Below are positions 1 through 64,000 of a stretch of 64,000 nt of DNA, piece by piece. How positions within the stretch are numbered: position 1 is the first letter of the stretch; each line of letters begins with the position of its first letter. The translations under genes were made by a program, and so were the position numbers. The notes beneath the pieces were generated by a model. It had not been told where the DNA came from, searched no databases, and saw only the letters and a list, made by a program, of their open reading frames with translations. This DNA is from an uncultured Ectothiorhodospiraceae bacterium (GTDB lineage: Bacteria; Pseudomonadota; Gammaproteobacteria; XJ16; Halofilaceae): positions 4,364 to 68,363 of the forward strand of contig CAYZHJ010000003.1 in NCBI GenBank assembly GCA_964478305.1. Direction: 5' to 3'.

Positions 1-300
1 TCCTTCCACGCCGACGAGGTCCGCCTGACCGGCGAGAGCGGCATCTACCGGCAGCCCGTCGAGGTCGGCGGCGACGAACGCCTGGTCGACGTCGCCCGGG
101 TCGGCATGATGCTGCTCTATTTCCGGACCGATGAGCGTCAATACGGCTACGCCGTGCCGCGCGGCGAGGGCTGGGAGTACCACCTTGCCGGTGACCGTGG
201 TGCCGATGCGCGCATCGAATCGCTGTTCGATTCCCTGCAGAAGCAGGTCCGCACCGGTTTCTTCCGCCTTCCCAATCCGCTGTTCCCGGAGACACCGTGA
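1..300 (+). CDS. DUF3450-family protein (TtpB-like), 5'-truncated by the window edge
   Basis: Frame is open from base 1 (SFHADEVRLTGESGIYRQPVEVGG...DVARVGMMLLYFRT...LFDSLQKQVRTGFFRLP). It sits directly before a TtpC-like gene, the usual position of DUF3450. Confidence 0.75.
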   Translation, partial: SFHADEVRLTGESGIYRQPVEVGGDERLVDVARVGMMLLYFRTDERQYGYAVPRGEGWEYHLAGDRGADARIESLFDSLQKQVRTGFFRLPNPLFPETP

Positions 301-1745
301 TGTACCGCACTGCAAACGACCGCCGGCTCGCGTACCTGCTCTGGGTCGCGATCGCCTCGCTGGGCCTGGCCGTGGCGCCGGCGCATGCCGTCGAGGAGGT
401 CGCCGACGGCACCGGTGGTGCCGGTACCGGCACGGCGGACCCGGGCTCCGGCAATGGCGAAGCCGAAAAGGAACTGCGGTCGGCCTACCAGAAGGAATAC
501 GCCTTCCTGGTGGCGCAGAAACGGGAATTGCAGCAACGGATCGAGCAGTTCCGGCAGCAGTCGCAGTCCGCGCTCGCCGGCACACGCTCCGCCATCGATA
601 CCCTGCAGGAGGACGTGCTCGCGTACGAATCCGAGGCGGAATCCCTGCAGCAGCGCATCAACGACATGGAGCGCGAACGCGAGGCCGCCCGGCAGAATGC
701 CGACGTGCTCGCGGCCACGTTTCAGCAGGCGGCCGCGCTGTTCTCCGAGCATGACAGGCCCTTCATGAACACCGACGCGTTCAATGAGCAGTCCGACGCC
801 GAGCGCCTGGCGGGCGTGTTCTCAGGTGCCCGCGAACTGCTCGACGATCTCGGCTCGGTGCGCAGCGAGCCGGGCGGCTTCTACGACCGGGAGGGCTCGC
901 GCGTGGAAGGCACCGTCGTGCACTTCGGAGACGTGGCGGCCTACGGCATGGCCGACGATGTCGCCGGCGTACTCGCCCCCGCCGGTGGTGGCGAATTGAA
1001 GATCTGGAAAGAGCCGGCCCCGGAGGTCGCGCGGGCCATGGCAACCGGCACGATGCCCCCGACGCTGAGCCTGTTCATGTACCAGTCGCTCGATCAGGCG
1101 GTCTCGGGCAGCGGCGAGAAGACGCTGCTCGACATCATCCGCAGCGGTGGCGTCATCGCCTGGGTGATCGTCGGCCTGGGCGGTATCGCGGTGCTGCTGA
1201 TCCTGGCGCGAATCGTCTTCCTCAAGCGGGCCAGCGCCAGCACCCGGCAGATCGTCGACGCCGTCGGCGGCAAGGTGCGGGCGCACGATCTCGAAGGGGC
1301 GCTGGAGGTCTGCCAGGCCCGCAAGGGCTCGACCGCCGCCGTCGTGGCCGCGGCCCTGCGCAACATCGAGCGCGAGCGCGAGCAGCTCGACGACATCATC
1401 AACGAAGCGATCCTGCACGAGAGCACGCATCTCGAGCGCTTCGGTTCCCTCATTCTCGTGATCGCCGCCGTTTCGCCGCTGCTCGGTCTGCTCGGCACCG
1501 TCACCGGCATGATCTCGACCTTCGACGTGATCACCGAGTTCGGTACCGGCGATCCGAAGCTGCTGTCGGGCGGTATCTCGGTCGCACTGGTGACCACCGA
1601 GATCGGCCTGATCGTGGCGATCCCGGCATTGCTGATCGGCAACATCCTTTCCGGCTGGGCGGATCGCATCAAGGACGACATGCAGAAGGCCGCCTTGCGG
1701 GTCACCAACCTCTACCAGGAGACCGCGCTGCCGCGCGCCGCATGA
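297..1745 (+). CDS. Large MotA/TolQ/ExbB proton-channel protein (TtpC-like): signal peptide, periplasmic coiled coil, C-terminal ExbB domain
   Basis: Motifs 'AAVSPLLGLLGTVTGMISTF' and 'GGISVALVTTEIGLIVAIP'; N-terminal signal peptide; start overlaps the upstream stop. Confidence 0.9.
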   Translation: MMYRTANDRRLAYLLWVAIASLGLAVAPAHAVEEVADGTGGAGTGTADPGSGNGEAEKELRSAYQKEYAFLVAQKRELQQRIEQFRQQSQSALAGTRSAIDTLQEDVLAYESEAESLQQRINDMEREREAARQNADVLAATFQQAAALFSEHDRPFMNTDAFNEQSDAERLAGVFSGARELLDDLGSVRSEPGGFYDREGSRVEGTVVHFGDVAAYGMADDVAGVLAPAGGGELKIWKEPAPEVARAMATGTMPPTLSLFMYQSLDQAVSGSGEKTLLDIIRSGGVIAWVIVGLGGIAVLLILARIVFLKRASASTRQIVDAVGGKVRAHDLEGALEVCQARKGSTAAVVAAALRNIEREREQLDDIINEAILHESTHLERFGSLILVIAAVSPLLGLLGTVTGMISTFDVITEFGTGDPKLLSGGISVALVTTEIGLIVAIPALLIGNILSGWADRIKDDMQKAALRVTNLYQETALPRAA

Positions 1746-2386
1746 ATCCGATGCTGGCCGATGTCATCGACAAGGTGGTGTTCTACTTCACCCAGGGTGG
1801 CTGGGTGATGCCGCCGCTGGCGGTCGCCTGCCTGCTGATCTGGTTCGGTATCGGCTACCGCGCGTCGGTGCTGCGGCGCCCCGATCGCCGCAGCGTGCGC
1901 CGCCTGATCGAGAAGCACGAGACCGGTCGGCACGATGTTGCGAATGGCCTGGTCGAGCAGGCGGTGGTGCGCGCACTCGGGATTCGTGACCGCCGACCGC
2001 CGCACCTGCGGCGCTGGCTGGACGATGCCCTGGCCGAGGACGAGCAGGCCCTGACGCGTTACTCGCGCATGGTCAAGTCGTTCGTGGCGGCAGCACCGAT
2101 TCTCGGCCTGCTGGGCACCGTGATCGGCATGATCGAGACCTTCGAGTCGCTGGGCGACATGAACCTGTTCTCGCAGTCCGGTGGCATCGCCGGTGGTATC
2201 TCGCAGGCCCTGTTCACGACCCAGCTCGGACTCGCGGTGGCCATCCCGGGCCTGTTGATCAACGGTCTGCTCGAGCGCCGGGCACGCGAGATGTCGACCG
2301 AGCTCGCGCAGATCAAGGACATCCTCTGCGGCGAGTCCTCGCACCAACCGCCTCAACCCGGCCCGGAGGGCAGCGTTCCATGCTGA
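1742..2386 (+). CDS. exbB: MotA/TolQ/ExbB family protein
   Basis: 'APILGLLGTVIGMIETF' and 'GGISQALFTTQLGLAVAIP'; ATGA overlap with the previous gene. Confidence 0.9.
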   Translation: MNPMLADVIDKVVFYFTQGGWVMPPLAVACLLIWFGIGYRASVLRRPDRRSVRRLIEKHETGRHDVANGLVEQAVVRALGIRDRRPPHLRRWLDDALAEDEQALTRYSRMVKSFVAAAPILGLLGTVIGMIETFESLGDMNLFSQSGGIAGGISQALFTTQLGLAVAIPGLLINGLLERRAREMSTELAQIKDILCGESSHQPPQPGPEGSVPC

Positions 2387-2790
2387 TGCGCAGCCGCAAG
2401 AGCGAGAGCACCGAGAACATCGACATCTCGCCGCTCATCGACATGGTCTTCATCCTGCTGATCTTCTTCATGGTCAGCACGACGTTCATCAAGGACATGG
2501 ACCTCGACATCGACCGGCCGACGGCGAAGAGCGCCGACCAGGCCTCGACCAGGGCGATCCGTGTCCATATCGATTCCGGCGGTGATACCTACCTCGACGG
2601 CGATCCGATCCAGACCTGGATGATCCAGAGCCGCCTGCGTGAATTGCTGCAGGCGTCCACATCGAATGCGGTACTGATCGTGACCGATGACAGCGTGCCG
2701 GCAAGGCGTTTGGTCGAGGTGGTGGACCAGGCCCGGCTCGCCGGCGGCGAGGTGGGTGTCGCAACAGAGGAGGAGGCAGGCAGCGCCTGA
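2380..2790 (+). CDS. exbD: Biopolymer transport protein ExbD
   Basis: 'IDISPLIDMVFILLIFFMVSTTF' signature. Confidence 0.93.
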   Translation: MLMRSRKSESTENIDISPLIDMVFILLIFFMVSTTFIKDMDLDIDRPTAKSADQASTRAIRVHIDSGGDTYLDGDPIQTWMIQSRLRELLQASTSNAVLIVTDDSVPARRLVEVVDQARLAGGEVGVATEEEAGSA

Positions 2791-2804
2791 CCTGCAGCAA
2801 CCAA

Positions 2805-3452
2805 ATGAGCCTGAACGACATGAATCCGAAGACACGTCACAAGCTTTCCGCAGCGGCCACCACCGTGATCGGCACGTTCATCGTGTTCGGGGTGGTGATC
2901 ACCATGAACGAACTCTCGCGGCCACCGAAGGACGAGATCCGCGAGCGCAAGACCAGTTTCCGGGTCGAGCAGCCGGAGCAGGAGCCGCAGCAGATCGTGC
3001 AGAAGTCCGAACCGCCGCCGAAGCAGGAGCCCACCGCGCCGCCGCCGCCCATGGCCAGTCTCGACTCGGCCATTGGCAGCGTGGACATCCCGATCCCGGG
3101 CTTCGACATGTCCCAGTTCAATGCCATGGCCGGTTCCGGTGCCTCGTCCGACCAGGATCTCGTGATGACCGACGACACGGTCGACGAACCGCCGCGGCCA
3201 TTGCGTCAGGCGCCGATGCAGTACCCGACCTCGGCCAAGGTCCGGGGCGTCGAGGGCTACGTGCTCGTCAGCCTGCTGATCGGCGAGAACGGGGAAGTCC
3301 AGAAGGTGCGGGTGCTGGAGTCCAGTCCGGGTGGCGTGTTCGAGGGCGTCACGGTGGATTCGATCCGCAACTGGCAGTTCGAGCCCGCCAGGTACCAGGG
3401 CGAGCGGGTCCGCGTCTGGGCGCGCCAGAAGATCCGGTTCGATCTGGGGTGA
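2805..3452 (+). CDS. tonB: Energy transducer TonB
   Basis: N-terminal TM helix, Pro-rich linker, TonB C-terminal domain 'YPTSAKVRGVEGYV...WQFEPA'. Confidence 0.9.
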   Translation: MSLNDMNPKTRHKLSAAATTVIGTFIVFGVVITMNELSRPPKDEIRERKTSFRVEQPEQEPQQIVQKSEPPPKQEPTAPPPPMASLDSAIGSVDIPIPGFDMSQFNAMAGSGASSDQDLVMTDDTVDEPPRPLRQAPMQYPTSAKVRGVEGYVLVSLLIGENGEVQKVRVLESSPGGVFEGVTVDSIRNWQFEPARYQGERVRVWARQKIRFDLG

Positions 3453-3455
3453 CCG

Positions 3456-4694
3456 ATGGAGTCCTGCGTGCAGCCATTCCGCCGTCCTCTGCTCCGGGCG
3501 GCGGTACTCATCGTCGCATGCCTGTTTCCCGGGGCGGCCGCCTGGGCGGATGACGATGATACGAGCGATGAGGTCGATTACGTCGAGCTCGCCGCACGGC
3601 TGGTGGCCGACGGCCATTTCGGCCGGGCCGACGCCGCCATGCGCAACGTCGATCCGGAATCGGAGAACGTCGATCGCGCGCGCTACTACACCCTGCGCGG
3701 CCTGATCGACCTGCGCCGGGAACAGCCGCGGGCCGCGATCGAGGCCCTGGACCGGGCGCTCGAGGCGCACCGCGAGAAGGCGGCGGGGGAGGATGCCTCG
3801 GAGGAGAAGCGTGCGGAGGCAGGACGTGACCGTCGCCTGGTCCATCTGTACCGGGCGCAGGCGTACTTCCGGCTGGAGGACTTCCGCAACACGCTTGCTG
3901 CACTCGATGGCGCCGGCGAGGTCGGCGATGCCATCCCCGCCGTCCATGAACTGCGGGCCCAGTCCCACTGGCAGCTCGACCGGCCGATCGGCGCGTTCGC
4001 CGCGCTCAACCGCGGGTCGTCCCGTTTCCCCGACGATGGCCGTTTCCTGCGGCGCAAGGTCTTCTACCTGATCTCGCTCGGATTCCACCGCGAGGCCGCA
4101 GAGGCCGGCCGCCGCTACCTCGATGTCGCCGAGCCCGGCCCGGAGGACTACGTCGCCATCGGCAGTTCGCTGCGCAAGAGCGGCCAGTTCGCCGCGGCCC
4201 TGACGATCCTCGAGCGGGCCAGGCTGCGGCATCCGCGCGACCGCTCCATCGGCCTGGCGCTGGCCCACGTCTACCTGGACCAGGAGCGGATCTCGACGGC
4301 GGCCGACTTGTTCGCGCAGGTCGCGGTGCACCATCCCGGCGTGGTGCCGGAGGCCGCGGAACTGCAGCGGCGCGCCGGCCGGCTCCACCGCGCGCTCATG
4401 CTCAACGCCTCGATTACCGACCAGGCGAAGAAGTTCAAGCAGCGCCTGGCGATCTTCATCGCCATGGAGCGCTGGGACATGGCCGCGTCCATGGGCGACG
4501 CGCTCGGTCGTCACGGCCTGCTCGACGATGACGAGACGCGTTATGCCCTTGCCTACTCGCTGTTCAAGGCCGGCGAGCTCGAGTCGGCCGAGCAGCAGCT
4601 GGCCGGCCTCGGCAAGGGCGAGCTGTTCCGCAAGGCCACGGAACTGCGCAAGGCGATACAGAACTGCCGCGATGCCCGCTGGAAGTGCACCTAG
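3456..4694 (+). CDS. Exported tetratricopeptide-repeat protein (TtpD-like)
   Basis: Signal peptide ending AWA; helical TPR-like repeats; follows tonB as in TtpC-type operons. Confidence 0.75.
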   Translation: MESCVQPFRRPLLRAAVLIVACLFPGAAAWADDDDTSDEVDYVELAARLVADGHFGRADAAMRNVDPESENVDRARYYTLRGLIDLRREQPRAAIEALDRALEAHREKAAGEDASEEKRAEAGRDRRLVHLYRAQAYFRLEDFRNTLAALDGAGEVGDAIPAVHELRAQSHWQLDRPIGAFAALNRGSSRFPDDGRFLRRKVFYLISLGFHREAAEAGRRYLDVAEPGPEDYVAIGSSLRKSGQFAAALTILERARLRHPRDRSIGLALAHVYLDQERISTAADLFAQVAVHHPGVVPEAAELQRRAGRLHRALMLNASITDQAKKFKQRLAIFIAMERWDMAASMGDALGRHGLLDDDETRYALAYSLFKAGELESAEQQLAGLGKGELFRKATELRKAIQNCRDARWKCT

Positions 4695-4725
4695 TACCGC
4701 CGATCCGCTACCCGGAGAACTCGAG

Positions 4726-7700
4726 ATGAAGCGCGTCCCCGCCCTGGTCCTCGGGCTGTTCCTGTCGCTCGCCTCCGTGACGGCGTCCGCGGGCCCGGCG
4801 GAGGTCGTGCTGATCCTGTTCGAGGACGGGCTGCCGGTGCCGAAGGTGTCGTTCGAACTCGACGGCGACACGCTCGGCCAGACCGGCGATGACGGCGGCC
4901 TGGTGACCCGGATCCCCGCCGGGCGTCACGACGTCCGCCTGCTGCGCGAAGGCGAGACGCTGACCGAGCTCGACCTGCTGGTGGACGAGGACGAGTCGGT
5001 GCAGATCATCGGCTCGGTCGCGGCCGACGGCACGGTCGAGATCGATATCGAGGCTTCCGGCGGGGCACGGGGACGGGTTCGCAGCAGCGAGGACGAGCAG
5101 GTCGCCGATCCCGGCGCCCTGAGCGGCCGCGTGGTCTCCGCCGAGAACGGCGATCCCGTCTCCGGCGCGAAGATCTACTTCTCCGGCGTCGAGGTGAGCG
5201 CGACCACGGATGTCGAGGGCAACTACGCCATCGAGCTGCCGGCCGGCAGTTACGAAGTCTCGGTGGTCCATCCGTCCTTCGCGACCCGGACGCTGGACAA
5301 TGTCCGCGTCATCGCCGGCAGGCAGGTCACCAGCAACATCGATCTCAGCCCCGCGGGCGTGCAGTTGTCCGAGTACGTCGTCACGGCGCCCTACGTCGAG
5401 GGGAGTGTCGCCGCGGTGTTCTCGCAGCAGCGCGAGTCCACCGGCGTCACCGACATCCTCGGTGCCGAGCAGATGTCGCGCGCCGGCGATTCCACCGCCG
5501 CCGACGCGCTCAAGCGCGTGACCGGCCTGACCATCGAGGACGGCAAGTTCGTGGTCATCCGCGGCCAGCCGGCGCGCTACACCATGACTCTCTGGAACGG
5601 TTCGCCCCTGCCGAGTCCGGATCCGATCAAGCGCATCGTGCCGCTGGACCTGTTTCCCACCGGCGTGCTGTCGCAGATCGGCGTGGAAAAGAGCTACGAC
5701 GCTCGTTATCCGGGTTCCTTCGGTGCCGGCCTGATCGCGCTGGAGACCGCCACCGCGCCGGAGGAACCGTTTGCGGAGATCTCGGTCAGTACCGGCCTCA
5801 ACACCATGAGCACCGGCGAGGACGGTTTCACCTACGCGGGCGGCGACACCGATTTCCTCGGATTCGACGACGGTACCCGAGAGCTGCCCGGTTCCCTGGA
5901 AGGGCTGCTCGGGCAGCCGGGCGTGAACAGCGGCGACCTGGAGGAGCCGGCGAAGAACCTGAGCAACACCTGGGCACTCGAGAACGAGACCCTGCCGCCC
6001 GACCTGGGGCTCGGCGTCAGTGGCGGCAACCGGTTCCGGGCCCTGGGAGGCACGCTCGGAATCCGCGGTTCCTTCAACTGGGACCGCAAGTACCGCTACA
6101 CCGAGCGCATCGATCGCGACTATGCGCTTGCCGGCGATGGCTCGCTGGTGGTGCGCAACGATCAGATCGACAAGCGTACCGACATGGATGTCGATCTCGG
6201 TGGCCTGTTCTCCGCCGAGCTGGACTGGGACGAGCATGTCGTTACCAGCAATACCTTCCTCATCCGCAAGACCCGGCAACGGGCGGAGGTGTCGGAGGGC
6301 ACGCGCGTGGTCAGCGATGATCTGTTCATTCGTGACTACCTGCTGGAATGGAACGAGCGCGAACTGCTGGCGCAGCAGTTCCTCGGCGAGCACGAATTCG
6401 ACCGCTTCACGCTCGACTGGCGCGCCATGCTCGCCGAGAGCTCGCGCGACTCGCCGGATCGGCGCAACTACATCTACCGGCGACAGAGCAACGGCGAGTT
6501 CGTGTTCTTCAATCGCGGCGGCGCCCAGCGGCGATTCAGTGACAGCGAGGACGAAGTCGAGAGTCTCGATCTCGACCTGACCATCCCGATGATCGAACGG
6601 GAGTCGCTCGCTGTCGACCTGGGAACGGGTGTTTCCACCTTCAGCCAGGACCGGGAATCGCGTGTACGGCGGATCCGCATTGATGCGCTGCCGAATGCCG
6701 ATCTCACCCAGGATCCCGAAGACCTGCTGGATCCGGGCAACATCGGCGACACGCTCGAGGCCAACGACGACACCCAGACCAACGACAACTACCTGGGCGA
6801 CGCCGGCGTCGATGCCGTGTACCTGCGGGGCGACGTCGACTGGAACGATCGCTGGCGTTTCGTCGTCGGCCTGCGCCAGGAACGCTCGGAGTTCAACGTG
6901 CGGACCTTCGTGTCCGGCGGCAGCGGCGGCGGCCAGCAGGTCGAGGGCGGTTTCGAGCGGACCGACACCCTGCCGTCGCTCAACGCGACCTGGCGGTTTC
7001 GCGACGACATGCAGTTGCGCGGATCCTTCGGCACCACGATATCGCGCCCCGTGCTGAACGAGCTTTCGCCGGCACGCTACTTCGATCCGGACACGGGCGA
7101 GGAATTCCTCGGCAACCCGGATCTGGAGCCGGCCGAGATCGACAGCCTCGACCTGCGCTGGGAGTGGTACCTGTCCGACCGCGAATCGCTGTCGCTGGGC
7201 TACTTCACGAAGGACTACACCAACCCGATCGAGGAGAGCTTCGTCGGCGTCGGCGGATCGTCATTTCTGCGCCAGGTGCAGAATGCCGACAGCGCGAGCG
7301 TGTCGGGCATCGAGGCGAGCGGGCGTACCGACCTGCTGCGCCTGCTGGGGCCGCTGGGATTCGACGGCGACTGGACGACGAAGGTCTATGTCCAGGCCAA
7401 CATCGCCGCAATCGACTCCGAGGTGGAGCTCGCCAGTCAGAACCTGGCAACCAGCGCGAATCGCCCCCTGCAGGGCCAGGCCGACAGCATCTTCAACCTG
7501 CAGGTCGGCTACGACGGCGGCCGTCACGACGCCACCGTGTCGTTCAACCGGGTCGGCGAGCGTCTGCGGGTCGCCGGCGTGCAGGGCCAGCCCGACGTGT
7601 TCCAGGAGCCGGTTATCCAGCTCGACGCCAAGTACACCTATCGCTGGAGCGAGGATCTTCGGCTCGAGCTGAGCGGCTCCAACCTGCTCGACAGCGAGAT

Positions 7701-7782
7701 CGAGCTGCTGCAGGGCGGCGAGGTATACAGCCGCTACAGCCCCGGCATCGACATCGGCGCCACGCTGAAGTATCGCTTCTGA
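4726..7782 (+). CDS. TonB-dependent receptor with N-terminal carboxypeptidase-regulatory-like beta-sandwich extensions
   Basis: Signal peptide; 'GALSGRVVSAENGDPVSGA...GNYAIELPAGSYEV'; plug 'DALKRVTGLTI...VIRG'; 'GNPDLEPAE'; C-terminal 'LKYRF'. Start set at ATG 4726 after GGAG. Confidence 0.93.
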   Translation: MKRVPALVLGLFLSLASVTASAGPAEVVLILFEDGLPVPKVSFELDGDTLGQTGDDGGLVTRIPAGRHDVRLLREGETLTELDLLVDEDESVQIIGSVAADGTVEIDIEASGGARGRVRSSEDEQVADPGALSGRVVSAENGDPVSGAKIYFSGVEVSATTDVEGNYAIELPAGSYEVSVVHPSFATRTLDNVRVIAGRQVTSNIDLSPAGVQLSEYVVTAPYVEGSVAAVFSQQRESTGVTDILGAEQMSRAGDSTAADALKRVTGLTIEDGKFVVIRGQPARYTMTLWNGSPLPSPDPIKRIVPLDLFPTGVLSQIGVEKSYDARYPGSFGAGLIALETATAPEEPFAEISVSTGLNTMSTGEDGFTYAGGDTDFLGFDDGTRELPGSLEGLLGQPGVNSGDLEEPAKNLSNTWALENETLPPDLGLGVSGGNRFRALGGTLGIRGSFNWDRKYRYTERIDRDYALAGDGSLVVRNDQIDKRTDMDVDLGGLFSAELDWDEHVVTSNTFLIRKTRQRAEVSEGTRVVSDDLFIRDYLLEWNERELLAQQFLGEHEFDRFTLDWRAMLAESSRDSPDRRNYIYRRQSNGEFVFFNRGGAQRRFSDSEDEVESLDLDLTIPMIERESLAVDLGTGVSTFSQDRESRVRRIRIDALPNADLTQDPEDLLDPGNIGDTLEANDDTQTNDNYLGDAGVDAVYLRGDVDWNDRWRFVVGLRQERSEFNVRTFVSGGSGGGQQVEGGFERTDTLPSLNATWRFRDDMQLRGSFGTTISRPVLNELSPARYFDPDTGEEFLGNPDLEPAEIDSLDLRWEWYLSDRESLSLGYFTKDYTNPIEESFVGVGGSSFLRQVQNADSASVSGIEASGRTDLLRLLGPLGFDGDWTTKVYVQANIAAIDSEVELASQNLATSANRPLQGQADSIFNLQVGYDGGRHDATVSFNRVGERLRVAGVQGQPDVFQEPVIQLDAKYTYRWSEDLRLELSGSNLLDSEIELLQGGEVYSRYSPGIDIGATLKYRF

Positions 7783-7836
7783 TCGCCTCGCGCGCGCGGC
7801 CCTTCCATCGTGAATAGCACAGACGGGGCAATGACC

Positions 7837-7892
7837 TTGTCACGCGAACGACACATGGCTGCAAGCGGCTCGAAACATCACTGCCGTAACCT
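7837..7892 (+). promoter_or_regulatory. Putative PhoB-dependent promoter (four Pho-box units plus -10)
   Basis: TTGTCAC-N4-ACGACAC-N4-CTGCAAG-N4-TCGAAAC at 11-bp periodicity (7837-7876), then TAACCT (7887-7892) exactly 10 bp downstream. Confidence 0.6.
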
Positions 7893-7943
7893 GCCCCGGA
7901 ATTGCCGCAAAGGCATGTTCCCGAGAGACCCTGGAGGCACACC

Positions 7944-9551
7944 ATGCACTATCCGAAGACGAAACTGGCTTTTGCGGTCGTCGCAAGCGCCGGCCTGGCC
8001 GCCTGTGGCGGTGGCAGCAGTGGTGGCGGGGGTGGCGGCACGACCGGCCCCGATTCGCAGAACTGGCAGACCGACTTCAGCAATACCGATCGCTACGAGG
8101 TGAACGAGGCTCCGGGTGGTTTCTCGATCAACATGTCCACCCTGGCGATCAACACGAGCGAGACCACCAGCGGCGAGTTCGACGGTCCGTTCAGCACGGA
8201 TGCGGGCGAGTCCGCGACGCCGGATGACTATTTCGGTGCAGTGGATCCGGCTGCTCCCGCCGCCGACGACGATCCGGGCAACGCCGGGCCGTTCTGGGAC
8301 GGCTGGACGATCCGTGATGCGGACATCGAGGGCAATCTGCCGGGATCGAATCCGTTCCATCCGCTCCAGGCCGACATCGGCGGCAGCATCACCGGCAACG
8401 ACACCAGCATCACGGGCACGAACTGCGATGCGGTCTCGACCGACTTCACGTATGGCGGCTCCATCACGATCTTCGGCGAAGACTTCCCGATCTGTGTCAT
8501 TTCGGGCGACGACCTGGATGGCAACATCAACCTCACCAATGATCATGTCTACGTGCTCGACGGCACGGTCCAGGTCGGCAACGGGGACGAGGAGGAAGCC
8601 CACGAGAACGGTACGCTCACGGTCGACAACTTCACGCTGACGATCGAGCAGGGCACGCAGGTCTTCGGCGCATCGGACACCGATCCCTCGCTCGTGATCA
8701 CCCGCGGTTCTCAGATAGATGCCCAGGGCACGGCGGCCGAGCCGATCATCTTCGGTGCGGTGGCATTCGACCCGGGCGCCAATCCGGTCATCACCGACGA
8801 TCCGACCGACCTGGGCGGCCGCGGCGACTGGGGCAGCCTGGTCATCTCCGGCTACGGCGTGATCAACAATCCCGACAGCAACGACCAGACCACGACCGAG
8901 GCGGTCCCGGACGGCGTCACTCGCTGGTTCGGCGGCACCGACAACAACGACTCCAGCGGCACCGTCCGCCATGTTGTGCTGGCCGAGACCGGCGAGGCCT
9001 TCCGGCCCGACGAGGAGGTCCAGGGCCTGACGATCGAGGGGGCCGGTTCCGGCACCACCATCGAATACGTGCAGGTCACCAACTCCGACGACGACGGCAT
9101 CGAGTGGTTCGGTGGAGCCGCCAGTGCGCGTTACCTGGTGCTCCAGGGCGTGACCGACGATTCGCTCGACATCGATCTCGGCTACCAGGGCACCATCCGG
9201 AACGCACTGGTGATCCAGGGCGACGCCCACGGCGACCGCGGCATCGAGTCGGACAACAACGGCAGCGACTTCGGCGCCACGCCGAAGACTTCGCCGGTGA
9301 TGGCCAATCTGACCATCCTCGGCAATGCCGGCAACGGTGGCACGGCCGACGCCAACACGATGGGCGCGCTCCATCGCGAGGGCTTCGGCGGCCAGGTCTA
9401 TCGCTCGGTCTATGCCGACGACTCGATCAACGGCGGCCAGTTCGATCTCGGCTGCCTCGACGTCGACGACGAGCTGGACGAGGATCTCGAGTACGGCGAC
9501 GTGCTGTTCAACTGCGCCGCGGGTGCGCTCGTCGACGACGACGACACCTGA
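7944..9551 (+). CDS. Very acidic lipoprotein with a predicted right-handed beta-helix
   Basis: Lipobox LAAC followed by a Gly/Ser linker; motifs 'YVLDGTVQVG', 'LTIEQGT', 'RGSQIDAQGTAAEPIIF', 'DDGIEWFGG', 'DDSLDIDLGYQG'; RBS GGAGG. Confidence 0.85.
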   Translation: MHYPKTKLAFAVVASAGLAACGGGSSGGGGGGTTGPDSQNWQTDFSNTDRYEVNEAPGGFSINMSTLAINTSETTSGEFDGPFSTDAGESATPDDYFGAVDPAAPAADDDPGNAGPFWDGWTIRDADIEGNLPGSNPFHPLQADIGGSITGNDTSITGTNCDAVSTDFTYGGSITIFGEDFPICVISGDDLDGNINLTNDHVYVLDGTVQVGNGDEEEAHENGTLTVDNFTLTIEQGTQVFGASDTDPSLVITRGSQIDAQGTAAEPIIFGAVAFDPGANPVITDDPTDLGGRGDWGSLVISGYGVINNPDSNDQTTTEAVPDGVTRWFGGTDNNDSSGTVRHVVLAETGEAFRPDEEVQGLTIEGAGSGTTIEYVQVTNSDDDGIEWFGGAASARYLVLQGVTDDSLDIDLGYQGTIRNALVIQGDAHGDRGIESDNNGSDFGATPKTSPVMANLTILGNAGNGGTADANTMGALHREGFGGQVYRSVYADDSINGGQFDLGCLDVDDELDEDLEYGDVLFNCAAGALVDDDDT

Positions 9552-9592
9552 TGCGTTGATCGCCCGCACCGTGAGCTGCCTGCGAAAGGACG

Positions 9593-9622
9593 AGGGGTGC
9601 TCCGTCAGGGGCACCCCTTTTT
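9593..9622 (+). terminator. Rho-independent terminator after the lipoprotein gene
   Basis: AGGGGTGCTCC-GTCA-GGGGCACCCCT followed by a T run. Confidence 0.8.
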
Positions 9623-9687
9623 CGTGGTCATTCCGCCGCCGGGCGGGCGTGCTGCGCATCCCCGCCGGGGTGCGACACGGGCAGGGC

Positions 9688-10151
9688 AGAATGAATCTCG
9701 CAGAGTTCGCGGAGAACGCATAGAAGGGAATGGTTGTGGTGGAGGCCGGAACGCGAGCATGGCGTTCCGTCTGGCTCGTGCCTGTCGGCTTCCGGTACCT
9801 TTTGCGGATCATCAGTACCTTGTGTGGCCCGCGCATGGCGAGACCGCTGATGAGCAATGATCACCGACGGCACCGAACGCACCGAAGACACCGAAAGGGC
9901 CGATCGGACTGGACGGGATCGGACCGGTCCACGAGCTCCGCCCGCACCGGCCGTGCGTCGTTCGTTCGCGACTGACGTCGCTCCCACAATCGTCCTTTCA
10001 GTGCATTCGGTGTGTTCGGTGTTCCGCTATTTCCCGGTGCTCCTGAACATCCGGGTGCGGGAGTGAACACCTGCATGAGATGGCGAAGAGCCGCAATTGT
10101 TTTCATTCACGCGAACTCTGCGTACTCTGCGGTCTCTGCGAGATTCATTCT
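9688..10151. repeat. Nested inverted-repeat element A (outer CGCAGAG arms, inner CACCGAA arms, REP copy in the core)
   Basis: 9688-9723 matches the reverse complement of 10116-10151 at 31/36; 9862-9898 pairs with 9994-10026; REP-like GTGGGAGCGACGTCAGTCGCGA on the minus strand at 9966-9987. Confidence 0.85.
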
Positions 10152-10180
10152 TCCAGCGTCTTCGCGGGGCACCATTGCAG

Positions 10181-10993
10181 ATGACCGGATTCTCGCTCCA
10201 CCCTCGCCGGCTGGTACATGCGCTCGACGCGATCGACCGCGAGTGGCTCGATCCGGAACAGCGCGGCTGGCGGCGGCCGGCGGCGGTGCTGGCGGTCGTG
10301 GCCGTCTGTCTGCTCGGCATTCACTACCTCAAGTTCCACACGACGCTGCGCGAGCTGCTGCAATGGTTCACGGGTCCGGGGGAGGCGTTGCTGCTGCTGC
10401 GCGGTACCCGGGGACCGCTGCTGACCGAGCTCTGGTGGGGCCTGGTCCATCTTGCCGGCTATGTCGTGCTGCCGATCCTGTTCCTGCGTCGCGTCCTGTG
10501 CCTGCGCGCCGTCGATGTCGGTCTGCGCTGGGGGGACACGACGCGATGGCTGGGTTGGTATGCGCTGCTCGCGGCACCGATCGTGGGCTTCGCCTTCCTC
10601 GCCAGCCATGCAGACGATTTCACGCGCACCTATCCGTTCTACGTGTATGCCGGCAGGAGCTGGAGCGACCTGATTGCCTGGGAACTGATCTACCTCTCGC
10701 AGTTCGTGTTCCTGGAGTTCTTCTTCCGCGGCTTCATGCTCGAGACACTGGCGCCGCGGCTGGGGGCGAGCAGCATCTTCGTCATGGCCGTGCCGTACAT
10801 GATGATCCACTTCGCCAAGCCCTGGCCGGAGGCTTTCGGCGCAGTCTTCTTCGGCATCCTGCTCGGCGTTCTGGCCCTGCGTTCGCGCTCGATCTGGGGC
10901 GGCGCGCTGGTGCACATGACCATCGCCCTGGCGATGGATCTGATGAGCCTGTGGCAGACGGGACGCTGGCCGGGGCAGTGGTGGGCCGGCTAG
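10181..10993 (+). CDS. CPBP (CAAX protease/Abi) family intramembrane glutamic endopeptidase
   Basis: Multiple TM helices; 'LEFFFRG', 'IHFAKPWPE' and 'SIWGGALVH' motifs. Confidence 0.85.
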   Translation: MTGFSLHPRRLVHALDAIDREWLDPEQRGWRRPAAVLAVVAVCLLGIHYLKFHTTLRELLQWFTGPGEALLLLRGTRGPLLTELWWGLVHLAGYVVLPILFLRRVLCLRAVDVGLRWGDTTRWLGWYALLAAPIVGFAFLASHADDFTRTYPFYVYAGRSWSDLIAWELIYLSQFVFLEFFFRGFMLETLAPRLGASSIFVMAVPYMMIHFAKPWPEAFGAVFFGILLGVLALRSRSIWGGALVHMTIALAMDLMSLWQTGRWPGQWWAG

Positions 10994-11146
10994 CGAAGGT
11001 GGCAGTCAGCAGATGGCAGGAAGGATTGCGGGCGGGAATGCGGTGACAGTGTGAAACGAAAGATGCAGGAGCCCGCTCCTGCAGCCTCGATTCCATGCTT
11101 GCACGATTACTCGGCCCCGCTATCCTCTTTCTGCCATCGTCCCAAC

Positions 11147-12466
11147 CTACAGTTCCTTCACGAACACCTTCGAGTTGCGCTGCCAGTTGTAGAGGCCGCG
11201 ACGTTCGTCGGGCAGGGCGTCCACGTCCGCGGGCTCGTAGCCGCGTTCGCGGAACCAGTGCATGGTGCGGGCGGAGAGCACGAACACCCGTTCCAGCCCC
11301 CGGCGGGCCGCTTCCTGCTCCAGCCATTCGAGCACCTGGTGGCCGCGGCCACCGTTGCGATAGGCGGGGTCGATGGCGACGCAGGCGATCTCGGCACTGC
11401 TGCCGTCGGGTTGCGGGTAGAGGGCGCCGCAGCCGATGATGGCGCCGTCGCGCTCGATCACCACGAAATGATCCGCTTCCAGCTCGAGCTGCTCGCGCGA
11501 GCGCCGCACCAGCGAGCCCTCGTCCTCCAGCGGCGCGAGCAGCTCGAGGATGCCGGGGATGTCGTCGAAGCGGGCGGCCCGCAGGCCCTCGTAGGTCTCC
11601 GCCGTGATCATCGTGCCGCTGCCGTCGCGGGTGTAGAGCTCGGCCAGCAGGGCCCCGTCGGTGCGGGCGATCAGATGCACCCGGCGCACGCCGCGTCGCA
11701 CCGCAACAGCGGCGCTGTGCAGATGGCGCCGGGTCTCGTCGTCGGCGTCCGGGTGCTGCTGCAGCCATTGCTCTGCGGCGGCCGGGGAGAGCTGGTTGAC
11801 CACGTCCTCGTCATTGTCGGCGACACCGGCGCGTTCCATCAGGAACAGCAGCTTGTCCGCGCCCAGGGCAATCGCGGTCTCGGTGGCGACGTCCTCGGCA
11901 TGCAGGTTGAAGATCTCGCCGGTGGCCGAGTAACCCAGCGGCGACAGCAGCACGATGCTGCCCGCGTCGAGGGCGGCGGAGATCGCCGCCGAGTCGACTC
12001 GCCGGACCACGCCGGTGTGCTGGAAATCAATGCCGTCGTGCACGCCCCAGGGACGCGCCGTGACATGGTTGCCGCCAACGACGCGGATACCGGCGCCGGC
12101 CATGGGCGTGTCCGGCAGGCCGGTCGACAGCATCGACTCGACGGTGAAGCGGACATGCCCCGTCGCCTCGCACACCAGTGGCAGGGCCTCGCCGTCGGTG
12201 ATGCGCAGGCCGGCGTGATAGCACGGCTCGATGCCGGCCGCGCCGAGTCGCCGCTCGATCTGCGGGCGTGCGCCGTGCACGAGCACGAGCCGGATGCCGA
12301 GCCGGGCCAGCAGGGCGATGTCGTGGATCAGGCCGGCAAAGCCGGCCTCGCCGACCGCCTCGCCGCCGAAGGCGAGCACGAACGTGCGTCCGCGATGCGC
12401 CGCGATGTAGGGTGACGCGTTGCGGAACCAGGCGAGGTGACCGTGCGGGTCGGCAGTTTCGTTCAT
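11147..12466 (-). CDS. argA: Amino-acid N-acetyltransferase (N-acetylglutamate synthase)
   Basis: 'WFRNASPYIAAHRGRTFV', 'LVHGARPQI', C-terminal GNAT domain, 'LYNWQRNSKVFVK'. Confidence 0.96.
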   Translation of the reverse strand: MNETADPHGHLAWFRNASPYIAAHRGRTFVLAFGGEAVGEAGFAGLIHDIALLARLGIRLVLVHGARPQIERRLGAAGIEPCYHAGLRITDGEALPLVCEATGHVRFTVESMLSTGLPDTPMAGAGIRVVGGNHVTARPWGVHDGIDFQHTGVVRRVDSAAISAALDAGSIVLLSPLGYSATGEIFNLHAEDVATETAIALGADKLLFLMERAGVADNDEDVVNQLSPAAAEQWLQQHPDADDETRRHLHSAAVAVRRGVRRVHLIARTDGALLAELYTRDGSGTMITAETYEGLRAARFDDIPGILELLAPLEDEGSLVRRSREQLELEADHFVVIERDGAIIGCGALYPQPDGSSAEIACVAIDPAYRNGGRGHQVLEWLEQEAARRGLERVFVLSARTMHWFRERGYEPADVDALPDERRGLYNWQRNSKVFVKEL

Positions 12467-12631
12467 CGTGCGTCGGGGTCGGTGAAAGCAGGGGCGGCAT
12501 TGTACCCGATCAGGGGACGGGATCACCGACGCGCAAATCCGGGATGCCGGGCCAGCGTCTCCGCCCGGGCACCGTCGCCGATCAGCAGCAGCACCGGGAA
12601 CAGCGCCACCGGCTGGCGGCGCATCGGTGAT

Positions 12632-13810
12632 CTATACCGCCTCGCGGCCGGCCGCGGACTGGACGCAGAAGCGCTCGATCAGGCCGCTCAGGATCTCGAC
12701 CGTCGGTTGCAGGTAGTCGAGCGCGACGTACTCGTCGGGCTGGTGCGCCTGCGAGATGCTGCCGGGTCCGAGGATGACCACGTCCATGCCGGCCTGCTGG
12801 TAGAACGCGGCCTCGGTGCCGAAGGCGACCGCCCGGGCCGGCTCCCCGGTCAGCTCCTCGGCGGCCCGCACGATCGGCGCGTCGGCCGGCGTCTCCGCCG
12901 GCGGCGTGCCCTCGAACAGGGTCTCGAAGCTCAGCTCCAGGCCGGTGCCGGCAACGGCCTCCTGCACCCATTCGTGGACCCGGGCGCGTTCGGTTTCGAT
13001 GTCCATGCCCGGCAGCAGTCGCAGGTCGTAGGACAGCTCGCATTCGCCGCAGATGCGGTTGGGATTGTCGCCGCCGTGGATCTGGCCGAGGTTGAGGGTC
13101 GGGACGGGGATGCGGAACTCGGGGTTGCGATACTCTGCCTGCAGCCACTTGCGCAGCTCCAGCAGGGCGCCCATGACGTGGTACATGCCCTCGAGTGCGC
13201 TGTTGCCGTAACCCGGATCGCTCGAATGCCCCGAGCAGCCGACCAGCCGCGCACGTTCCATGAAGATGCCCTTGTGCATGCGCACCGGCTTGAGCGTGGT
13301 CGGCTCGCCGATCACCGCGGCATCGGCCTGCAGGCCCTCGTCGATCAGCGCCCGCGCACCCGACATGGTCGTCTCCTCGTCGGCGGTGACCACCAGGTGC
13401 AGCGGCTGCGCCAGCCGGCGGTCGGCGAACTGCCGCCCGGCCTCCAGCGCCAGCGCGAGGAAGGATTTCATGTCGCAGCTGCCGAGGCCGTACAGGCGGC
13501 CATCGTGCTCGGTGGCCTCGAACGGGTCGAAGGTCCAGCGGTTGGCATCCCAGGGCACGGTGTCGGCATGGCCGCCGAGCACCAGGCCGCCGGGGCCGTC
13601 GCCGAGCGTGGCGATCAGGTTGTACTTGCCCGGATGGTCCGGCACGCCGCAGACGCGCACCGAGAATCCGCAGGCCTCGGCCCACTCGGCCATCAGGTCG
13701 ATCACCGCACGATTGCTGGTGTCGAGCTGTGGATCGCCGCGGCTGCTGACCGTCGGCTGGGCGATCAGCTGGGCGATCATGCTGCGCAGGTCGGGGCAGG
13801 AAGCGTTCAT
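12632..13810 (-). CDS. argE: Acetylornithine deacetylase
   Basis: M20 motifs 'GHADTVP', 'GLGSCDMK', 'ADEET', 'GPGSISQAHQPDEY'; adjacent to argA. Confidence 0.94.
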   Translation of the reverse strand: MNASCPDLRSMIAQLIAQPTVSSRGDPQLDTSNRAVIDLMAEWAEACGFSVRVCGVPDHPGKYNLIATLGDGPGGLVLGGHADTVPWDANRWTFDPFEATEHDGRLYGLGSCDMKSFLALALEAGRQFADRRLAQPLHLVVTADEETTMSGARALIDEGLQADAAVIGEPTTLKPVRMHKGIFMERARLVGCSGHSSDPGYGNSALEGMYHVMGALLELRKWLQAEYRNPEFRIPVPTLNLGQIHGGDNPNRICGECELSYDLRLLPGMDIETERARVHEWVQEAVAGTGLELSFETLFEGTPPAETPADAPIVRAAEELTGEPARAVAFGTEAAFYQQAGMDVVILGPGSISQAHQPDEYVALDYLQPTVEILSGLIERFCVQSAAGREAV

Positions 13811-13817
13811 GTCGTGG

Positions 13818-15527
13818 TCAATCGCTGTCGGTGATCGCGCCGAGCGAGGCGGGGGCGACCAGCTTCGCATACTTGGCGAGCACGCCGCGCCGGTATTTCG
13901 GCTTCGGCGGGGTCCATTCCTTCAGGCGCCGCCGCAGTTCCTTCTGCGTGATCTCCAGCTTGATCTCGTCGGCCTCGGCATCGATCGTGATCGTGTCGCC
14001 ATTCTGCACCACCGCGATCGGCCCGCCGACCGCGGCCTCGGGCGTGATGTGCCCGACCACGAAGCCGTGGCTGCCGCCGGAGAAGCGGCCGTCGGTGATC
14101 AACGCCACGTCGTTGCCCAGTCCGCGGCCCATGATGGCAGAGGTGGGCGACAGCATCTCGCGCATGCCGGGACCACCGACCGGGCCCTCGTCACGGATGA
14201 CCACGACATCGCCCGCCTTCACCTTGCCGTCGAGGATGCCGCGCAGGGCCTTCTCCTCGGAGCGGTACACCTTCGCCCGGCCGGAGAATCGCGTGCCCTC
14301 CTTGCCGGTGATCTTGGCGACCGCGCCGTCGGGCGCGAGATTGCCGTACAGGATGCGCAGGTGGCTGTCCTTCTTGAAGGCACGGTGGAAGGGCATGACG
14401 ATCTCCTGGCCCTTCGGGTAGGGTTTCACGCCCCGCAGGTTCTGCTTCAGTGTCTTTCCCGTCACCGTCAGGCAGTCGCCGTGCAGCAGGCCGCGGTCGA
14501 GCAGCATCTTCATCAGCGGGGCGATGCCGCCGATGCGGATGAGGTCGGACATCATGAAGCGCCCGCTCGGTCGCAGGTCGCCGAGCACGGGAACCTTGCG
14601 CCCGATGCGCGTGAAGTCGTCGATCTTCAGCTTCACGCCGGCGGCGTGTGCCATCGCCAGCAGGTGCAGCACCGCGTTGGTCGATCCACCCAGCGCGATG
14701 ACCACGGTGATGGCGTTCTCGAACGCCTTCTTCGTCATGATGTCGCGCGGGCGGATGTCGTTGGCGAGCAGATCGAGCACGGCGGCGCCGGCGCGCTCGC
14801 ACTCGGCCGCCTTGTCGTCGGCGATCGCTGCCCGTGCCGAGCTCTCCGGCAGGCTCATGCCGAGCGCCTCGATCGCCGAGGCCATGGTGTTGGCGGTGTA
14901 CATGCCCCCGCACGAGCCCGCGCCGGGGATGGCGCATTTCTCGACGGCGAGGCGCTCGTCGGCGCTGATCTGGCCCTTGGCCTCCTGGCCCACCGACTCG
15001 AACACGGAGACGATGTCGACGTCGCGGTCCTTGTAGCAGCCCGGCATGATGGTGCCGCCGTAGACGAACAGCCCCGGCCGGTTCAGGCGCGCCAGGCCGA
15101 TCAGGCAGCCGGGCATGTTCTTGTCGCAGCCGCCGATCGCGACCAGCCCGTCGAAGCCCTCGCAGCCCGCGACCGTCTCGATCGAGTCGGCGATGACCTC
15201 GCGCGAGACCAGCGAGTATTTCATGCCCTCGGTGCCCATCGAGATGCCGTCGGACACCGAGATGGTGTTGAACAGCACGCCCTTGCCGCCGGCATCGTCG
15301 GCACCGGCCACCGCCTCGTCGGCGAGCCGATTGATGTGCATGTTGCAGGGGGTCATCATGCCCCAGGTCGAGGCGACGCCGATCTGCGGCTTGGCGAAGT
15401 CGTCCTCGGAAAAGCCCACCGCGCGCAGCATGGCGCGGCTGGCGGCGCGCTCCGGGCCGTCGACCACGCGCGCCGAGTGGGCGCGGGTATCGACCTTCGG
15501 TTTTCGGGATCCGGTCTTCTGGGACAT
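13818..15527 (-). CDS. ilvD: Dihydroxy-acid dehydratase
   Basis: 'TPCNMH', 'GGCDKNMPG', '[10 protein letters not shown]', 'GPGMREML', 'LITDGRFSG'. Confidence 0.97.
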
Positions 15528-15636
15528 GGTTGCGGTGCTCCTGAAGGGGCGACAGAGTGGCGGCAGGCGCCCAAGAATAGCAAACCGCCGACGGTAGTTG
15601 CGGACCGGGTCGACGCGAGCGCCCGCCCGGGAGGAC

Positions 15637-16398
15637 ATGGCAACGATGCTGCAGCCCTGGTTCTATCCATTGCCGCTGGCCTTGCTGGTCATCCTGATCG
15701 GAACCCTCCTGCTGTGGAAGCAACGCCGCATCGCCGGGGTCGCCCTGGTCGGCATGGCCGTCGCCGGCCTGTACCTGCTGTCCACGCCCGCGATCTCGGA
15801 TGCACTGGCCGGGTCGCTGGAACGGCAGTACGGTCCCGTCGCGGTCGATGAACTGCCGCGCACGGATGCCATCGTCGTGCTCGGCGGCGGCGTGCAGCCG
15901 CCGGCACGGCCGCGCAAGGACGCCGATCTCGGTCATGCGGCCGACCGGGTCTGGCACGGCGCGGCGGCATACCGCGCCGGCAGGGCGCCGCTGGTCATCG
16001 TCACCGGTGCCCGGCCCTATGTCGATCGCGGCGAGAGCGCCGCCGAGGCGACCCGGGGCCTGCTGCTGCGACTCGGCGTGCCCGAATCCGCGCTGGCGGT
16101 CCGCGGCGACTCGACCTCGACCCGCGAGGATGCGCTGACGGTGCGCGAGGCCATGGAGCAGCGACGGCTCGAGGACGTGCTGCTGGTGACCTCGGCCCTG
16201 CACATGCCGCGTGCGGTGGCGACCTTCCGGGCGGCCGGGATCCGCGTGTGGCCGGCCGCGACCGACCACGAGGTCGTCGCGCCGGCGCGCCGGGGCATGT
16301 GGGCCTGGCTGCCGTATCACCGGGCGTTCGCCCGCAGCAACCGGGTCTGGCACGAGTATGCCGGCATGCTCTATTACCGCCTGCGCGGCTGGGTCTGA
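15637..16398 (+). CDS. YdcF/ElyC family (DUF218) membrane protein
   Basis: Two N-terminal TM helices; 'AIVVLGGG', 'STSTREDA', '[12 protein letters not shown]', '[13 protein letters not shown]'. Confidence 0.88.
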
Positions 16399-16478
16399 GC
16401 CGCGTTTTCACGCCTTCTGTGCCGGTCCGCTATACTGGACCCGGGCACGCACCGGCCGCGAGACGCGGAACGGGGCAC

Positions 16479-16769
16479 ATGACCAAGAGCGAGATGATCT
16501 CGCGCCTGGCGGCGCGGATGGGCATCACCAAGGCCGAGGCGAAGCGGCTGCTGGAGGCCCAGATCGAGGCGATCAGCCATCATCTGGCGATCGGCGACAC
16601 CGTGGTGCTCCGCGGCCTGGGTACCTTCTCCACGCGCGAAACGTCGCCCCGCCGGGGGCATCGGCCCACCGACGGAGAAACCCTCGAGATTCCGGCACGC
16701 CGGCAGGTCACGTTCCGTCCCAGCGAGGGGCTGCGTGACGCGGTGCAGTCGCGGGAGCCGCCGGCATGA
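16479..16769 (+). CDS. HU/IHF family DNA-binding protein
   Basis: 'MTKSEMISRLA...GDTVVLRGLGTFSTRE...IPARRQVTFRPSEGLRDAV'. Confidence 0.92.
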   Translation: MTKSEMISRLAARMGITKAEAKRLLEAQIEAISHHLAIGDTVVLRGLGTFSTRETSPRRGHRPTDGETLEIPARRQVTFRPSEGLRDAVQSREPPA

Positions 16770-18853
16770 GCCGCCGCCTGTTTCCCGGCCGGCTTGCCGA
16801 CGAGATGGCCGGCGACGATCATCCGCGCGCCGAACGGCTGAAACGGCTCGCGCGCGAACTGGTCGGCGTCGTGCGCGAGGGCCTGATCCGCGACGGTCAG
16901 GTGCGGATCCACGGTTTCGGCACCTTCCGCCTGCGTCCGACCCGCGCCCGCAAGGGCATCAATCCGCGCACCGGCGAACCCATCGACATTCCGGCCCGCT
17001 ACCGGGTCCTGTTCCGTCCGGCGAAGGCCTTGCGGGAGCGAATCGAGCCCGGCGCGGCGCCGGCGGTACCGCTGGCCGAGCCGCATGCCTCGCGCGAGGC
17101 GGTGCTCGGGGGCGTCATGAGCGAGGCCCCGACGGCCGGCGCGGTGCCTGCATCGGACGAAGCCGGCCAGCGACGCGGCTACTTTCCGGATCGCATCGCC
17201 GCCGCCGCCATCAGTGACACGGTGGTGCGGACGACCGGGGAGCCACCGGCCGCCGCTTCCGGTTCGCGCGAGGCCAATCTCGGCGGCACGATGGGCGACA
17301 GTCCGAGCGCCGGCCGGATACCGCCGGTTTCCCCCGTCACCGCCGACGAGTCCCGTCCCGCCATCGACGCCGACGCAGGCGCGACCGCGGCCAACGAGGA
17401 GCACGAGCGCGGCTCGCGCGAAGCCACCCTGGGCGGCCCCGGCGCGGCATCCACGCGCGGCGCCGGTACCCTGCCTGCCGAGGATCTGCCGCCGGAGGCA
17501 CAGGAACCGGACCGGCCCGCGACCGTGCCCGCCACCCGACACGGCCCCGGCCCCCTCGAGTCGGCGCCGGGCGAAGCCGGGCTCGCACTGCCGGGGAGCG
17601 CCTCGCGCGAGGCGGGCCTGTCGGGTGCAGCGACCGCGCCTCCGGCCGGCGGTCTGCCGGACGATGAGGAAGATGCCGGCGATGGGGCTGCCGGCTTCGA
17701 GGCAGGCACACCCGTCCACGAACGCAGGGGGGTCGCTGCCCGGGGGGAAGTCGAATCGGGGGACGGCGGCGAATTTCGCGAGTCGGGCCCGGCCGACGAG
17801 GGCGCCGCCACGGTGACGTCCCGACCGTTCCGGCGGCGGATCGTGATCGAGGATGAACCCGGCCCGGACGTGCCGTCCGAACCCGGACAGGACGAGGCGC
17901 GTACCGATCGCTCCCGCCGGTCGTTGCTCCTGCTGCTGCTGCTCGTACTGCTGATCGCGGCACTGGCGTGGTGGTTCTGGCCCCGCGCCGAAACGCCGCC
18001 GGTCACGCAAACGAGCGACACGGGTGCCGTCGAGGAAACCGAACCGGCCGCTGCGTCGACGGCCCCCGATGCAGGAGACGGCAGCGCGAGCGGAACAGCG
18101 GCCAGCGGGGAAACGACGCCGACGAGTCCGGCCGCGGAGGACACCGCAACCGCCGCCGATGACACGCAAACGGCGACCGTCGACGAGCCGGCGGGCGCCG
18201 GCACGGAGCGGACGGGCACGAGCAGCCGCGATTCCGCCGAGCCCGCGGGGCAGGATGAGGCCATGACGACGGCTGGCGGCGAGGCGGCCGCCCCGGTCCC
18301 CGAGGAGCCCGCTTCCCGGTCCGGGCCGGAGACGGAGGCGATGGCCGGAGAAGAACCCGGGACGGTCGCCGCGCAGGCCCGGGAGGCGCCGGCGGCAGCC
18401 GGGGCCGGCTCTGCCGAAGCCGCGGGAACCGACAAGCCCTGGTTCAGCGGCCACAACTACTCGGTACAGCGAGGCGATACGCTGTGGGGCCTGTCGGACG
18501 ATCACTACGTCAATCCGTACTACTGGCCGCACATCTGGAATCACAACCAGGCAGTGTCCGATCCCGACCGGATCGAGATCGATCAGCAGTTGTGGCTGCC
18601 CACCCTGCAGGGTGAACCGCGGTCGCTGACCGCCGCCGATCGCCGCAGCATTGCCGAGGGCTATCTGCGACTGTATCGCCTGTGGACGGAGACCGGCGCC
18701 GCCAATCCACAGTACGCTCTGGTCGGCGTACGCTACTTCGACCCCGAGGTCATGCCGCCGGAGCTCCGCAACGATCCGTCGGCGGGGCGGCCGGACGACA
18801 CGCTGGCGGCTGCGTTCGAGGCCCACTTGCAGGCCGCGTTCCCGCGCCGGTAG
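16766..18853 (+). CDS. HU domain - low-complexity linker - TM helix - linker - LysM fusion protein
   Basis: N-terminal 'GQVRIHGFGTFRLRPTRARKGINPRTGEPIDIPARYRVLFRPAKALRERI'; hydrophobic helix at about 17921-17980; LysM 'YSVQRGDTLWGLSDDHYVNPYYWPHIWNHN...PDRIEIDQQLWLP'. Confidence 0.88.
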   Translation: MSRRLFPGRLADEMAGDDHPRAERLKRLARELVGVVREGLIRDGQVRIHGFGTFRLRPTRARKGINPRTGEPIDIPARYRVLFRPAKALRERIEPGAAPAVPLAEPHASREAVLGGVMSEAPTAGAVPASDEAGQRRGYFPDRIAAAAISDTVVRTTGEPPAAASGSREANLGGTMGDSPSAGRIPPVSPVTADESRPAIDADAGATAANEEHERGSREATLGGPGAASTRGAGTLPAEDLPPEAQEPDRPATVPATRHGPGPLESAPGEAGLALPGSASREAGLSGAATAPPAGGLPDDEEDAGDGAAGFEAGTPVHERRGVAARGEVESGDGGEFRESGPADEGAATVTSRPFRRRIVIEDEPGPDVPSEPGQDEARTDRSRRSLLLLLLLVLLIAALAWWFWPRAETPPVTQTSDTGAVEETEPAAASTAPDAGDGSASGTAASGETTPTSPAAEDTATAADDTQTATVDEPAGAGTERTGTSSRDSAEPAGQDEAMTTAGGEAAAPVPEEPASRSGPETEAMAGEEPGTVAAQAREAPAAAGAGSAEAAGTDKPWFSGHNYSVQRGDTLWGLSDDHYVNPYYWPHIWNHNQAVSDPDRIEIDQQLWLPTLQGEPRSLTAADRRSIAEGYLRLYRLWTETGAANPQYALVGVRYFDPEVMPPELRNDPSAGRPDDTLAAAFEAHLQAAFPRR

Positions 18854-18927
18854 ATCCTGTACGGCGATTCCGGGTTGGCGCATCTCTGGTAGCATCGCGG
18901 GGCCCGAGTCGGCCCCGCGGTACCGCG

Positions 18928-20313
18928 ATGGATTCCGATCACCTGATTGCCGAACTGCCGTATCACGCGGACAGTGCCGTGCCGTTCGAGTCCGTGGTCG
19001 ACGAGCCCTGGAGCATGCTGCTCGACAGCGGTGCCGGCGGCGTGGTGCGGGGGCGCTACGACATCATCGTTGCCGATCCCTGTGTCACGCTGTCGACCGA
19101 GGGTGGACGAACCGTGATCGACCGTCGCGGCGAGGCGGAAACCTCGGAGGCCGATCCGTTCGTCCTGCTTCGCGATGAACTGGGTCCGCACCGGCCGACG
19201 CCGGCCGGCATGCCGTTCGCCGGCGGGGCGCTCGGCTACTTCGCCTATGATCTGGCGCGGCGTCTGGAGACACTGCCGGTCCTGGCCGCCGATGCCGAGC
19301 ATCTGCCCGAGATGGCGGTCGGGATCTACGACTGGGCGCTGGTGATCGACCACGATGCCCGCCGCAGCCGGCTCGTCGGGGCGGGGCGTGACGAACGCAC
19401 GCGGGCGCGCTGGGACGAACTCCGCGAGCGTTTCTCGGACGCGGTGGAATCCCCGGAGCGCGTGCCTTTCCGGGTCACGGGCACGGCCGAGGCCAACCTC
19501 GATGCCGGCGGCTACACCGCGGCCTTCGAACGCATCCAGCAGTACCTGCACGCGGGCGACTGCTACCAGGTCAACCTGGCCCAGCGTTTCGCGGTTCCGG
19601 TCACCGGTGACTTGTGGTCGGCCTACCGGCGCCTGCGCGCGATCAACCCGGCGCCGTTCGGAGCGTATCTGCACACGCCGCGCGGGCAGGTGCTCTCGGT
19701 TTCGCCCGAGCGTTTCCTGCGGGTCGGCCCGGATGGCCGGGTCGAGACCCGGCCGATCAAGGGTACGCGCCCGCGCGCGACCGACCCCGACGCCGACCGG
19801 GCACTGGCGCAATCGCTCGCCGCCAGCGAGAAGGACCGTGCCGAGAACGTGATGATCGTCGACCTGTTGCGCAACGACCTGGGCCACGTCTGTCGGCCCG
19901 GCAGCGTGCGCGTGCCGAGCCTGTTCGAGGTCGAGAGCTTCCCCACCGTGCATCACCTGGTGAGCACCGTGACCGGACGGCTGGCACAGGGTCGCCACGC
20001 GCTGGATCTGCTGCGGGCCGCCTTCCCCGGCGGCTCGATCACGGGTGCGCCCAAGATCCGCGCCATGGAGATCATCGAGGAACTGGAACCCCATCGGCGG
20101 GGCGTCTACTGTGGCGCCATCGGCTATGTGGGGTTCGACGGCGGCATGGACACCAGCATCGCCATCCGCACACTGGTGCATTCGAACGGGGTGGCCCGTT
20201 TCTGGGCCGGCGGCGGCGTGGTGATCGATTCCGGCGCCGAATCGGAGTACCAGGAGACCTTCGACAAGGCAGCGGCCATGCTTTCCCTGCTGCGAGAGAC
20301 GGCTGCCGACTGA
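18928..20313 (+). CDS. pabB: Aminodeoxychorismate synthase component I
   Basis: 'MLLDSG', 'GDCYQVNLAQRF', 'SPERFL', 'PIKGTRPR', 'KDRAENVMIVDLLRNDLG', 'FPGGSITGAPK'. Confidence 0.95.
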   Translation: MDSDHLIAELPYHADSAVPFESVVDEPWSMLLDSGAGGVVRGRYDIIVADPCVTLSTEGGRTVIDRRGEAETSEADPFVLLRDELGPHRPTPAGMPFAGGALGYFAYDLARRLETLPVLAADAEHLPEMAVGIYDWALVIDHDARRSRLVGAGRDERTRARWDELRERFSDAVESPERVPFRVTGTAEANLDAGGYTAAFERIQQYLHAGDCYQVNLAQRFAVPVTGDLWSAYRRLRAINPAPFGAYLHTPRGQVLSVSPERFLRVGPDGRVETRPIKGTRPRATDPDADRALAQSLAASEKDRAENVMIVDLLRNDLGHVCRPGSVRVPSLFEVESFPTVHHLVSTVTGRLAQGRHALDLLRAAFPGGSITGAPKIRAMEIIEELEPHRRGVYCGAIGYVGFDGGMDTSIAIRTLVHSNGVARFWAGGGVVIDSGAESEYQETFDKAAAMLSLLRETAAD

Positions 20314-20445
20314 ACCGGAATGCAGTTGGTATACTGGTATGGACGGTAGTGCGGCTGACACCGTCCTTGCACGGATCCGGTTCACGGATACTCGTGTCCG
20401 CGATCGTTTCGTCACCGCGAGCGAACGGGATGAGGGAGGTCGGTC

Positions 20446-20799
20446 ATGCAGGAGCGACGCGACATTCATCGGCGTCATCTGATGTTTCATCTGCGAGTAT
20501 ACGATGCCGATTCGGGACGCGAGCTCGGCACTCTGACCGATGTGTCACCGGAGGGATTGCTGGTTACCGGCGATCGGCGGCTGACACTCGGCCGCCGGTT
20601 CCGCATGTTCATGCGGCTGCCACCGGCCCTGACCGCGCGCGAGCGCATCGATTTCAGCGCAACCGTTGCGTGGTCGAACAACCAGGCCAACCCGGCATTT
20701 CACGATACCGGGTTTCGTGATCTCGAGCTGGATGGCGAAGACCGCGGAATACTGGAATCCCTCATGGACGAGTTCGATCTGCGCGAGGCGGGGAACTAG
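20446..20799 (+). CDS. Stand-alone PilZ-domain protein
   Basis: RxxxR ('RRDIHR') and DxSxxG ('DVSPEG') motifs; RBS GGAGG. Confidence 0.85.
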   Translation: MQERRDIHRRHLMFHLRVYDADSGRELGTLTDVSPEGLLVTGDRRLTLGRRFRMFMRLPPALTARERIDFSATVAWSNNQANPAFHDTGFRDLELDGEDRGILESLMDEFDLREAGN

Positions 20800-20951
20800 G
20801 GAAGGTCTGAACAAGGGCCATCCCGGGCCTTGATCAGACGCGGGCCATGAAAATGCGATTTCCATGGCCCTTCATTTTCAGTGGCTTGCAGCCACTGAAA
20901 ATGGCGGCACATCCATGTACCGCAGGAACCTCTGATCAATTCAGGGGTTCC
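20800..20951. mobile_element. About 152 bp MITE with IS5-like ends and stacked internal hairpins
   Basis: Starts GGAAGGTCTGAACAAG right after CTAG and ends TTCAGGGGTTCC; includes a perfect 14-bp stem at 20873-20903. Confidence 0.65.
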
Positions 20952-20993
20952 CCGGGCGCAAGTCGCTTCCGGTTCGGTTTCCGGGGGATCACG

Positions 20994-21362
20994 ATGAACG
21001 ATGAAGATCGGCGTCTGGCGGAACGGCGTTCCAGGAATCGTTATCAACTCCAGTTCAATCTGGAACTGGTCGATGTCCGCAACGGCGAGTCGCTCGGTTA
21101 TCTCGTCGACATTTCCGGCGAGGGTCTGATGCTGGCCTCGGAACGAGCGTACAAGGTCGAGGGCCGCTACCGCATGCGGATACCCCTGCCGATCGAGTAC
21201 GACGGCTACGAGGCACTGGAGATCGAGGCCACCGCCGCATGGACCAAGCCGGCCATGAATCCCGCCTTCCACCGCACCGGCTTCCGCGAGTTGCAGCTCG
21301 TCTCCGGCCCCCACGGCGCCCTCGACCGGCTGATCGGGGACTACCATCTACAGACCGTCTGA
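20994..21362 (+). CDS. Stand-alone PilZ-domain protein (paralog of 20446-20799)
   Basis: 'ERRSRNR' and 'DISGEG' motifs; shares 'NPAFHxTGFR' with the upstream copy. Confidence 0.85.
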   Translation: MNDEDRRLAERRSRNRYQLQFNLELVDVRNGESLGYLVDISGEGLMLASERAYKVEGRYRMRIPLPIEYDGYEALEIEATAAWTKPAMNPAFHRTGFRELQLVSGPHGALDRLIGDYHLQTV

Positions 21363-21385
21363 TGGATCCTGATGGGCCGTGCGTC

Positions 21386-23398
21386 CTAGAGACCCAGCAG
21401 GGCTCGCAGGTTCTCCATCTGCTCCCGGCCGGTGGTGCGGCGGGATTCGGGGTCGGTCGGGGCCCGGGTGCCCTCCCAGACGATGTCCCCTTCGGGGAGT
21501 TCCTCAAGGAACCGGCTGGGCTCGCACTCGAGTTCCTCGCCCCAGCGGTAGCGTTTCTCGGCAAAGGTCAGGGCCAGGCTGCGCCGGGCACGGGTGATGC
21601 CGACATAGGCCAGCCGCCGCTCTTCCTCCAGCCGATCCTCGGCCAGACTCGCCCGGTGGGGCAGGATTTCCTCTTCCATGCCGGCCATGAACACGTGCGG
21701 GAACTCCAGGCCCTTGGCCGCGTGCAGGGTCATCAGCGCCACGCAGTCGCCGGCCTCGTCATCGTCGTTGCGGTCGAGCATGTCCACCAGCGCGAGCCGG
21801 GCGACGATCGCCGGCAGGTCGCGCTCCTCGCCGTCGCTGTCGGTGGCCATGCGCCCGATCCAGTCGAGCAGTTCCTCGACGTTGTTCCAGCGCTTGTCGG
21901 CACTGCGCGGATCGGCCGAGATGTCGTCGAGCCAATTGCGGTAGCCGATGTCGTCGATCAGCTCGCGGCAGACCGCGACCGGATCGCCGCGGCGGGCGTT
22001 GTCGCCCATGCCCGTGATCCACTCGCCGAACCGGCGCAGCCGGGTCAGGGGCGTGCCCTCGATGTGGCTCGCCAGTCCCACCTCGAAGCTCGCGGTCAGC
22101 ATCGATATGCCGCGGTTGCGCGCGTAGTGGCCGAGTTTCTCCAGCGTGGCCGCGCCGATCTGCCGTCGCGGCGTGTTGATTACGCGCAGGAAGGCGGTGT
22201 CGTCGTCCGGATTGCACAGCAGTCGGCAGTAGGCCAGCACGTCCTTGATCTCGGCGCGGTCGAAGAACGAGGCCGAGCCGCTGACGCGATAGGGCACGTT
22301 GCGTTCGCGCAGCGCGCGCTCGAACGGCTTCGCCTGGAAATTTCCGCGATAGAGGATGGCGAAATCGCTCCAGCGCAGGCCGTGGCGCAGGCGTTTCGAC
22401 AGGATCTCGGAGGCGATGCGGTCGGCCTCGTCGTCGGCGCTCGGGCAGGCGATCAGGCGCACCGGATCACCCGTGCCCAGCTCGCTCCAGAGGCGTTTCT
22501 CGAACAAGTGCGGGTTGTGCGCGATCAGGTGATTGGCGACACGCAGGATGCGCGCGCTGGAGCGGTAGTTCTGTTCCAGCTTGATCACGCGCAGGTCGGG
22601 ATAATCCTGCTCGAGTCGTGCCAGGTTCTCCGGCCGCGCGCCGCGCCAGGCATAGACCGACTGGTCGTCATCGCCGACCGCCGTCAGTCCGCCGGATACG
22701 CCCACGAGCTGCCGCACCAGCTCGTACTGGGCGTTGTTGGTATCCTGGTATTCGTCGACCAGCAGGTGCCGCACCCGGTTGTCCCACTTCTCCCGGACGT
22801 CGGGATGTTCCGCCAGCAGCCGCAGCGGGGCGATGATGAGGTCGTCGAAATCGACCGCGTTGTAGGCGTGCAGGAGCTGCTCGTAACGGGCATAGACCGC
22901 GGCCGCGCGCGCCTCGTTCTCGTCCGCGGCGACCGTTGCTGCATGCGCGGGGGTGACGAAGTCGTTCTTCCAGCGGCTGATGACCGCGCGCAATGCCTCC
23001 TCTTCGCCGAGATTGCTTCCGGATTCGCCCCGCACCAGCTCCTTGATCGCCGTCAGACTGTCGGTCGCGTCCATGATGGTGAAGCCGCGCCGGTATCCCA
23101 GCGCGTGGCCGTCGCTGCGCAGGATCTGCAGGCCCAGCGTGTGAAAGGTCGATACGGTCAGGCCCCGCGACTCGTCGGCGGCCAGCGTGGCGGCGGCCCG
23201 CTGCTTCATCTCGCGCGCCGCCTTGTTGGTAAAGGTCACCGCGAATACGCCGCGCGCCGGGATGCCTGCCTCGCGCACCAGCCAGGCGATCTTGCGCGTG
23301 ATCACGCGCGTCTTGCCGCTGCCGGCACCGGCCAGCACCAGCAGGGGCGAGCCGAGGTGACGCACGGCGGCGCGCTGTTCCGGGTTGAGATCGGCCAT
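21386..23398 (-). CDS. rep: ATP-dependent DNA helicase Rep (UvrD/Rep family)
   Basis: 'LAGAGSGKTRVITRKIAWL', 'VDEYQDTN', 'LEQNYRSS', 'EERRLAYVGITRA'; Rep-type C-terminus 'EPSRFLEELP'. Confidence 0.9.
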   Translation of the reverse strand: MADLNPEQRAAVRHLGSPLLVLAGAGSGKTRVITRKIAWLVREAGIPARGVFAVTFTNKAAREMKQRAAATLAADESRGLTVSTFHTLGLQILRSDGHALGYRRGFTIMDATDSLTAIKELVRGESGSNLGEEEALRAVISRWKNDFVTPAHAATVAADENEARAAAVYARYEQLLHAYNAVDFDDLIIAPLRLLAEHPDVREKWDNRVRHLLVDEYQDTNNAQYELVRQLVGVSGGLTAVGDDDQSVYAWRGARPENLARLEQDYPDLRVIKLEQNYRSSARILRVANHLIAHNPHLFEKRLWSELGTGDPVRLIACPSADDEADRIASEILSKRLRHGLRWSDFAILYRGNFQAKPFERALRERNVPYRVSGSASFFDRAEIKDVLAYCRLLCNPDDDTAFLRVINTPRRQIGAATLEKLGHYARNRGISMLTASFEVGLASHIEGTPLTRLRRFGEWITGMGDNARRGDPVAVCRELIDDIGYRNWLDDISADPRSADKRWNNVEELLDWIGRMATDSDGEERDLPAIVARLALVDMLDRNDDDEAGDCVALMTLHAAKGLEFPHVFMAGMEEEILPHRASLAEDRLEEERRLAYVGITRARRSLALTFAEKRYRWGEELECEPSRFLEELPEGDIVWEGTRAPTDPESRRTTGREQMENLRALLGL

Positions 23399-23518
23399 TC
23401 GGTCCCTGAAGGAGGAGGGCGGAAGCGGCGTATTCTACAGGCGAGGAGCGTGGGTGGTCAGGGTGATTGTGTGGTTCTTCGTTCTTCCGGCCGGCGATTC
23501 GATGGCCGGAAGAACGAT

Positions 23519-23884
23519 TCACTCGGGCAACCCCATCAACGCCTCGAGTATCGCCCGCCGCAGATGCGCCTCGAGTTCGACGCTGCGCCGGCCGAATTCG
23601 GCCAGCAGGCGATCGCGCGGGACGACGCCGTCGGGCAGCAGCATGGGGGTCTGCTTGTAACGGCCGGTTTCCGCCTCGCCGTCGTCCACGCGGTGATGGC
23701 GGAAGCCGCTGTCGTGGTGCCACTCGATTACCCGCTCGCCGTCACCCTTGTCATAGGCGAGCTGGAAAATGAGCAGGACACCCCCGGTGTCCTGCCACAC
23801 GGTCAGATCCATTCGCTCGTCCGTGAACCAGCGCCGGGGTGGCTCATCCTCGCGCTGGCGGGTGGCCGGGATCTCGCGCAGCAT
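23519..23884 (-). CDS. Hypothetical protein
   Basis: Compact 121-aa ORF co-oriented between ppc and rep, with protein-like composition. Confidence 0.7.
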   Translation of the reverse strand: MLREIPATRQREDEPPRRWFTDERMDLTVWQDTGGVLLIFQLAYDKGDGERVIEWHHDSGFRHHRVDDGEAETGRYKQTPMLLPDGVVPRDRLLAEFGRRSVELEAHLRRAILEALMGLPE

Positions 23885-23902
23885 CGTGATCGGCGAGGCC
23901 GC

Positions 23903-26635
23903 TCAGCCCGACTGCTGCAGGCCGTGGGCGAGGCCGTTGACGGTCGCGAGCAGGGCATTGAACAGGCCCTCGTCCTCGCGGCCGGCGGCGCGCCAGCGGG
24001 CGAGCAGGTCGACCTGCAGCAGGCTCATCGGATCCATGTAGGGATTGCGCAGGCCGATGGAACGCTTCAGTGCGCGTTCGTCATCGAGCAACTGCGTGTT
24101 GCCCTTGAGTTGCAGTACCCAGTGAACCGCACACTCGTATTCCGCGCGAATGACATCGTAGATCGGCCGGCAATCGTCGTCGGCAAGCCGGGCGTAGTGC
24201 GCGCCGATACCGAGATCGACCTTGGCCAGCACCATTTCCGTGTCGTTGACGACATTGGCCAGGAACGGCCAGTCGCGCAACATCTCGGCGACCCTTTCCT
24301 CGCCCCACTCGTCCACGGCCGCCTGCAGGCCGGACCCGAGGCCGTACCAGCCCGGGAGTATCTGCCGGCTCTGGGTCCAGGCGAATACCCAGGGGATCGC
24401 GCGCAGGTTCTCGATGCCCTGGCCGGAGCGGCGCGACGGCGGCCGCGAGCCGATCGCCATGCGCTCGATGACGTCGATCGGAGTGGCGCTGCGGAAATAG
24501 TCGACGAAGCGCGGATCCTCGTAGACCAGTCCTCGATAGGCGGAACGACTGGCCGCCGCGATGCGCGCCATCATGTGTTCCCATTCCGCCTCGCGCGGAT
24601 CCACCGGCCGCGGCACGCCGGTGGCATGCAGGACCGGCGACAGCGAGGTCTCCAGCGTGCGCATGGCGCTGGAGCGGACGCCGTACTTGGTGTGGATGAC
24701 CTCGCCCTGCTCGGTCACGCGCAGGCGGCCGCGCACCGACCCGCGCGGTGCGGCCAGGATGGCGCGGTGGATGCGTCCGCCACCGCGGCTGGTCGTGCCG
24801 CCGCGACCGTGGAAGAAGGTCAGGTCGACGGCGTATCGGTCGGCGACTTCCACCAGTTCGGTCTGCGCCACCTGCAGTGCCCAGCGCGAAGCGACCAGGC
24901 TGCCGTCCTTGCTGGAATCGGAATAGCCCACCATCACGACCTGGCGGTCGCCGCGGGCGGCGAGATGGGCGCGATAGCCGGGATCACCCAGCATCTGTTC
25001 CATGACTGCCGGGCCCGACTCGAGGTCGCCGATGGTCTCGAACAGGGGGGCGATGTCGAGGTCGACCCGGCCGTCATCGTCGACCAGTCCCGCCCAGCGG
25101 GCCAGCAGAAGCACCGTGAGCAGGTCATCGCGATCACGGGCCATGCTGATGATGTAGCAGCCGATGGCACGGGGGCCGTAGCGACGCCGCGACTCGCCGA
25201 TTGCATGCAGCATGTCGAACAGTTCCGCGTCCCGCTCCTCGACAATCGGTTCGGGCCGGCGTCCGTCGGCGATTGCCTGTTCGAGGATGCGTGCACGCTC
25301 GGCCGGTTCACGATTGTCCCATTCGCTGTCGCCCAGGCAGCGGGCCATGACCTCCCGGTGAAAACGGGCGTCCTGGCGCACATCGACGGTGGCCAGGTGA
25401 AAGCCGAAGGTCTGGGCCCGCCTCAGCAGGCGCCGCACCAGGAACAGGCCCGCGTTGTCGCCCTTGTTGTGCACCAGGCTGGCGGCCATGGCCTCGATGT
25501 CGTCGACGAACGCGTCCGGTGATCCGTAGCCACTGGCCTCGTCTCGCGAGGTCGCCTCCAGGCGCGCGCTCATCAGGTGCACGAGCTCGCGGTAGGGCAT
25601 GTTCTGGTGTCGCGGCGGGATCCTTTTTGCCGCTTCGGGAAACATGTCCTTGTAGCGTTGCACCTGGTCCGTCACCCGGTTGTCGACCGGGATGCGGGAG
25701 ATCGATTGCGACAGGCGCCGGGCGAGGGCGGCGCATTCGCTGCGATAGCGCGCGAGAATGCTGTGGCGCTGTTCCAGCAGTGCGTTGCGCAGGGTGTCGC
25801 CATTGACGTTCGGATTGCCGTCCATGTCGCCGCCGACCCAGGAGGCGAAGCGCAATACCGGCGGCAGGTCGATATCGTCGACCGATGCGTCGAAGACCTT
25901 TGCGATCGTCCGCTCCACTTCCTCGTAGAACGGCGGCACGATCCGGTAGATGATGTCGGTGAGATAGAACAGCACGTGTTCCAGTTCGTCGCGCACGCTC
26001 GGCCGCAGGCTCGGGTGTTCCTCGGTCTGCCAGGCGGAGGTCATCTCCAGGCGTATGATCTCCATGCGGGCGCGTTCCTCGTCCGGCGTGAGCGACGGGT
26101 CCAGCCGGTCGGTCAGGGCGCGGATGATGCGTTGCTGCTTCTCCAGGATGGTGCGCCGGGTCGCCTCGGTCGGGTGGGCGGTGAATACCGGCTCGATGCG
26201 GGTGTCGTCGAGCAGGTGCTGGACGTCGGCGGGCCGGAAACCCGCCTCGTGCAGGGCCGTGAAGGTGGCCTCCAGTCCTTCCGTCTCCGGGTGCTCGCCG
26301 GTCCGCTGGCGCTCGCGCAGGCACCGGATGCGATGCACTTCCTCGGCGAGATTGACCATCTGGAACAGGGTGGCGAAGGCACGGACCAGCTCGCCGGCCT
26401 CCTCCGCATGGAGGTCGTTCAGCAGCCCGTCGAGCTCCTCGGCGGCGCCCTCGTCAGCGCGCCGGCGCGCGATGGCGGCGCGGCGCACGGCCTCCACCCT
26501 TTCATAGAAGGCCTCGCCGCGCTGCTCGCTGATCATCGCGCCGACGAGCCGGCCGAGGGTGCGCACGTCCGCCCGCAGGGCCGCATCCTCGGGTGCGCTC
26601 GCATGATGTTCACGCGTTTCGGTCACGCTGGTCAC
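23903..26635 (-). CDS. ppc: Phosphoenolpyruvate carboxylase
   Basis: 'VFTAHPTE', 'SWVGGDMDGNPNV', 'VMVGYSDSSKDG', 'FHGRGGTTSRGG', 'LRAIPWVFAWTQSR'. GTG start after GAGGAG chosen. Confidence 0.97.
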   Translation of the reverse strand: MTSVTETREHHASAPEDAALRADVRTLGRLVGAMISEQRGEAFYERVEAVRRAAIARRRADEGAAEELDGLLNDLHAEEAGELVRAFATLFQMVNLAEEVHRIRCLRERQRTGEHPETEGLEATFTALHEAGFRPADVQHLLDDTRIEPVFTAHPTEATRRTILEKQQRIIRALTDRLDPSLTPDEERARMEIIRLEMTSAWQTEEHPSLRPSVRDELEHVLFYLTDIIYRIVPPFYEEVERTIAKVFDASVDDIDLPPVLRFASWVGGDMDGNPNVNGDTLRNALLEQRHSILARYRSECAALARRLSQSISRIPVDNRVTDQVQRYKDMFPEAAKRIPPRHQNMPYRELVHLMSARLEATSRDEASGYGSPDAFVDDIEAMAASLVHNKGDNAGLFLVRRLLRRAQTFGFHLATVDVRQDARFHREVMARCLGDSEWDNREPAERARILEQAIADGRRPEPIVEERDAELFDMLHAIGESRRRYGPRAIGCYIISMARDRDDLLTVLLLARWAGLVDDDGRVDLDIAPLFETIGDLESGPAVMEQMLGDPGYRAHLAARGDRQVVMVGYSDSSKDGSLVASRWALQVAQTELVEVADRYAVDLTFFHGRGGTTSRGGGRIHRAILAAPRGSVRGRLRVTEQGEVIHTKYGVRSSAMRTLETSLSPVLHATGVPRPVDPREAEWEHMMARIAAASRSAYRGLVYEDPRFVDYFRSATPIDVIERMAIGSRPPSRRSGQGIENLRAIPWVFAWTQSRQILPGWYGLGSGLQAAVDEWGEERVAEMLRDWPFLANVVNDTEMVLAKVDLGIGAHYARLADDDCRPIYDVIRAEYECAVHWVLQLKGNTQLLDDERALKRSIGLRNPYMDPMSLLQVDLLARWRAAGREDEGLFNALLATVNGLAHGLQQSG

Positions 26636-26808
26636 GGGAGTCTCCTCGCATGCGGGCACCCGGCCCCGGGCACCGGATTCCGCCGGCCTTGTACTGTACC
26701 GTCACGATGCAGTCAATGCGTAAAAGTCTGGACTTCGCGTCCGGACAAGGGGTTTGTCATAATGAACCATTCTCGCCCCCCAGGCCCGCCCGCCGGGACG
26801 GAGGTTCC

Positions 26809-27126
26809 ATGAAAACCGCAACCAGGCTGCTGCTGTCGGCACTGTTGCTGATGCCCGTGACCGCTGCCGCCGCCGACCAGGCCACGGGCAGCTATCCGGC
26901 CTGCGCGCGCACCCACTGGCTGGAGGCCATGGTGGAATTCGATGCCACCGGCAATGACAAGGCGTACAACGCCTGGATCGATCGCGGCAAATGCATCGAA
27001 CTGCGCAAGGGGCTGGAGGTCGAGATCCTGGGCTACTACGGTGATGCCGCCCATCCGCGCGTGGAGTTCACCCTCAACGGCTACCGCTTCTTCACGGTGC
27101 GCAAGGCCATCGCCACCGAGATGTAG
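26809..27126 (+). CDS. Small exported hypothetical protein
   Basis: RBS GGAGG; signal peptide 'MKTATRLLLSALLLMPVTAAA'; two Cys. Confidence 0.7.
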   Translation: MKTATRLLLSALLLMPVTAAAADQATGSYPACARTHWLEAMVEFDATGNDKAYNAWIDRGKCIELRKGLEVEILGYYGDAAHPRVEFTLNGYRFFTVRKAIATEM

Positions 27127-27213
27127 CGTATTGCCGATCCCCGACCGGATCGATCCCGGATCCGGGCCGGGATTCGCGGCCCGCGATCAGGCAGACCGGG
27201 GAAACGGCAGGAG

Positions 27214-28119
27214 TCAGCCGAACCAGCCCGCCAGGGTGAACAGGGCCAGTACAGCCAGCCAGAAGACCGCCGTGCGCACGGCCAGCGCCCGTGCCTGCTC
27301 CACTGCCGGACCGGGTTCGCTGCTGCGTCGTTCCCCGTCGGCTCCGGCTTCCATCAGGGCGTCCTCCTCGTCGCGCCGCAGTGCGGCCGTGCCGGTGCGG
27401 CGCAGCAGGTTGCGGTTGGTCGCGAGCAGGTCCTCGGCGGGGGGTGCGCCCTCCCGCAGGCGATGCAGGGCTTCCTCGAAGCTCCCCGTCATGGCGTAGC
27501 CGAACGCGATCAGCCGCGCCGGGATCCACCCCAGCAACCCCAGCAGATGACGGAAGGTGCGCTGAAGGGCGGGGCGCGCCACCAGGGTGGGCGAGGGCCG
27601 CAGGGCGCCCTCGGCGATCATGCGGTAGAGCACGGCACCCGCCGGACCCAGCACGCAGAACCAGAAGACGGTGGCAAAAAGGTTGTCATGTCCCTGGTAG
27701 AGGACCGACTCGACCATGTGGCGGCCCTCGTCGCGAGAGTCCTCCGGCGGCTGCTCGCCGGTCAAGCGCTCGTAGTACCAGAATGCCCGCTCGCGGTCAC
27801 TGCTTGCACAGGCGTCGATGTAGTCATCGACTAGGCCGGCGATGTCGAGCGGGCCCAGGGCGAACAGCAGCACAAGGATGCCGAAGGCGAGCCCGGCGAG
27901 CCCGTAGAGCCAGCCCCAAAGCAGCCACTGGATCACGGCGATCGCGATCACGGGCGGTGCGACGATCAGCAGGGCGCTGCCGCTGCCCTGCCACTGCGAC
28001 GGCAGGCGCGCCGCGACGGTATCGATGATGCGGCCGTACCAGCCCGACACCGGGCTGTCGCGATGCGCGAGCAGCATGCGATCCAGTCCCAGTGCCACGA
28101 GCACACTGATCAGCGTCAT
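27214..28119 (-). CDS. ampE: AmpE family inner-membrane protein (CobD/CbiB-like)
   Basis: 'LFATVFWFCVLGPAGAVLYR', 'WIPARL...GSFE'; ATGA-coupled to ampD. Confidence 0.8.
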   Translation of the reverse strand: MTLISVLVALGLDRMLLAHRDSPVSGWYGRIIDTVAARLPSQWQGSGSALLIVAPPVIAIAVIQWLLWGWLYGLAGLAFGILVLLFALGPLDIAGLVDDYIDACASSDRERAFWYYERLTGEQPPEDSRDEGRHMVESVLYQGHDNLFATVFWFCVLGPAGAVLYRMIAEGALRPSPTLVARPALQRTFRHLLGLLGWIPARLIAFGYAMTGSFEEALHRLREGAPPAEDLLATNRNLLRRTGTAALRRDEEDALMEAGADGERRSSEPGPAVEQARALAVRTAVFWLAVLALFTLAGWFG

Positions 28120-28760
28120 CGGCCTGTCTCCCTCGGAAAGTCATCGGGTTCGAGCCCGAGCCCGGCGCCCAGCCGCGACCAGTCGAATGCGGGACCCGGA
28201 TCGGTCTTGCGCCCCGCTGCCACATCGCAGTGGCCGGCGATACTGGCGGGTGTGAGCCGAGGATAAGCACTCGCGAGCGCCTCGACAATCTCGATCAGGC
28301 ATTCGTACTGGATATCCTCGTAGGAAATGTCGTCCGCGCCCTCCAGCTCGATGCCGATGGTGAAGTCGTTGCAGTCCTCGCGTTCGCCCCAGCAGGATCT
28401 GCCCGCGTGCCAGGCACGTTCGTGAAAGGGCACGTACTGGACGATTTCGCCGTCGCGGCGCAACAGCAGGTGAGCGGAAACCCGCAAGCCGGCGATTCCG
28501 GCAAAGTACGGGTGCAATGCGGGATCGAGACTGTTGGTGAACAGCCGGTCGATGAAGTCGCCGCCGAACTCGCCCGGCGGCAGGCTGATGCCGTGGATCA
28601 GGATGCCCGTGATGTCGTCCGGATCGGGCCGCGCGTCCCGGTTCGGCGACAGGCACGGGCGGGCGGCATCCAGCAGGCCGGTGGCGGGATCTACCTTCAA
28701 CGGCGGTGGCTTCGAGGTCGCATGGTGAGGGAGTTTGGCGGGGTGCAGAGGTGTTGGCAA
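28116..28760 (-). CDS. ampD: 1,6-anhydro-N-acetylmuramyl-L-alanine amidase
   Basis: 'SPNRDARP', 'HGISLPPGEFGG', 'VSAHLL', 'RAWHAG', 'GHCDVAAGRKTDPGPAFDW'. True start may be TTG at 28700. Confidence 0.95.
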   Translation of the reverse strand: MPTPLHPAKLPHHATSKPPPLKVDPATGLLDAARPCLSPNRDARPDPDDITGILIHGISLPPGEFGGDFIDRLFTNSLDPALHPYFAGIAGLRVSAHLLLRRDGEIVQYVPFHERAWHAGRSCWGEREDCNDFTIGIELEGADDISYEDIQYECLIEIVEALASAYPRLTPASIAGHCDVAAGRKTDPGPAFDWSRLGAGLGLEPDDFPRETGR

Positions 28761-28770
28761 TCAAGAGTCC

Positions 28771-28844
28771 GCAGGTTGGGCCGACGCAGGAGGCTCAACT
28801 GTTCCGAACGCTGGGGTTGGGCCTCCTGCGTCGGCCCAACCTAC
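28771..28844. repeat. GTAG-family REP doublet (REPIN)
   Basis: GCAGGTTGGGCCGACGCAGGAGGCTCAAC...GTTGGGCCTCCTGCGTCGGCCCAACCTAC; near-identical copy at 37366-37446. Confidence 0.85.
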
Positions 28845-28848
28845 GCGT

Positions 28849-30210
28849 TCATTCCACCGGCAACCGCAACCTGACCCGCAACCCCGGCTCGTTGTCCTCC
28901 AGCAGCACCTCGCCGTCGTGCAGGCGGGCGACGGCGTTGACCAGGCTCAGGCCGAGACCGCTGCCGGGGGAGCCGCGGCTCGACTCGAGCCGGACGAAGC
29001 GCTGCAGCACGGCCTCGCGCTGATCGGCGGGGATACCGGGTCCGGAATCGGCGACCATCAGTTCGATCCGGTCACCCGCTCGTTGCACGGCGAGATGGAT
29101 CGTGCCGCCGGTCGGTGCATACTTGACGGCGTTGTCGACCAGGTTGGTCAATGCCTGGAACAGCAGATCGCGGTCACCGTGCACCGGTGGCATCTCGCCG
29201 CTCTCGACATTCAGTGTCTGTTCGCGGGCGGCGGCCAGGGGTTCGTAGAGTTCGCCCACGTCCTGAACGAGCCGTGCCGGATCGACCCGGCTGAAGCGCT
29301 TGCGACTGCCCGATTCGACCTCGGCAATACGCAGCAGCGCCTGGAAGGTATCGAGCAGCCCGTCGGCGTCGGCCAGTGCCTGGTCGAGCAGTTCGCGGCG
29401 GTTGTCCTCGTCGGCTTCGCGCAGATGTTCCAGCCGCCAGCGCAGCCGGGTCAGCGGCGTGCGCAGATCGTGCGCGATGTTGTCCGAGACTTGGCGAACA
29501 CCGTCCATCAGGTGCTGGATCTGGTCGAGCATGCGATTGAGATTGCGGGTCAACCGCTCGAACTCGTCATCGGCGCCGGATTGCGGGATGCGCCGGTCGA
29601 GATCGCCCCCCATGACGGCATGCGCGGTACGGTTGATGCGTTCCAGCCGGCGGGCGATCGTGCGGCTGAGCAGCAGGCCGCCCAGCACGGCGAGTACGAG
29701 GCTCAACACGAGGCCCCACCCGGTCGCGCCGACGATCAGCTTGCGGAAGGCCTGCTGCTCGGACACGTTGCGCCCGATCAGCAGGTGCAGCCGGCCACCG
29801 GGGCGGAATACCCGCGCCCGTGCCGGGTCGGGGCCGCTGCCGGAGCCGGTCAGGGTGAATTCGAGCCAGCCTTCGGTGTCCGGTTCGACCCCTTCGGGCC
29901 AGCGGTTCAGGTTGCCCGCGATCGGTTCCATGTCCTCGTCCACCAGCAGGTAGATCGAGCGGCCACCGACGTTGGCGGTCGACTTGTTGGTGATCTCGCG
30001 CGCCAGCGCGATGATGCCGCCGGCGCGGAAGCGATTGGCCAGCTCGGCGGTTTCCTGCGCGATGGCCGCATCGGTCTGGCGTGCGAGGTAGCCCGCCGTG
30101 GCGTAATGCACGAAACCGAACAACGCTGCCACCGACAGCGCGAACAGCGCCATGTAGAGCAGGGCGACCCGGAAGGTCGCGCTTTCAAGAAGTGGTCTGA
30201 TCAGGCGCAC
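28849..30210 (-). CDS. HAMP-domain sensor histidine kinase
   Basis: Two TM helices; H-box 'AHDLRTPLTRL', 'NLVDNAVKY', 'DSGPGIP', 'GSGLGLSLV'. Confidence 0.95.
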   Translation of the reverse strand: MRLIRPLLESATFRVALLYMALFALSVAALFGFVHYATAGYLARQTDAAIAQETAELANRFRAGGIIALAREITNKSTANVGGRSIYLLVDEDMEPIAGNLNRWPEGVEPDTEGWLEFTLTGSGSGPDPARARVFRPGGRLHLLIGRNVSEQQAFRKLIVGATGWGLVLSLVLAVLGGLLLSRTIARRLERINRTAHAVMGGDLDRRIPQSGADDEFERLTRNLNRMLDQIQHLMDGVRQVSDNIAHDLRTPLTRLRWRLEHLREADEDNRRELLDQALADADGLLDTFQALLRIAEVESGSRKRFSRVDPARLVQDVGELYEPLAAAREQTLNVESGEMPPVHGDRDLLFQALTNLVDNAVKYAPTGGTIHLAVQRAGDRIELMVADSGPGIPADQREAVLQRFVRLESSRGSPGSGLGLSLVNAVARLHDGEVLLEDNEPGLRVRLRLPVE

Positions 30211-30880
30211 GCAGCGTGTATCCCGCACCGCGGACGGTCTGCAGCAGTTCGGAGTCGAAACCCCGGTCGATCTTCTGCCGCAGCCGGCTGATGTGGACGT
30301 CGATCACGTTGGTCTGTGGATCGAAGTGATAGTCCCACACGTGCTCGAGCAGCATGGTCCGGGTGACCACCTGGCCCGCGTGGCGCATCAGGTATTCGAG
30401 CAGCGAGAATTCGCGCGGTTGCAGGTCGATGTTCCGACCCGCCCTGCGCACCTTGCGTGCCAGCAGGTCCATTTCCAGATCGGCGACCTGCAGGTGAGTC
30501 TGGGGTGTCTCCGGCGCGTGCCGGCGTACCAGTGCCTCCAGGCGGGCGATCAGTTCCGAGAAGGAAAACGGCTTGACCAGGTAGTCGTCACCTCCGTCCC
30601 GCAGGCCGGTGACCCGGTCATCGACCTGGCCGAGTGCGGACAGGATGAGGATCGGTGTGGGGATGTCGGCCTGACGTACCGAACGCACGATCGAAAGTCC
30701 GTCCACATTGGGCAGCATGCGGTCGATGATCATTGCGTCGAACGATTCCGAAAGGGCCAGGAACAATCCATCCTTGCCGTCGTTCGCGACTTCCACGGCG
30801 TGACCGTGTTCCCTCAGGCCCTTGGCCAGATAGGTGGCGACGCCCTGGTCGTCCTCGATGATCAGAATGTGCATGGGCAT
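30185..30880 (-). CDS. OmpR/CusR-type winged-helix response regulator
   Basis: 'ILIIEDD', 'DRMLP', 'GGDDYLVKPF', 'WDYHFDPQTNVIDVHISRLRQKID', 'TVRGAGY'. Confidence 0.95.
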   Translation of the reverse strand: MPMHILIIEDDQGVATYLAKGLREHGHAVEVANDGKDGLFLALSESFDAMIIDRMLPNVDGLSIVRSVRQADIPTPILILSALGQVDDRVTGLRDGGDDYLVKPFSFSELIARLEALVRRHAPETPQTHLQVADLEMDLLARKVRRAGRNIDLQPREFSLLEYLMRHAGQVVTRTMLLEHVWDYHFDPQTNVIDVHISRLRQKIDRGFDSELLQTVRGAGYTLRAPDQTTS

Positions 30881-30935
30881 GACCGGAAGGTCCGACTCCG
30901 CCAGAGTCTAGCAGCGTGTTCGCGGGCCGAGACAG

Positions 30936-30969
30936 AAAAAACGGCGGCCCCTGGGGGAAGGGGGCCGCC
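30936..30969 (-). terminator. Rho-independent terminator downstream of the DegP-like gene
   Basis: Minus strand GGCGGCCCC...GGGGCCGCC followed by GTTTTTT. Confidence 0.75.
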
Positions 30970-31006
30970 AAGCCCTGGGCACCACACACCATGAAGAAAC
31001 CGTGTA

Positions 31007-32425
31007 TTACTCTTCCGGCAACGCCAGCGACACGAACAGGGTGCGGTCGCCGCGCCGGATCTGCATGGCCACCGGCTTGCCCTTCGGCAGTGACTCGATG
31101 GCCTGCTCCAGCTGCTGCACCTCGCTCAGCGGTTGCCGGCCGATGCGCAGCAGGATGTCGCCGGGCCGGATGCCGGCATCGGCCAGCGGTCCGGGGCCGA
31201 CGCGCTCGACCAGCAGTCCCTGCTCGCCGAGCCCCATCTCGCGCCGCTCCTCCTCACCGAGTTCGCGGACAGCGACGTTGAGGGACGTGCCCGAGTCGTC
31301 GGATGACGTCTCCCTTCCGCTGTCGTCGCCCTCGCGGTAGTCGGACAGTCGGCCGACCTCGACCTCGATGGTGCGCTTTTCACCGTCGCGTACTATCGTC
31401 ACGCGGGCCTTGCTGCCCACGGGCGTGCGTCCCACCACCGGCGGCAGATCGGCCGCCTCGGAGATTTCCGTGTCATTGAACTCCAGGATCACGTCGCCGG
31501 GCTGGATGCCCGCCTCCTCGGCCGGTGCACCCTTCACCAGATCCGATACCAGTGCGCCGATCGGCTTGTCGAGGCCGAAGGACTCGGCCAGGCCGCGATC
31601 CACCGGCTGGATCGTCACGCCGAGATAGCCGCGTTCCACCCGGCCGGTCTCGCGCAACTGCTCGGCGATGTCCATTGCGGTTTCGATCGGCACCGCGAAC
31701 GACAGTCCCATGTAGCCGCCGGTGCGGCTGAATATCTGGGAGTTGATGCCGATCACCTCGCCTTCACCATTGAACAGGGGTCCGCCGGAATTGCCCGGGT
31801 TGACCGCCACGTCGGTCTGGATGAACGGTGTGTAGGTATCGTTCGGCAGGCTGCGATTGAGCGCGCTGACGATCCCCTGGGTCGCCGTGTGCTCGAGGCC
31901 GAACGGTGCGCCGATCGCCAGCACCCACTGGCCGACCTGCAGATTGTCCGAGTCACCGAGCTCGACCGTTGGCAGATCCTCGGCGTCGATTTTCAGCATG
32001 CCCACATCGCTGTCGCGGTCGGCGCCGATCACCTCGGCCTCGAATTCGCGATTGTCCTCCAGCCTCACCACGATCTCGTCGGCATCGGCGATGACATGGG
32101 CGTTGGTCAGGATGTAACCGTCCTCGGACAGGATGAAGCCGGAGCCGAGCGAACTGCGTTCACGCTGTTGCGGCTGACCTTCCTGGAAGCGGCGGAAGAA
32201 ATCCCGGAACGGGCTGTTCGGCGGCAGGCGTTCCAGCAGTTCCGGCGGCATTCCGTAATCCGTTGCCTCGACCTTCTGCGTGGTCGAGATGTTCACTACC
32301 GCCGCGCGGTTGTCTTCCACGATGCGCGTGAAATCCGGTACCTGGGCCCGGGCCGGCTGCAGAGCGGTGCCGACCAGTATCAGAACCATCAGGCCGGTTG
32401 TCAGTGCATGACTCGATGTCCGCAT
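31007..32425 (-). CDS. DegP/DegQ/MucD (HtrA) periplasmic serine protease with two PDZ domains
   Basis: 'GSGFILSEDGYILTNAHVI', 'IQTDVAVNPGNSGGPL'; signal peptide. Confidence 0.95.
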   Translation of the reverse strand: MRTSSHALTTGLMVLILVGTALQPARAQVPDFTRIVEDNRAAVVNISTTQKVEATDYGMPPELLERLPPNSPFRDFFRRFQEGQPQQRERSSLGSGFILSEDGYILTNAHVIADADEIVVRLEDNREFEAEVIGADRDSDVGMLKIDAEDLPTVELGDSDNLQVGQWVLAIGAPFGLEHTATQGIVSALNRSLPNDTYTPFIQTDVAVNPGNSGGPLFNGEGEVIGINSQIFSRTGGYMGLSFAVPIETAMDIAEQLRETGRVERGYLGVTIQPVDRGLAESFGLDKPIGALVSDLVKGAPAEEAGIQPGDVILEFNDTEISEAADLPPVVGRTPVGSKARVTIVRDGEKRTIEVEVGRLSDYREGDDSGRETSSDDSGTSLNVAVRELGEEERREMGLGEQGLLVERVGPGPLADAGIRPGDILLRIGRQPLSEVQQLEQAIESLPKGKPVAMQIRRGDRTLFVSLALPEE

Positions 32426-32587
32426 GTTTGCCTCTCTGGTCATTCCCGTTTCCCGTTGAGAAATGTGATTTCCCGCATCTGTCCGTACAGCCTGCCGTAT
32501 CGTGTTTTGCCGGGGGGTGAACGCCGGATTACGTTTTGTTCAGAAAGCGCCGGCACGAATGCCGGCGCCCGTTGTGATTACCGGCGA

Positions 32588-32989
32588 TCAGCCATTGTTC
32601 TGGTCCTGCGCCAGATCGCGGACCCGGTTTTTCAGTTCCTCGTCGTTGTTGATGCGTCGACCGATGCGATTGTATTCATCGGCCTCGAGACCCGTGTCAC
32701 GGATTGCCTCGAGCATCTCCTCGCGTCCTTCCTTCCTGAGCTGGTTCTGCTCTTCCTCGTTTTCCGCCTCCTGCAGCTTCGGTCCGTACTCCATGCGAAT
32801 CTCCCGGATCTCGCCCATGGCGACAACGAACTGCTGCAGCTTCTCGTCGCTGATCGACCCGCCGCCGGCAGCGGCTTCGTCGGTGGCGGTACCGGTACTG
32901 CCGGTATCCTCGGCCCACGCCGGGGCGACGACGCCCAGCCCCAGAAGGCCGGCGAGCAGGATCGGTGTCGTGAAGCGCTGTTTGTGCAT
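32588..32989 (-). CDS. DUF4168-family exported acidic protein
   Basis: Signal peptide; 'ISDEKLQQFVVA...AIRDTGLEADEYNRI...LKNRV' pattern. Confidence 0.75.
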   Translation of the reverse strand: MHKQRFTTPILLAGLLGLGVVAPAWAEDTGSTGTATDEAAAGGGSISDEKLQQFVVAMGEIREIRMEYGPKLQEAENEEEQNQLRKEGREEMLEAIRDTGLEADEYNRIGRRINNDEELKNRVRDLAQDQNNG

Positions 32990-33121
32990 CGAGAATCTCC
33001 CGTTATCGGTGTCCGCGGCCAATCGAAGGGCTGGCCGCCATCGCCCAGGACGGTGCGCAGGATGGGGCCCGACGGATGAACATGTCCTGTTGTCGCGGTT
33101 ACCGTGTGTTAACGTCCCGGC

Positions 33122-33679
33122 TCACACGGTCCAGCGACCGTCGAGGAGAGGGCGCAGCAACGGCCGCAGGATGCGGTAGGTCGCCCCCCATACGATGATG
33201 TCCTCGTCCGGGCGCAGACAGGGCACGCGGCGCGACTCGGACCAGACGGACGGATGGACCCGGGTGCTGGTCAGGCATCCCGGTCGCGTGAGCGTCTCGA
33301 TGCTCGGAGTCAGCACCGCGGCGACTTCCGATGCCTGTGGGTGCCAGGCGACCGGTTGCCGGATGCGGCCGAGGAAGGGATGGATCTCGAAATTGCTGCT
33401 GCGAGTGCGTACCCGGCGCAGGGTCGCGAGTATCTCCACCCGTTCCGGCGCCACGCCGATTTCCTCGAACGTCTCCCGCAGGGCCGTGTCGGCGAGACTG
33501 GCGTCGCCGGTTTCCACCCGGCCGCCCGGCAGCGCGATCTGGGCCGCGTGGATACCGGCATCGGTCCTCCGGATCAGCACGACGCGCAGGACGCCCTGCG
33601 TGTCGCGATAAACCGGCACCAGTACCGCGGCTTGCGCAGGCAACTGCATCGTTCGAACTCCGGAATCCGGGTGAGACAT
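33122..33679 (-). CDS. Nudix hydrolase, CoA pyrophosphatase (NudL-like)
   Basis: 'AAVLVP', 'HAAQIALPGGRVETGDASLADTALRETFEEIG', 'VWGATYRIL'. Start uncertain (33649/33679/33709). Confidence 0.88.
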   Translation of the reverse strand: MSHPDSGVRTMQLPAQAAVLVPVYRDTQGVLRVVLIRRTDAGIHAAQIALPGGRVETGDASLADTALRETFEEIGVAPERVEILATLRRVRTRSSNFEIHPFLGRIRQPVAWHPQASEVAAVLTPSIETLTRPGCLTSTRVHPSVWSESRRVPCLRPDEDIIVWGATYRILRPLLRPLLDGRWTV

Positions 33680-33773
33680 GGTAGCGTGCGGAAGCGGTGC
33701 AAGTGCCACGCCGCTGCAGACACGGTCGCGATCCAGTAGGCTGGACTCGAACCGATTCAGCGGGGATGAGGAG

Positions 33774-34262
33774 ATGTCTGCGGAGTACTGGTTGCTGGCG
33801 ATTGCCGGCGTGATCGCGGCGCTGGGGCTGGGATTCTACGCCGGACGGCGGTCCGCGCCCGGGCAGCAGCGACTGGAGGCACTGGAGAAGGAGCGCGACG
33901 AGGCCCGCGCCGAGGCCGAGCGGGTCCAGGGCGAGGTCGCGCGCCATTTCGAGCAGAGCGCGCGGATGTTCGGCCGGCTCGCCGACGACTATCGGAGCTT
34001 CTTCGAGCACTTCGCCCGGACGGCGCAGAATCTGGGTCTGTCGGAGGGGCGGGCGCGGGAGCTGTTGCAGCGTGCCGACCCGCGGCTGGTCGCGGATCAG
34101 ACGGGCGGGGCGTCGGCGGGTGACGGCGAGTCGGCCGAATCCGCGACCGTGCCGGAAGAGGGTGCGGACAAGGGCGGCACCGGGGCGGCGGTATCGGACG
34201 AGGAGGTGACCCGGGAAACCGATGGACGGGATGGCGCGGAGGGGTCCGACCGGCGCGGGTGA
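33774..34262 (+). CDS. YhcB/ZapG (DUF1043) family protein
   Basis: N-terminal TM helix, coiled coil, 'VARHFEQSARMFGRLADDYRSFFEHFARTAQNL'. Confidence 0.8.
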   Translation: MSAEYWLLAIAGVIAALGLGFYAGRRSAPGQQRLEALEKERDEARAEAERVQGEVARHFEQSARMFGRLADDYRSFFEHFARTAQNLGLSEGRARELLQRADPRLVADQTGGASAGDGESAESATVPEEGADKGGTGAAVSDEEVTRETDGRDGAEGSDRRG

Positions 34263-34288
34263 GGCACTCGCCGCTCGATCCGTAAGGC

Positions 34289-34624
34289 TCAGCTCCAGCC
34301 GATGACCAGGTCGGTCAACAGGAATCCGGCCGTCCCGCCGATGTTCAGTGACCAGATGAGAGTGAGGAAACGTGCAGCCCTGCCCCAGAAATCGAAGCCG
34401 GTGTTCTCGGCACACATCCAGATCGAGACCAGCAGCCAGATCGAGTAGGGCAGCATGATCACGCCGGAGATGATGAACAGCCCCCAGCTGATGCCCATGG
34501 TCGTCGCTGCAAGGTAGAACAATCCGAACAGGACCCAGCTCAGCAGCACACCCCACAGCCAGAACAACTTCCAGAGCGGACCCTCGCCATTGAGGTAGTA
34601 CAGGATGACATTGTTCTGATGCAT
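34289..34624 (-). CDS. Small multi-pass membrane hypothetical protein
   Basis: RBS GGAGGAG; 'GEGPLWKLFWLWG' and three hydrophobic helices. Confidence 0.75.
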   Translation of the reverse strand: MHQNNVILYYLNGEGPLWKLFWLWGVLLSWVLFGLFYLAATTMGISWGLFIISGVIMLPYSIWLLVSIWMCAENTGFDFWGRAARFLTLIWSLNIGGTAGFLLTDLVIGWS

Positions 34625-34806
34625 GTTCTCCTCCATCCGTCCAGCGCCGCGGGCCACCCGGCCCGTTCGGCTCGCCCCCGAGACTGTACGATCCGGCATT
34701 ATTATGCTGAACTCGCCCCGGATTGGCGAACCATCCCGTTTCACCGGCGGCCGGGCGATCCCGATGCCGCTGCCGTCCCACGATTCCGGCGGAGAATCCC
34801 GGCACC

Positions 34807-35181
34807 ATGAGCAAGCGTCCAGCCGTTCGTCAACCGGATCTCACCGCAGTCACCAGCATCGTCGGTGCCGCGGACCGCATTCGCGGCGAGCTGCACGTCG
34901 CCGGTTGTGCCCGGATCGATGGTGTCGTTCGCGGCAGCATCGAACGTCACGGCGACGATGCATGCGCGATTGTCAGCCCCGGTGGGCATGTGCGCGGGGA
35001 TATCCACGTTCACAGCATCCGGATCGAGGGCCAGGTGGTCGGCAGGATCGAGGCCACGGGGCATGTCGAGATCGCGGCCTCGGCGACCGTGGATGCGGAT
35101 CTGCAGTACGGCACCCTGGCCATTGCCGCCGGCGCGCAGGTGAACGGGCGGTTGTACGGTCCGCTGTCCGAGGAAGCGTGA
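34807..35181 (+). CDS. Bactofilin (polymer-forming cytoskeletal protein, CcmA family)
   Basis: 'SIVGAADRIRGELHVAGCARIDGVVRGSI...VRGDI...IEGQVVGRI...LAIAAGAQVNGRL' beta-helix repeats. Confidence 0.85.
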   Translation: MSKRPAVRQPDLTAVTSIVGAADRIRGELHVAGCARIDGVVRGSIERHGDDACAIVSPGGHVRGDIHVHSIRIEGQVVGRIEATGHVEIAASATVDADLQYGTLAIAAGAQVNGRLYGPLSEEA

Positions 35182-36074
35182 GCGGGGCGCTGCCCGACGA
35201 CGCCCGTCTCGCGGAGACCGCCGGCTCCATTGCGGGCGAGATCCGGTCGATGCTCCTGCAGGTGTCGGATCCCGCCCGTGGCGGCGAGTCATTGTCCGAT
35301 CCGGACGATCTCAAGTCGGCTCATGACATCGATGACCGTGCCGCGATCATCGCCCGCCGCATGCTCGCGGATTTCCATTGCAATGTCGTGATCGAGGGCG
35401 GGACGGCGGACATCGAGGAGGATGCCGCGTTCTGTGTCTACATCGATCCGGTGGACGGGTCCCTCAACTGGGACCGGGGCGTGGGTGATCCCGGCTTCGT
35501 GCTGGCCGCCGCGCCCGGCCCGCGGGCCGGGCGTCTTGATGACCTGCATTTCGCCTATGTCGAGGGGTTGCGCAGCGGCGACCGCTATCGCACTGCCGAG
35601 GGCATCGCTTTCCATCATTGTCGCCTGACCGGGCGCGAACGGCGTCTTCGAACCGCTGCACCGGAGCGGCTGGCCGAGGCTACCGGTTATCTGCGCCCGG
35701 GCTACGGCGGGGCGCGACGTCAGCTTGCTGCGACATTGCCGCTGTATCTGGGTGCCCGCGACCTGCGGGCCATCGACAATGCCGCCATCGAGTTCGCCGA
35801 AATCGCGCGCAATGCTGCCCACTTCCTCGTCGAGGCGCGCGGCATATCCGACGGTTTCAATGTGCTCGCCTGGCCCCTGGTTCGTGCCGCGGGCGGTGTG
35901 CTGTACGGGCTCGACGGCAGTGATCTGCCAACGCGCGCGTTCGAGCCGTCGGCCCCGCTCGATTATCTGCTCGCCGGCAACAACCGGCTGGCCGACGAGT
36001 TGCTGGAATGCATGCAGGAATTCGCCGTCAGCGGACGTGCCGACCTCGAGTCGCTCCTGAACCGCCTGGATTGA
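35178..36074 (+). CDS. Inositol monophosphatase/FBPase (FIG) superfamily protein, divergent
   Basis: 'YIDPVDGSLNW' motif; GTGA overlap with the bactofilin stop. Confidence 0.75.
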   Translation: MSGALPDDARLAETAGSIAGEIRSMLLQVSDPARGGESLSDPDDLKSAHDIDDRAAIIARRMLADFHCNVVIEGGTADIEEDAAFCVYIDPVDGSLNWDRGVGDPGFVLAAAPGPRAGRLDDLHFAYVEGLRSGDRYRTAEGIAFHHCRLTGRERRLRTAAPERLAEATGYLRPGYGGARRQLAATLPLYLGARDLRAIDNAAIEFAEIARNAAHFLVEARGISDGFNVLAWPLVRAAGGVLYGLDGSDLPTRAFEPSAPLDYLLAGNNRLADELLECMQEFAVSGRADLESLLNRLD

Positions 36075-36304
36075 GCCGCGATTCCGGGAATTCCTGCCGC
36101 CGGGCCGGCCTTCGGTGGATAAGCCCTCGCGAACCGCATCGTCCGGCGGTGATTTCTTCGTGAATGCAGCCGCCTGCACCCACCCCACTTGTCCGGCGTG
36201 TCGGCTGTGACAGAATCGCTCATTCGGTCGGCAGCAGCGCGGGGTCGCTTGCCCGCCGTCATGAGGTGCAACAGAAGCCATGGGGCCTGAAGGGGGAGTA
36301 ACAG

Positions 36305-37369
36305 ATGGCCAGCTACAGCAGCAATGAAGGTGAAGCGCCCGGCTTCGTGCAGGTCGGGCCACGGGTTACGGCATCGATCGACTGGAATGCCGACGGCAAG
36401 CAGCATGGCTATCTCAGTGCGCCGTATTCCGCCAATGAATCGGCCTGGGGCGCCGTGCGCGTGCCCATCACCGTCATTCGCAACGGCGAGGGTCCGAGCA
36501 TCATGTTCACCGGTGGCAATCACGGTGACGAATACGAGGGCCCGATTGCCCTGAAGAAGCTGGCGGCGGAGATCGAGCCCGAGGATATCAATGGCATGGT
36601 GATCATGATCCCGGCACTCAATCCGCCGGCCGTGCTGACCAACACCCGTTGCTCTCCGCTTGATGGCGTCAACATGAACCGCGCCTTCCCGGGCAGGCGT
36701 ACCGGGACCGTCACCGAAATGCTCTGTCACTACGTATCGACCGTGCTGTTGCCGAAGGTCGAGGCCGTGATCGACATTCACTCGGGCGGCAAGACCCTCA
36801 ACTTCGTGCCGTTCGCGGCGATGCACTATCTCAAGGACCGCGAGCAGTTCGAGCGTACGCGGGCGGTGGTCGAGGCGTTCGATGCACCGATTTCGCTGAT
36901 CATCGAGGAACTCGATACCGAGGGCATGATTGATGGCGTGGTCGAGGATTCCGGCAAGGTGTTCATGTTCACCGAGCTCGGCGGCGGCGGTACCTGCACG
37001 CCGGAGAGCGTGGCGATTGCCGAGCAGGGCGTATGCAATGTGCTGCGGCACTACGGCGTGCTGGAGGGCACGCCGTCGCGCCGCCGGGACCGCGGCCTGC
37101 CGTCGAGCCGGATCATGGCGACGCCGGACGAGAACGCGTACACCGTTGCGGACGAGACCGGCCTGTTCGAGTGCCTGGTCAATCTCGGCGACGAGATCAC
37201 CGAGGGGCAACTCATCGCACGCATCCACTCGGTCGAGAAGACCGGCCTGGAGCCGGGGCTCTACTACGCCAATCGCAGCGGTACCCTGATCGGGCGGCAT
37301 TTTCCCGGCCTGGCCCGTCCCGGCGATTGTCTTGCCATTATCGGGATAGAGCAGGAACGCCTCGAGTAG
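36305..37369 (+). CDS. doeB: DoeB/EutE-like N-acetyl-diaminobutyrate deacetylase (succinylglutamate desuccinylase/aspartoacylase family)
   Basis: 'GKQHGYL...SAWGAVRVPITVIRNGEGP...GGNHGDEYEGPIAL', 'NMNRAFPG', 'DIHSGGKTLNFVPF', 'TELGGGG'. Confidence 0.75.
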   Translation: MASYSSNEGEAPGFVQVGPRVTASIDWNADGKQHGYLSAPYSANESAWGAVRVPITVIRNGEGPSIMFTGGNHGDEYEGPIALKKLAAEIEPEDINGMVIMIPALNPPAVLTNTRCSPLDGVNMNRAFPGRRTGTVTEMLCHYVSTVLLPKVEAVIDIHSGGKTLNFVPFAAMHYLKDREQFERTRAVVEAFDAPISLIIEELDTEGMIDGVVEDSGKVFMFTELGGGGTCTPESVAIAEQGVCNVLRHYGVLEGTPSRRRDRGLPSSRIMATPDENAYTVADETGLFECLVNLGDEITEGQLIARIHSVEKTGLEPGLYYANRSGTLIGRHFPGLARPGDCLAIIGIEQERLE

Positions 37370-37446
37370 GTTGGGCCGACGCAGGAGGCCCAACATTCCG
37401 CGTTCGGGAGCCGGTCGTTGGGTCTCCTTGCGTCGGCCCAACCTAC
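37366..37446. repeat. GTAG-family REP doublet (REPIN)
   Basis: GTAGGTTGGGCCGACGCAGGAGGCCCAAC...GTTGGGTCTCCTTGCGTCGGCCCAACCTAC between convergent genes. Confidence 0.85.
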
Positions 37447-37450
37447 ACAC

Positions 37451-38059
37451 TCATCCCTGCGGCGGCGCCGTCTCCTCCATCGAAGGACGCGCGGCAACAT
37501 TGGCGTACCAGTCGATCAGTTCCGGCTGCGCGCCGCGCCAGTCGAATTCCGGCAGGCGGAAATCGAGATAGCCGAGCGTGACCGCGCAGGCGATGCGGCC
37601 GAGGTCGAAGCCGTTTGCTGGAATGGCGGACAGCGTCTCGCTCATGCCGCCGACCGCCCGCTCGATCTTGTCGCGCCAGCGCGTCATGCTCTTCGGTGAC
37701 TGTTCGGTTTCGGGACGTGCGCGTTCCATCACGATGGCCACGGTGAGGTCGAGGATCCCGTCCGCGAGCGCCTGGGCCCGCAGCACGGCCCAGCGTGCCT
37801 CGCCGGGTGCCGGGATCAGTCGCGGCGCCACGCTCAGACTGTCGAGGTATTCGCAGATCACGGGGCTGTCGTAGAGCGCATCGCCTTCGTCGCGGACCAG
37901 TACGGGGATCTTGCCCAGGCGGTTCTGTGCCAGCAGCTCGGCCGGATCCTGATGCGGATTGAGGGAGATCTCCTCGACGTGGTCGAGCAGGCCCTTTTCG
38001 CGTACCAGCACCCGTGCCTTGCGAACATAGGGAGAGGTTGGCGAGATCAGGAGTTGCAT
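37451..38059 (-). CDS. Glutathione S-transferase family protein
   Basis: 'SPTSPYVRKARV', 'LGKIPVL', 'LYDSPVICEYLD', 'LGYLDFR'. Confidence 0.92.
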   Translation of the reverse strand: MQLLISPTSPYVRKARVLVREKGLLDHVEEISLNPHQDPAELLAQNRLGKIPVLVRDEGDALYDSPVICEYLDSLSVAPRLIPAPGEARWAVLRAQALADGILDLTVAIVMERARPETEQSPKSMTRWRDKIERAVGGMSETLSAIPANGFDLGRIACAVTLGYLDFRLPEFDWRGAQPELIDWYANVAARPSMEETAPPQG

Positions 38060-38205
38060 CGATTACCTCCCTGGGTCAGGTCGTACCGGGGTTTCGTACA
38101 GCACCGTGCGTTCCCGCCCCGCGGGGCTGTACCAGTGCCAGTATGCGTGATCCGGCAGCGGGATGCAGTCGGATGCGGGGATGCGCCGCCGGCGTCGTCG
38201 AACGA

Positions 38206-39177
38206 TCAGATCAGCCACTCGGCCAGGTAGCCGGAGATGCACGCCCCGGCAACTGCTAGGGCGACATAGAGCGCGAATACCCGCGGGCGAACCAGCGAAG
38301 CGACGGCGATCGCCGCATAGAGACTGACCGCCGCGCCCGAGATCAGCAGCGCCAGCGCGGCGCCGAACCCCATGCCCAGATCCATCAGTCCGCGCACCAG
38401 CGGCAGGGCGGCATAGCCATCCAGGTACAGCGGCGCGCCAACGACGGCCGCCAGCGGCACCGCGAACGGGGTATCCGCCCCGAACAGGCCGGCGATCCAG
38501 GCATCCGGTACGTGACGCTGCAGCAGTACCTCGAGTACCAGTGCCAGCGCCAGCCAGCGCAGCACCAGCCGGGTGCTGTGCCAGGCCTCGTGCCAGAAGC
38601 CGGGGGGCTCGTCGCTGCAGCCCGCATCTTCCAGGGGTCCCGTGCGCATCAGGCGATCGCCCGGCCCGGCAAAGGCCGGCAGGGAGGCGGTCACCGCACC
38701 CGCCAGCAGCCCGGTGCCGAAGGCCGCCAGTGCCTTGGCGATGGCGAACGGCAGCCCGAGTACGCCGATGGTCACCACGACCATGCTCGGCCCCATGATC
38801 GGCGACGACACCCAGAAGGCCATCACCGGCGCCAGCGGCAGGCCGCGACGCAGCAGGGCGGCGATCAGCGGCAGCACGCCCAGCCCGCACACGGGTGTCA
38901 ACGTGCCGGCCGCGCTGGCGAGCACGACCGCCCGCGTCGGTCCGCCCGACACCCAGGCAAGAGCCCGGTCCGACCAGTGCCCCATCGTCAGCGCACCGGC
39001 GAGCAGTGCCGCGAGCACGACCACCGGCAGCAGGGCAAGCAGCCCGCCGGCGACATCGAGCACGAACCCCGGCTCCGGCCGGGGATAGAGGGACCCGGTC
39101 AGCAGCAGCAGGCCGGTCACGATCCAGGTGGCTGCTTCGCCACCGGGCCGGGTGATCCCGAACTTCGGCATTTTCAT
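38206..39177 (-). CDS. Putative permease (DUF318/ArsP-like family)
   Basis: Multi-TM; 'TPVCGLGVLPL', 'APVMAFWVSSP', 'VGAPLYLDGYAALPL'. Confidence 0.8.
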   Translation of the reverse strand: MKMPKFGITRPGGEAATWIVTGLLLLTGSLYPRPEPGFVLDVAGGLLALLPVVVLAALLAGALTMGHWSDRALAWVSGGPTRAVVLASAAGTLTPVCGLGVLPLIAALLRRGLPLAPVMAFWVSSPIMGPSMVVVTIGVLGLPFAIAKALAAFGTGLLAGAVTASLPAFAGPGDRLMRTGPLEDAGCSDEPPGFWHEAWHSTRLVLRWLALALVLEVLLQRHVPDAWIAGLFGADTPFAVPLAAVVGAPLYLDGYAALPLVRGLMDLGMGFGAALALLISGAAVSLYAAIAVASLVRPRVFALYVALAVAGACISGYLAEWLI

Positions 39178-39218
39178 GCCCGGAATTCTGCGAGCTGCCA
39201 GTCAATGAGTAAAATGGG

Positions 39219-39236
39219 TTATTCTGCATGGAATAA
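39219..39236. promoter_or_regulatory. Palindromic candidate operator for the divergent LysR regulator
   Basis: TTATTC-N6-GAATAA in the AT-rich spacer between the permease and the LysR gene. Confidence 0.35.
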
Positions 39237-39260
39237 TGAGCCAAACAGGATAATGAGTGC

Positions 39261-40103
39261 ATGCGACCGCGACTCGAGTGGCTGGAGACCTTCCTGGCGA
39301 TCGCCGAAACGGGCAGTCTCACCCGGGCCGGTACCCGTGTCGCGCGCAGCCAGTCGGCGGTGAGCCTGCAGCTGCACCGTCTCGAGGAGGTGCTGGGCGT
39401 CCGGCTGTTCGACCGCGATACCCGCCATGTCCGCCTGACGCCGCCGGGGGAACGGCTGATCCCGCTCGCCCGGCGGGCACTCGAGGCCGCCGATGCGGCC
39501 GTCCTGGCCCTGGATGATCGGCCGCGGCGAACGGTCCGGGTCGGCGTTCCGGAGGAGTATGCCGACCGGCTGATTCCCGAGGTACTGGGGGAGACGGGCC
39601 GGCACGATCCGTTCCTGCTGTTCGAGGTGGAATGTGCCGCTTCGCCGGAACTCGAACACCGTGTGCGACAGCGCCGGCTCGACCTGGCGATCGTTCTGGC
39701 CGAGGAAATCGAGGGACAGGGGCGGCCGATCTGCAGCGATCCCGTGGCCTGGCTGGAAGCGCCCGAACGGGGACTGTCCGGGCGCCGTCCCCTGCCCGTG
39801 GCCCTGTTCGACCAGGCCTGCAGCTGGCGCAGCAAGGCACTGGATGCCCTCCAGGCCGCCGGTATCGATTATCGAGTGGTGTTCACCAGCGCCAGCGTGG
39901 CCGGTGTGCGGGCCGGCATTCACGCCGGGTTCGCCGTCGGCGCGCTGGCGCGATCGACCGGGGGGGCCGGCCTGCGAACCGTCGACGGTCCCGATGCCCC
40001 GCCATCATTGCCACCGGCCGAGCTGGTCCTGCTCGGGAGTGGTGTCGGCGAGGCCGATGCCGACCCACTGATCGAGCGCGTGCGCACCGCCCTGGTCACC
40101 TGA
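39261..40103 (+). CDS. LysR family transcriptional regulator
   Basis: 'LETFLAIAETGSLTRAG...SQSAVSLQLHRLEEVLGVRLFDR'. Confidence 0.95.
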   Translation: MRPRLEWLETFLAIAETGSLTRAGTRVARSQSAVSLQLHRLEEVLGVRLFDRDTRHVRLTPPGERLIPLARRALEAADAAVLALDDRPRRTVRVGVPEEYADRLIPEVLGETGRHDPFLLFEVECAASPELEHRVRQRRLDLAIVLAEEIEGQGRPICSDPVAWLEAPERGLSGRRPLPVALFDQACSWRSKALDALQAAGIDYRVVFTSASVAGVRAGIHAGFAVGALARSTGGAGLRTVDGPDAPPSLPPAELVLLGSGVGEADADPLIERVRTALVT

Positions 40104-40127
40104 AGGAACGTATCCCGGCCCGGTCGT

Positions 40128-40550
40128 TCATGCCGACAGCATGCCGACGGCAAACAACGCCCAGGCGATGAACAGGATCGCCGTGCCGGTCACGTACACC
40201 GTGAATCGGTGGAAGACCCGGTTATAGGTCAGGTGGATGCCTGCCTGCAGGCAGCGCGCCGCGACGTATAGCCACGCCAGTCCCACCAGCGGTGCCGTCA
40301 CGTGACCGGTGGCCGCGAGCAGCGCGCACAGGGCGTAGAACAGCACGGGTACCTCGAACAGGTTGCGGAAATGATCCGCGGCCCGTGTATCATCCAGCGT
40401 TTCGGCGGCGCCACGCGACGTGGCGAGCCGCTGGGGATGGATCCGCCGGCGGCGGATCTCGCCGATGCGTTCGTGGTAGAGGCGTACCCACACGATCGCG
40501 GTCAGGGTGACCAGGGCGAACACGGGCCACAGGATTGCGCTCGTCGACAC
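40128..40550 (-). CDS. MAPEG family membrane protein
   Basis: 'FRNLFEVPVLFY', 'AWLYVAAR', 'HLTYNRVFHRF'. Confidence 0.85.
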   Translation of the reverse strand: MSTSAILWPVFALVTLTAIVWVRLYHERIGEIRRRRIHPQRLATSRGAAETLDDTRAADHFRNLFEVPVLFYALCALLAATGHVTAPLVGLAWLYVAARCLQAGIHLTYNRVFHRFTVYVTGTAILFIAWALFAVGMLSA

Positions 40551-40666
40551 GGTTCACTCCATCATTGGCACGCGATGGTCGCGTCATCCTACCCGAGCGG
40601 GCCGCTTCATGCCGCCCGGATCGAACAAGCGTGACCCGGCCGCCGGGCCGGTTTTCGGGAGATCTC

Positions 40667-41365
40667 ATGCGCAATCGACGTGATCTGTTCGGCGCCGGCA
40701 TGCTGGCCGTCCTGCCCATGCTGCCCGGTGTCGTCCCGTTCGGCATCGTCGCCGGTCTCACCGCGGTCGGCACGGGCCTGTCGGCGTTGCAGGCGATGTT
40801 CATGTCGGTCGCGGTATTCGCCGGGGCGGCGCAACTCGCCACCCTGCAGCTCATCGGCGAGGGCGCGCTCCCCGCCGTGATCCTGCTCACGGCACTGACG
40901 ATCAACCTGCGTTTTGCCATGTACAGTGCCTCGCTCGCACCGCACCTGCAGCACCTGGGACGGAGCTGGCATCTGCCGCTGGCGTACTTCCTGGTGGACC
41001 AGAACTACGCGGTGTCGATTCACCGTTTCCGGCACGGCGACGACGGCTGGCGTGCACGCGGCCACTGGTACTACCTCGGTGCCGGGGTCGCGCTCTGGCT
41101 CACTTGGCAGACATCGACCGCGGTCGGGGTGTTCATGGCGGCCGGCGTGCCGAGCGGCTGGTCGCTCGATTTCGCCATTCCACTGGTTTTCATGGTCCTG
41201 CTGGTGCCGGCACTGCACAACCGTCCCCATGTGGTGGCTGCACTGACCGGCGGCCTGGCCGCCACGTTCGCCGCCGGATTGCCACTGCATCTCGGTATCG
41301 TCACCGGCGCATTCGCGGGCATTGCCGCCGGCGTGGCGTTCGAACGATGGAGCGGGAAGGCATGA
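40667..41365 (+). CDS. AzlC family branched-chain amino-acid exporter subunit
   Basis: 'MSVAVFAGAAQL', 'INLRFAMYSASL', 'LDFAIPLVF'. Confidence 0.92.
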   Translation: MRNRRDLFGAGMLAVLPMLPGVVPFGIVAGLTAVGTGLSALQAMFMSVAVFAGAAQLATLQLIGEGALPAVILLTALTINLRFAMYSASLAPHLQHLGRSWHLPLAYFLVDQNYAVSIHRFRHGDDGWRARGHWYYLGAGVALWLTWQTSTAVGVFMAAGVPSGWSLDFAIPLVFMVLLVPALHNRPHVVAALTGGLAATFAAGLPLHLGIVTGAFAGIAAGVAFERWSGKA

Positions 41366-41685
41366 GCGCGACCGTGATCTGGCTGACCGTAGCCGGCATC
41401 GGCCTCGGCACCTATCTGCTGCGGCTGTCCTTCATCGCGTTGTGGCAGAAGCTGCGTGTGCCCGACTTGATGAATCGCGCGCTGGAGTATGTGCCGTCGG
41501 CCGTGCTGGCGGCCCTGGTCCTGCCCGCCCTGCTCCGCCCCGAGGGATTCATCGACCCGGCGATCGACAATCTCCGGCTCGTCGCCGGCGTGCTCGCTGC
41601 CGCGGTGGCCTGGTACTCGCGCAGCGTTCTGCTGACACTGGCAACGGGCATGGGCATGTTGTGGCTGCTCGAGTGGCTGACCTGA
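41362..41685 (+). CDS. AzlD family protein
   Basis: 'GTYLLRLSF', 'ALEYVPSAVLAALV', 'SVLLTLATGM'; ATGA-coupled to azlC. Confidence 0.9.
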   Translation: MSATVIWLTVAGIGLGTYLLRLSFIALWQKLRVPDLMNRALEYVPSAVLAALVLPALLRPEGFIDPAIDNLRLVAGVLAAAVAWYSRSVLLTLATGMGMLWLLEWLT

Positions 41686-41710
41686 AGCGGGGGCGGTCGA
41701 TCGCGGTCAT

Positions 41711-41899
41711 TCAGCGGAGCAGGGCGCCCGGCGCTTCACCGTGGGAGACCGGCCGTCGGCCGGGATCGACCGTGCGCTCCCCGATGCAGTAGCCGGGCAG
41801 GCGGTCCCGGCCGTCATGGACCGTCTTGCGGCATTCCTCGATCACTACCCGGTATATCGTGCGGCCACGGGCGTCGCGGAAGACACGTTCGTTGGTCAT
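41711..41899 (-). CDS. Small hypothetical protein, possibly degenerate
   Basis: RBS GGAGG before ATG 41899; 62 aa with 'RDARGR' and 'HDGRDR' quasi-repeats. Confidence 0.45.
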   Translation of the reverse strand: MTNERVFRDARGRTIYRVVIEECRKTVHDGRDRLPGYCIGERTVDPGRRPVSHGEAPGALLR

Positions 41900-41997
41900 C
41901 GGATGTTCCTCCGGTATTCCGGGAGCGTGATCGAATGCCTGAATCAAGGCAGGATCCGCGCCGGAATACCGCCTTGTCCGGCGGGCCGGGTTCCTGG

Positions 41998-42154
41998 TGC
42001 CCTGTCTCGCGAATCTCTTCGATTTCTCGCCGGCCCTTGCGGCCGCTGGCCGCGTTGCGCCTCCTCGGAACAGGACCCGCTATTCCCGTCGCCGCGCCTT
42101 GCCGGCGTCCGCAATGCCTCGCCGAGAAATTCGAAGAATCCGCGAGACAGGGCG
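41998..42154. mobile_element. About 157 bp MITE with long terminal inverted repeats
   Basis: TGCCCTGTCTCGCGAATCTCTTCGATTTCTCG...CGAGAAATTCGAAGAATCCGCGAGACAGGGCG, flanked by CTGG and CTAG. Confidence 0.7.
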
Positions 42155-42622
42155 CTAGGCGTCGTCGCAACGCTCGTCGAGCAATTGCTCGATCTCCCGC
42201 AACCTTTCCTCGCGCTCTTCCCGCGTCAGTACTCGACCACCGCCGTCGGCCTGTTCCCGAACCCGGGCGCTGTCGATCAGGATACGACGCTTGTCGTGCA
42301 GCCGGCTGCAGTACTGTTGCTTCTCCCGCTGTTGCTGCTCTTCCCTTGCCTCGGCTTCGCGTTCCAGGCGCCTCTTGTGCTGGCGGGTCCTGTTCGATTG
42401 CCGCAACCGCTCGATCTCGGCCTGGCTCGCTTCCGGATCGTCGGCCGGGGGATTCGAGGCGTCGATCCTGTCGGCGTCCTGCCCGGGTGGAGGGCTCGAG
42501 GAATAGTGGGTAACGCCGTCGTCGTCGACCCAGCGATAGATCTCCGCGGCCTCCGGATCGGCCGCTGTCCACGACAGGGTGACTGCCGCAAGGGCGAGCG
42601 CAAGCTGCCGGATTCCGGTCAT
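42155..42622 (-). CDS. DUF4124-domain exported protein
   Basis: Signal peptide, then 'IYRWVDDDGVTHYSSSPP'; C-terminal Cys pair. Confidence 0.88.
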   Translation of the reverse strand: MTGIRQLALALAAVTLSWTAADPEAAEIYRWVDDDGVTHYSSSPPPGQDADRIDASNPPADDPEASQAEIERLRQSNRTRQHKRRLEREAEAREEQQQREKQQYCSRLHDKRRILIDSARVREQADGGGRVLTREEREERLREIEQLLDERCDDA

Positions 42623-42835
42623 GCCGTTCCCCCGAATCGTGTCCCCGATGCATTGTCGGTCAATACCGCGCTCGATCGTGGCAGAGCAGTGCAGACGATC
42701 GGTGCTCCACGCCTTCCGGCATGGGTGTGATCGAGCATGGACGTACCGTAATGCTGCCTACAGGTGGTGTCCATTCTCCATGTCTACACTGTGAACTGCA
42801 CCTGCAAGGGCGGTGCGCAATCGGAGAACGGCAGC

Positions 42836-43249
42836 ATGAAGACGAGGCATCCCCGGAAAACCGTCAGCAATGCATTGCTCGCAGGCGCGCTGGTGCTCGG
42901 CGGCGGCGCGGCCATCGCCAGTGAGAGAGAGGGACTCTGGCTCGACGAGACGGCCGGCCAGGCCGGAGAAATGAGTGCCTCCGAGCTGGAGGACGAGACG
43001 CTGCACCGTTTCATCGATGCGGCCCACGATATCCAGGCGATCCGGCAGGAATACGCGGAGCGGATCGAGCAGGCCGATGCCGATGAACGGGCGGATCTGC
43101 TGGCCGAGGCACAGGAGAAGATGGCGCAGGCCGTCGAGAGCCAGGGACTGGAGGTCGCCGATTACCGCGAGATCGGCTATCTGCTGGAGAACGATGACAG
43201 TCTGCGTGACCGAACCGACCCGGCCGCGGTGGAATCGCGTGGCGCCTGA
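42836..43249 (+). CDS. DUF4168-family exported acidic protein
   Basis: Signal peptide; 'LEDETLHRFIDA...AVESQGLEVADYREI...LRDR'; similar to 32588-32989. Confidence 0.75.
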   Translation: MKTRHPRKTVSNALLAGALVLGGGAAIASEREGLWLDETAGQAGEMSASELEDETLHRFIDAAHDIQAIRQEYAERIEQADADERADLLAEAQEKMAQAVESQGLEVADYREIGYLLENDDSLRDRTDPAAVESRGA

Positions 43250-43293
43250 GGGGGATCCGCAATCCGCAACTGCCTGGCCGCCTGTTAACGGCT

Positions 43294-43320
43294 CGCGGCG
43301 GCCGACCGGCCGCCGCGTTT
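43294..43320 (+). terminator. GC-rich hairpin or terminator between convergent genes
   Basis: CGCGGCGGCC-GACC-GGCCGCCGCG-TTT. Confidence 0.5.
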
Positions 43321-43331
43321 CCCCGGATGCT

Positions 43332-44204
<873 letters not shown>

Positions 44205-44206
44205 GA

Positions 44207-45373
<1,167 letters not shown>

Positions 45374-45445
45374 TGCGGGTTCTCCCTTCGAACTGTCTTT
45401 CTTGTCATGGCTGGCCGAATTCTTTTCGGGTATGTGCGATGGACA

Positions 45446-45546
45446 TCTCGCAGAGGCCGCAGAGAACGCGGAGAAAAACGCAGGAATTCACTTTGTTTTC
45501 CTTTGCGTACTCTGCGTTGTCTGCGGCCTCTGCGAGAGATTCATTC
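45446..45546. repeat. Inverted-repeat element B (CGCAGAG 9-bp periodic arms)
   Basis: 45446-45472 matches the reverse complement of 45511-45537 at 25/27; terminal GATTCATTC shared with element A. Confidence 0.85.
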
Positions 45547-45560
45547 ATGAAGACCCCCGC

Positions 45561-47015
<1,455 letters not shown>

Positions 47016-47037
47016 TCAATTCAGCGGGTGTGTATGG

Positions 47038-47338
47038 GAACCACGAATGAACACGAATCAACACGAATGCTGCCGGGACCATTCCGAACGCATGTCGGAG
47101 CAGCGCTGACAGGACCGTGCTTTTCCGAGCGTTTTCCGATAACCGGAAAATGGACTAAAAATGGTCCGGCGTCATGGTAATGCGATGAACGAAGCCCTTT
47201 CCCATTTTTAGTCCAATTTTTGTTCATTTTTGGTTATCAGCATCCCTGCAACATGCCCAGACGGTATCAGTGCAGCTCCAGCGAGCTTTCTGCATCGACA
47301 TGACAATATTCGTGTTGATTGGTGTTCATTCGTGGTTC
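47038..47338. repeat. Nested inverted-repeat element C (three layers)
   Basis: Outer CACGAAT arms 47038-47068 / 47308-47338 (30/31); middle GGAGCWGCRCTGA pair; inner AAAATGGACT arms 47138-47164 / 47202-47238. Confidence 0.88.
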
Positions 47339-47351
47339 TTCTTTGCCGGTT

Positions 47352-48647
47352 TCAGATATCCAGCAGCAGACGTGCCGGGTCCTCGAGGAGTTGCTTGATC
47401 GCGACCAGGAACTGCACCGAATCCTTGCCGTCGACGATGCGATGGTCGTACGACAATGCCAGATACATCATGGGCCGGATCACGACCTGGCCGTTCTCGG
47501 CCACCGGCCGCTCCTGGATCTTGTGCATGCCGAGAATCGCGCTCTGCGGCATGTTCAGGATCGGCGTCGACACGAGCGAGCCGAACACGCCGCCGTTGGT
47601 GATGGTGAAGGTGCCGCCGGTCATCTCGTCGATGCCGATCTTTCCTTCCTGCGCACGTCCGCCGAAGTCACGGATCTGACGCTCGATCTCGGCCATCGAC
47701 AGGGTTTCGGCATCGCGCAGGATCGGCACGACCAGTCCGCGCTCGGATGACACGGCAATGCCGACATCGCAGTAGCCGTGATAGACGATGTCGGTTCCGT
47801 CGATCGAGGCATTGATGTCGGGGAAGCGCTTGAGCGCTTCGGCGGCCGCCGTGACGAAGAAGCTCATGAAGCCCAGTTTCGTGCCGTGGGTCTTCTCGAA
47901 CTGGTCCTTGTAGCGTGCGCGCAGATCCATGATCGGCTGCATGTTGACCTCGTTGAACGTGGTCAGCATGGCGGTCTGCTGAGTCGCCTGCAGCAGCCGT
48001 TCCGCAATGCGCGCGCGCAGGCGCGTCATCGGCACGCGCTTCTCGGGCCGGTCACCGCTGTCGAAGCCCACGCCGGCCTTCTCCGCCGTTTCCGCCGGCG
48101 ACGGCGTCTTGCTTTCCGGTTCCGGCGCCGCTGCGGCCTCTTCTCCCGCCGGTTTCTTCTCTTCCGGTTTCGATGTCTCCGTCCTGTCGGCCTTCTCGAT
48201 GTGCCTGAGCACATCTTCCTTGGTAATGCGGCCGTTCTTGCCGCTGCCATCGATCGCAGAGGCGTCCAGGCCGTGTTCCGAAATCAGCTTGCGCGCCGCC
48301 GGGCCCATCTTCGCTTCGTCGCCGCCCGCATCGTCGACTGCTCCTGCCTTCGTCTCCGCCGCGGATTCGGTTTCCGCCTTTTCTTCTCCGCCGCCGGTAT
48401 CCGCGGAAGCCCCCTCGGCCACGCGCCCCAGCACGGCGTCGGCGGTCACCACCGCACCTTCGGCCTCGAGGATCTCCTCGAGCACGCCGTCGGCGGGTGC
48501 GGGCACCTCGAGCACCACCTTGTCCGTTTCCAGTTCGACCAGGACTTCGTCACGCTTGACGCTGTCGCCCTTCTTCTTGGACCAGCCCGCCACCGTGGCA
48601 TCGGACACGGATTCGGGCAGTTGCGGAACAGTGATGTCTGTGCTCAT
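47352..48647 (-). CDS. sucB: 2-oxoglutarate dehydrogenase E2 (dihydrolipoyl succinyltransferase)
   Basis: Lipoyl '[12 protein letters not shown]', '[13 protein letters not shown]', '[13 protein letters not shown]'. Confidence 0.98.
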
Positions 48648-48688
48648 GCGTACCTTCCTCTATTCGCGAGTGACCGCGACTTGGTTCT

Positions 48689-51544
48689 TCATGATGTCTG
48701 TTCGAGATCGAGTGCGTCGGCAACGAGTTCTGCCTGTTGCCGGGCATGGCGGCTGAAGTAGCCCACCGCCGGTGAAGCGGAGGCCGGACGGCCGGCAAAG
48801 CGCAGCTGTCCCTCGCCGACCACCCGTTCCAGGCGGTGGCGCATGTTGTACCAGGCGCCCTGGTTGCGCGGTTCCTCCTGGCACCAGATGTATTCCTTGC
48901 CGTTGACGTACGGTTCGAGTACATCGCGCAGCGCATCGTAGGGGAACGGGTAGAGCTGTTCGATACGAACGAGCGCGATGTCGTCGATCTCCTGTTCACG
49001 GCGCCTGGTCAGCAGATCGTAGTAGACCTTGCCGCTGCACATGACGACACGTCGGACCTTCTTCGGATCAAGCTCGTCGATTTCCCCGATCACGGTGTGG
49101 AAATGTCCTCCGGACAGATCCTCGATGGCCGAGGTGGCCATCTTGTGACGCAGCAGGCTCTTCGGAGTCATCACGATCAACGGCTTGCGATAGGGCCGCA
49201 ACATCTGTCGCCGGATCATGTGAAAGGCCTGTGCGGGTGTCGTCGGCATGCACACCTGGATGTTGTAATCGCCGCGCTGGTGCTCGGCACACATCTGCAG
49301 GAAACGTTCGAGCCGGGCCGATGAGTGCTCCGGACCCTGGCCCTCGTAGCCATGCGGCAGGAACAGGGTCAGGCCGCACAGTCGACCCCACTTGGCTTCA
49401 CCCGAGGTGATGAACTGATCGATCACCACCTGCGCGCCATTGGCGAAGTCTCCGAACTGCGCCTCCCAGATCACGAGCGTGTGCGGATCCGCGGTGGCAT
49501 AGCCGTACTCGAACGCCATCACCGCTTCCTCGGACAGCAGCGAGTCGATCACGAGGAAGTTGGCCTGGTCCTCGGCCACGTTGCGCAGCGGCACATGGCT
49601 GCTGCCGTCCTTCTGGTTGTGCAGCACGACATGCCGATGGAAGAAGGTGCCGCGGCCGGAGTCCTGGCCGGTCAGGCGTACGGCGTAGCCCTCGGTGACC
49701 AGCGAGGCATAGGCCATGGTCTCGGCGTAGCCCCAGTCGATACCGAGAGCGCCGGCGGTCATCTTGCGCCGGTCGTCCATGATCTTCGCAACGCGCTTGT
49801 GCAGTTCCATGCCTTCCGGCAACTGCTCCAGTCGATTCCACAACTCCTTGAGCCGTTCGGCCGGGACCGTGGTATCGACCGGGTCATCCCAACGGGCGCC
49901 GATGAAGGGACTCCAGTCAACCGTGAATTCGTTGACGAAGTCCTTGTCGGTGATGATCTTCGGCGTGACCGTGTCCCCGGCATCCATGTGGTCGCGGTAT
50001 TGCTGTGCCATGCGATCGGCGTCGTCGCTCGTCACGATCTTCTCGTCGATCAGCCGCTTCGCATACAGCTCCCGCGTGGTGGGCAGGCTCTTGATCTTCT
50101 GGTACATCATCGGCTGGGTCGCCGCAGGCTCATCGGCTTCGTTGTGGCCGTGACGGCGATAACAGACGAGATCGATCACGACGTCCTTGTGAAACTGGTT
50201 GCGGTAGTCCAGCGCGATCTGCGTGACCAGCAGTACCGCCTCCGGATCGTCGCCGTTCACGTGAAAGATCGGCGCATTGACCATCTTGGCGACATCGGTG
50301 CAGTACAGCGACGAGCGCGTGTCCAGCTTGTTGCTGGTGGTGAAGCCGATCTGGTTGTTGATCACCACGTGGACCGTACCCTTGGTGGAGAAGCCCCGCG
50401 CGTGCGACAGCGCGAACGTCTCCATGACCACGCCCTGGCCGGCCATCGCGGCGTCGCCGTGGATCGAGATCGGCAGTACCTTGTTGCCCACGCGATCCTC
50501 GTGGCGGTCCTGGCGCGAACGGGTCGAGCCCTCGATCACCGGCGAGACGATCTCGAGGTGCGAGGGATTGAAGCCGAGCGCCAGATGGACCACGCCCTCG
50601 CTGGTCATGTAGTCGGACGAGAAGCCCTGGTGGTATTTCACGTCGCCGGCGGGCAGCGAATCGTCATCGTAGCCCTCGAATTCCTGGAACAGGTCGGCCG
50701 GTTTCTTGCCGAGGATGTTGACCAGCACGTTGAGCCGGCCCCGGTGGGCCATGCCCAGCACGATCTCGCGGGCACCCTGCTCGCCGGCGCGTTCTATGGT
50801 TTCGTTGATCAGCGGGATCAGGGATTCTCCACCCTCCAGCGAGAAGCGTTTCTGGCCGACGTACTTCGAGTGCATGTAGCGCTCGATGCCCTCGGCGGCG
50901 GTCAGGCGTTCCAGCAGCCACTTGCGCTTCTCCGGGGACAGCTCCGGGCTGGACTGGGGTGTTTCCAGACGGTTCTGCAGCCAGCGCTTTTCCGCGGTGT
51001 CGGCAATGTGCATGTACTCCGCGCCGATCGAACCGCAGTACGTGCGCTGGAGAATGTCGAGGATCTCGCGCAGCGGCGCCTCGTCCACGCCGTGCAGCGA
51101 GCCGGTGTTGAACGCCGTGTCCAGATCCGCGCTGCTGAGTTCGTGGGCCTCGAGCTTGAGCTCGTCGATCTCCGGGAGTTCCCACCGGTCGAGGGGATCC
51201 ACCTTGGCGTGGCGATGGCCGCGGAAACGATAGGCGTTGATGAGCTGGAGCACCCGGATCTGCTTGCGCTCGTGCTCGGCGCTGCGCGACTCCGCCGGCG
51301 CCATGCGGGCCAGGCTGCCCTGCGAGTGAAAACGGTAGAACTGGGCCCGGATCCGCGACGGCGGAATGTCCGGGCTGCTCACGCCGTCGACCTGCGGCAG
51401 CCGGTCGAAGTAGCGCCGCCACTCCGGGGGCACGCCGGCCGGATCGCGCAGGTAGGCTTCGTAGAGCTCCTCGAGGTAATCGACATTCCCTCCGTCGAGC
51501 ATCGAGGTGCTCCAGAGGGCCTTCATGGTGGATTGCTCACTCAT
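48689..51544 (-). CDS. sucA: 2-oxoglutarate dehydrogenase E1
   Basis: 'GQKRFSLEGGE', 'GMAHRGRLNVL', 'HGDAAMAGQG', 'WEAQFGDFANGAQ', 'GQGPEHSSAR'. Confidence 0.98.
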   Translation of the reverse strand: MSEQSTMKALWSTSMLDGGNVDYLEELYEAYLRDPAGVPPEWRRYFDRLPQVDGVSSPDIPPSRIRAQFYRFHSQGSLARMAPAESRSAEHERKQIRVLQLINAYRFRGHRHAKVDPLDRWELPEIDELKLEAHELSSADLDTAFNTGSLHGVDEAPLREILDILQRTYCGSIGAEYMHIADTAEKRWLQNRLETPQSSPELSPEKRKWLLERLTAAEGIERYMHSKYVGQKRFSLEGGESLIPLINETIERAGEQGAREIVLGMAHRGRLNVLVNILGKKPADLFQEFEGYDDDSLPAGDVKYHQGFSSDYMTSEGVVHLALGFNPSHLEIVSPVIEGSTRSRQDRHEDRVGNKVLPISIHGDAAMAGQGVVMETFALSHARGFSTKGTVHVVINNQIGFTTSNKLDTRSSLYCTDVAKMVNAPIFHVNGDDPEAVLLVTQIALDYRNQFHKDVVIDLVCYRRHGHNEADEPAATQPMMYQKIKSLPTTRELYAKRLIDEKIVTSDDADRMAQQYRDHMDAGDTVTPKIITDKDFVNEFTVDWSPFIGARWDDPVDTTVPAERLKELWNRLEQLPEGMELHKRVAKIMDDRRKMTAGALGIDWGYAETMAYASLVTEGYAVRLTGQDSGRGTFFHRHVVLHNQKDGSSHVPLRNVAEDQANFLVIDSLLSEEAVMAFEYGYATADPHTLVIWEAQFGDFANGAQVVIDQFITSGEAKWGRLCGLTLFLPHGYEGQGPEHSSARLERFLQMCAEHQRGDYNIQVCMPTTPAQAFHMIRRQMLRPYRKPLIVMTPKSLLRHKMATSAIEDLSGGHFHTVIGEIDELDPKKVRRVVMCSGKVYYDLLTRRREQEIDDIALVRIEQLYPFPYDALRDVLEPYVNGKEYIWCQEEPRNQGAWYNMRHRLERVVGEGQLRFAGRPASASPAVGYFSRHARQQAELVADALDLEQTS

Positions 51545-51905
51545 GATCACGGACCGTGGCAAGTGGATCGAGGAAATCGGCGGGCACGCGGAGCACGCAA
51601 CCGCACGACGACGTGGCCGCCGGTGGAATGAGGGTCGCAGGAAGAAACCCCCGACGATTGTGGTCGGCTGGGAACAAGTGCCTGTTCACGCAGAGCGGTC
51701 GATGCCGGATGTTCGTGCGGTGCGGGCGACCCTGGCGCGCGACCGCGAGCAATGTACGTTATTGAATCGTGTCACGTGCCCGATTGCAAGGCGGAGCGGT
51801 GGATTCCGCCGGCAATGGCGGTATTTTCTTCGACCGGATGGTCGGCCAGGCAGCAAATTGTCCTGACAAAGCGCCCAGCGCCCAGCGCCAGGTAGAACGG
51901 AGGTT

Positions 51906-52062
51906 GCAGGTCGGACTTCAGTCCCGCGTTGCGTGTGGCGCAGACACGCATATCAGGCGCGAGCGGAGCGAGCACGACTTCCCTGCCGGAAACGGGCAGG
52001 GCGCATCAGGATCCTGTCGAGGCAGTGCCGGCGTTGAGCTGTCGCACTGAAGTGCGACCTAC
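51906..52062. repeat. GTAG-family REP pair of a second class
   Basis: GCAGGTCGGACTTCAGTCCC (51906-51925) and inverted GTAGGTCGCACTTCAGTGCGACA (52040-52062, minus strand). Confidence 0.7.
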
Positions 52063-52121
52063 AACTTTCGCTTTGCCTTGACCATCGAATCGAAGCCGCC
52101 CATCCTTGCGCCGGGCGCCCG

Positions 52122-52370
52122 TCACTTCTGATGTTTCTCCTTCCACTCCGCGTACGGCATCCCGTAGACAATCTCCCGGGCCTGCTCGTAATCCAGCTCG
52201 ACACCGCGTTCCTCGGCGGCCGCGCGGTACCATTTCGACAGGCAGTTGCGGCAGAAGCCGGCCAGGTTCATCAGGTCGATGTTCTGCACGTCGGTACGCT
52301 CTCGCAGGTGGCCGACCAGGCGGCGGTAGGCGGCGGCCTCGATCTCGATACGGGTCTGCTCGTCCATCAT
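52122..52370 (-). CDS. DUF1244 family protein
   Basis: 'EAAAYRRLVGHLRERTDVQNIDLMNLAGFCRNCLSKWY...YGMPYAEWK'. Confidence 0.9.
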   Translation of the reverse strand: MMDEQTRIEIEAAAYRRLVGHLRERTDVQNIDLMNLAGFCRNCLSKWYRAAAEERGVELDYEQAREIVYGMPYAEWKEKHQK

Positions 52371-52453
52371 CTCTCCTGCAATCATTGCCGTGGGGTGGCA
52401 TGTTGACCGCTCCCATTATAGGTTTCGGCCCGTCATCCGCGCAGCGAGTTCCC

Positions 52454-52792
52454 ATGACCCAGATTATCGCCATGCTGCTGCTCGCTGCCCTCGGCTGGTG
52501 GTGGTGGGATTCGATGCAGGCACGCGAGGTCGCGGTTGCCGCCGCGCGGCGCGCCTGCCGGACGTTTTCCACCCAGCTTCTCGATGACAGTGTGGTGTTG
52601 CGCCGCATCCGCCCCCGCCGCGATCCCGGCGGGTCGTTCCGGCTGTTGCGCATGTACACGTTCGAATTCACCCGGGAGGGTGACGAGCGGCACACTGGCT
52701 ATGCCTCGGTACTGGGGCGGCGCGTGCTTGACGTCCATCTCGATGACGTGGACGGCGAGGTGCCGCCGCCGCCCGACCGGACGCTGCATTGA
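52454..52792 (+). CDS. DUF3301 family protein
   Basis: N-terminal TM helix; 'ARRAC...QLLDDSV...YTFEFTREGDERHTG'. Confidence 0.85.
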   Translation: MTQIIAMLLLAALGWWWWDSMQAREVAVAAARRACRTFSTQLLDDSVVLRRIRPRRDPGGSFRLLRMYTFEFTREGDERHTGYASVLGRRVLDVHLDDVDGEVPPPPDRTLH

Positions 52793-52810
52793 AGGCGCCA
52801 TCACGGAGCA

Positions 52811-53314
52811 ATGTCCATGTCTGATTGTCCCTGCGGTTCCGGCAAACCCGTTGCCGCATGCTGTGGCCGCTACATCGACGAGGGCGTCGCGCCGCCGACG
52901 GCCGAGGCACTCATGCGGGCACGCTATACGGCGCACACCCGTGTCGATCTCGACTTCGTGGTGCGAACGCACGATCCCGCCGGCCGTGAGGAGATCGACC
53001 GCGAGGCCACCCGCCGCTGGGCCGAACGCGCGCACTGGCTCGGGCTCGAGATTCTCGATGTGCAGGCGGGCGGCCCGGACGATACGGCCGGCACGGTGGA
53101 ATTCGTGGCCCACTACCGCGAGCGCGGCGAGCGCCGGCGGCATCACGAGGTGGCGCAATTCCGCCGCGGCGAGGACGGCAACTGGCTGTTCGTCGATGGT
53201 CGCGCCCCCGAGCAGACTACCGTGCAGCGACGCGGTCCCCGGGTGGGGCGCAACGATCCTTGTCCCTGCGGCAGCGGTCGCAAGTACAAGAAATGCTGTG
53301 GTGCCTCCGGTTGA
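52811..53314 (+). CDS. YchJ family protein with SEC-C motifs
   Basis: 'CPCGSG...CC', '[12 protein letters not shown]', 'WLFVDG', '[19 protein letters not shown]'. Confidence 0.92.
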
Positions 53315-53324
53315 CACAGGTCAA
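53311..53324. promoter_or_regulatory. FNR/Anr-type binding site upstream of the USP gene
   Basis: Palindrome TTGAC-ACAG-GTCAA ending 56 bp before the USP start codon. Confidence 0.6.
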
Positions 53325-53380
53325 GGAGTGTCCGGCCGGGATGACGCATCCTGTCCGGGACATTCAATCGGAGAACCACA

Positions 53381-53863
53381 ATGTTCAAGCAGATCCTGGT
53401 ACCGGTGGACGGTTCCGAACACGCCGAAAGGGCCCTGGCGCTGGCCGCCGACCTGGCTGCGCGTTATGACGCGAAGCTGCACGTGGTCCACGCCCTGCTG
53501 CGGGGCGACGTGCCCGACCATCTCCGCAAGCTGTCGGACAAGAAGGCCGATCCCGAGCCGGGTATCGCCCTCGGCGGCGCCTACGTCGATGCCTCCCTGC
53601 CGTTCGAGGTGCTGGAAGACATCGCCGGGAAGCTGCTCGAGCAGGCCCGCAAGACCGCCGAGAAGCACGGCGCGAAACAGGTGGACACGAGTTCGCACCA
53701 GGGTGATCCCGCCCGGGTCATCCTCGAACAGGCAGACAAGCAGGGCGCGGATCTGGTGGTCATGGGTTCGCGTGGGCTCAGTGACATCAAGGGGCTGGTC
53801 ATCGGCAGCGTGTCGCACAAGGTCGCTCATCTGTTCGAGGGCAGCGTCGTCACCGTCAAGTAG
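53381..53863 (+). CDS. Universal stress protein
   Basis: 'MFKQILVPVDGSEHA', 'ADLVVMGSRGLS...IGSVSHKV'. Confidence 0.95.
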   Translation: MFKQILVPVDGSEHAERALALAADLAARYDAKLHVVHALLRGDVPDHLRKLSDKKADPEPGIALGGAYVDASLPFEVLEDIAGKLLEQARKTAEKHGAKQVDTSSHQGDPARVILEQADKQGADLVVMGSRGLSDIKGLVIGSVSHKVAHLFEGSVVTVK

Positions 53864-53885
53864 GACGGCCTCCGCTCCGGCGCAC

Positions 53886-54662
53886 TCATCGGGCGCCGCC
53901 GCCGTAGACGTCGAATCGCGTCGAGCGGCCCTCGATGGTGCCGCTGGGTGGCGGTCCGGCGAGTGGCTCGGCGCCGCGCGGAAGCTTGACCACCACCCGG
54001 CGGGTGGCTGCCGGCAGTGCGGCCGCGAGCAGTGCGGCGGCATCCGGATCGTCTCCCACCAGCCGGCGCAGGACGCGCATTTCCTTCTTCACCGCTGCCT
54101 CCTTGCGTCGCGGCGGGTGCATCGGATCGACCAGCACGACCGCGGCCCGGGCCGTTGCCAGGACCTCGACGGCATCGGCGACGAGCAGGTGCATCCGCTG
54201 CACGATCGGCCGGGTCCGCTCGTCGTCCAGCGCGCGCGCCAGTCCGTCGCGCAACAGCGCCGCGACCACGGGCTGGCGCTCGATCAGTGTCACCTCGCAG
54301 CCGAGCGCGGCCAGCACGAAGGCATCCCGGCCCAGTCCGGCAGTGGCGTCGATGACATCCGGCGGTGATCCCGCTCGCACACCGGCGGCGCGGGCCAGTG
54401 CCTCGTCGCGCGGCAGCGCATGCCGCCCGCGCCAGCCGGCCCGTCCGCCGACGAAATCGGCGAATACCGGACCGGGCGCATCGGACCCGGACGGCTGCAA
54501 TTCCAGCCGCCGTCCCGTCAACCGCAACACCAGCCAGCCGGCTTCCTCCGGCTCCCTCTCCTGCAACCCGAGCCCGAGCTCATCGGCCAGCGCCACGGCC
54601 TCCGCCGTCCGCCCGGCATCGGTACAGACGAGCACGACCGGGGTGACGGGGGGTTCGTTCAT
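53886..54662 (-). CDS. rsmJ: 16S rRNA m2G1516 methyltransferase (YhiQ)
   Basis: 'VIDATAGLGRDAFVLA', 'DPMHP', 'VKKEM', 'RRVVVKLP', 'RFDVY'. Confidence 0.92.
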   Translation of the reverse strand: MNEPPVTPVVLVCTDAGRTAEAVALADELGLGLQEREPEEAGWLVLRLTGRRLELQPSGSDAPGPVFADFVGGRAGWRGRHALPRDEALARAAGVRAGSPPDVIDATAGLGRDAFVLAALGCEVTLIERQPVVAALLRDGLARALDDERTRPIVQRMHLLVADAVEVLATARAAVVLVDPMHPPRRKEAAVKKEMRVLRRLVGDDPDAAALLAAALPAATRRVVVKLPRGAEPLAGPPPSGTIEGRSTRFDVYGGGAR

Positions 54663-54693
54663 TCGATACCGGCCTTGCGGGCAAGGGAAGAAG

Positions 54694-55070
54694 AGGAACC
54701 ACGAATGAACACGAATACACACGAATGCTGCCGCCTGGTGACGGAAGCCGTGTCGGAGCTGCGCTGACGGCCCATTTTCTGCTGGAACGCAACATGAAGA
54801 ACCACGGATGAACACAGATAAACACAGATGAATGCGAGTGATGCCCACAGACGCGGGGCGTGCTCATAGTTTCCGTGACTGCAACTGAATCGTGTGGGTC
54901 GTTTACCCAACTTCAGTTCGTAACAAGTGTTTTTCTTATCTGTGTCCATCCGTGTTCATCTGTGGTTCCCTTCAAAACTGAACACGAGTACAACCCATCA
55001 GCGCAGCTCCGGCACGCTGCAATTCATGCGCGGCAGCATTCGTGTGTATTCGTGTCCATTCGTGGTTCCT
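54694..55070. repeat. Nested inverted-repeat element D (three layers)
   Basis: Outer arms 54694-54734 / 55030-55070 (40/41); middle 54749-54770 / 54995-55016 (20/22); inner CACAGAT arms 54799-54829 / 54938-54968 (27/31). Confidence 0.9.
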
Positions 55071-55103
55071 GTCCTTGTCTGGAGCCCCGCTGTCGCACCT
55101 CAC

Positions 55104-56069
55104 TCAGGCAACCACGTTGCGCGGCTTGCCCGCGTGCCAGGCGCGGATGTTGGCTGCCACCTGCTCGACCAGGCGCTGGCGGGCCGCCTGCGTGGCCCAG
55201 GCGGTATGCGGGGTGACGATCAGGTTGGGGATGCCGGGTTCGAGCAGGACGTTGCCGTTGCGCGGCGGTTCCCCGGTCAGCACGTCGAAACCGGCACCGG
55301 CGATCTCGCCCGCGCGGAGGGCGTCCGCCAGCGCCGGCTCGTCGACGATGCCGCCGCGGGCGGTGTTGATCAGGAAGGCCGTGGATTTCATTCGCCGCAG
55401 CTCGTCCGCGCCGATCAGGCCGCGGGTTTCGTCGGTGAGGGGGCAATGCAGCGATATCGCGTCGGCCCGTTCGAGCAGCTCGTCGAAGGCGATCCGTCCT
55501 TCCCGCGCCGGTGCGCCACGACGGGCGGCAACGAGGACCTCCATGCCGAGCACGCGGGCAACACCGGCCACGCCCCGGCCCAGCTCGCCATGACCGACGA
55601 TGCCGAGCGTGCGGCCGGCGAGCTCCGTGATCGGCTCGTCCAGCACGCAGAAAAAGGGGTGTGCCGCCCAGCGTCCGTCGCGTGCGGCTGCGTGGTAATG
55701 CTCCAGCCGGGTCGCCAGTGCCAGCAGCAGGGCGAACACGTGCTGTACGACCGCCGGCGTGGCATAGCCGGTGGCGTTGCAGACGGTAACATCATGTGCG
55801 GCCGCGGCCTCGAGATCGATGTTGTTGACGCCGGTGGCGGCGACGCAGATCAGGCGCAATGCGGAAGCGGCACCGATGGTGTCGGCATCGATCGGAACCT
55901 TGTTGCTCACCGCCACCTCGACTCCGGCGAGTCGTTCCGGCACCTGTTCCGGATTCGTGTTGTCGTGCCACGTCCAGTCGCCGGCGGCCTCGCGCAGTGT
56001 CGAGAAATCGAGATCGGGGCCCAGCGAACCGGTATCGAGAAAGCAGGCGCGGGCGGGTCGGGTACTCAT
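55104..56069 (-). CDS. D-2-hydroxyacid dehydrogenase (glycerate dehydrogenase/hydroxypyruvate reductase-like)
   Basis: 'ATGVNNID', 'GHGELG', 'SLHCPLT', 'INTARGGIVDE', 'TPHTAW'. Confidence 0.92.
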   Translation of the reverse strand: MSTRPARACFLDTGSLGPDLDFSTLREAAGDWTWHDNTNPEQVPERLAGVEVAVSNKVPIDADTIGAASALRLICVAATGVNNIDLEAAAAHDVTVCNATGYATPAVVQHVFALLLALATRLEHYHAAARDGRWAAHPFFCVLDEPITELAGRTLGIVGHGELGRGVAGVARVLGMEVLVAARRGAPAREGRIAFDELLERADAISLHCPLTDETRGLIGADELRRMKSTAFLINTARGGIVDEPALADALRAGEIAGAGFDVLTGEPPRNGNVLLEPGIPNLIVTPHTAWATQAARQRLVEQVAANIRAWHAGKPRNVVA

Positions 56070-56082
56070 CGGCTTCCTCCTG

Positions 56083-56562
56083 TCAGCTGATGCCGTGACG
56101 GCGGCGCAGATCGCGCAGGATGATGAATACGGGCGGCCACAACACCAGCGCCAGCAGGGGGGCGAGCATGTACGTCCAGACTTCCTGCGGTGCCCGGTCG
56201 GCCATGCCGCTGGTCCACAGCACGATCACCTGCTTGAAGAACAGCAGGGCGACGATGACCAGTGTCTGCTGGGCCAGGGGAAACAGGCGCAGACGCTGGT
56301 GCAGCCGCAGCCCCACCGCCGCCACCAGTACCAGCCCGAGCGCATGCTGCCCCAGCAATGTGCCCGTGCTGACATCGAGCAGCAGACCGGCGATCCAGGC
56401 GAATACCATGCCGAAGCGCTCGGGCACGGCGATGACCCAGTAGAGCACGACCATCGCCACCCAGTCGGGCCGCAGCGGCTCGGCCGCCTCGGGCAGCGGT
56501 ACCATGCTCAGCATCAGCGCCACCGCCACGGTCACCGGTACCAGCCACCAGCGTCCGTTCAT
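56083..56562 (-). CDS. mreD: Rod shape-determining protein MreD
   Basis: 'RPDWVAMVVLYW', 'GLLLDV...LGQHAL'; follows mreC. Confidence 0.94.
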   Translation of the reverse strand: MNGRWWLVPVTVAVALMLSMVPLPEAAEPLRPDWVAMVVLYWVIAVPERFGMVFAWIAGLLLDVSTGTLLGQHALGLVLVAAVGLRLHQRLRLFPLAQQTLVIVALLFFKQVIVLWTSGMADRAPQEVWTYMLAPLLALVLWPPVFIILRDLRRRHGIS

Positions 56563-57428
56563 GAGGGATCCTCCGGCTGCCCGGTCTCGGGATCCACGCT
56601 CGGCATGTTGTCGTCGGGCCAGACCAGCAGTACCTCGCGCGAGCGGTCGAGCTGGGCCCGGGGCTCGGCGATCACGCGTGCGAAGGGCTGCCCCGGACGG
56701 CGTTCGACCACGACCACGGTCGCCACCGGATAGTTGGGGGGAAAGCGGCCGCCGAGGCCCGATGTCACGACCAGGTCGCCTATGCGCACGTCGGCGCTGT
56801 TGGGTATGTACAGCAGTTCCAGCCTATCCGGTTCGCCGGTGCCGGAGGCGATGGTACGCAGGCCGTTGCGGTTGATCTGTACCGGCAGGGCGTGGTTCGG
56901 ATCGGAGATCAGCAGCGCGGTGGCGGTGAACGGACCCGTGTGGATGATCTGGCCCATCACCCCGTAGGCATCGATCAGCGGCTGGCCCCTATAGACATCG
57001 TCCCGATGGCCCTTGTTGACCACGACCTGCTGCCGGAAGGGATCGAGGTCGACCGCCAGCAGCTCGGCGATCCGCACGCGGTCCTCGCGCTTGGCCGAGG
57101 ACTCGAGCAACTGTCGCAGGCGCCGGTTCTCGGCCTGCAGGGTTTCCAGCTGCTGCTGGCGTGCATGCAGTTCGAGGTTGCTGCGCTCGAGTTCGCGTAC
57201 CCGCGCGAGCAGTTCGCCGCGACTGCTGACCCGATCCGAGGTCCAGCCGAACCAGGTGGCCGGCAGGTCGACCGCATAACGCAATGGCGCGATCGCGCCG
57301 GACAGCACACTGCGTACCGTTTCGAGGTGATGGTGGCGATGGTCGACCACCATCAGGCCGGCCGAGAGAATGACCAGCAGGACCAGCCTCAGCGTGGCAT
57401 CGGTACCGGACTTGAGTGAACGGACCAT
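56559..57428 (-). CDS. mreC: Rod shape-determining protein MreC
   Basis: TM helix, coiled coil 'ENRRLRQLL', 'GDLVVTSGLGGRFPPNYPVA'. Confidence 0.95.
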   Translation of the reverse strand: MVRSLKSGTDATLRLVLLVILSAGLMVVDHRHHHLETVRSVLSGAIAPLRYAVDLPATWFGWTSDRVSSRGELLARVRELERSNLELHARQQQLETLQAENRRLRQLLESSAKREDRVRIAELLAVDLDPFRQQVVVNKGHRDDVYRGQPLIDAYGVMGQIIHTGPFTATALLISDPNHALPVQINRNGLRTIASGTGEPDRLELLYIPNSADVRIGDLVVTSGLGGRFPPNYPVATVVVVERRPGQPFARVIAEPRAQLDRSREVLLVWPDDNMPSVDPETGQPEDPS

Positions 57429-57473
57429 CAGTGCGCCTCCGCGGACGGAGCGCGGCAGGGACATCGCGCGTGG

Positions 57474-58718
<1,245 letters not shown>

Positions 58719-58784
58719 TCACCGCTGGCGCCCCCGCTCCGGAGCGAGGGGGATCCTCTCGTTCGACACCGGCTCAGGGACGAT

Positions 58785-59345
58785 ATGCCCAATCCCGTAC
58801 GGTCACTGCAGGTCAGGCGATTCGAGAAGGCGATCCGGCCGTGGCTGGGGGATCTGCGCCGGCTGGCGATCCGCCTCACCGGCAATGCCGACGATGCCGA
58901 GGATCTGCTGCAGGACCTGCTGCTGCGACTGCAGCCGCGCATGGCGGAAGTGGCCGCACTGGATCAGCCGCGGCCGTGGCTGGCACGCGTGCTGTATCGG
59001 CTGTTCGTCGATCAGTGGCGCCACCGGCGCGCCGGCCCGGAGCGGGATGACGAGGCCGAGCCCGACGATCAGGCAGCGCTGGACGATCTGCCGGATGAGG
59101 ACTTCGAGCGCGGGCTGACCCGCGAGCGTCTGCAGGACGCGCTGGACCGACTGCCGGCATTCCAGCGCGAACTGGTGCTGCTGCACGATGTCGAGGGCTA
59201 CACCCTGAACGAGATCGGCGGCATCACCGGCACGCCGACCGGTACACTCAAGTCGCGCCTGCATCGGGCCCGTGCCGCACTGCGTGCGGGTCTGGAGAGT
59301 CGCCGGACGCCGGATCATGGAACCATTCCGGGCCCGGATGCGTGA
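58785..59345 (+). CDS. ECF RNA polymerase sigma factor
   Basis: 'DAEDLLQD', 'WLARVLYRLFVD', 'LHDVEGYTLNEI...GTLKSRLHRAR'. Alternative start at 58704. Confidence 0.93.
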   Translation: MPNPVRSLQVRRFEKAIRPWLGDLRRLAIRLTGNADDAEDLLQDLLLRLQPRMAEVAALDQPRPWLARVLYRLFVDQWRHRRAGPERDDEAEPDDQAALDDLPDEDFERGLTRERLQDALDRLPAFQRELVLLHDVEGYTLNEIGGITGTPTGTLKSRLHRARAALRAGLESRRTPDHGTIPGPDA

Positions 59346-59346
59346 C
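59319..59346 (+). promoter_or_regulatory. Internal ECF-type promoter upstream of the anti-sigma gene
   Basis: GGAACC-N16-CGTGAC overlapping the sigma gene stop codon. Confidence 0.6.
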
Positions 59347-59366
59347 AGGGGGCAGGAGGCAGCAAC

Positions 59367-60005
59367 ATGAACTGCGAACGATTCCGCTGTAACTGGACCG
59401 ACTGGCACGAGGGCTGGCTGGAGACCGGGGCCGCCGACATGGCCCGGCATCGCGACGGCTGTGCGGATTGTGCCCGCTACGACCGGCAGATGCGCCGTCT
59501 GGTCGAGGAGCTGTCGGAATTGCCGCTGCCGGATCGGGCGGTCACGCCGGCCGGTCCGGTCCTTGCAGCGGCACAACGTGTCGCCGCACCGCGCTGGGTG
59601 GCACTGGCAGCGACGCTGGCGCTGGGGATCGCAATGGGACTCCTGCTCGGGGATCGATCCGGCGGCAGCGAAACGGTTGTCGCCGACCCGGTCGCGGTGC
59701 AGGCGGCCTCTGAACGCCGCATCGCCATCGCGGTCGACAGCCCGCGGGAACTCGACCGGGTCGAATTCGTGGTCGAGTTGCCCGACGGCGTTGAACTGTC
59801 CGGCTTCCCGGGCCAGCGCAGCGTTCGCTGGGAGGGCCGATTGCCCGAGGGACGCAGCCGATTGCAGCTGCCACTGCGGATCGCGCCCGACAGCAATGGC
59901 GGCCGGCTGGTGACCCGCATCCTGCGGCCGGATGGAGAGCGGCGACTGGTGGTCCCGCTCGAGGCCGGAGTCGGTTCGGTGGCACTTGAAACCGCCCCTG
60001 TCTGA
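59367..60005 (+). CDS. Zinc-finger (HxxxCxxC) transmembrane anti-sigma factor
   Basis: 'HRDGCADC', one TM helix, periplasmic beta-rich domain; directly after the ECF gene. Confidence 0.85.
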   Translation: MNCERFRCNWTDWHEGWLETGAADMARHRDGCADCARYDRQMRRLVEELSELPLPDRAVTPAGPVLAAAQRVAAPRWVALAATLALGIAMGLLLGDRSGGSETVVADPVAVQAASERRIAIAVDSPRELDRVEFVVELPDGVELSGFPGQRSVRWEGRLPEGRSRLQLPLRIAPDSNGGRLVTRILRPDGERRLVVPLEAGVGSVALETAPV

Positions 60006-60036
60006 TGCCGGGCATTCGATTGCCGGGAGGCATGTC

Positions 60037-60417
60037 ATGATGAACAATCGGGTGAAATGCGGCATCGGCGGTCTGCTGCTGTGCCTGCTCGCGGTACCCG
60101 CCTGGGCCGATGATGACGACACCACGCTCGACGACGTCACCATGGAGGTCGTGGAAGATCCCGATGCCGACGAGTACGAATACGTCGACGAGATCCTGCT
60201 GCCGGCCGACGCCGCGCCAGCGGCACGGGAGAATGCCGCCTTCGGCAGGGAAGCCGAGAACGAGGCACGGCGGCGTGCGCAGGAGGACGGAAGGGCATTC
60301 GGCCAGGATACCGCGCGCGAGGCGCGCGAACTGGGCCGGGATGCCGGCAACGCGGCCAAGTCGAAAGACGGCGTCGGCGGCGGGCCGCCGCAGGATCTGC
60401 CGGTCGAGGTACCGTAG
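60037..60417 (+). CDS. Small exported acidic protein
   Basis: RBS GGAGG; signal peptide ending AWA; internal 'AFG-x5-EAR' repeat. Confidence 0.75.
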   Translation: MMNNRVKCGIGGLLLCLLAVPAWADDDDTTLDDVTMEVVEDPDADEYEYVDEILLPADAAPAARENAAFGREAENEARRRAQEDGRAFGQDTAREARELGRDAGNAAKSKDGVGGGPPQDLPVEVP

Positions 60418-60424
60418 CGAAGCG

Positions 60425-61714
60425 GTGGCACCGATCCGGCGGGTCACGCGGGCGACCATTCTGGGGATGGTCGCCCTTTTTCTGCATGCAGTGCCGGTGG
60501 CCGCACAGGATCCGGAGGCCTCGTTCCGCGAGGGCGTGGCCGCGGTGCGGGCCGGAGAGCCCGTGCGCGCCATCGAGCATTTCGAGGCCGCCCGCGCCGC
60601 CGGGCTCGACACCGGGGCGCTGCATTTCAATCTGGGCGTGGCGTATTACCGCGCGGGCAGGATCGATGACGCCGAATCGTCATTCCGCCGGGCGGCGGAC
60701 AGCGGGACCATGGTCGCGCCGGCGTTCCATCAGCTCGGCCGGATTGCGCGCGAGCAGGGCGAGATCGCCCGTGCCCGGGACCATTTCCGGCGCGCGCTGG
60801 ATGCGGCGCAGACCGATGCGCTGCGCCGGCGTGCCCGTTCCGCGCTGGCCGGACTGGCCCCTGCGCGTCTCCCCGATTTCGTCTATCTGTCCATCGGCGG
60901 CGGGCATGATTCGAATCTCGCACTGACACCGAGCGATGCCAGCGGGGTCAGCGAGGAATCCGATGCCTTCATCGATGCCCTGCTGGTGGCCCGCTGGCCG
61001 ATCGGCGAGCGCGATTACCTGCGCGGCAGCATCTACCTGCAGGAGTTCGTCGACGAGGACGATTTCAGCCTGACCAGCCTGCGCGGCGGTATCGGCCGGC
61101 GCGAGCGGCTCGCCAGCGGCTGGCGCCGGGACATCTGGATCGACGGTCGTCACCGTGAATTCGGCGGCCGGGCGTTCGACAACAGCCTGCTCGCGGGTGC
61201 CGAATGGCGGCGCCCGCTGAACGCCGACTGGTCGCTGGCGCTCGACTATCGCCTGGAACTGACCGGCGGTGCGGGCCGATTCGACTTTCTCGACGGCACC
61301 GGTCATCGACTCGCGGCCACCCTCGATGAACGGGGGCGCGGGGGCTGGCGGCTGCGTACATGGCTTGCAACGAACGACCGCGACGACCGCGAGACCGCCG
61401 ACGATTTCTTCAGTTTCTCCTGGACCGGGGCCGGATTCGAGGTCGGCCACGGCCGGGACCTCGACGATCGCCACCGCCTCGATCTGCGGGCCGACGGGAG
61501 CCGGCGCGATTACGACGGCACCGAAGTGCGTGACGGTGCCCGTCCCGGTACGCGCGAGGACGACCTGTACGGACTCGAGGCGGCGATCGAGCGCCGCCTG
61601 GAGCACGACTGGACGGGTCGTCTTTCCTTGCGCGTCGAGCGGCGCGACTCTTCCCTGCCCGAATTCGATTACGATCGCGAAGTCATCCGCCTCGTGGCCG
61701 AACGGATCTTCTGA
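60425..61714 (+). CDS. TPR plus outer-membrane beta-barrel protein (Slam/DUF560-like)
   Basis: Signal peptide; TPR 'LHFNLGVAYYRAG'; barrel start 'GGGHDSNL'; amphipathic strands; terminal Phe ('ERIF'). Start uncertain. Confidence 0.75.
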   Translation: MAPIRRVTRATILGMVALFLHAVPVAAQDPEASFREGVAAVRAGEPVRAIEHFEAARAAGLDTGALHFNLGVAYYRAGRIDDAESSFRRAADSGTMVAPAFHQLGRIAREQGEIARARDHFRRALDAAQTDALRRRARSALAGLAPARLPDFVYLSIGGGHDSNLALTPSDASGVSEESDAFIDALLVARWPIGERDYLRGSIYLQEFVDEDDFSLTSLRGGIGRRERLASGWRRDIWIDGRHREFGGRAFDNSLLAGAEWRRPLNADWSLALDYRLELTGGAGRFDFLDGTGHRLAATLDERGRGGWRLRTWLATNDRDDRETADDFFSFSWTGAGFEVGHGRDLDDRHRLDLRADGSRRDYDGTEVRDGARPGTREDDLYGLEAAIERRLEHDWTGRLSLRVERRDSSLPEFDYDREVIRLVAERIF

Positions 61715-61757
61715 ACCTCTCCCCGCAGGGCGGATTCCCGTTCCGAACCACCCGGAT

Positions 61758-61785
61758 GGAACCCTTTTCCGTCGATGCGCGTGTA
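61758..61785 (+). promoter_or_regulatory. ECF-type promoter upstream of the DUF4382 lipoprotein
   Basis: GGAACC-N16-CGTGTA, with the same hexamers as the site at 58655. Confidence 0.7.
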
Positions 61786-61844
61786 CAGGGAACGTGGCCG
61801 TGATACGGCCATTCATCCGACTACACGATCAGGGAGTGGCTTTC

Positions 61845-62774
61845 ATGAGCAATCGGGTTCCTTGCGGGGCTGTGCCCCGTGTTCTTGCGCGCGCACTGAC
61901 CACCGGTGCTGCTGCTCTTGCGCTGGCCGCCTGTGGCGGCGGCAGCAGTTCCGGCAGCGGTTCGCTCAGCCTGGGCGTAACCGACGGACCGGTCGATGAG
62001 GCCGATCATGTCTGGGTGCAGTTTTCCTCGGTCACGCTGAAGCCGGCCGCGGGCGAGCCCTTCACCATCGAGCTCGAGCCCGCCGAGCGGGTCGATCTGC
62101 TCGCGCAGCAGAACGGCAACAGCGAGCTGCTGCTGGAGAACGAGGAAGTGCCGGCGGGCGATTACGACTGGATCCGGCTGGGCGTGGATCTGGGCCCCGG
62201 CGAGACCGAGATCGTGTTTCCGGGCCCGGTCGCGCATGAGCTCGATATCCCCAGCGGCGCCCGGACCGGGCTCAAGCTGGTCAGCGGATTCAACGTCTCC
62301 ACCGCCGGTACCGCCGAGCTGACCATCGACTTCGACCTGCGCAAGTCCGTCATCGAGGCGCCGCCGGGTACCGATGACTACAAGCTCAAGCCGGCCCTGC
62401 GCCTGGTCAACAATGACGAGGCCGGCGAGATCGCCGTTACCGCGAGCGGCACGTACGTGGCGGACAACCAGTGCGGCAGCGACACGTCGCAACAGGCCGT
62501 CTATGTGTTCGCGGGCAACGGAGTCGTGCCGGACGACGTCAATACCCTGGACGACGCCGACGTCGATCCGGTCACGACCGTGCAGATCACCGACGAGGAC
62601 AGTGACGGGACCTACACCGGCACGGCGGGTTTCCTCGCCGCCGGCGACTACACCGTTGCCTATGTCTGCGATCCGGAAGACGATGCTGCGGAAGTCGACG
62701 ACGTCCTCACATTCCTCGATGTGCGTGACGTCGAGGTCGAGGCCGGCGAAACCGAGACCTACGAACTGCCCTGA
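61845..62774 (+). CDS. DUF4382-domain lipoprotein
   Basis: Lipobox LAAC; 'LSLGVTDGPVDEADHVWV', 'PAGDYDWIRL', 'LTIDFDLRKSV', 'YKLKPALRLV'. Confidence 0.85.
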   Translation: MSNRVPCGAVPRVLARALTTGAAALALAACGGGSSSGSGSLSLGVTDGPVDEADHVWVQFSSVTLKPAAGEPFTIELEPAERVDLLAQQNGNSELLLENEEVPAGDYDWIRLGVDLGPGETEIVFPGPVAHELDIPSGARTGLKLVSGFNVSTAGTAELTIDFDLRKSVIEAPPGTDDYKLKPALRLVNNDEAGEIAVTASGTYVADNQCGSDTSQQAVYVFAGNGVVPDDVNTLDDADVDPVTTVQITDEDSDGTYTGTAGFLAAGDYTVAYVCDPEDDAAEVDDVLTFLDVRDVEVEAGETETYELP

Positions 62775-63007
62775 TCGGTGGCTGCCGATCCGGCAGCCCG
62801 CGGATACGAGGGCCCGCCCGGCACAGCCGCCGGGCCCTTCCCGTGTCCGCTCGGCGGCACACGCTTCCGGGATGCTCGTTCGCGGATAATGCCGCCTTGT
62901 CACGCGGCGATCATTGCGCGACCATCCGGGGTACTGGGCACTCTCCCATACCTCGCCACCCCCCAAATGTGCTACCGTTCCGCGCTGTTTTTCGGGAGCG
63001 GTTTCCC

Positions 63008-63295
63008 ATGTCCCTGACCCCCGAGGAAGTGCGCAGGATCGCCCATCTGGCGCGGCTCGCCGTGAGCGACGACGAGGTCGCGGCTTATGCCGGCGAGTTG
63101 TCGCAGATTCTCGAGATGGTCGATCGCATGAACGCGGTCGACACCACAGGCATCACGCCGATGGCGCATCCGCAGCATGCGGTCCAGCGGCTGCGCCCGG
63201 ACGAGGTCACCGAAACCGACCAGCGCGAACGATTCCAGGCCATCGCTCCGGCCACCGAGCGAGGGCTGTATCTGGTGCCCCGCGTCGTCGAGTAG
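63008..63295 (+). CDS. gatC: Asp-tRNA(Asn)/Glu-tRNA(Gln) amidotransferase subunit C
   Basis: '[12 protein letters not shown]', 'PMAHP', '[10 protein letters not shown]'. Confidence 0.96.
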
Positions 63296-63335
63296 GCGAC
63301 GCCGCCCAATCACTGACCACGGATCGAGCCGGCCG

Positions 63336-64000
63336 ATGCACGATCGCACGATCGCCGAACTGTCGCGGGCCCTGGGAGCGGGCGAGGTCTCCAGCGTCGA
63401 GCTGACACAGGGCCTGCTCGATCGCATCGACTCGCGCGACGGCGACTACAACGCGTTCATCACGGTCACCCGCGAGCCGGCCCTGGAGCAGGCCCGCGCG
63501 GCCGACGCGGCACGCGCGGCCGGCAGGGCGGGACCGCTGGCCGGCGTGCCGTTCGCCCACAAGGACATCTTCTGCACCGACGGTGTGCGCACCTCCTGCG
63601 GCTCGCGCATGCTCGACGGTTTCGTCGCGCCCTACGACGCGACCGTGACGGCGAACCTGCGCGCCGCCGGCATGGTCATGCTCGGCAAGACCAACATGGA
63701 CGAGTTCGCCATGGGCTCGTCCAACGAGACCAGCTACTACGGCCCGGTGCGCAACCCTTGGGATCCCGAGCGCGTCCCGGGCGGCTCCTCGGGCGGCTCC
63801 GCCGCCGCGATCGCTGCGCGCCTGGCGCCCGGGGCGACCGGCACCGATACCGGCGGCTCCATTCGCCAGCCGGCCTCGCTGTGCGGCATCACGGGCTTGA
63901 AGCCCACCTATGGCCGCGTCTCGCGCTACGGCATGGTCGCCTTCGCCTCCAGCCTCGACCAGGCCGGGCCGATGGCGCGCACGGCCGAGGACTGCGCCCT
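63336..64000 (+). CDS. gatA: Glutamyl-tRNA(Gln) amidotransferase subunit A, 3'-truncated by the window edge
   Basis: Manual translation from ATG 63336: 'HKDIFCT', '[15 protein letters not shown]', '[12 protein letters not shown]', '[12 protein letters not shown]'. Confidence 0.96.

Follow-up and report, generated by a model that had tools for sequence, protein, structure and literature searches.

The closest described systems are the HU-CCDC81 proteins of Burroughs et al. 2017 (PMC5499826). That paper describes proteins with a single HU domain, a transmembrane (TM) helix and a LysM domain, encoded together with a stand-alone HU in an operon of two genes. Nucleoid tethering was proposed there for HU-CCDC81 proteins, which were compared with Noc and RacA-DivIVA of Bacillus, and the proteins were placed mainly in bacteroidetes and sporadically in proteobacteria, gamma-proteobacteria being among the phyletic codes of a figure legend. 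According to the same paper, the anchored domain is short, poor in charge (a clade mean of 2.8 basic residues versus 8.1 in classical HU) and truncated at the tip of the β-hairpin, and the stand-alone partner is predicted to be the more classical, DNA-competent subunit. In the literature searched, the scope of which lay outside most subscription papers, the name HU-CCDC81 occurred in the 2017 paper only and no experimental study of an HU-TM-LysM fusion was found. The initial annotation of the locus had held that fusions of HU with TM plus LysM or SPOR were noted mainly bioinformatically in Bacteroidetes; sporadic proteobacterial members and the tether idea itself had already been published.

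A second point of comparison is HubP of Vibrio cholerae, which links the chromosome to the envelope via ParA1 (PMC8789113). HubP and FimV resemble the large protein of our locus: they too are single-pass proteins of Gammaproteobacteria that carry LysM in the periplasm and have a long, acidic stretch in the cytoplasm. HubP differs in that it has no DNA-binding domain and acts indirectly. The earlier statement that no characterised gammaproteobacterial example was known must therefore be narrowed, as a chromosome-membrane-wall link exists in Vibrio, although only an indirect one. The large protein is also distinct from FimV, as the source genome (G000) encodes a separate FimV elsewhere, on C61, and searches of Pfam and NCBIfam for the FimV core or N-terminal domain and the C-terminal TPR gave no FimV-family match to it. 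The HU-αβ and IHF-αβ heterodimers share with our pair the fold, the arm motif of the anchored subunit and the use of two different subunits; they differ in that one subunit here continues into a membrane anchor and LysM, in that only a single arm is canonical, and in that both subunits form subfamilies separate from the host HU and IHF. Noc, RacA and RodZ likewise bring a DNA-binding-type domain to the cell envelope. We know of no transmembrane helix or wall-binding domain in Noc or RacA. The helix-turn-helix of RodZ binds MreB and is not known to bind DNA, and the RodZ model of NCBIfam matched our protein weakly (E 0.02), over the TM segment and low-complexity linker only.

The gene pair and its products

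The window, that is, the whole stretch of 64,000 nt that was analysed, carries two open reading frames of 96 and 695 aa on the + strand, the stop and start of which overlap as ATGA, exactly as first annotated. The features of the pair are as follows.

16407..16436, + strand: predicted sigma-70-type promoter for the pair, TTCACG-18-TATACT (promoter scan)
16479..16769, + strand: small soluble HU-family partner, 96 aa (PF00216, E 9e-27)
16766..18853, + strand: large single-pass protein, 695 aa, HU - linker - TM - linker - LysM - helical domain (ORF, Pfam, hydrophobicity)
16766..17050, + strand: anchored HU domain, aa 1-95, with full-length basic clasp, GINPRTGE arm and K87 (Pfam, model)
17051..17920, + strand: predicted cytoplasmic low-complexity linker, 290 aa, with four SREAxL(G)G repeats (composition)
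17921..17977, + strand: single transmembrane helix, aa 386-404, predicted N-in/C-out (KD19 2.75)
17978..18442, + strand: predicted periplasmic acidic Ala/Thr/Glu/Pro linker, about 155 aa (composition)
18458..18601, + strand: LysM domain, aa 565-612, GDTLW motif (PF01476, fold matches)
18608..18850, + strand: conserved helical C-terminal domain without a named family, accompanying LysM (alignments, model)

The predicted promoter lies 43 nt upstream of the small HU gene and was the only promoter-like site between 15400 and 19100 (shuffle mean 0.2); a −10 box reading TATACT, TATAAT or TACACT was found in 7 of 8 aligned loci, some 40-50 nt upstream of the start of the small HU gene. An Rfam scan of 14000-22000 gave no match, and the GC and GC3 contents of the pair were similar to those of neighbouring genes. 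A single 188-nt metatranscriptome contig from one dataset matched 18570-18757, an observation that, with neither strand nor silent control, is too weak to use.

Both proteins scored above the Pfam cut-off for PF00216, which in the large protein covered aa 11-93 (E 8e-20). Neither reached the curated NCBIfam cut-offs for HU/IHF equivalogs, the best match below threshold being IHF-α for both HU domains. The complete N-terminal HU domain with intact arm claimed for the large protein was borne out, as both GFGTF and GINPRTGE were present and the model gave a full HU fold with complete element order (pLDDT 85). This model contained the bihelical stalk, the β-sheet with extended hairpin, the C-terminal helix and the GxG turn of the HU/IHF superfamily, and the closest solved relatives of the domain were IHF and HU (E 4e-20); helix 1 was short (7 residues) and atypical, without the usual MNK start.

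The remainder of the architecture was much as described, with a single hydrophobic segment, a plain Leu-rich helix preceded by RSRR, and beyond it the acidic second linker. Both linkers, of 290 and 154 aa, were acidic (net −23) with few hydrophobic residues. The first had indeed the expected length and low complexity but proved not to be the featureless disordered stretch implied, as it contains the SREAxL(G)G repeats at aa 109, 167, 217 and 280; these occur only within the Halofilum-type clade, none of 236 other proteins having them. Among 267 relatives the first linker ranged from 13 to 379 aa and the second from 24 to 271 aa. Because Lys and Arg were more frequent before than after the TM helix in 240 of these relatives (as frequent in 24, less frequent in 3), we predict that HU lies inside and LysM outside, the topology on which the initial annotation depended.

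The predicted outer part of the protein contained the LysM domain (Pfam, E 3e-05, above cut-off) packed in the model against a four-helix C-terminal domain (pLDDT 89), in agreement with the LysM and short helical domain first noted. The helical domain has invariant residues in alignments, and a fold search with the LysM+C model gave nothing clear for it. For the LysM part, which shows both the LysM fold and the GDTL motif, the fold matches were LysM domains, headed by Kbp and contractile-injection baseplate proteins (Z about 5.5) and including a type IV pilus machine chain. To our knowledge, the LysMs of Kbp and the contractile-injection baseplate are not wall binders. The same LysM+C module was also N-terminal in four outer-membrane β-barrel proteins, three of them with a signal-peptide-like start, and because it follows such a start there, the module can probably work outside the cytoplasm, in the periplasm. 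From family knowledge we infer that it binds peptidoglycan.

Conservation and distribution of the pair

To the possibility that the fusion was a sequencing or frameshift artefact, which the initial annotation had itself raised, two results speak directly. Among 41 proteins matching the LysM+C module, 35 had an N-terminal HU, 2 were incomplete at the N terminus and 4 were the barrel fusions; and contigs from two other studies (a count leaving out X1, which may be the source sample) covered both the gene junction and HU-TM-LysM with only substitutions and in-frame 3-nt insertions. We therefore ruled out a frameshift or chimera. Three single-base indels were seen in the shallower X2 contigs.

The HU-TM-LysM architecture was found in 267 of 301 collected proteins longer than 200 aa, many of them close kin, and no natural HU-HU tandem fusion occurred among the 301. 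The closest named relatives came from Halofilum, and named carriers of the fusion were Halofilum ochraceum, Fodinibius spp. and a Rhodohalobacter sp. A profile search of representatives at 50% identity gave 157 matches at E<=1e-30; among the best 150 of these, 129 were new, and of these new ones 112 had HU-TM-LysM+C and 4 more were close variants. With a second profile 239 proteins were found, and the named ones among the 120 matches listed were mostly Balneolaceae (Fodinibius, Aliifodinibius, Rhodohalobacter and Halalkalibaculum). Further carriers belonged to KSB1 and other Gammaproteobacteria, and look-alike clusters in the Atlas came from Balneolota, Pseudomonadota and Bacteroidota. Within the class the fusion is sporadic, as among 400 sampled genomes only 4 outside the genus, from 3 families, carried it in full; 7 further genomes of this sample had a match over the LysM part only. 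A phylum-wide sample gave no match in 400 other genomes to a 62-aa single-sequence query, which is too insensitive to show absence. Phage or plasmid origin was rejected, since no relative was found in viral contigs, plasmid records gave LysM-only or HU-only matches but none full length, and GC and GC3 were like those of the neighbours.

Wherever the gene order could be followed, the two genes occurred together. In all 10 genome loci the small HU lay directly upstream of the fusion, the two genes overlapping by 4 nt in nine loci and by 8 nt in the tenth. Among 32 metagenome loci, 25 had the anchored HU, upstream DNA was available for 24 of these, and all 24 had the small HU, so that the co-occurrence search proposed at the outset gave a uniform answer. 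As the flanking genes were not the same in the four host families examined, the pair is the only conserved unit. The ElyC/DUF218 gene just upstream (15643-16398) was rejected as a part of the system, being upstream in only 2 (G000 and G004) of 8 congener loci with the pair or its remnant, with the upstream side of G003 outside the DNA compared.

Both HU genes were present in 7 of 13 congener genomes. In G006, G007 and G012 (99, 93 and 91% complete) ilvD adjoins pabB without the pair, and in G001 (100% complete) about 65 C-terminal codons are left at the ilvD-pabB site; in G005 and G008 pabB was also not found, which makes the absence of the pair there uninformative. Because the pair is absent at the same locus in three near-complete congeners, and a remnant in a fourth, it is accessory and dispensable. 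FimV was found in all 5 congeners tested and ParB in 4 of the 5, whether or not they carried the pair, the one ParB miss being the source genome (92% complete). Dispensability in close relatives argues against a core role in segregation, which was part of the nucleoid positioning or segregation function first suggested.

The DNA-binding signature of the two subunits

To place the two HU types relative to other HU and IHF proteins, we used an unrooted tree of 128 rows and 105 columns, several of the rows being long. All 84 anchored domains fell on one side of one branch (98/93) and all 24 small partners on one side of another (100/98), with 20 housekeeping and other HU/IHF proteins apart from both groups. 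Recent duplication of a host HU or IHF was thus ruled out, as far as a tree of this size allows. Gammaproteobacterial-type anchored HUs were placed among those of Balneolota and KSB1 type, with mixed support and no root, and we do not claim a donor.

The roles of the arm prolines and of K3, K18 and K83 in HU are described in PMC12569673, and HU is an obligate dimer according to PMC5499826. We compared these features in 24 matched pairs; 10 of them came from genome loci and 14 from metagenome loci, where 10 near-duplicates had been dropped from the 24. The arm tip [NH]Px[TS]G was present in 24 of 24 anchored domains and in none of the small partners; K83 was kept in 23 anchored domains but in only 3 small partners, and identity at the arm tip was 72% versus 28%. 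Identity in helix 1 was 32% for the anchored and 46% for the small subunits. Four small partners had lost the arm (10-14 residues); they form one clade and count as one event. That such arm-less partners are still retained points to a dimerisation role for the small subunit. Pro63 was kept in all anchored domains and in 22 of 24 small ones; of the 24 small partners 9 had K3 and 11 had K18, and most had a classical length and N-terminus. With Pro63 and basic residues mostly kept, the small partners may still touch DNA.

At our locus the anchored domain has 10 Lys or Arg in its 33-aa clasp, and its K87 corresponds to HU K83. The 96-aa protein, which had been taken simply as an HU, does belong to the family by its Pfam match and keeps the helical dimerisation body, but it is not canonical, its arm tip reading HRPTDG and its K83 being replaced by E; tips of the form RPxDG recur in Halofilum-type loci. 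Over the ten genome pairs the clasp contained a mean of 8.5 Lys or Arg in anchored and 6.5 in small subunits, compared with 8.3 in three housekeeping proteins of the source genome. Anchored domains of 41 near relatives averaged 8.9 and those of all 267 averaged 7.0, distant relatives having a less basic clasp (mean 6.4-6.8); strict NPxTG occurred in 149 of the 267, and a few anchored members (P0142, P0191) were without the arm. The clasp was 33 residues long, as in housekeeping HU and IHF, in 41 of 41 Halofilum-type and nearer fusions. These alignments showed that the anchored HU has kept the DNA-binding signature of full arm, NPxTG tip and K83, which in the small HU is decayed or deleted. This polarity, with the apparent grip on the anchored and the decay on the soluble subunit, is the most distinctive point of the system as read from its sequences, and the initial annotation had missed it.

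Comparison with HU-CCDC81, as described in the 2017 paper, gave a mixed result. Common to both are the order of HU, disordered segment, TM and LysM, a last place that SPOR may take in HU-CCDC81, the operon with a stand-alone HU, the predicted topology, and the proposed heterodimer and nucleoid-envelope tether; the spread over bacteroidetes and proteobacteria likewise resembles that over Balneolaceae, KSB1 and Gammaproteobacteria. In contrast, the tip is not truncated here, the clasp being full length in all 41 near relatives and all 24 pairs; nor is the clasp of our protein poor in charge, although the 2017 mean may be dominated by eukaryotic or two-domain forms. Moreover, the partner here is the decayed rather than the classical subunit (tip in 0 of 24, K83 in 3, arm lost in 4), and an additional conserved helical domain follows LysM. 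With the Pfam models PF18174 and PF18175, none of 7 near anchored domains matched at E<=1, and none of 56 wider relatives reached the cut-off (5 were weak); one of the 120 Balneolaceae-type matches listed carried a precomputed PF18175 mark. The system thus appears to work like HU-CCDC81 but is not filed there, because it lacks the truncation, the charge loss, the classical partner and the Pfam matches of that clade. Common descent is plausible, and some proteins of this kind may already stand in the lists of that paper. Architecture, operon and tether idea are already in print, and what differs is the reversed polarity.

A proposed tether and its alternatives

We propose that the two proteins form an asymmetric HU heterodimer in which the arm of the anchored subunit would hold DNA on a leash to membrane and wall, a reading to which we give a probability of roughly 0.55. 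Dimerisation, DNA binding and wall binding we infer; the heterodimer and tether are partly supported by sequence features, and would fit the conserved coupling, the dedicated HU subfamilies, the positive-inside topology and the intact anchored clasp. Translational coupling would give roughly 1:1 amounts of the two proteins, and the small HU would complete the obligate dimer, so that the anchored HU would need as its partner neither a second anchored copy nor the housekeeping HU. The arm of the anchored subunit would be the main contact in the minor groove, probably without strict sequence specificity, while LysM and the helical domain would grip the wall in the periplasm. The long flexible linkers would make a slack leash rather than a rigid clamp. 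The likely outcome would be an accessory tether for nucleoid positioning or nucleoid spreading, working alongside ParAB and FimV/HubP. A wider claim, for which we would offer slightly less than even odds, is that such proteins are a distinct subfamily (more than 100 clusters at 50% identity in Balneolota, KSB1 and Gammaproteobacteria) of direct chromosome-to-cell-wall tethers, in each of which one membrane-spanning chain has its own, one-armed HU as a partner; such a tether would depend neither on ParA nor on transertion.

The heterodimer might instead be a site-specific, IHF-like regulator whose LysM senses the state of the wall, acting while anchored, in the style of ToxR or CadC, or after release by regulated proteolysis. 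Single-pass N-in topology and long disordered linkers are features of envelope sensors, IHF-α was the best sub-threshold match of both HU domains, the altered yet locally conserved RPxDG tip of the Halofilum-type partners could give specificity, and dispensability is compatible with such a role. We nevertheless consider it unlikely, as no protease, sigma factor or target gene is conserved beside the pair in the four host families, the linkers vary in length, which suits rigid signal transfer badly, the TM segment is an ordinary Leu-rich helix, and the arm of the partner can be deleted.

It is more doubtful that the HU dimer has been repurposed for protein binding as a landmark or scaffold, its link to the chromosome being indirect as in HubP/FimV or as proposed for two-domain HU-CCDC81. 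The HubP-like topology (PMC8789113) and the protein binding proposed for truncated HU domains (PMC5499826) are in keeping with this idea, and the short conserved repeats of the cytoplasmic linker could dock partners. However, these repeats occur only in the Halofilum-type clade, the DNA-contact features of the anchored HU are at housekeeping level, and the genomes already have FimV.

Least probable of all, in our estimate, is that DNA is held at the membrane but that the outer module grips another envelope protein or the outer membrane, or that the DNA is incoming or extrachromosomal: the proximity of the LysM fold to Kbp, baseplate and pilus-machine chains, the helical domain without known family and a patchy spread across phyla that suggests gene flow would suit it, but the LysM has kept both its GDTLW motif and its Pfam score, reuse of the module on outer-membrane barrels parallels the OmpA-type proteins, which are wall anchors on such barrels, viral contigs gave no relative and plasmid records none of full length, and the flanks contained no genes for uptake or secretion.

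The tether reading bears on the old question of how bacterial chromosomes are attached to the envelope, for which the documented gammaproteobacterial link, HubP, is indirect. The 2017 prediction of a tether (PMC5499826) was built on domains thought to be deficient in DNA binding; the presence of the signature on the anchored chain itself makes the tether hypothesis easier to test, and it can be approached in named species, in natural congeners with and without the pair, and with a two-gene cassette small enough for E. coli. If true, an intact DNA clasp inside and LysM outside would make a direct link from DNA through the membrane to peptidoglycan, and a dimer working with a single arm would be asymmetric in a way new to HU proteins.

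Linker motif and HU arm

The large protein of the pair carries a repeated motif in its predicted cytoplasmic linker:

window 17090-17690, SREAxL(G)G, four copies (aa 109, 167, 217 and 280), each followed by a looser P-x-A-G

Across 49 nearer proteins the motif occurred 73 times, with 0 to 6 copies in each, and no copy was present in the 236 more distant proteins searched. It is possibly a docking motif.

The DNA-binding arm was deleted in the small HU partners at four loci (L064, L066, L068 and L084). This truncation resembles that published for the HU-CCDC81 family (Burroughs 2017, PMC5499826), except that at these four loci it is the soluble subunit that is affected. Anchored HU domains without an arm were also seen, in the relatives P0142 and P0191. 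Additional HU-family genes, stand-alone and divergent, occur at L103 (congener G012), L108 (genome G065) and L109 (genome G208), two of the three having an insertion ahead of the first strand.

Neighboring genes and remnant copies

Other genes lie near the pair in the window or in a congener:

L025:8378-9787 (congener G011), MltF-like lytic transglycosylase (SBP_bac_3 + SLT), immediately 3' of the pair
window 15643-16398, envelope-biogenesis-like gene (ElyC/DUF218), just 5' of the pair in a variable slot
window 20446-21362, two small tandem PilZ-like genes, flanked by pabB and a rep-like helicase

The transglycosylase lies directly 3' of the pair in some congeners and is absent in the host genome. 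The ElyC/DUF218 gene is also upstream of the pair in congener G004, and none was seen in the remaining congener loci fetched. The tandem PilZ-like genes, one of which scored above the Pfam cut-off, were found in most congener loci.

In congener G001, whose genome is 100% complete, only the last ~65 codons of the large gene survive (L029:1518-1751), between ilvD and a similar MltF-like ORF (L029:1824-3233); this remnant is pseudogene-like. The large ORF of congener G010 appears split at L027:7390-7500 solely because a run of N (an assembly gap) falls in the periplasmic linker. In congener G003 the large gene is divided over two contigs.

LysM and helical module on other proteins

One relative, P0127, has two copies of the LysM plus helical module. 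In P0029, P0039, P0040 and P0042 the module is fused to the N-terminus of outer-membrane beta-barrel domains, and L060:555-3674 probably encodes a further such fusion. The barrel fusions of ~1000 aa have three barrel regions each. Joined to a beta-barrel, the module is a candidate for an unusual anchor of the outer membrane to the wall.

Follow-up and report, generated by a model that had tools for sequence, protein, structure and literature searches.

Elements C and D, which occupy two operon spacers in the 64,000-nucleotide stretch of DNA analysed here (the window), are ordinary members of a repeat family. They are 2 of 62 gene-less nested inverted repeats built from GxxExxY-type arms, and on balance we think it probable that they derive from nuclease cassettes and are spread and rewritten at the DNA level, and are not carriers that are processed as RNA. 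The best reading of their kind is that they are non-autonomous, DNA-level derivatives of arm-bounded GxxExxY cassettes, with a mobilising enzyme that is only putative. Below, G000 denotes the source genome (a 3.15-Mb assembly) and G001 to G012 the related genomes compared with it.

Element C lies 13 nt past the sucB stop codon and 34 nt ahead of the lpd start, and element D lies 35 nt past the stop codon of a 2-hydroxyacid dehydrogenase gene and 33 nt ahead of the rsmJ start. Because each of the four neighbouring genes is encoded on the minus strand, transcripts read sucB, C, lpd at one locus and 2-hydroxyacid dehydrogenase, D, rsmJ at the other. The features are as follows.

45561..47003, minus strand, lpd, downstream of C (TIGR01350, above cut-off)
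47038..47338, element C, the whole nested inverted repeat, 301 nt, between sucB and lpd
47038..47068, plus strand, outer left arm of C, a 31-nt three-decamer A arm of the GAACC-ACGAAT type
47093..47110, plus strand, left motif L of C (layer 2), core 47097-47108 reading GGAGCAGCGCTG
47138..47164, plus strand, inner left arm of C, a K arm of two units, the 11-nt-period version of the same arm grammar
47202..47238, minus strand, inner right K arm of C, three units
47268..47279, minus strand, right motif L core of C, CAGTGCAGCTCC on the plus strand, with one stem change
47308..47338, minus strand, outer right arm of C, 30/31 complementary to the left arm
47352..48647, minus strand, sucB, upstream of C in the mRNA (TIGR01347, above cut-off)
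53886..54662, minus strand, RsmJ-like methyltransferase gene (rsmJ), downstream of D (NF008012, E 2.6e-60, under the curated cut-off)
54694..55070, element D, the complete nested inverted repeat, which spans 54696-55068 (373 nt) from arm to arm
54696..54726, plus strand, outer left A arm of D, pairing running on through GCTGCCGC to 54734
54751..54768, plus strand, left motif L of D, core 54755-54766 reading GGAGCTGCGCTG (opposite strand GCGCAGC)
54799..54829, plus strand, inner left A arm of D, word CACAGAT/CACGGAT
54938..54968, minus strand, inner right A arm of D
54999..55010, minus strand, right motif L core of D, CAGCGCAGCTCC on the plus strand
55038..55068, minus strand, outer right A arm of D
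55104..56069, minus strand, 2-hydroxyacid dehydrogenase gene, upstream of D in the mRNA (NF005069, above cut-off)

Both spacers open on GAACCACGAATGAACACGAAT..ACACGAATGCTGCCG, followed by a gap of exactly 17 nt and then TGTCGGAGCWGCGCTGAC, and the outer arms match their partners at 30/31 positions in C (47038/47338) and 40/41 in D (54694/55070), locus-specific bases included. The first-pass annotation of this DNA had pointed out the common scaffold, the exact gap and the close match of partner arms, all of which we reproduced. It also held that both layers are mirrored on the right; this is true of the outer arms, and it is imperfect for layer 2 of C, where GGAGCAGCGCTG on the left, which deviates from the AGC-TNC-GCT consensus of motif L, faces CAGTGCAGCTCC on the right. 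The third layers, described there as different in C and D, turn out to be of one kind: the K arm uses the A-arm grammar at an 11-nt period, and every inner arm, K or A, sits 29 to 36 nt after motif L. On the mRNA strand, C folds at -131.5 kcal/mol (z -9.2) and D at -205.1 kcal/mol (z -12.8), and none of 100 shuffles folded as well as either. A scan of the window against Rfam gave no match at gathering score, including none to a CRISPR-repeat family, and a promoter and terminator scan around C detected neither.

A genome-wide catalogue yielded 62 paired-arm loci in the source genome, C and D included, so the scaffold is not confined to the two spacers, and the picture of a dispersed, nesting, modular family is borne out. 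Exact arm matches in the assembly number 185, versus 0 for a reversed control pattern. The module is about 103 nt long (a 31-nt three-repeat arm, about 25 nt, motif L and about 33 nt) and is stacked once or twice per element end as nested inverted repeats. The period between nested arms is 88 to 106 nt in 52 measurements, mostly 99 to 106 and ten less with a two-unit arm, a form seen in 31/151 modules of G000. Inside the paired loci we found A arms in 34, K arms in 16 (C among them), REP-like sequence in 5 and a single layer in 7. Identity to the nearest paralogue is 65 to 93% (for D it is 78%, with G000:C137:5644-5989); near-identical dispersed full-length copies are absent, and recent transposition is therefore without support. 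Target duplications are lacking too: at 47 outer elements, abutting repeats of 2 to 9 nt were no more frequent than in shuffles, the longest word shared by the 30-nt flanks averaged 4.57 versus 4.52 with none of at least 7, and three short sites in G005 showed no target duplication by eye.

The elements range from 140 to 460 nt, the largest paired one being 463 nt, and a codon model assigns negative scores to all 36 ORFs of at least 49 aa that they contain, which runs counter to the gene cargo that had been proposed for them. No gene was found within the paired A elements of G000, C and D included, and no transposase is enclosed by an A-arm pair in that genome. A small peptide starting at an arm ATG was rejected as well, because two-unit arms shift the frame. 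We see only a very slim chance that the family is, as was first suggested, a scaffold dedicated to taking up, nesting and swapping functional small-gene cargo in operon spacers. Inner content does vary (A, K, REP-like or none), inner units flip, orthologous sites hold different occupants, and there are complete cassettes that include a GxxExxY gene; however, every A-L scaffold in G000 is without a gene, and the inner layers, set at a constant distance, are themselves arms of this family.

The tie between periodic arms and GxxExxY genes, which the first-pass annotation had proposed, is borne out. Both GxxExxY genes of G000 (TIGR04256; C100:1089-1469 and C6:35653-36018) and most of those in its relatives lie between periodic inverted arms, with the arm word changing on both sides together. 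In G011, G012, G007 and G001 these genes carry the same CACGAAT/CACGGAT/CACAGAT arms as the gene-less elements, and the same words flank GxxExxY genes at L046, L042, L044, L047, L085 and metagenome loci. The words at the two G000 genes, CGCAGAG and CACCGAA, are neither of them exactly the A-arm word. Arm classes ending in AT and AG track the two main clades of the protein (one change for the AG class, support 99/92). Gene number does not follow arm number within the genus: G006 has two matches and no arms, and G004 has one match and 240 arms. The companion proposal of a link to four-helix-bundle, IVS-like genes found no counterpart here, as PF05635 was not detected in G000 (91.6% complete).

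PF13366 is given as a family of unknown function in PMC3424549. The GxxExxY protein has a minimal PD-(D/E)XK fold, nearest to Uma2-like, restriction and Cas4 nucleases (best match Z 8.3, rmsd 3.4, 100 aligned), and neither a transposase nor TnsA was among the matches listed in either fold search. Foldseek returned nothing at E<=0.001, and a PDB sequence search with the GxxExxY profile gave nothing meaningful. In a literature search covering few subscription journals, we found no description of the arm/GxxExxY repeat family.

Motif L reads AGC-TNC-GCT in 121/151 modules of G000 and 58/59 of G011; 20/45 fit in G004, where the stem is disrupted in the most frequent variant, AGGTGCGCT, seen 16 times. 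Its core is a 9-nt palindrome conserved at 91 to 99%, with adjoining spacer positions at 30 to 80%; the periodic arm itself is not palindromic. With less confidence, and from codon resemblance, we suggest that L may be the decayed start of a GxxExxY gene (I-G-A-A/S codons, at most a 12-nt relic) copied to both ends. Among 66 distinct metagenome matches to an arm plus IGA(A/S) codons, 21 are GxxExxY genes, a match noticed post hoc with a search pattern that enforced the codons. In those genes the Ile codon lies 18 to 36 nt past the arm, versus 25 in elements of the C/D type, and at L109 the motif is in frame as ATC GGA GCT TCG. The sole GxxExxY gene among 68 genome matches for arm plus L has L as its own codons and not as a flanking layer. 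Given the conservation of the core, a dead relic would be insufficient without homogenisation or a second role.

The AGC-TNC-GCT form of L is also the complement of the GCGNAGC mini-hairpin (PMC13037366), which raises the alternative that the elements are REPIN-like single-stranded DNA units, in which L folds into a mini-hairpin on one of the strands and the unit is moved, without target duplication, by a REP-associated tyrosine transposase. The missing target duplications agree with this, and G000 has four Y1_Tnp matches, one of them an NF047646 RAYT. However, that RAYT, at C46, is flanked by repeats of the GTAGGTTGGG family, and no A arm or L was present at the four Y1_Tnp loci in the stretches read. 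Fewer than half of the G004 motifs fit, both L motifs of C depart from the form, and Y1_Tnp genes are also present where arms are scarce or absent (G005, G006). We regard this alternative as highly unlikely.

Left-right matching stops at arm position 31 (n=12), and the variable base of layer 2 agrees in 19/52 pairs versus 22.8 in shuffles; we therefore reject layer 2 as a co-selected long-range stem, and the selected two-layer hairpin first envisaged is not supported. Homogenisation of partner arms is borne out. Locus-specific linker bases agree in 27/51 cases versus 17.2 in G000, which is significant, and in 17/51 versus 16.5 in G011, which is not; positional concordance in G011, with 6 usable pairs, was uninformative. 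A perfect 116-bp inverted repeat, variable spacers included, occurs at G000:C36:18208-18587, and a near-perfect one of 67 nt in G011. In some elements, therefore, one arm has been rewritten from the other. Inner units face either way (12:4 among 16 typed). Template switching is reported to homogenise inverted repeats in Proteobacteria (PMC5941160).

In related species the same sites are occupied, each by a subfamily of the resident genome, so that occupants differ between species at one and the same site. At 16 sites common to G000 and G011, the rank of the orthologue among G011 elements is random (mean rank 0.47), and at all 16 the orthologue scores under the best own-genome paralogue; this loss of orthologue similarity could partly reflect saturation at about 80 to 85% flank identity. 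G011 and G004 gave 45 syntenic sites, of which 23 have A arms in G000, 11 another repeat family and 11 none. Filled and short versions of a site both occur when species are compared, with diverged junctions and some half-arm relics. Arm counts are 0 in G006, 1 in G010 and 240 in G004. No orthologous site was found at which a GxxExxY cassette had decayed directly; the A-armed gene site of G011 is rearranged and arm-free in G000. Reads from one sequencing run, compared with a different 20-kb stretch that carries three elements, showed no joint spanning an element that could be interpreted.

In 8/11 other genomes of the genus, the left and right arms of the orthologous sucB-lpd spacer have changed their word in step. 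This is what one would also expect if the arms were selected as an RNA stem, with an RNase III-type cut of the 31-bp stem splitting or destabilising the polycistronic mRNA while the interior drifts free; such cleavage is reported for Correia arms (PMC10969869) and the Coxiella IVS (PMC4990558). Copies are placed directly after stop codons: all oriented copies follow one, and divergent spacers hold 0/50 in G000, where 234/926 is expected, and 0/50 in G011. The absence from divergent spacers speaks for the DNA-level reading as well. The restriction of concordance to the 31-nt arm fits a selected stem, the sole outer-arm mismatch of D becomes G.U in the mRNA, and co-directional loci of G000 show 21 G.U versus 9 A.C (p=0.043). 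This bias was not replicated, however (16:19 and 14:6 in G011, 4:2 and 5:9 in G004), and pooled over three genomes it is 73:55 (p=0.13). Arm-to-arm copying yields concordance without selection, and congeners manage with one arm or none, the sucB-lpd spacer itself lacking arms in two species and keeping half an arm in one. Support for the looping out or processing of RNA that had been proposed thus extends no further than position, and we consider a selected RNA stem unlikely.

If C and D are instead DNA-level derivatives of GxxExxY cassettes, template switching from arm to arm would explain why partner arms match, why layer 2 is mirrored and why inner units flip. The turnover of occupants could be put down to conversion by paralogues elsewhere in the genome or to renewed insertion at favoured sites. 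With less confidence, we speculate that copying is initiated in trans by a GxxExxY nuclease. In that case the long RNA hairpin would be a by-product, although it may affect mRNA stability. We see a small chance that a broader proposal applies, in which arm-bounded GxxExxY cassettes would be an undescribed, transposase-free form of mobile DNA: a nuclease in trans would cut arm hairpins, copying would repeatedly overwrite fixed post-stop-codon slots in operons with the gene-less composite then prevailing in the genome, and foldback would nest mirrored modules.

The comparison gives GxxExxY, a widespread but functionally uncharacterised protein family, a concrete and testable candidate substrate. 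What is new from the genus is that intergenic sites persist across species as their occupants are replaced, and that arm-to-arm copying and inner-unit inversion are visible in the sequences. Should the nuclease drive this turnover, it would represent a new route of DNA mobility; should it not, the family is a clear case of concerted evolution in a repeat family.

The family behaves in the manner of MITEs and REPINs, yet it lacks the target duplications of the former and, at the four Y1_Tnp loci in the stretches read, the RAYT-flanking copies of the latter. It is short, non-coding and multi-copy with terminal inverted repeats, as in MITE definitions (PMC2229807, PMC10969869). Like the bacterial MITEs (Correia/NEMIS, RUP, ERIC, YPAL), it is intergenic, with lineage-specific copy number and a stable RNA fold. 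Unlike them, it has no target duplication, whether constant or varying in length, no TA ends and no identical copies, and its arms are periodic, nested within 140 to 460 nt, and match nuclease cassettes and not an IS. REPIN/RAYT systems and BIME mosaics likewise consist of extragenic inverted pairs that form hairpins in mosaic, nested forms. In REPIN/RAYT, too, gene-less copies are akin to the sequences on either side of a single enzyme gene (PMC3116915); in contrast, the arms described here do not belong to the GTAG-type REPs, the host RAYT is not flanked by them, and the associated gene encodes a PD-(D/E)XK nuclease and not an HUH tyrosine transposase. The 23S rRNA intervening sequences with an S23p/four-helix-bundle ORF have a long closing stem and a small optional ORF (PMC4990558), the latter matched by full GxxExxY cassettes only, whereas the C and D copies lie in mRNA spacers between protein genes and have no ORF. 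Beggiatoaceae TAACTGA repeats are also short, periodic, intergenic and of uncertain role, but nearly all of them are sets of directly repeated heptamers ahead of start codons, with one inverted set in 170 (PMC4679880), whereas the C/D family consists of inverted decamer or undecamer arms after stop codons. CRISPR and integron cassette arrays differ from these dispersed inverted pairs without genes. The arm-bounded GxxExxY (TIGR04256/PF13366) cassettes share the three-unit arms and the position after a stop codon; C and D differ from them in being gene-less, with two layers of arms and a copy of motif L at either end.

Elements C (47038-47338, between sucB and lpd) and D (54694-55070, between a 2-hydroxyacid dehydrogenase gene and an RsmJ-like gene) lie among genes that are all on the minus strand. 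The first-pass annotation had described a shared scaffold, and we recovered it: both spacers open with the same 38 nt, followed by a 17-nt gap and then motif L (consensus AGC-TNC-GCT, between outer and inner arms), and outer arms pair at 30 of 31 positions in C and 40 of 41 in D. A dispersed family extends beyond C and D, as had been proposed. A motif scan of the source genome (G000, in which the window is C3:4364-68363) returned 209 matches to the A arm, a 31-nt periodic arm of three decamers; these form 62 paired-arm loci, the longest 463 nt. By interior, they comprise:

34 loci with inner A arms
16 loci with inner K arms (the 11-nt-period version)
5 loci with REP-like inserts
7 single pairs

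The nearest full-length paralogue is 68% identical for C and 78% for D (65 to 93% over elements). The repeat unit consists of a 31-nt arm, ~25 nt, motif L and ~33 nt; the distance from L to the next arm is 29 to 36 nt in nearly all cases, whatever the arm type, and nested arms are spaced 88 to 106 nt apart (52 measurements). The third layers of C and D had been taken for different kinds. Rather, both are further arms of one family: the K arm of C follows the common grammar (AACC-Nn-ATG-RAC-Nn-ATG), with an 11-nt period; it aligns with D's inner arm; and C7 and C22 show an intermediate form similar to the arms around a GxxExxY gene of G003, a related genome.

Arms of a CGCAGAG type (S arms, ~230 matches in G000) also occur in the window. 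At 9685-10154, S arms 470 nt apart enclose a nested CACCGAA-type pair with no recognisable gene inside; both words match those in the arms around the two GxxExxY genes of G000, and a similar composite lies at G000:C103:8711-9148. A short S-arm hairpin at 45439-45544 separates lpd from sucC, so that one operon carries two arm families in neighbouring spacers.

GxxExxY proteins (TIGR04256/PF13366) are a small nuclease-fold family, and their suggested association with periodic arms was confirmed: G000 has two TIGR04256 genes, each bracketed by periodic inverted arms. The idea of gene cargo within the elements was not supported. A codon model, trained on 11 genes of the window, scored 36 of 36 ORFs of at least 49 aa in paired loci as negative, and no accessory gene was enclosed between long arm pairs in G000 (two entries on contig C2 are adjacent elements on either side of one host gene). 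An exchange of gene cargo is very improbable. We think it fairly probable that the elements derive, without the gene, from GxxExxY cassettes bounded by arms, and that they were amplified in part of a single genus and homogenised within and between loci.

Among 24 GxxExxY loci from 61 genomes, the arm word switches by species on both sides at two orthologous sites. A cassette site conserved genus-wide, with a species-specific arm word, lies upstream of a gene beginning MLVMIDNYDSF, which we take to be trpG-like (L001, L035, L036, L038, L039, L040, L043, L050 and L051; two copies truncated). On a tree of 49 proteins, 31 with an automatically recovered arm, the AG-ending arm class required one change (99/92; shuffles, 7.3) and the AT-ending class six (shuffles, 10.5). 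Because ~21 rows were chosen by arm pattern and kin share labels, the tree shows co-inheritance of arm class and protein clade rather than recognition. The predicted structure (pLDDT 94.6) is a minimal PD-(D/E)XK fold whose nearest matches (Z 8.3-8.1) are Uma2-like, BpuSI and Cas4 domains; one compilation (PMC3424549) gives PF13366 as a family of unknown function. Eleven GxxExxY genes were found in viral contigs (L216-L226), several with periodic inverted arms.

Homogenisation of partner arms was borne out: the core word agrees in 72 of 84 G000 pairs versus 32 in shuffled pairs, in 65 of 70 versus 39.8 in G011 and in 21 of 26 versus 13.2 in G004 (both related genomes). The second linker agrees in 27 of 51 in G000 versus 17.2 in within-word shuffles (0 of 5000 as high) and no more often than shuffles in G011; past arm position 31, 12 strict pairs showed no excess agreement. 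One of 83 G000 loci tested, C36, is a perfect 116-bp inverted repeat, variable spacers included; in G011, spacers are at least 85% alike in 4 of 58 loci, most clearly L202. The inner unit of the largest subfamily points one way in 12 of 16 typed copies and the other way in 4. Such repeats, spacers and flipped units are what inverted repeats should yield by template switching, a process treated in PMC5941160 and PMC8604942. Arm-to-arm copying would homogenise partner arms within a locus, and conversion or re-insertion would homogenise copies between loci.

A selected RNase III-type stem is unlikely. As mRNA, C and D are much more stably folded than their shuffled versions (z -9.2 and -12.8), and an Rfam scan of the window returned 0 matches. 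The proposal that layer 2 is paired by selection failed, the variable base of L agreeing in 19 of 52 versus 22.8 in shuffles. Co-directional G.U:A.C mismatches on the mRNA strand were 21:9 in G000, 16:19 in G011 and 4:2 in G004, and one-sided counts were 13:10, 14:6 and 5:9 (pooled 73:55, p=0.13); 49 regions were sampled in G011 and 20 in G004, and pairs with >3 mismatches in 21 nt or <100 nt were dropped (4/88, 8/78 and 4/30). The pooled G.U excess is not significant; the transcribed hairpins may have an RNA role. Elements lay between co-directional genes in 31 cases, convergent genes in 19 and divergent genes in 0 of 50, where 234 of 926 spacers of at least 150 nt are divergent (p ~5e-7; ~1e-3 against all spacers), orientations resting on crude, self-made gene calls. 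By similarly crude calls, 13 of 69 gene ends adjoining G000 elements stop within an arm, at position -13 or -23. A period of 10 nt puts TGA/TAA and ATG into consecutive frames; just outside each arm, 8 purine-rich nt resemble a ribosome-binding site.

Occupants of shared sites differ across species, as anticipated. Of the 11 further genomes of the genus in which the sucB-lpd spacer is complete, eight have paired A arms there, each with its own word and an unrelated interior; one has a half arm after a deletion, and two have none. No A element occupies the D site in the 10 genomes having both flanks (L055-L064), which carry slyX (PF04102) and/or a 162-aa ORF there. The G000 assembly matches neither of them, so D, in the spacer at window 54663-55103, may mark a deletion relative to congeners. 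Of 30 syntenic G011 sites (20 of 50 were non-syntenic), 18 carry A arms in G000, 7 carry another repeat and 5 have none; for 15 syntenic G004 sites, the counts are 5, 4 and 6. For 16 sites that could be compared between G000 and G011, the orthologue resembled the G000 element no more than other G011 elements did (mean rank 0.47), as a random element would, and it fell below the best G000 paralogue at 16 of 16; five G004 pairs ranked 11, 16, 13, 2 and 1 of 17. Sites persist while their occupants are replaced, although saturation could account for part of the lost similarity. At L195 (G011:C30:257700-262100), an A element follows each of two similar adjacent gene ends; the G005 counterpart has short spacers, and G000:C93 has elements at both sites.

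Exact arm-pattern counts in 13 genus genomes were 240, 185, 154, 146, 125, 72, 66, 29, 26, 19, 10, 1 and 0 (control, 0), and motif L exceeded its control in 6 of the 13. The arm occurs in 8 of 301 genomes of the class; three lie outside the genus (12 to 27 matches), mostly with bare 75- to 90-nt hairpins, one instance enclosing a GxxExxY gene. Of 68 genome matches to arm plus L, 10 had the arm architecture, all Halofilum or Ectothiorhodospiraceae records, suggesting a host from that group.

Motif L, which is highly conserved, has two readings. As codons it gives V-G-A-A/S-L; L109 has ATC GGA GCT TCG in frame, and one subfamily reads F-D-E-R-V, then lacks one base before G-A-A-L. In a metagenome search for arm plus IGA(A/S), covering 80 of at least 119 loci, 21 of 66 distinct matches were GxxExxY genes, the Ile codon lying 18 to 36 nt after the arm (mode 33; 25 in the present elements). 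Because the pattern imposed these codons, the match is suggestive only, and the chances that L is a relic of a GxxExxY gene start seem about even. Motif L also complements the GCGNAGC mini-hairpin described in PMC13037366 in 121 of 151 G000 and 58 of 59 G011 motifs, in just 20 of 45 in G004 and in neither copy of C. A unit of mini-hairpin and RAYT (REP-associated tyrosine transposase), to which that complementarity might point, is decidedly improbable: the host RAYT is flanked by another repeat than A arms, and Y1_Tnp (the RAYT domain) gene counts do not track arm counts across genomes. GxxExxY gene counts do not track arm counts either.

REP-like doublets of GTAGGTTGGG occur at window 28770-28845 and 37363-37446 (176 matches genome-wide), flank an NF047646 RAYT gene at G000:C46:7085-7833 (L006) and are contained in five A elements; together with that gene they are an ordinary REPIN/RAYT system.

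None of the literature searched describes these arms. No target duplication was found at element ends, which sets the elements apart from a MITE with ordinary target duplications. Without that mark of a MITE, and without the RAYT linkage of REPINs and BIMEs, the elements nevertheless behave like both.
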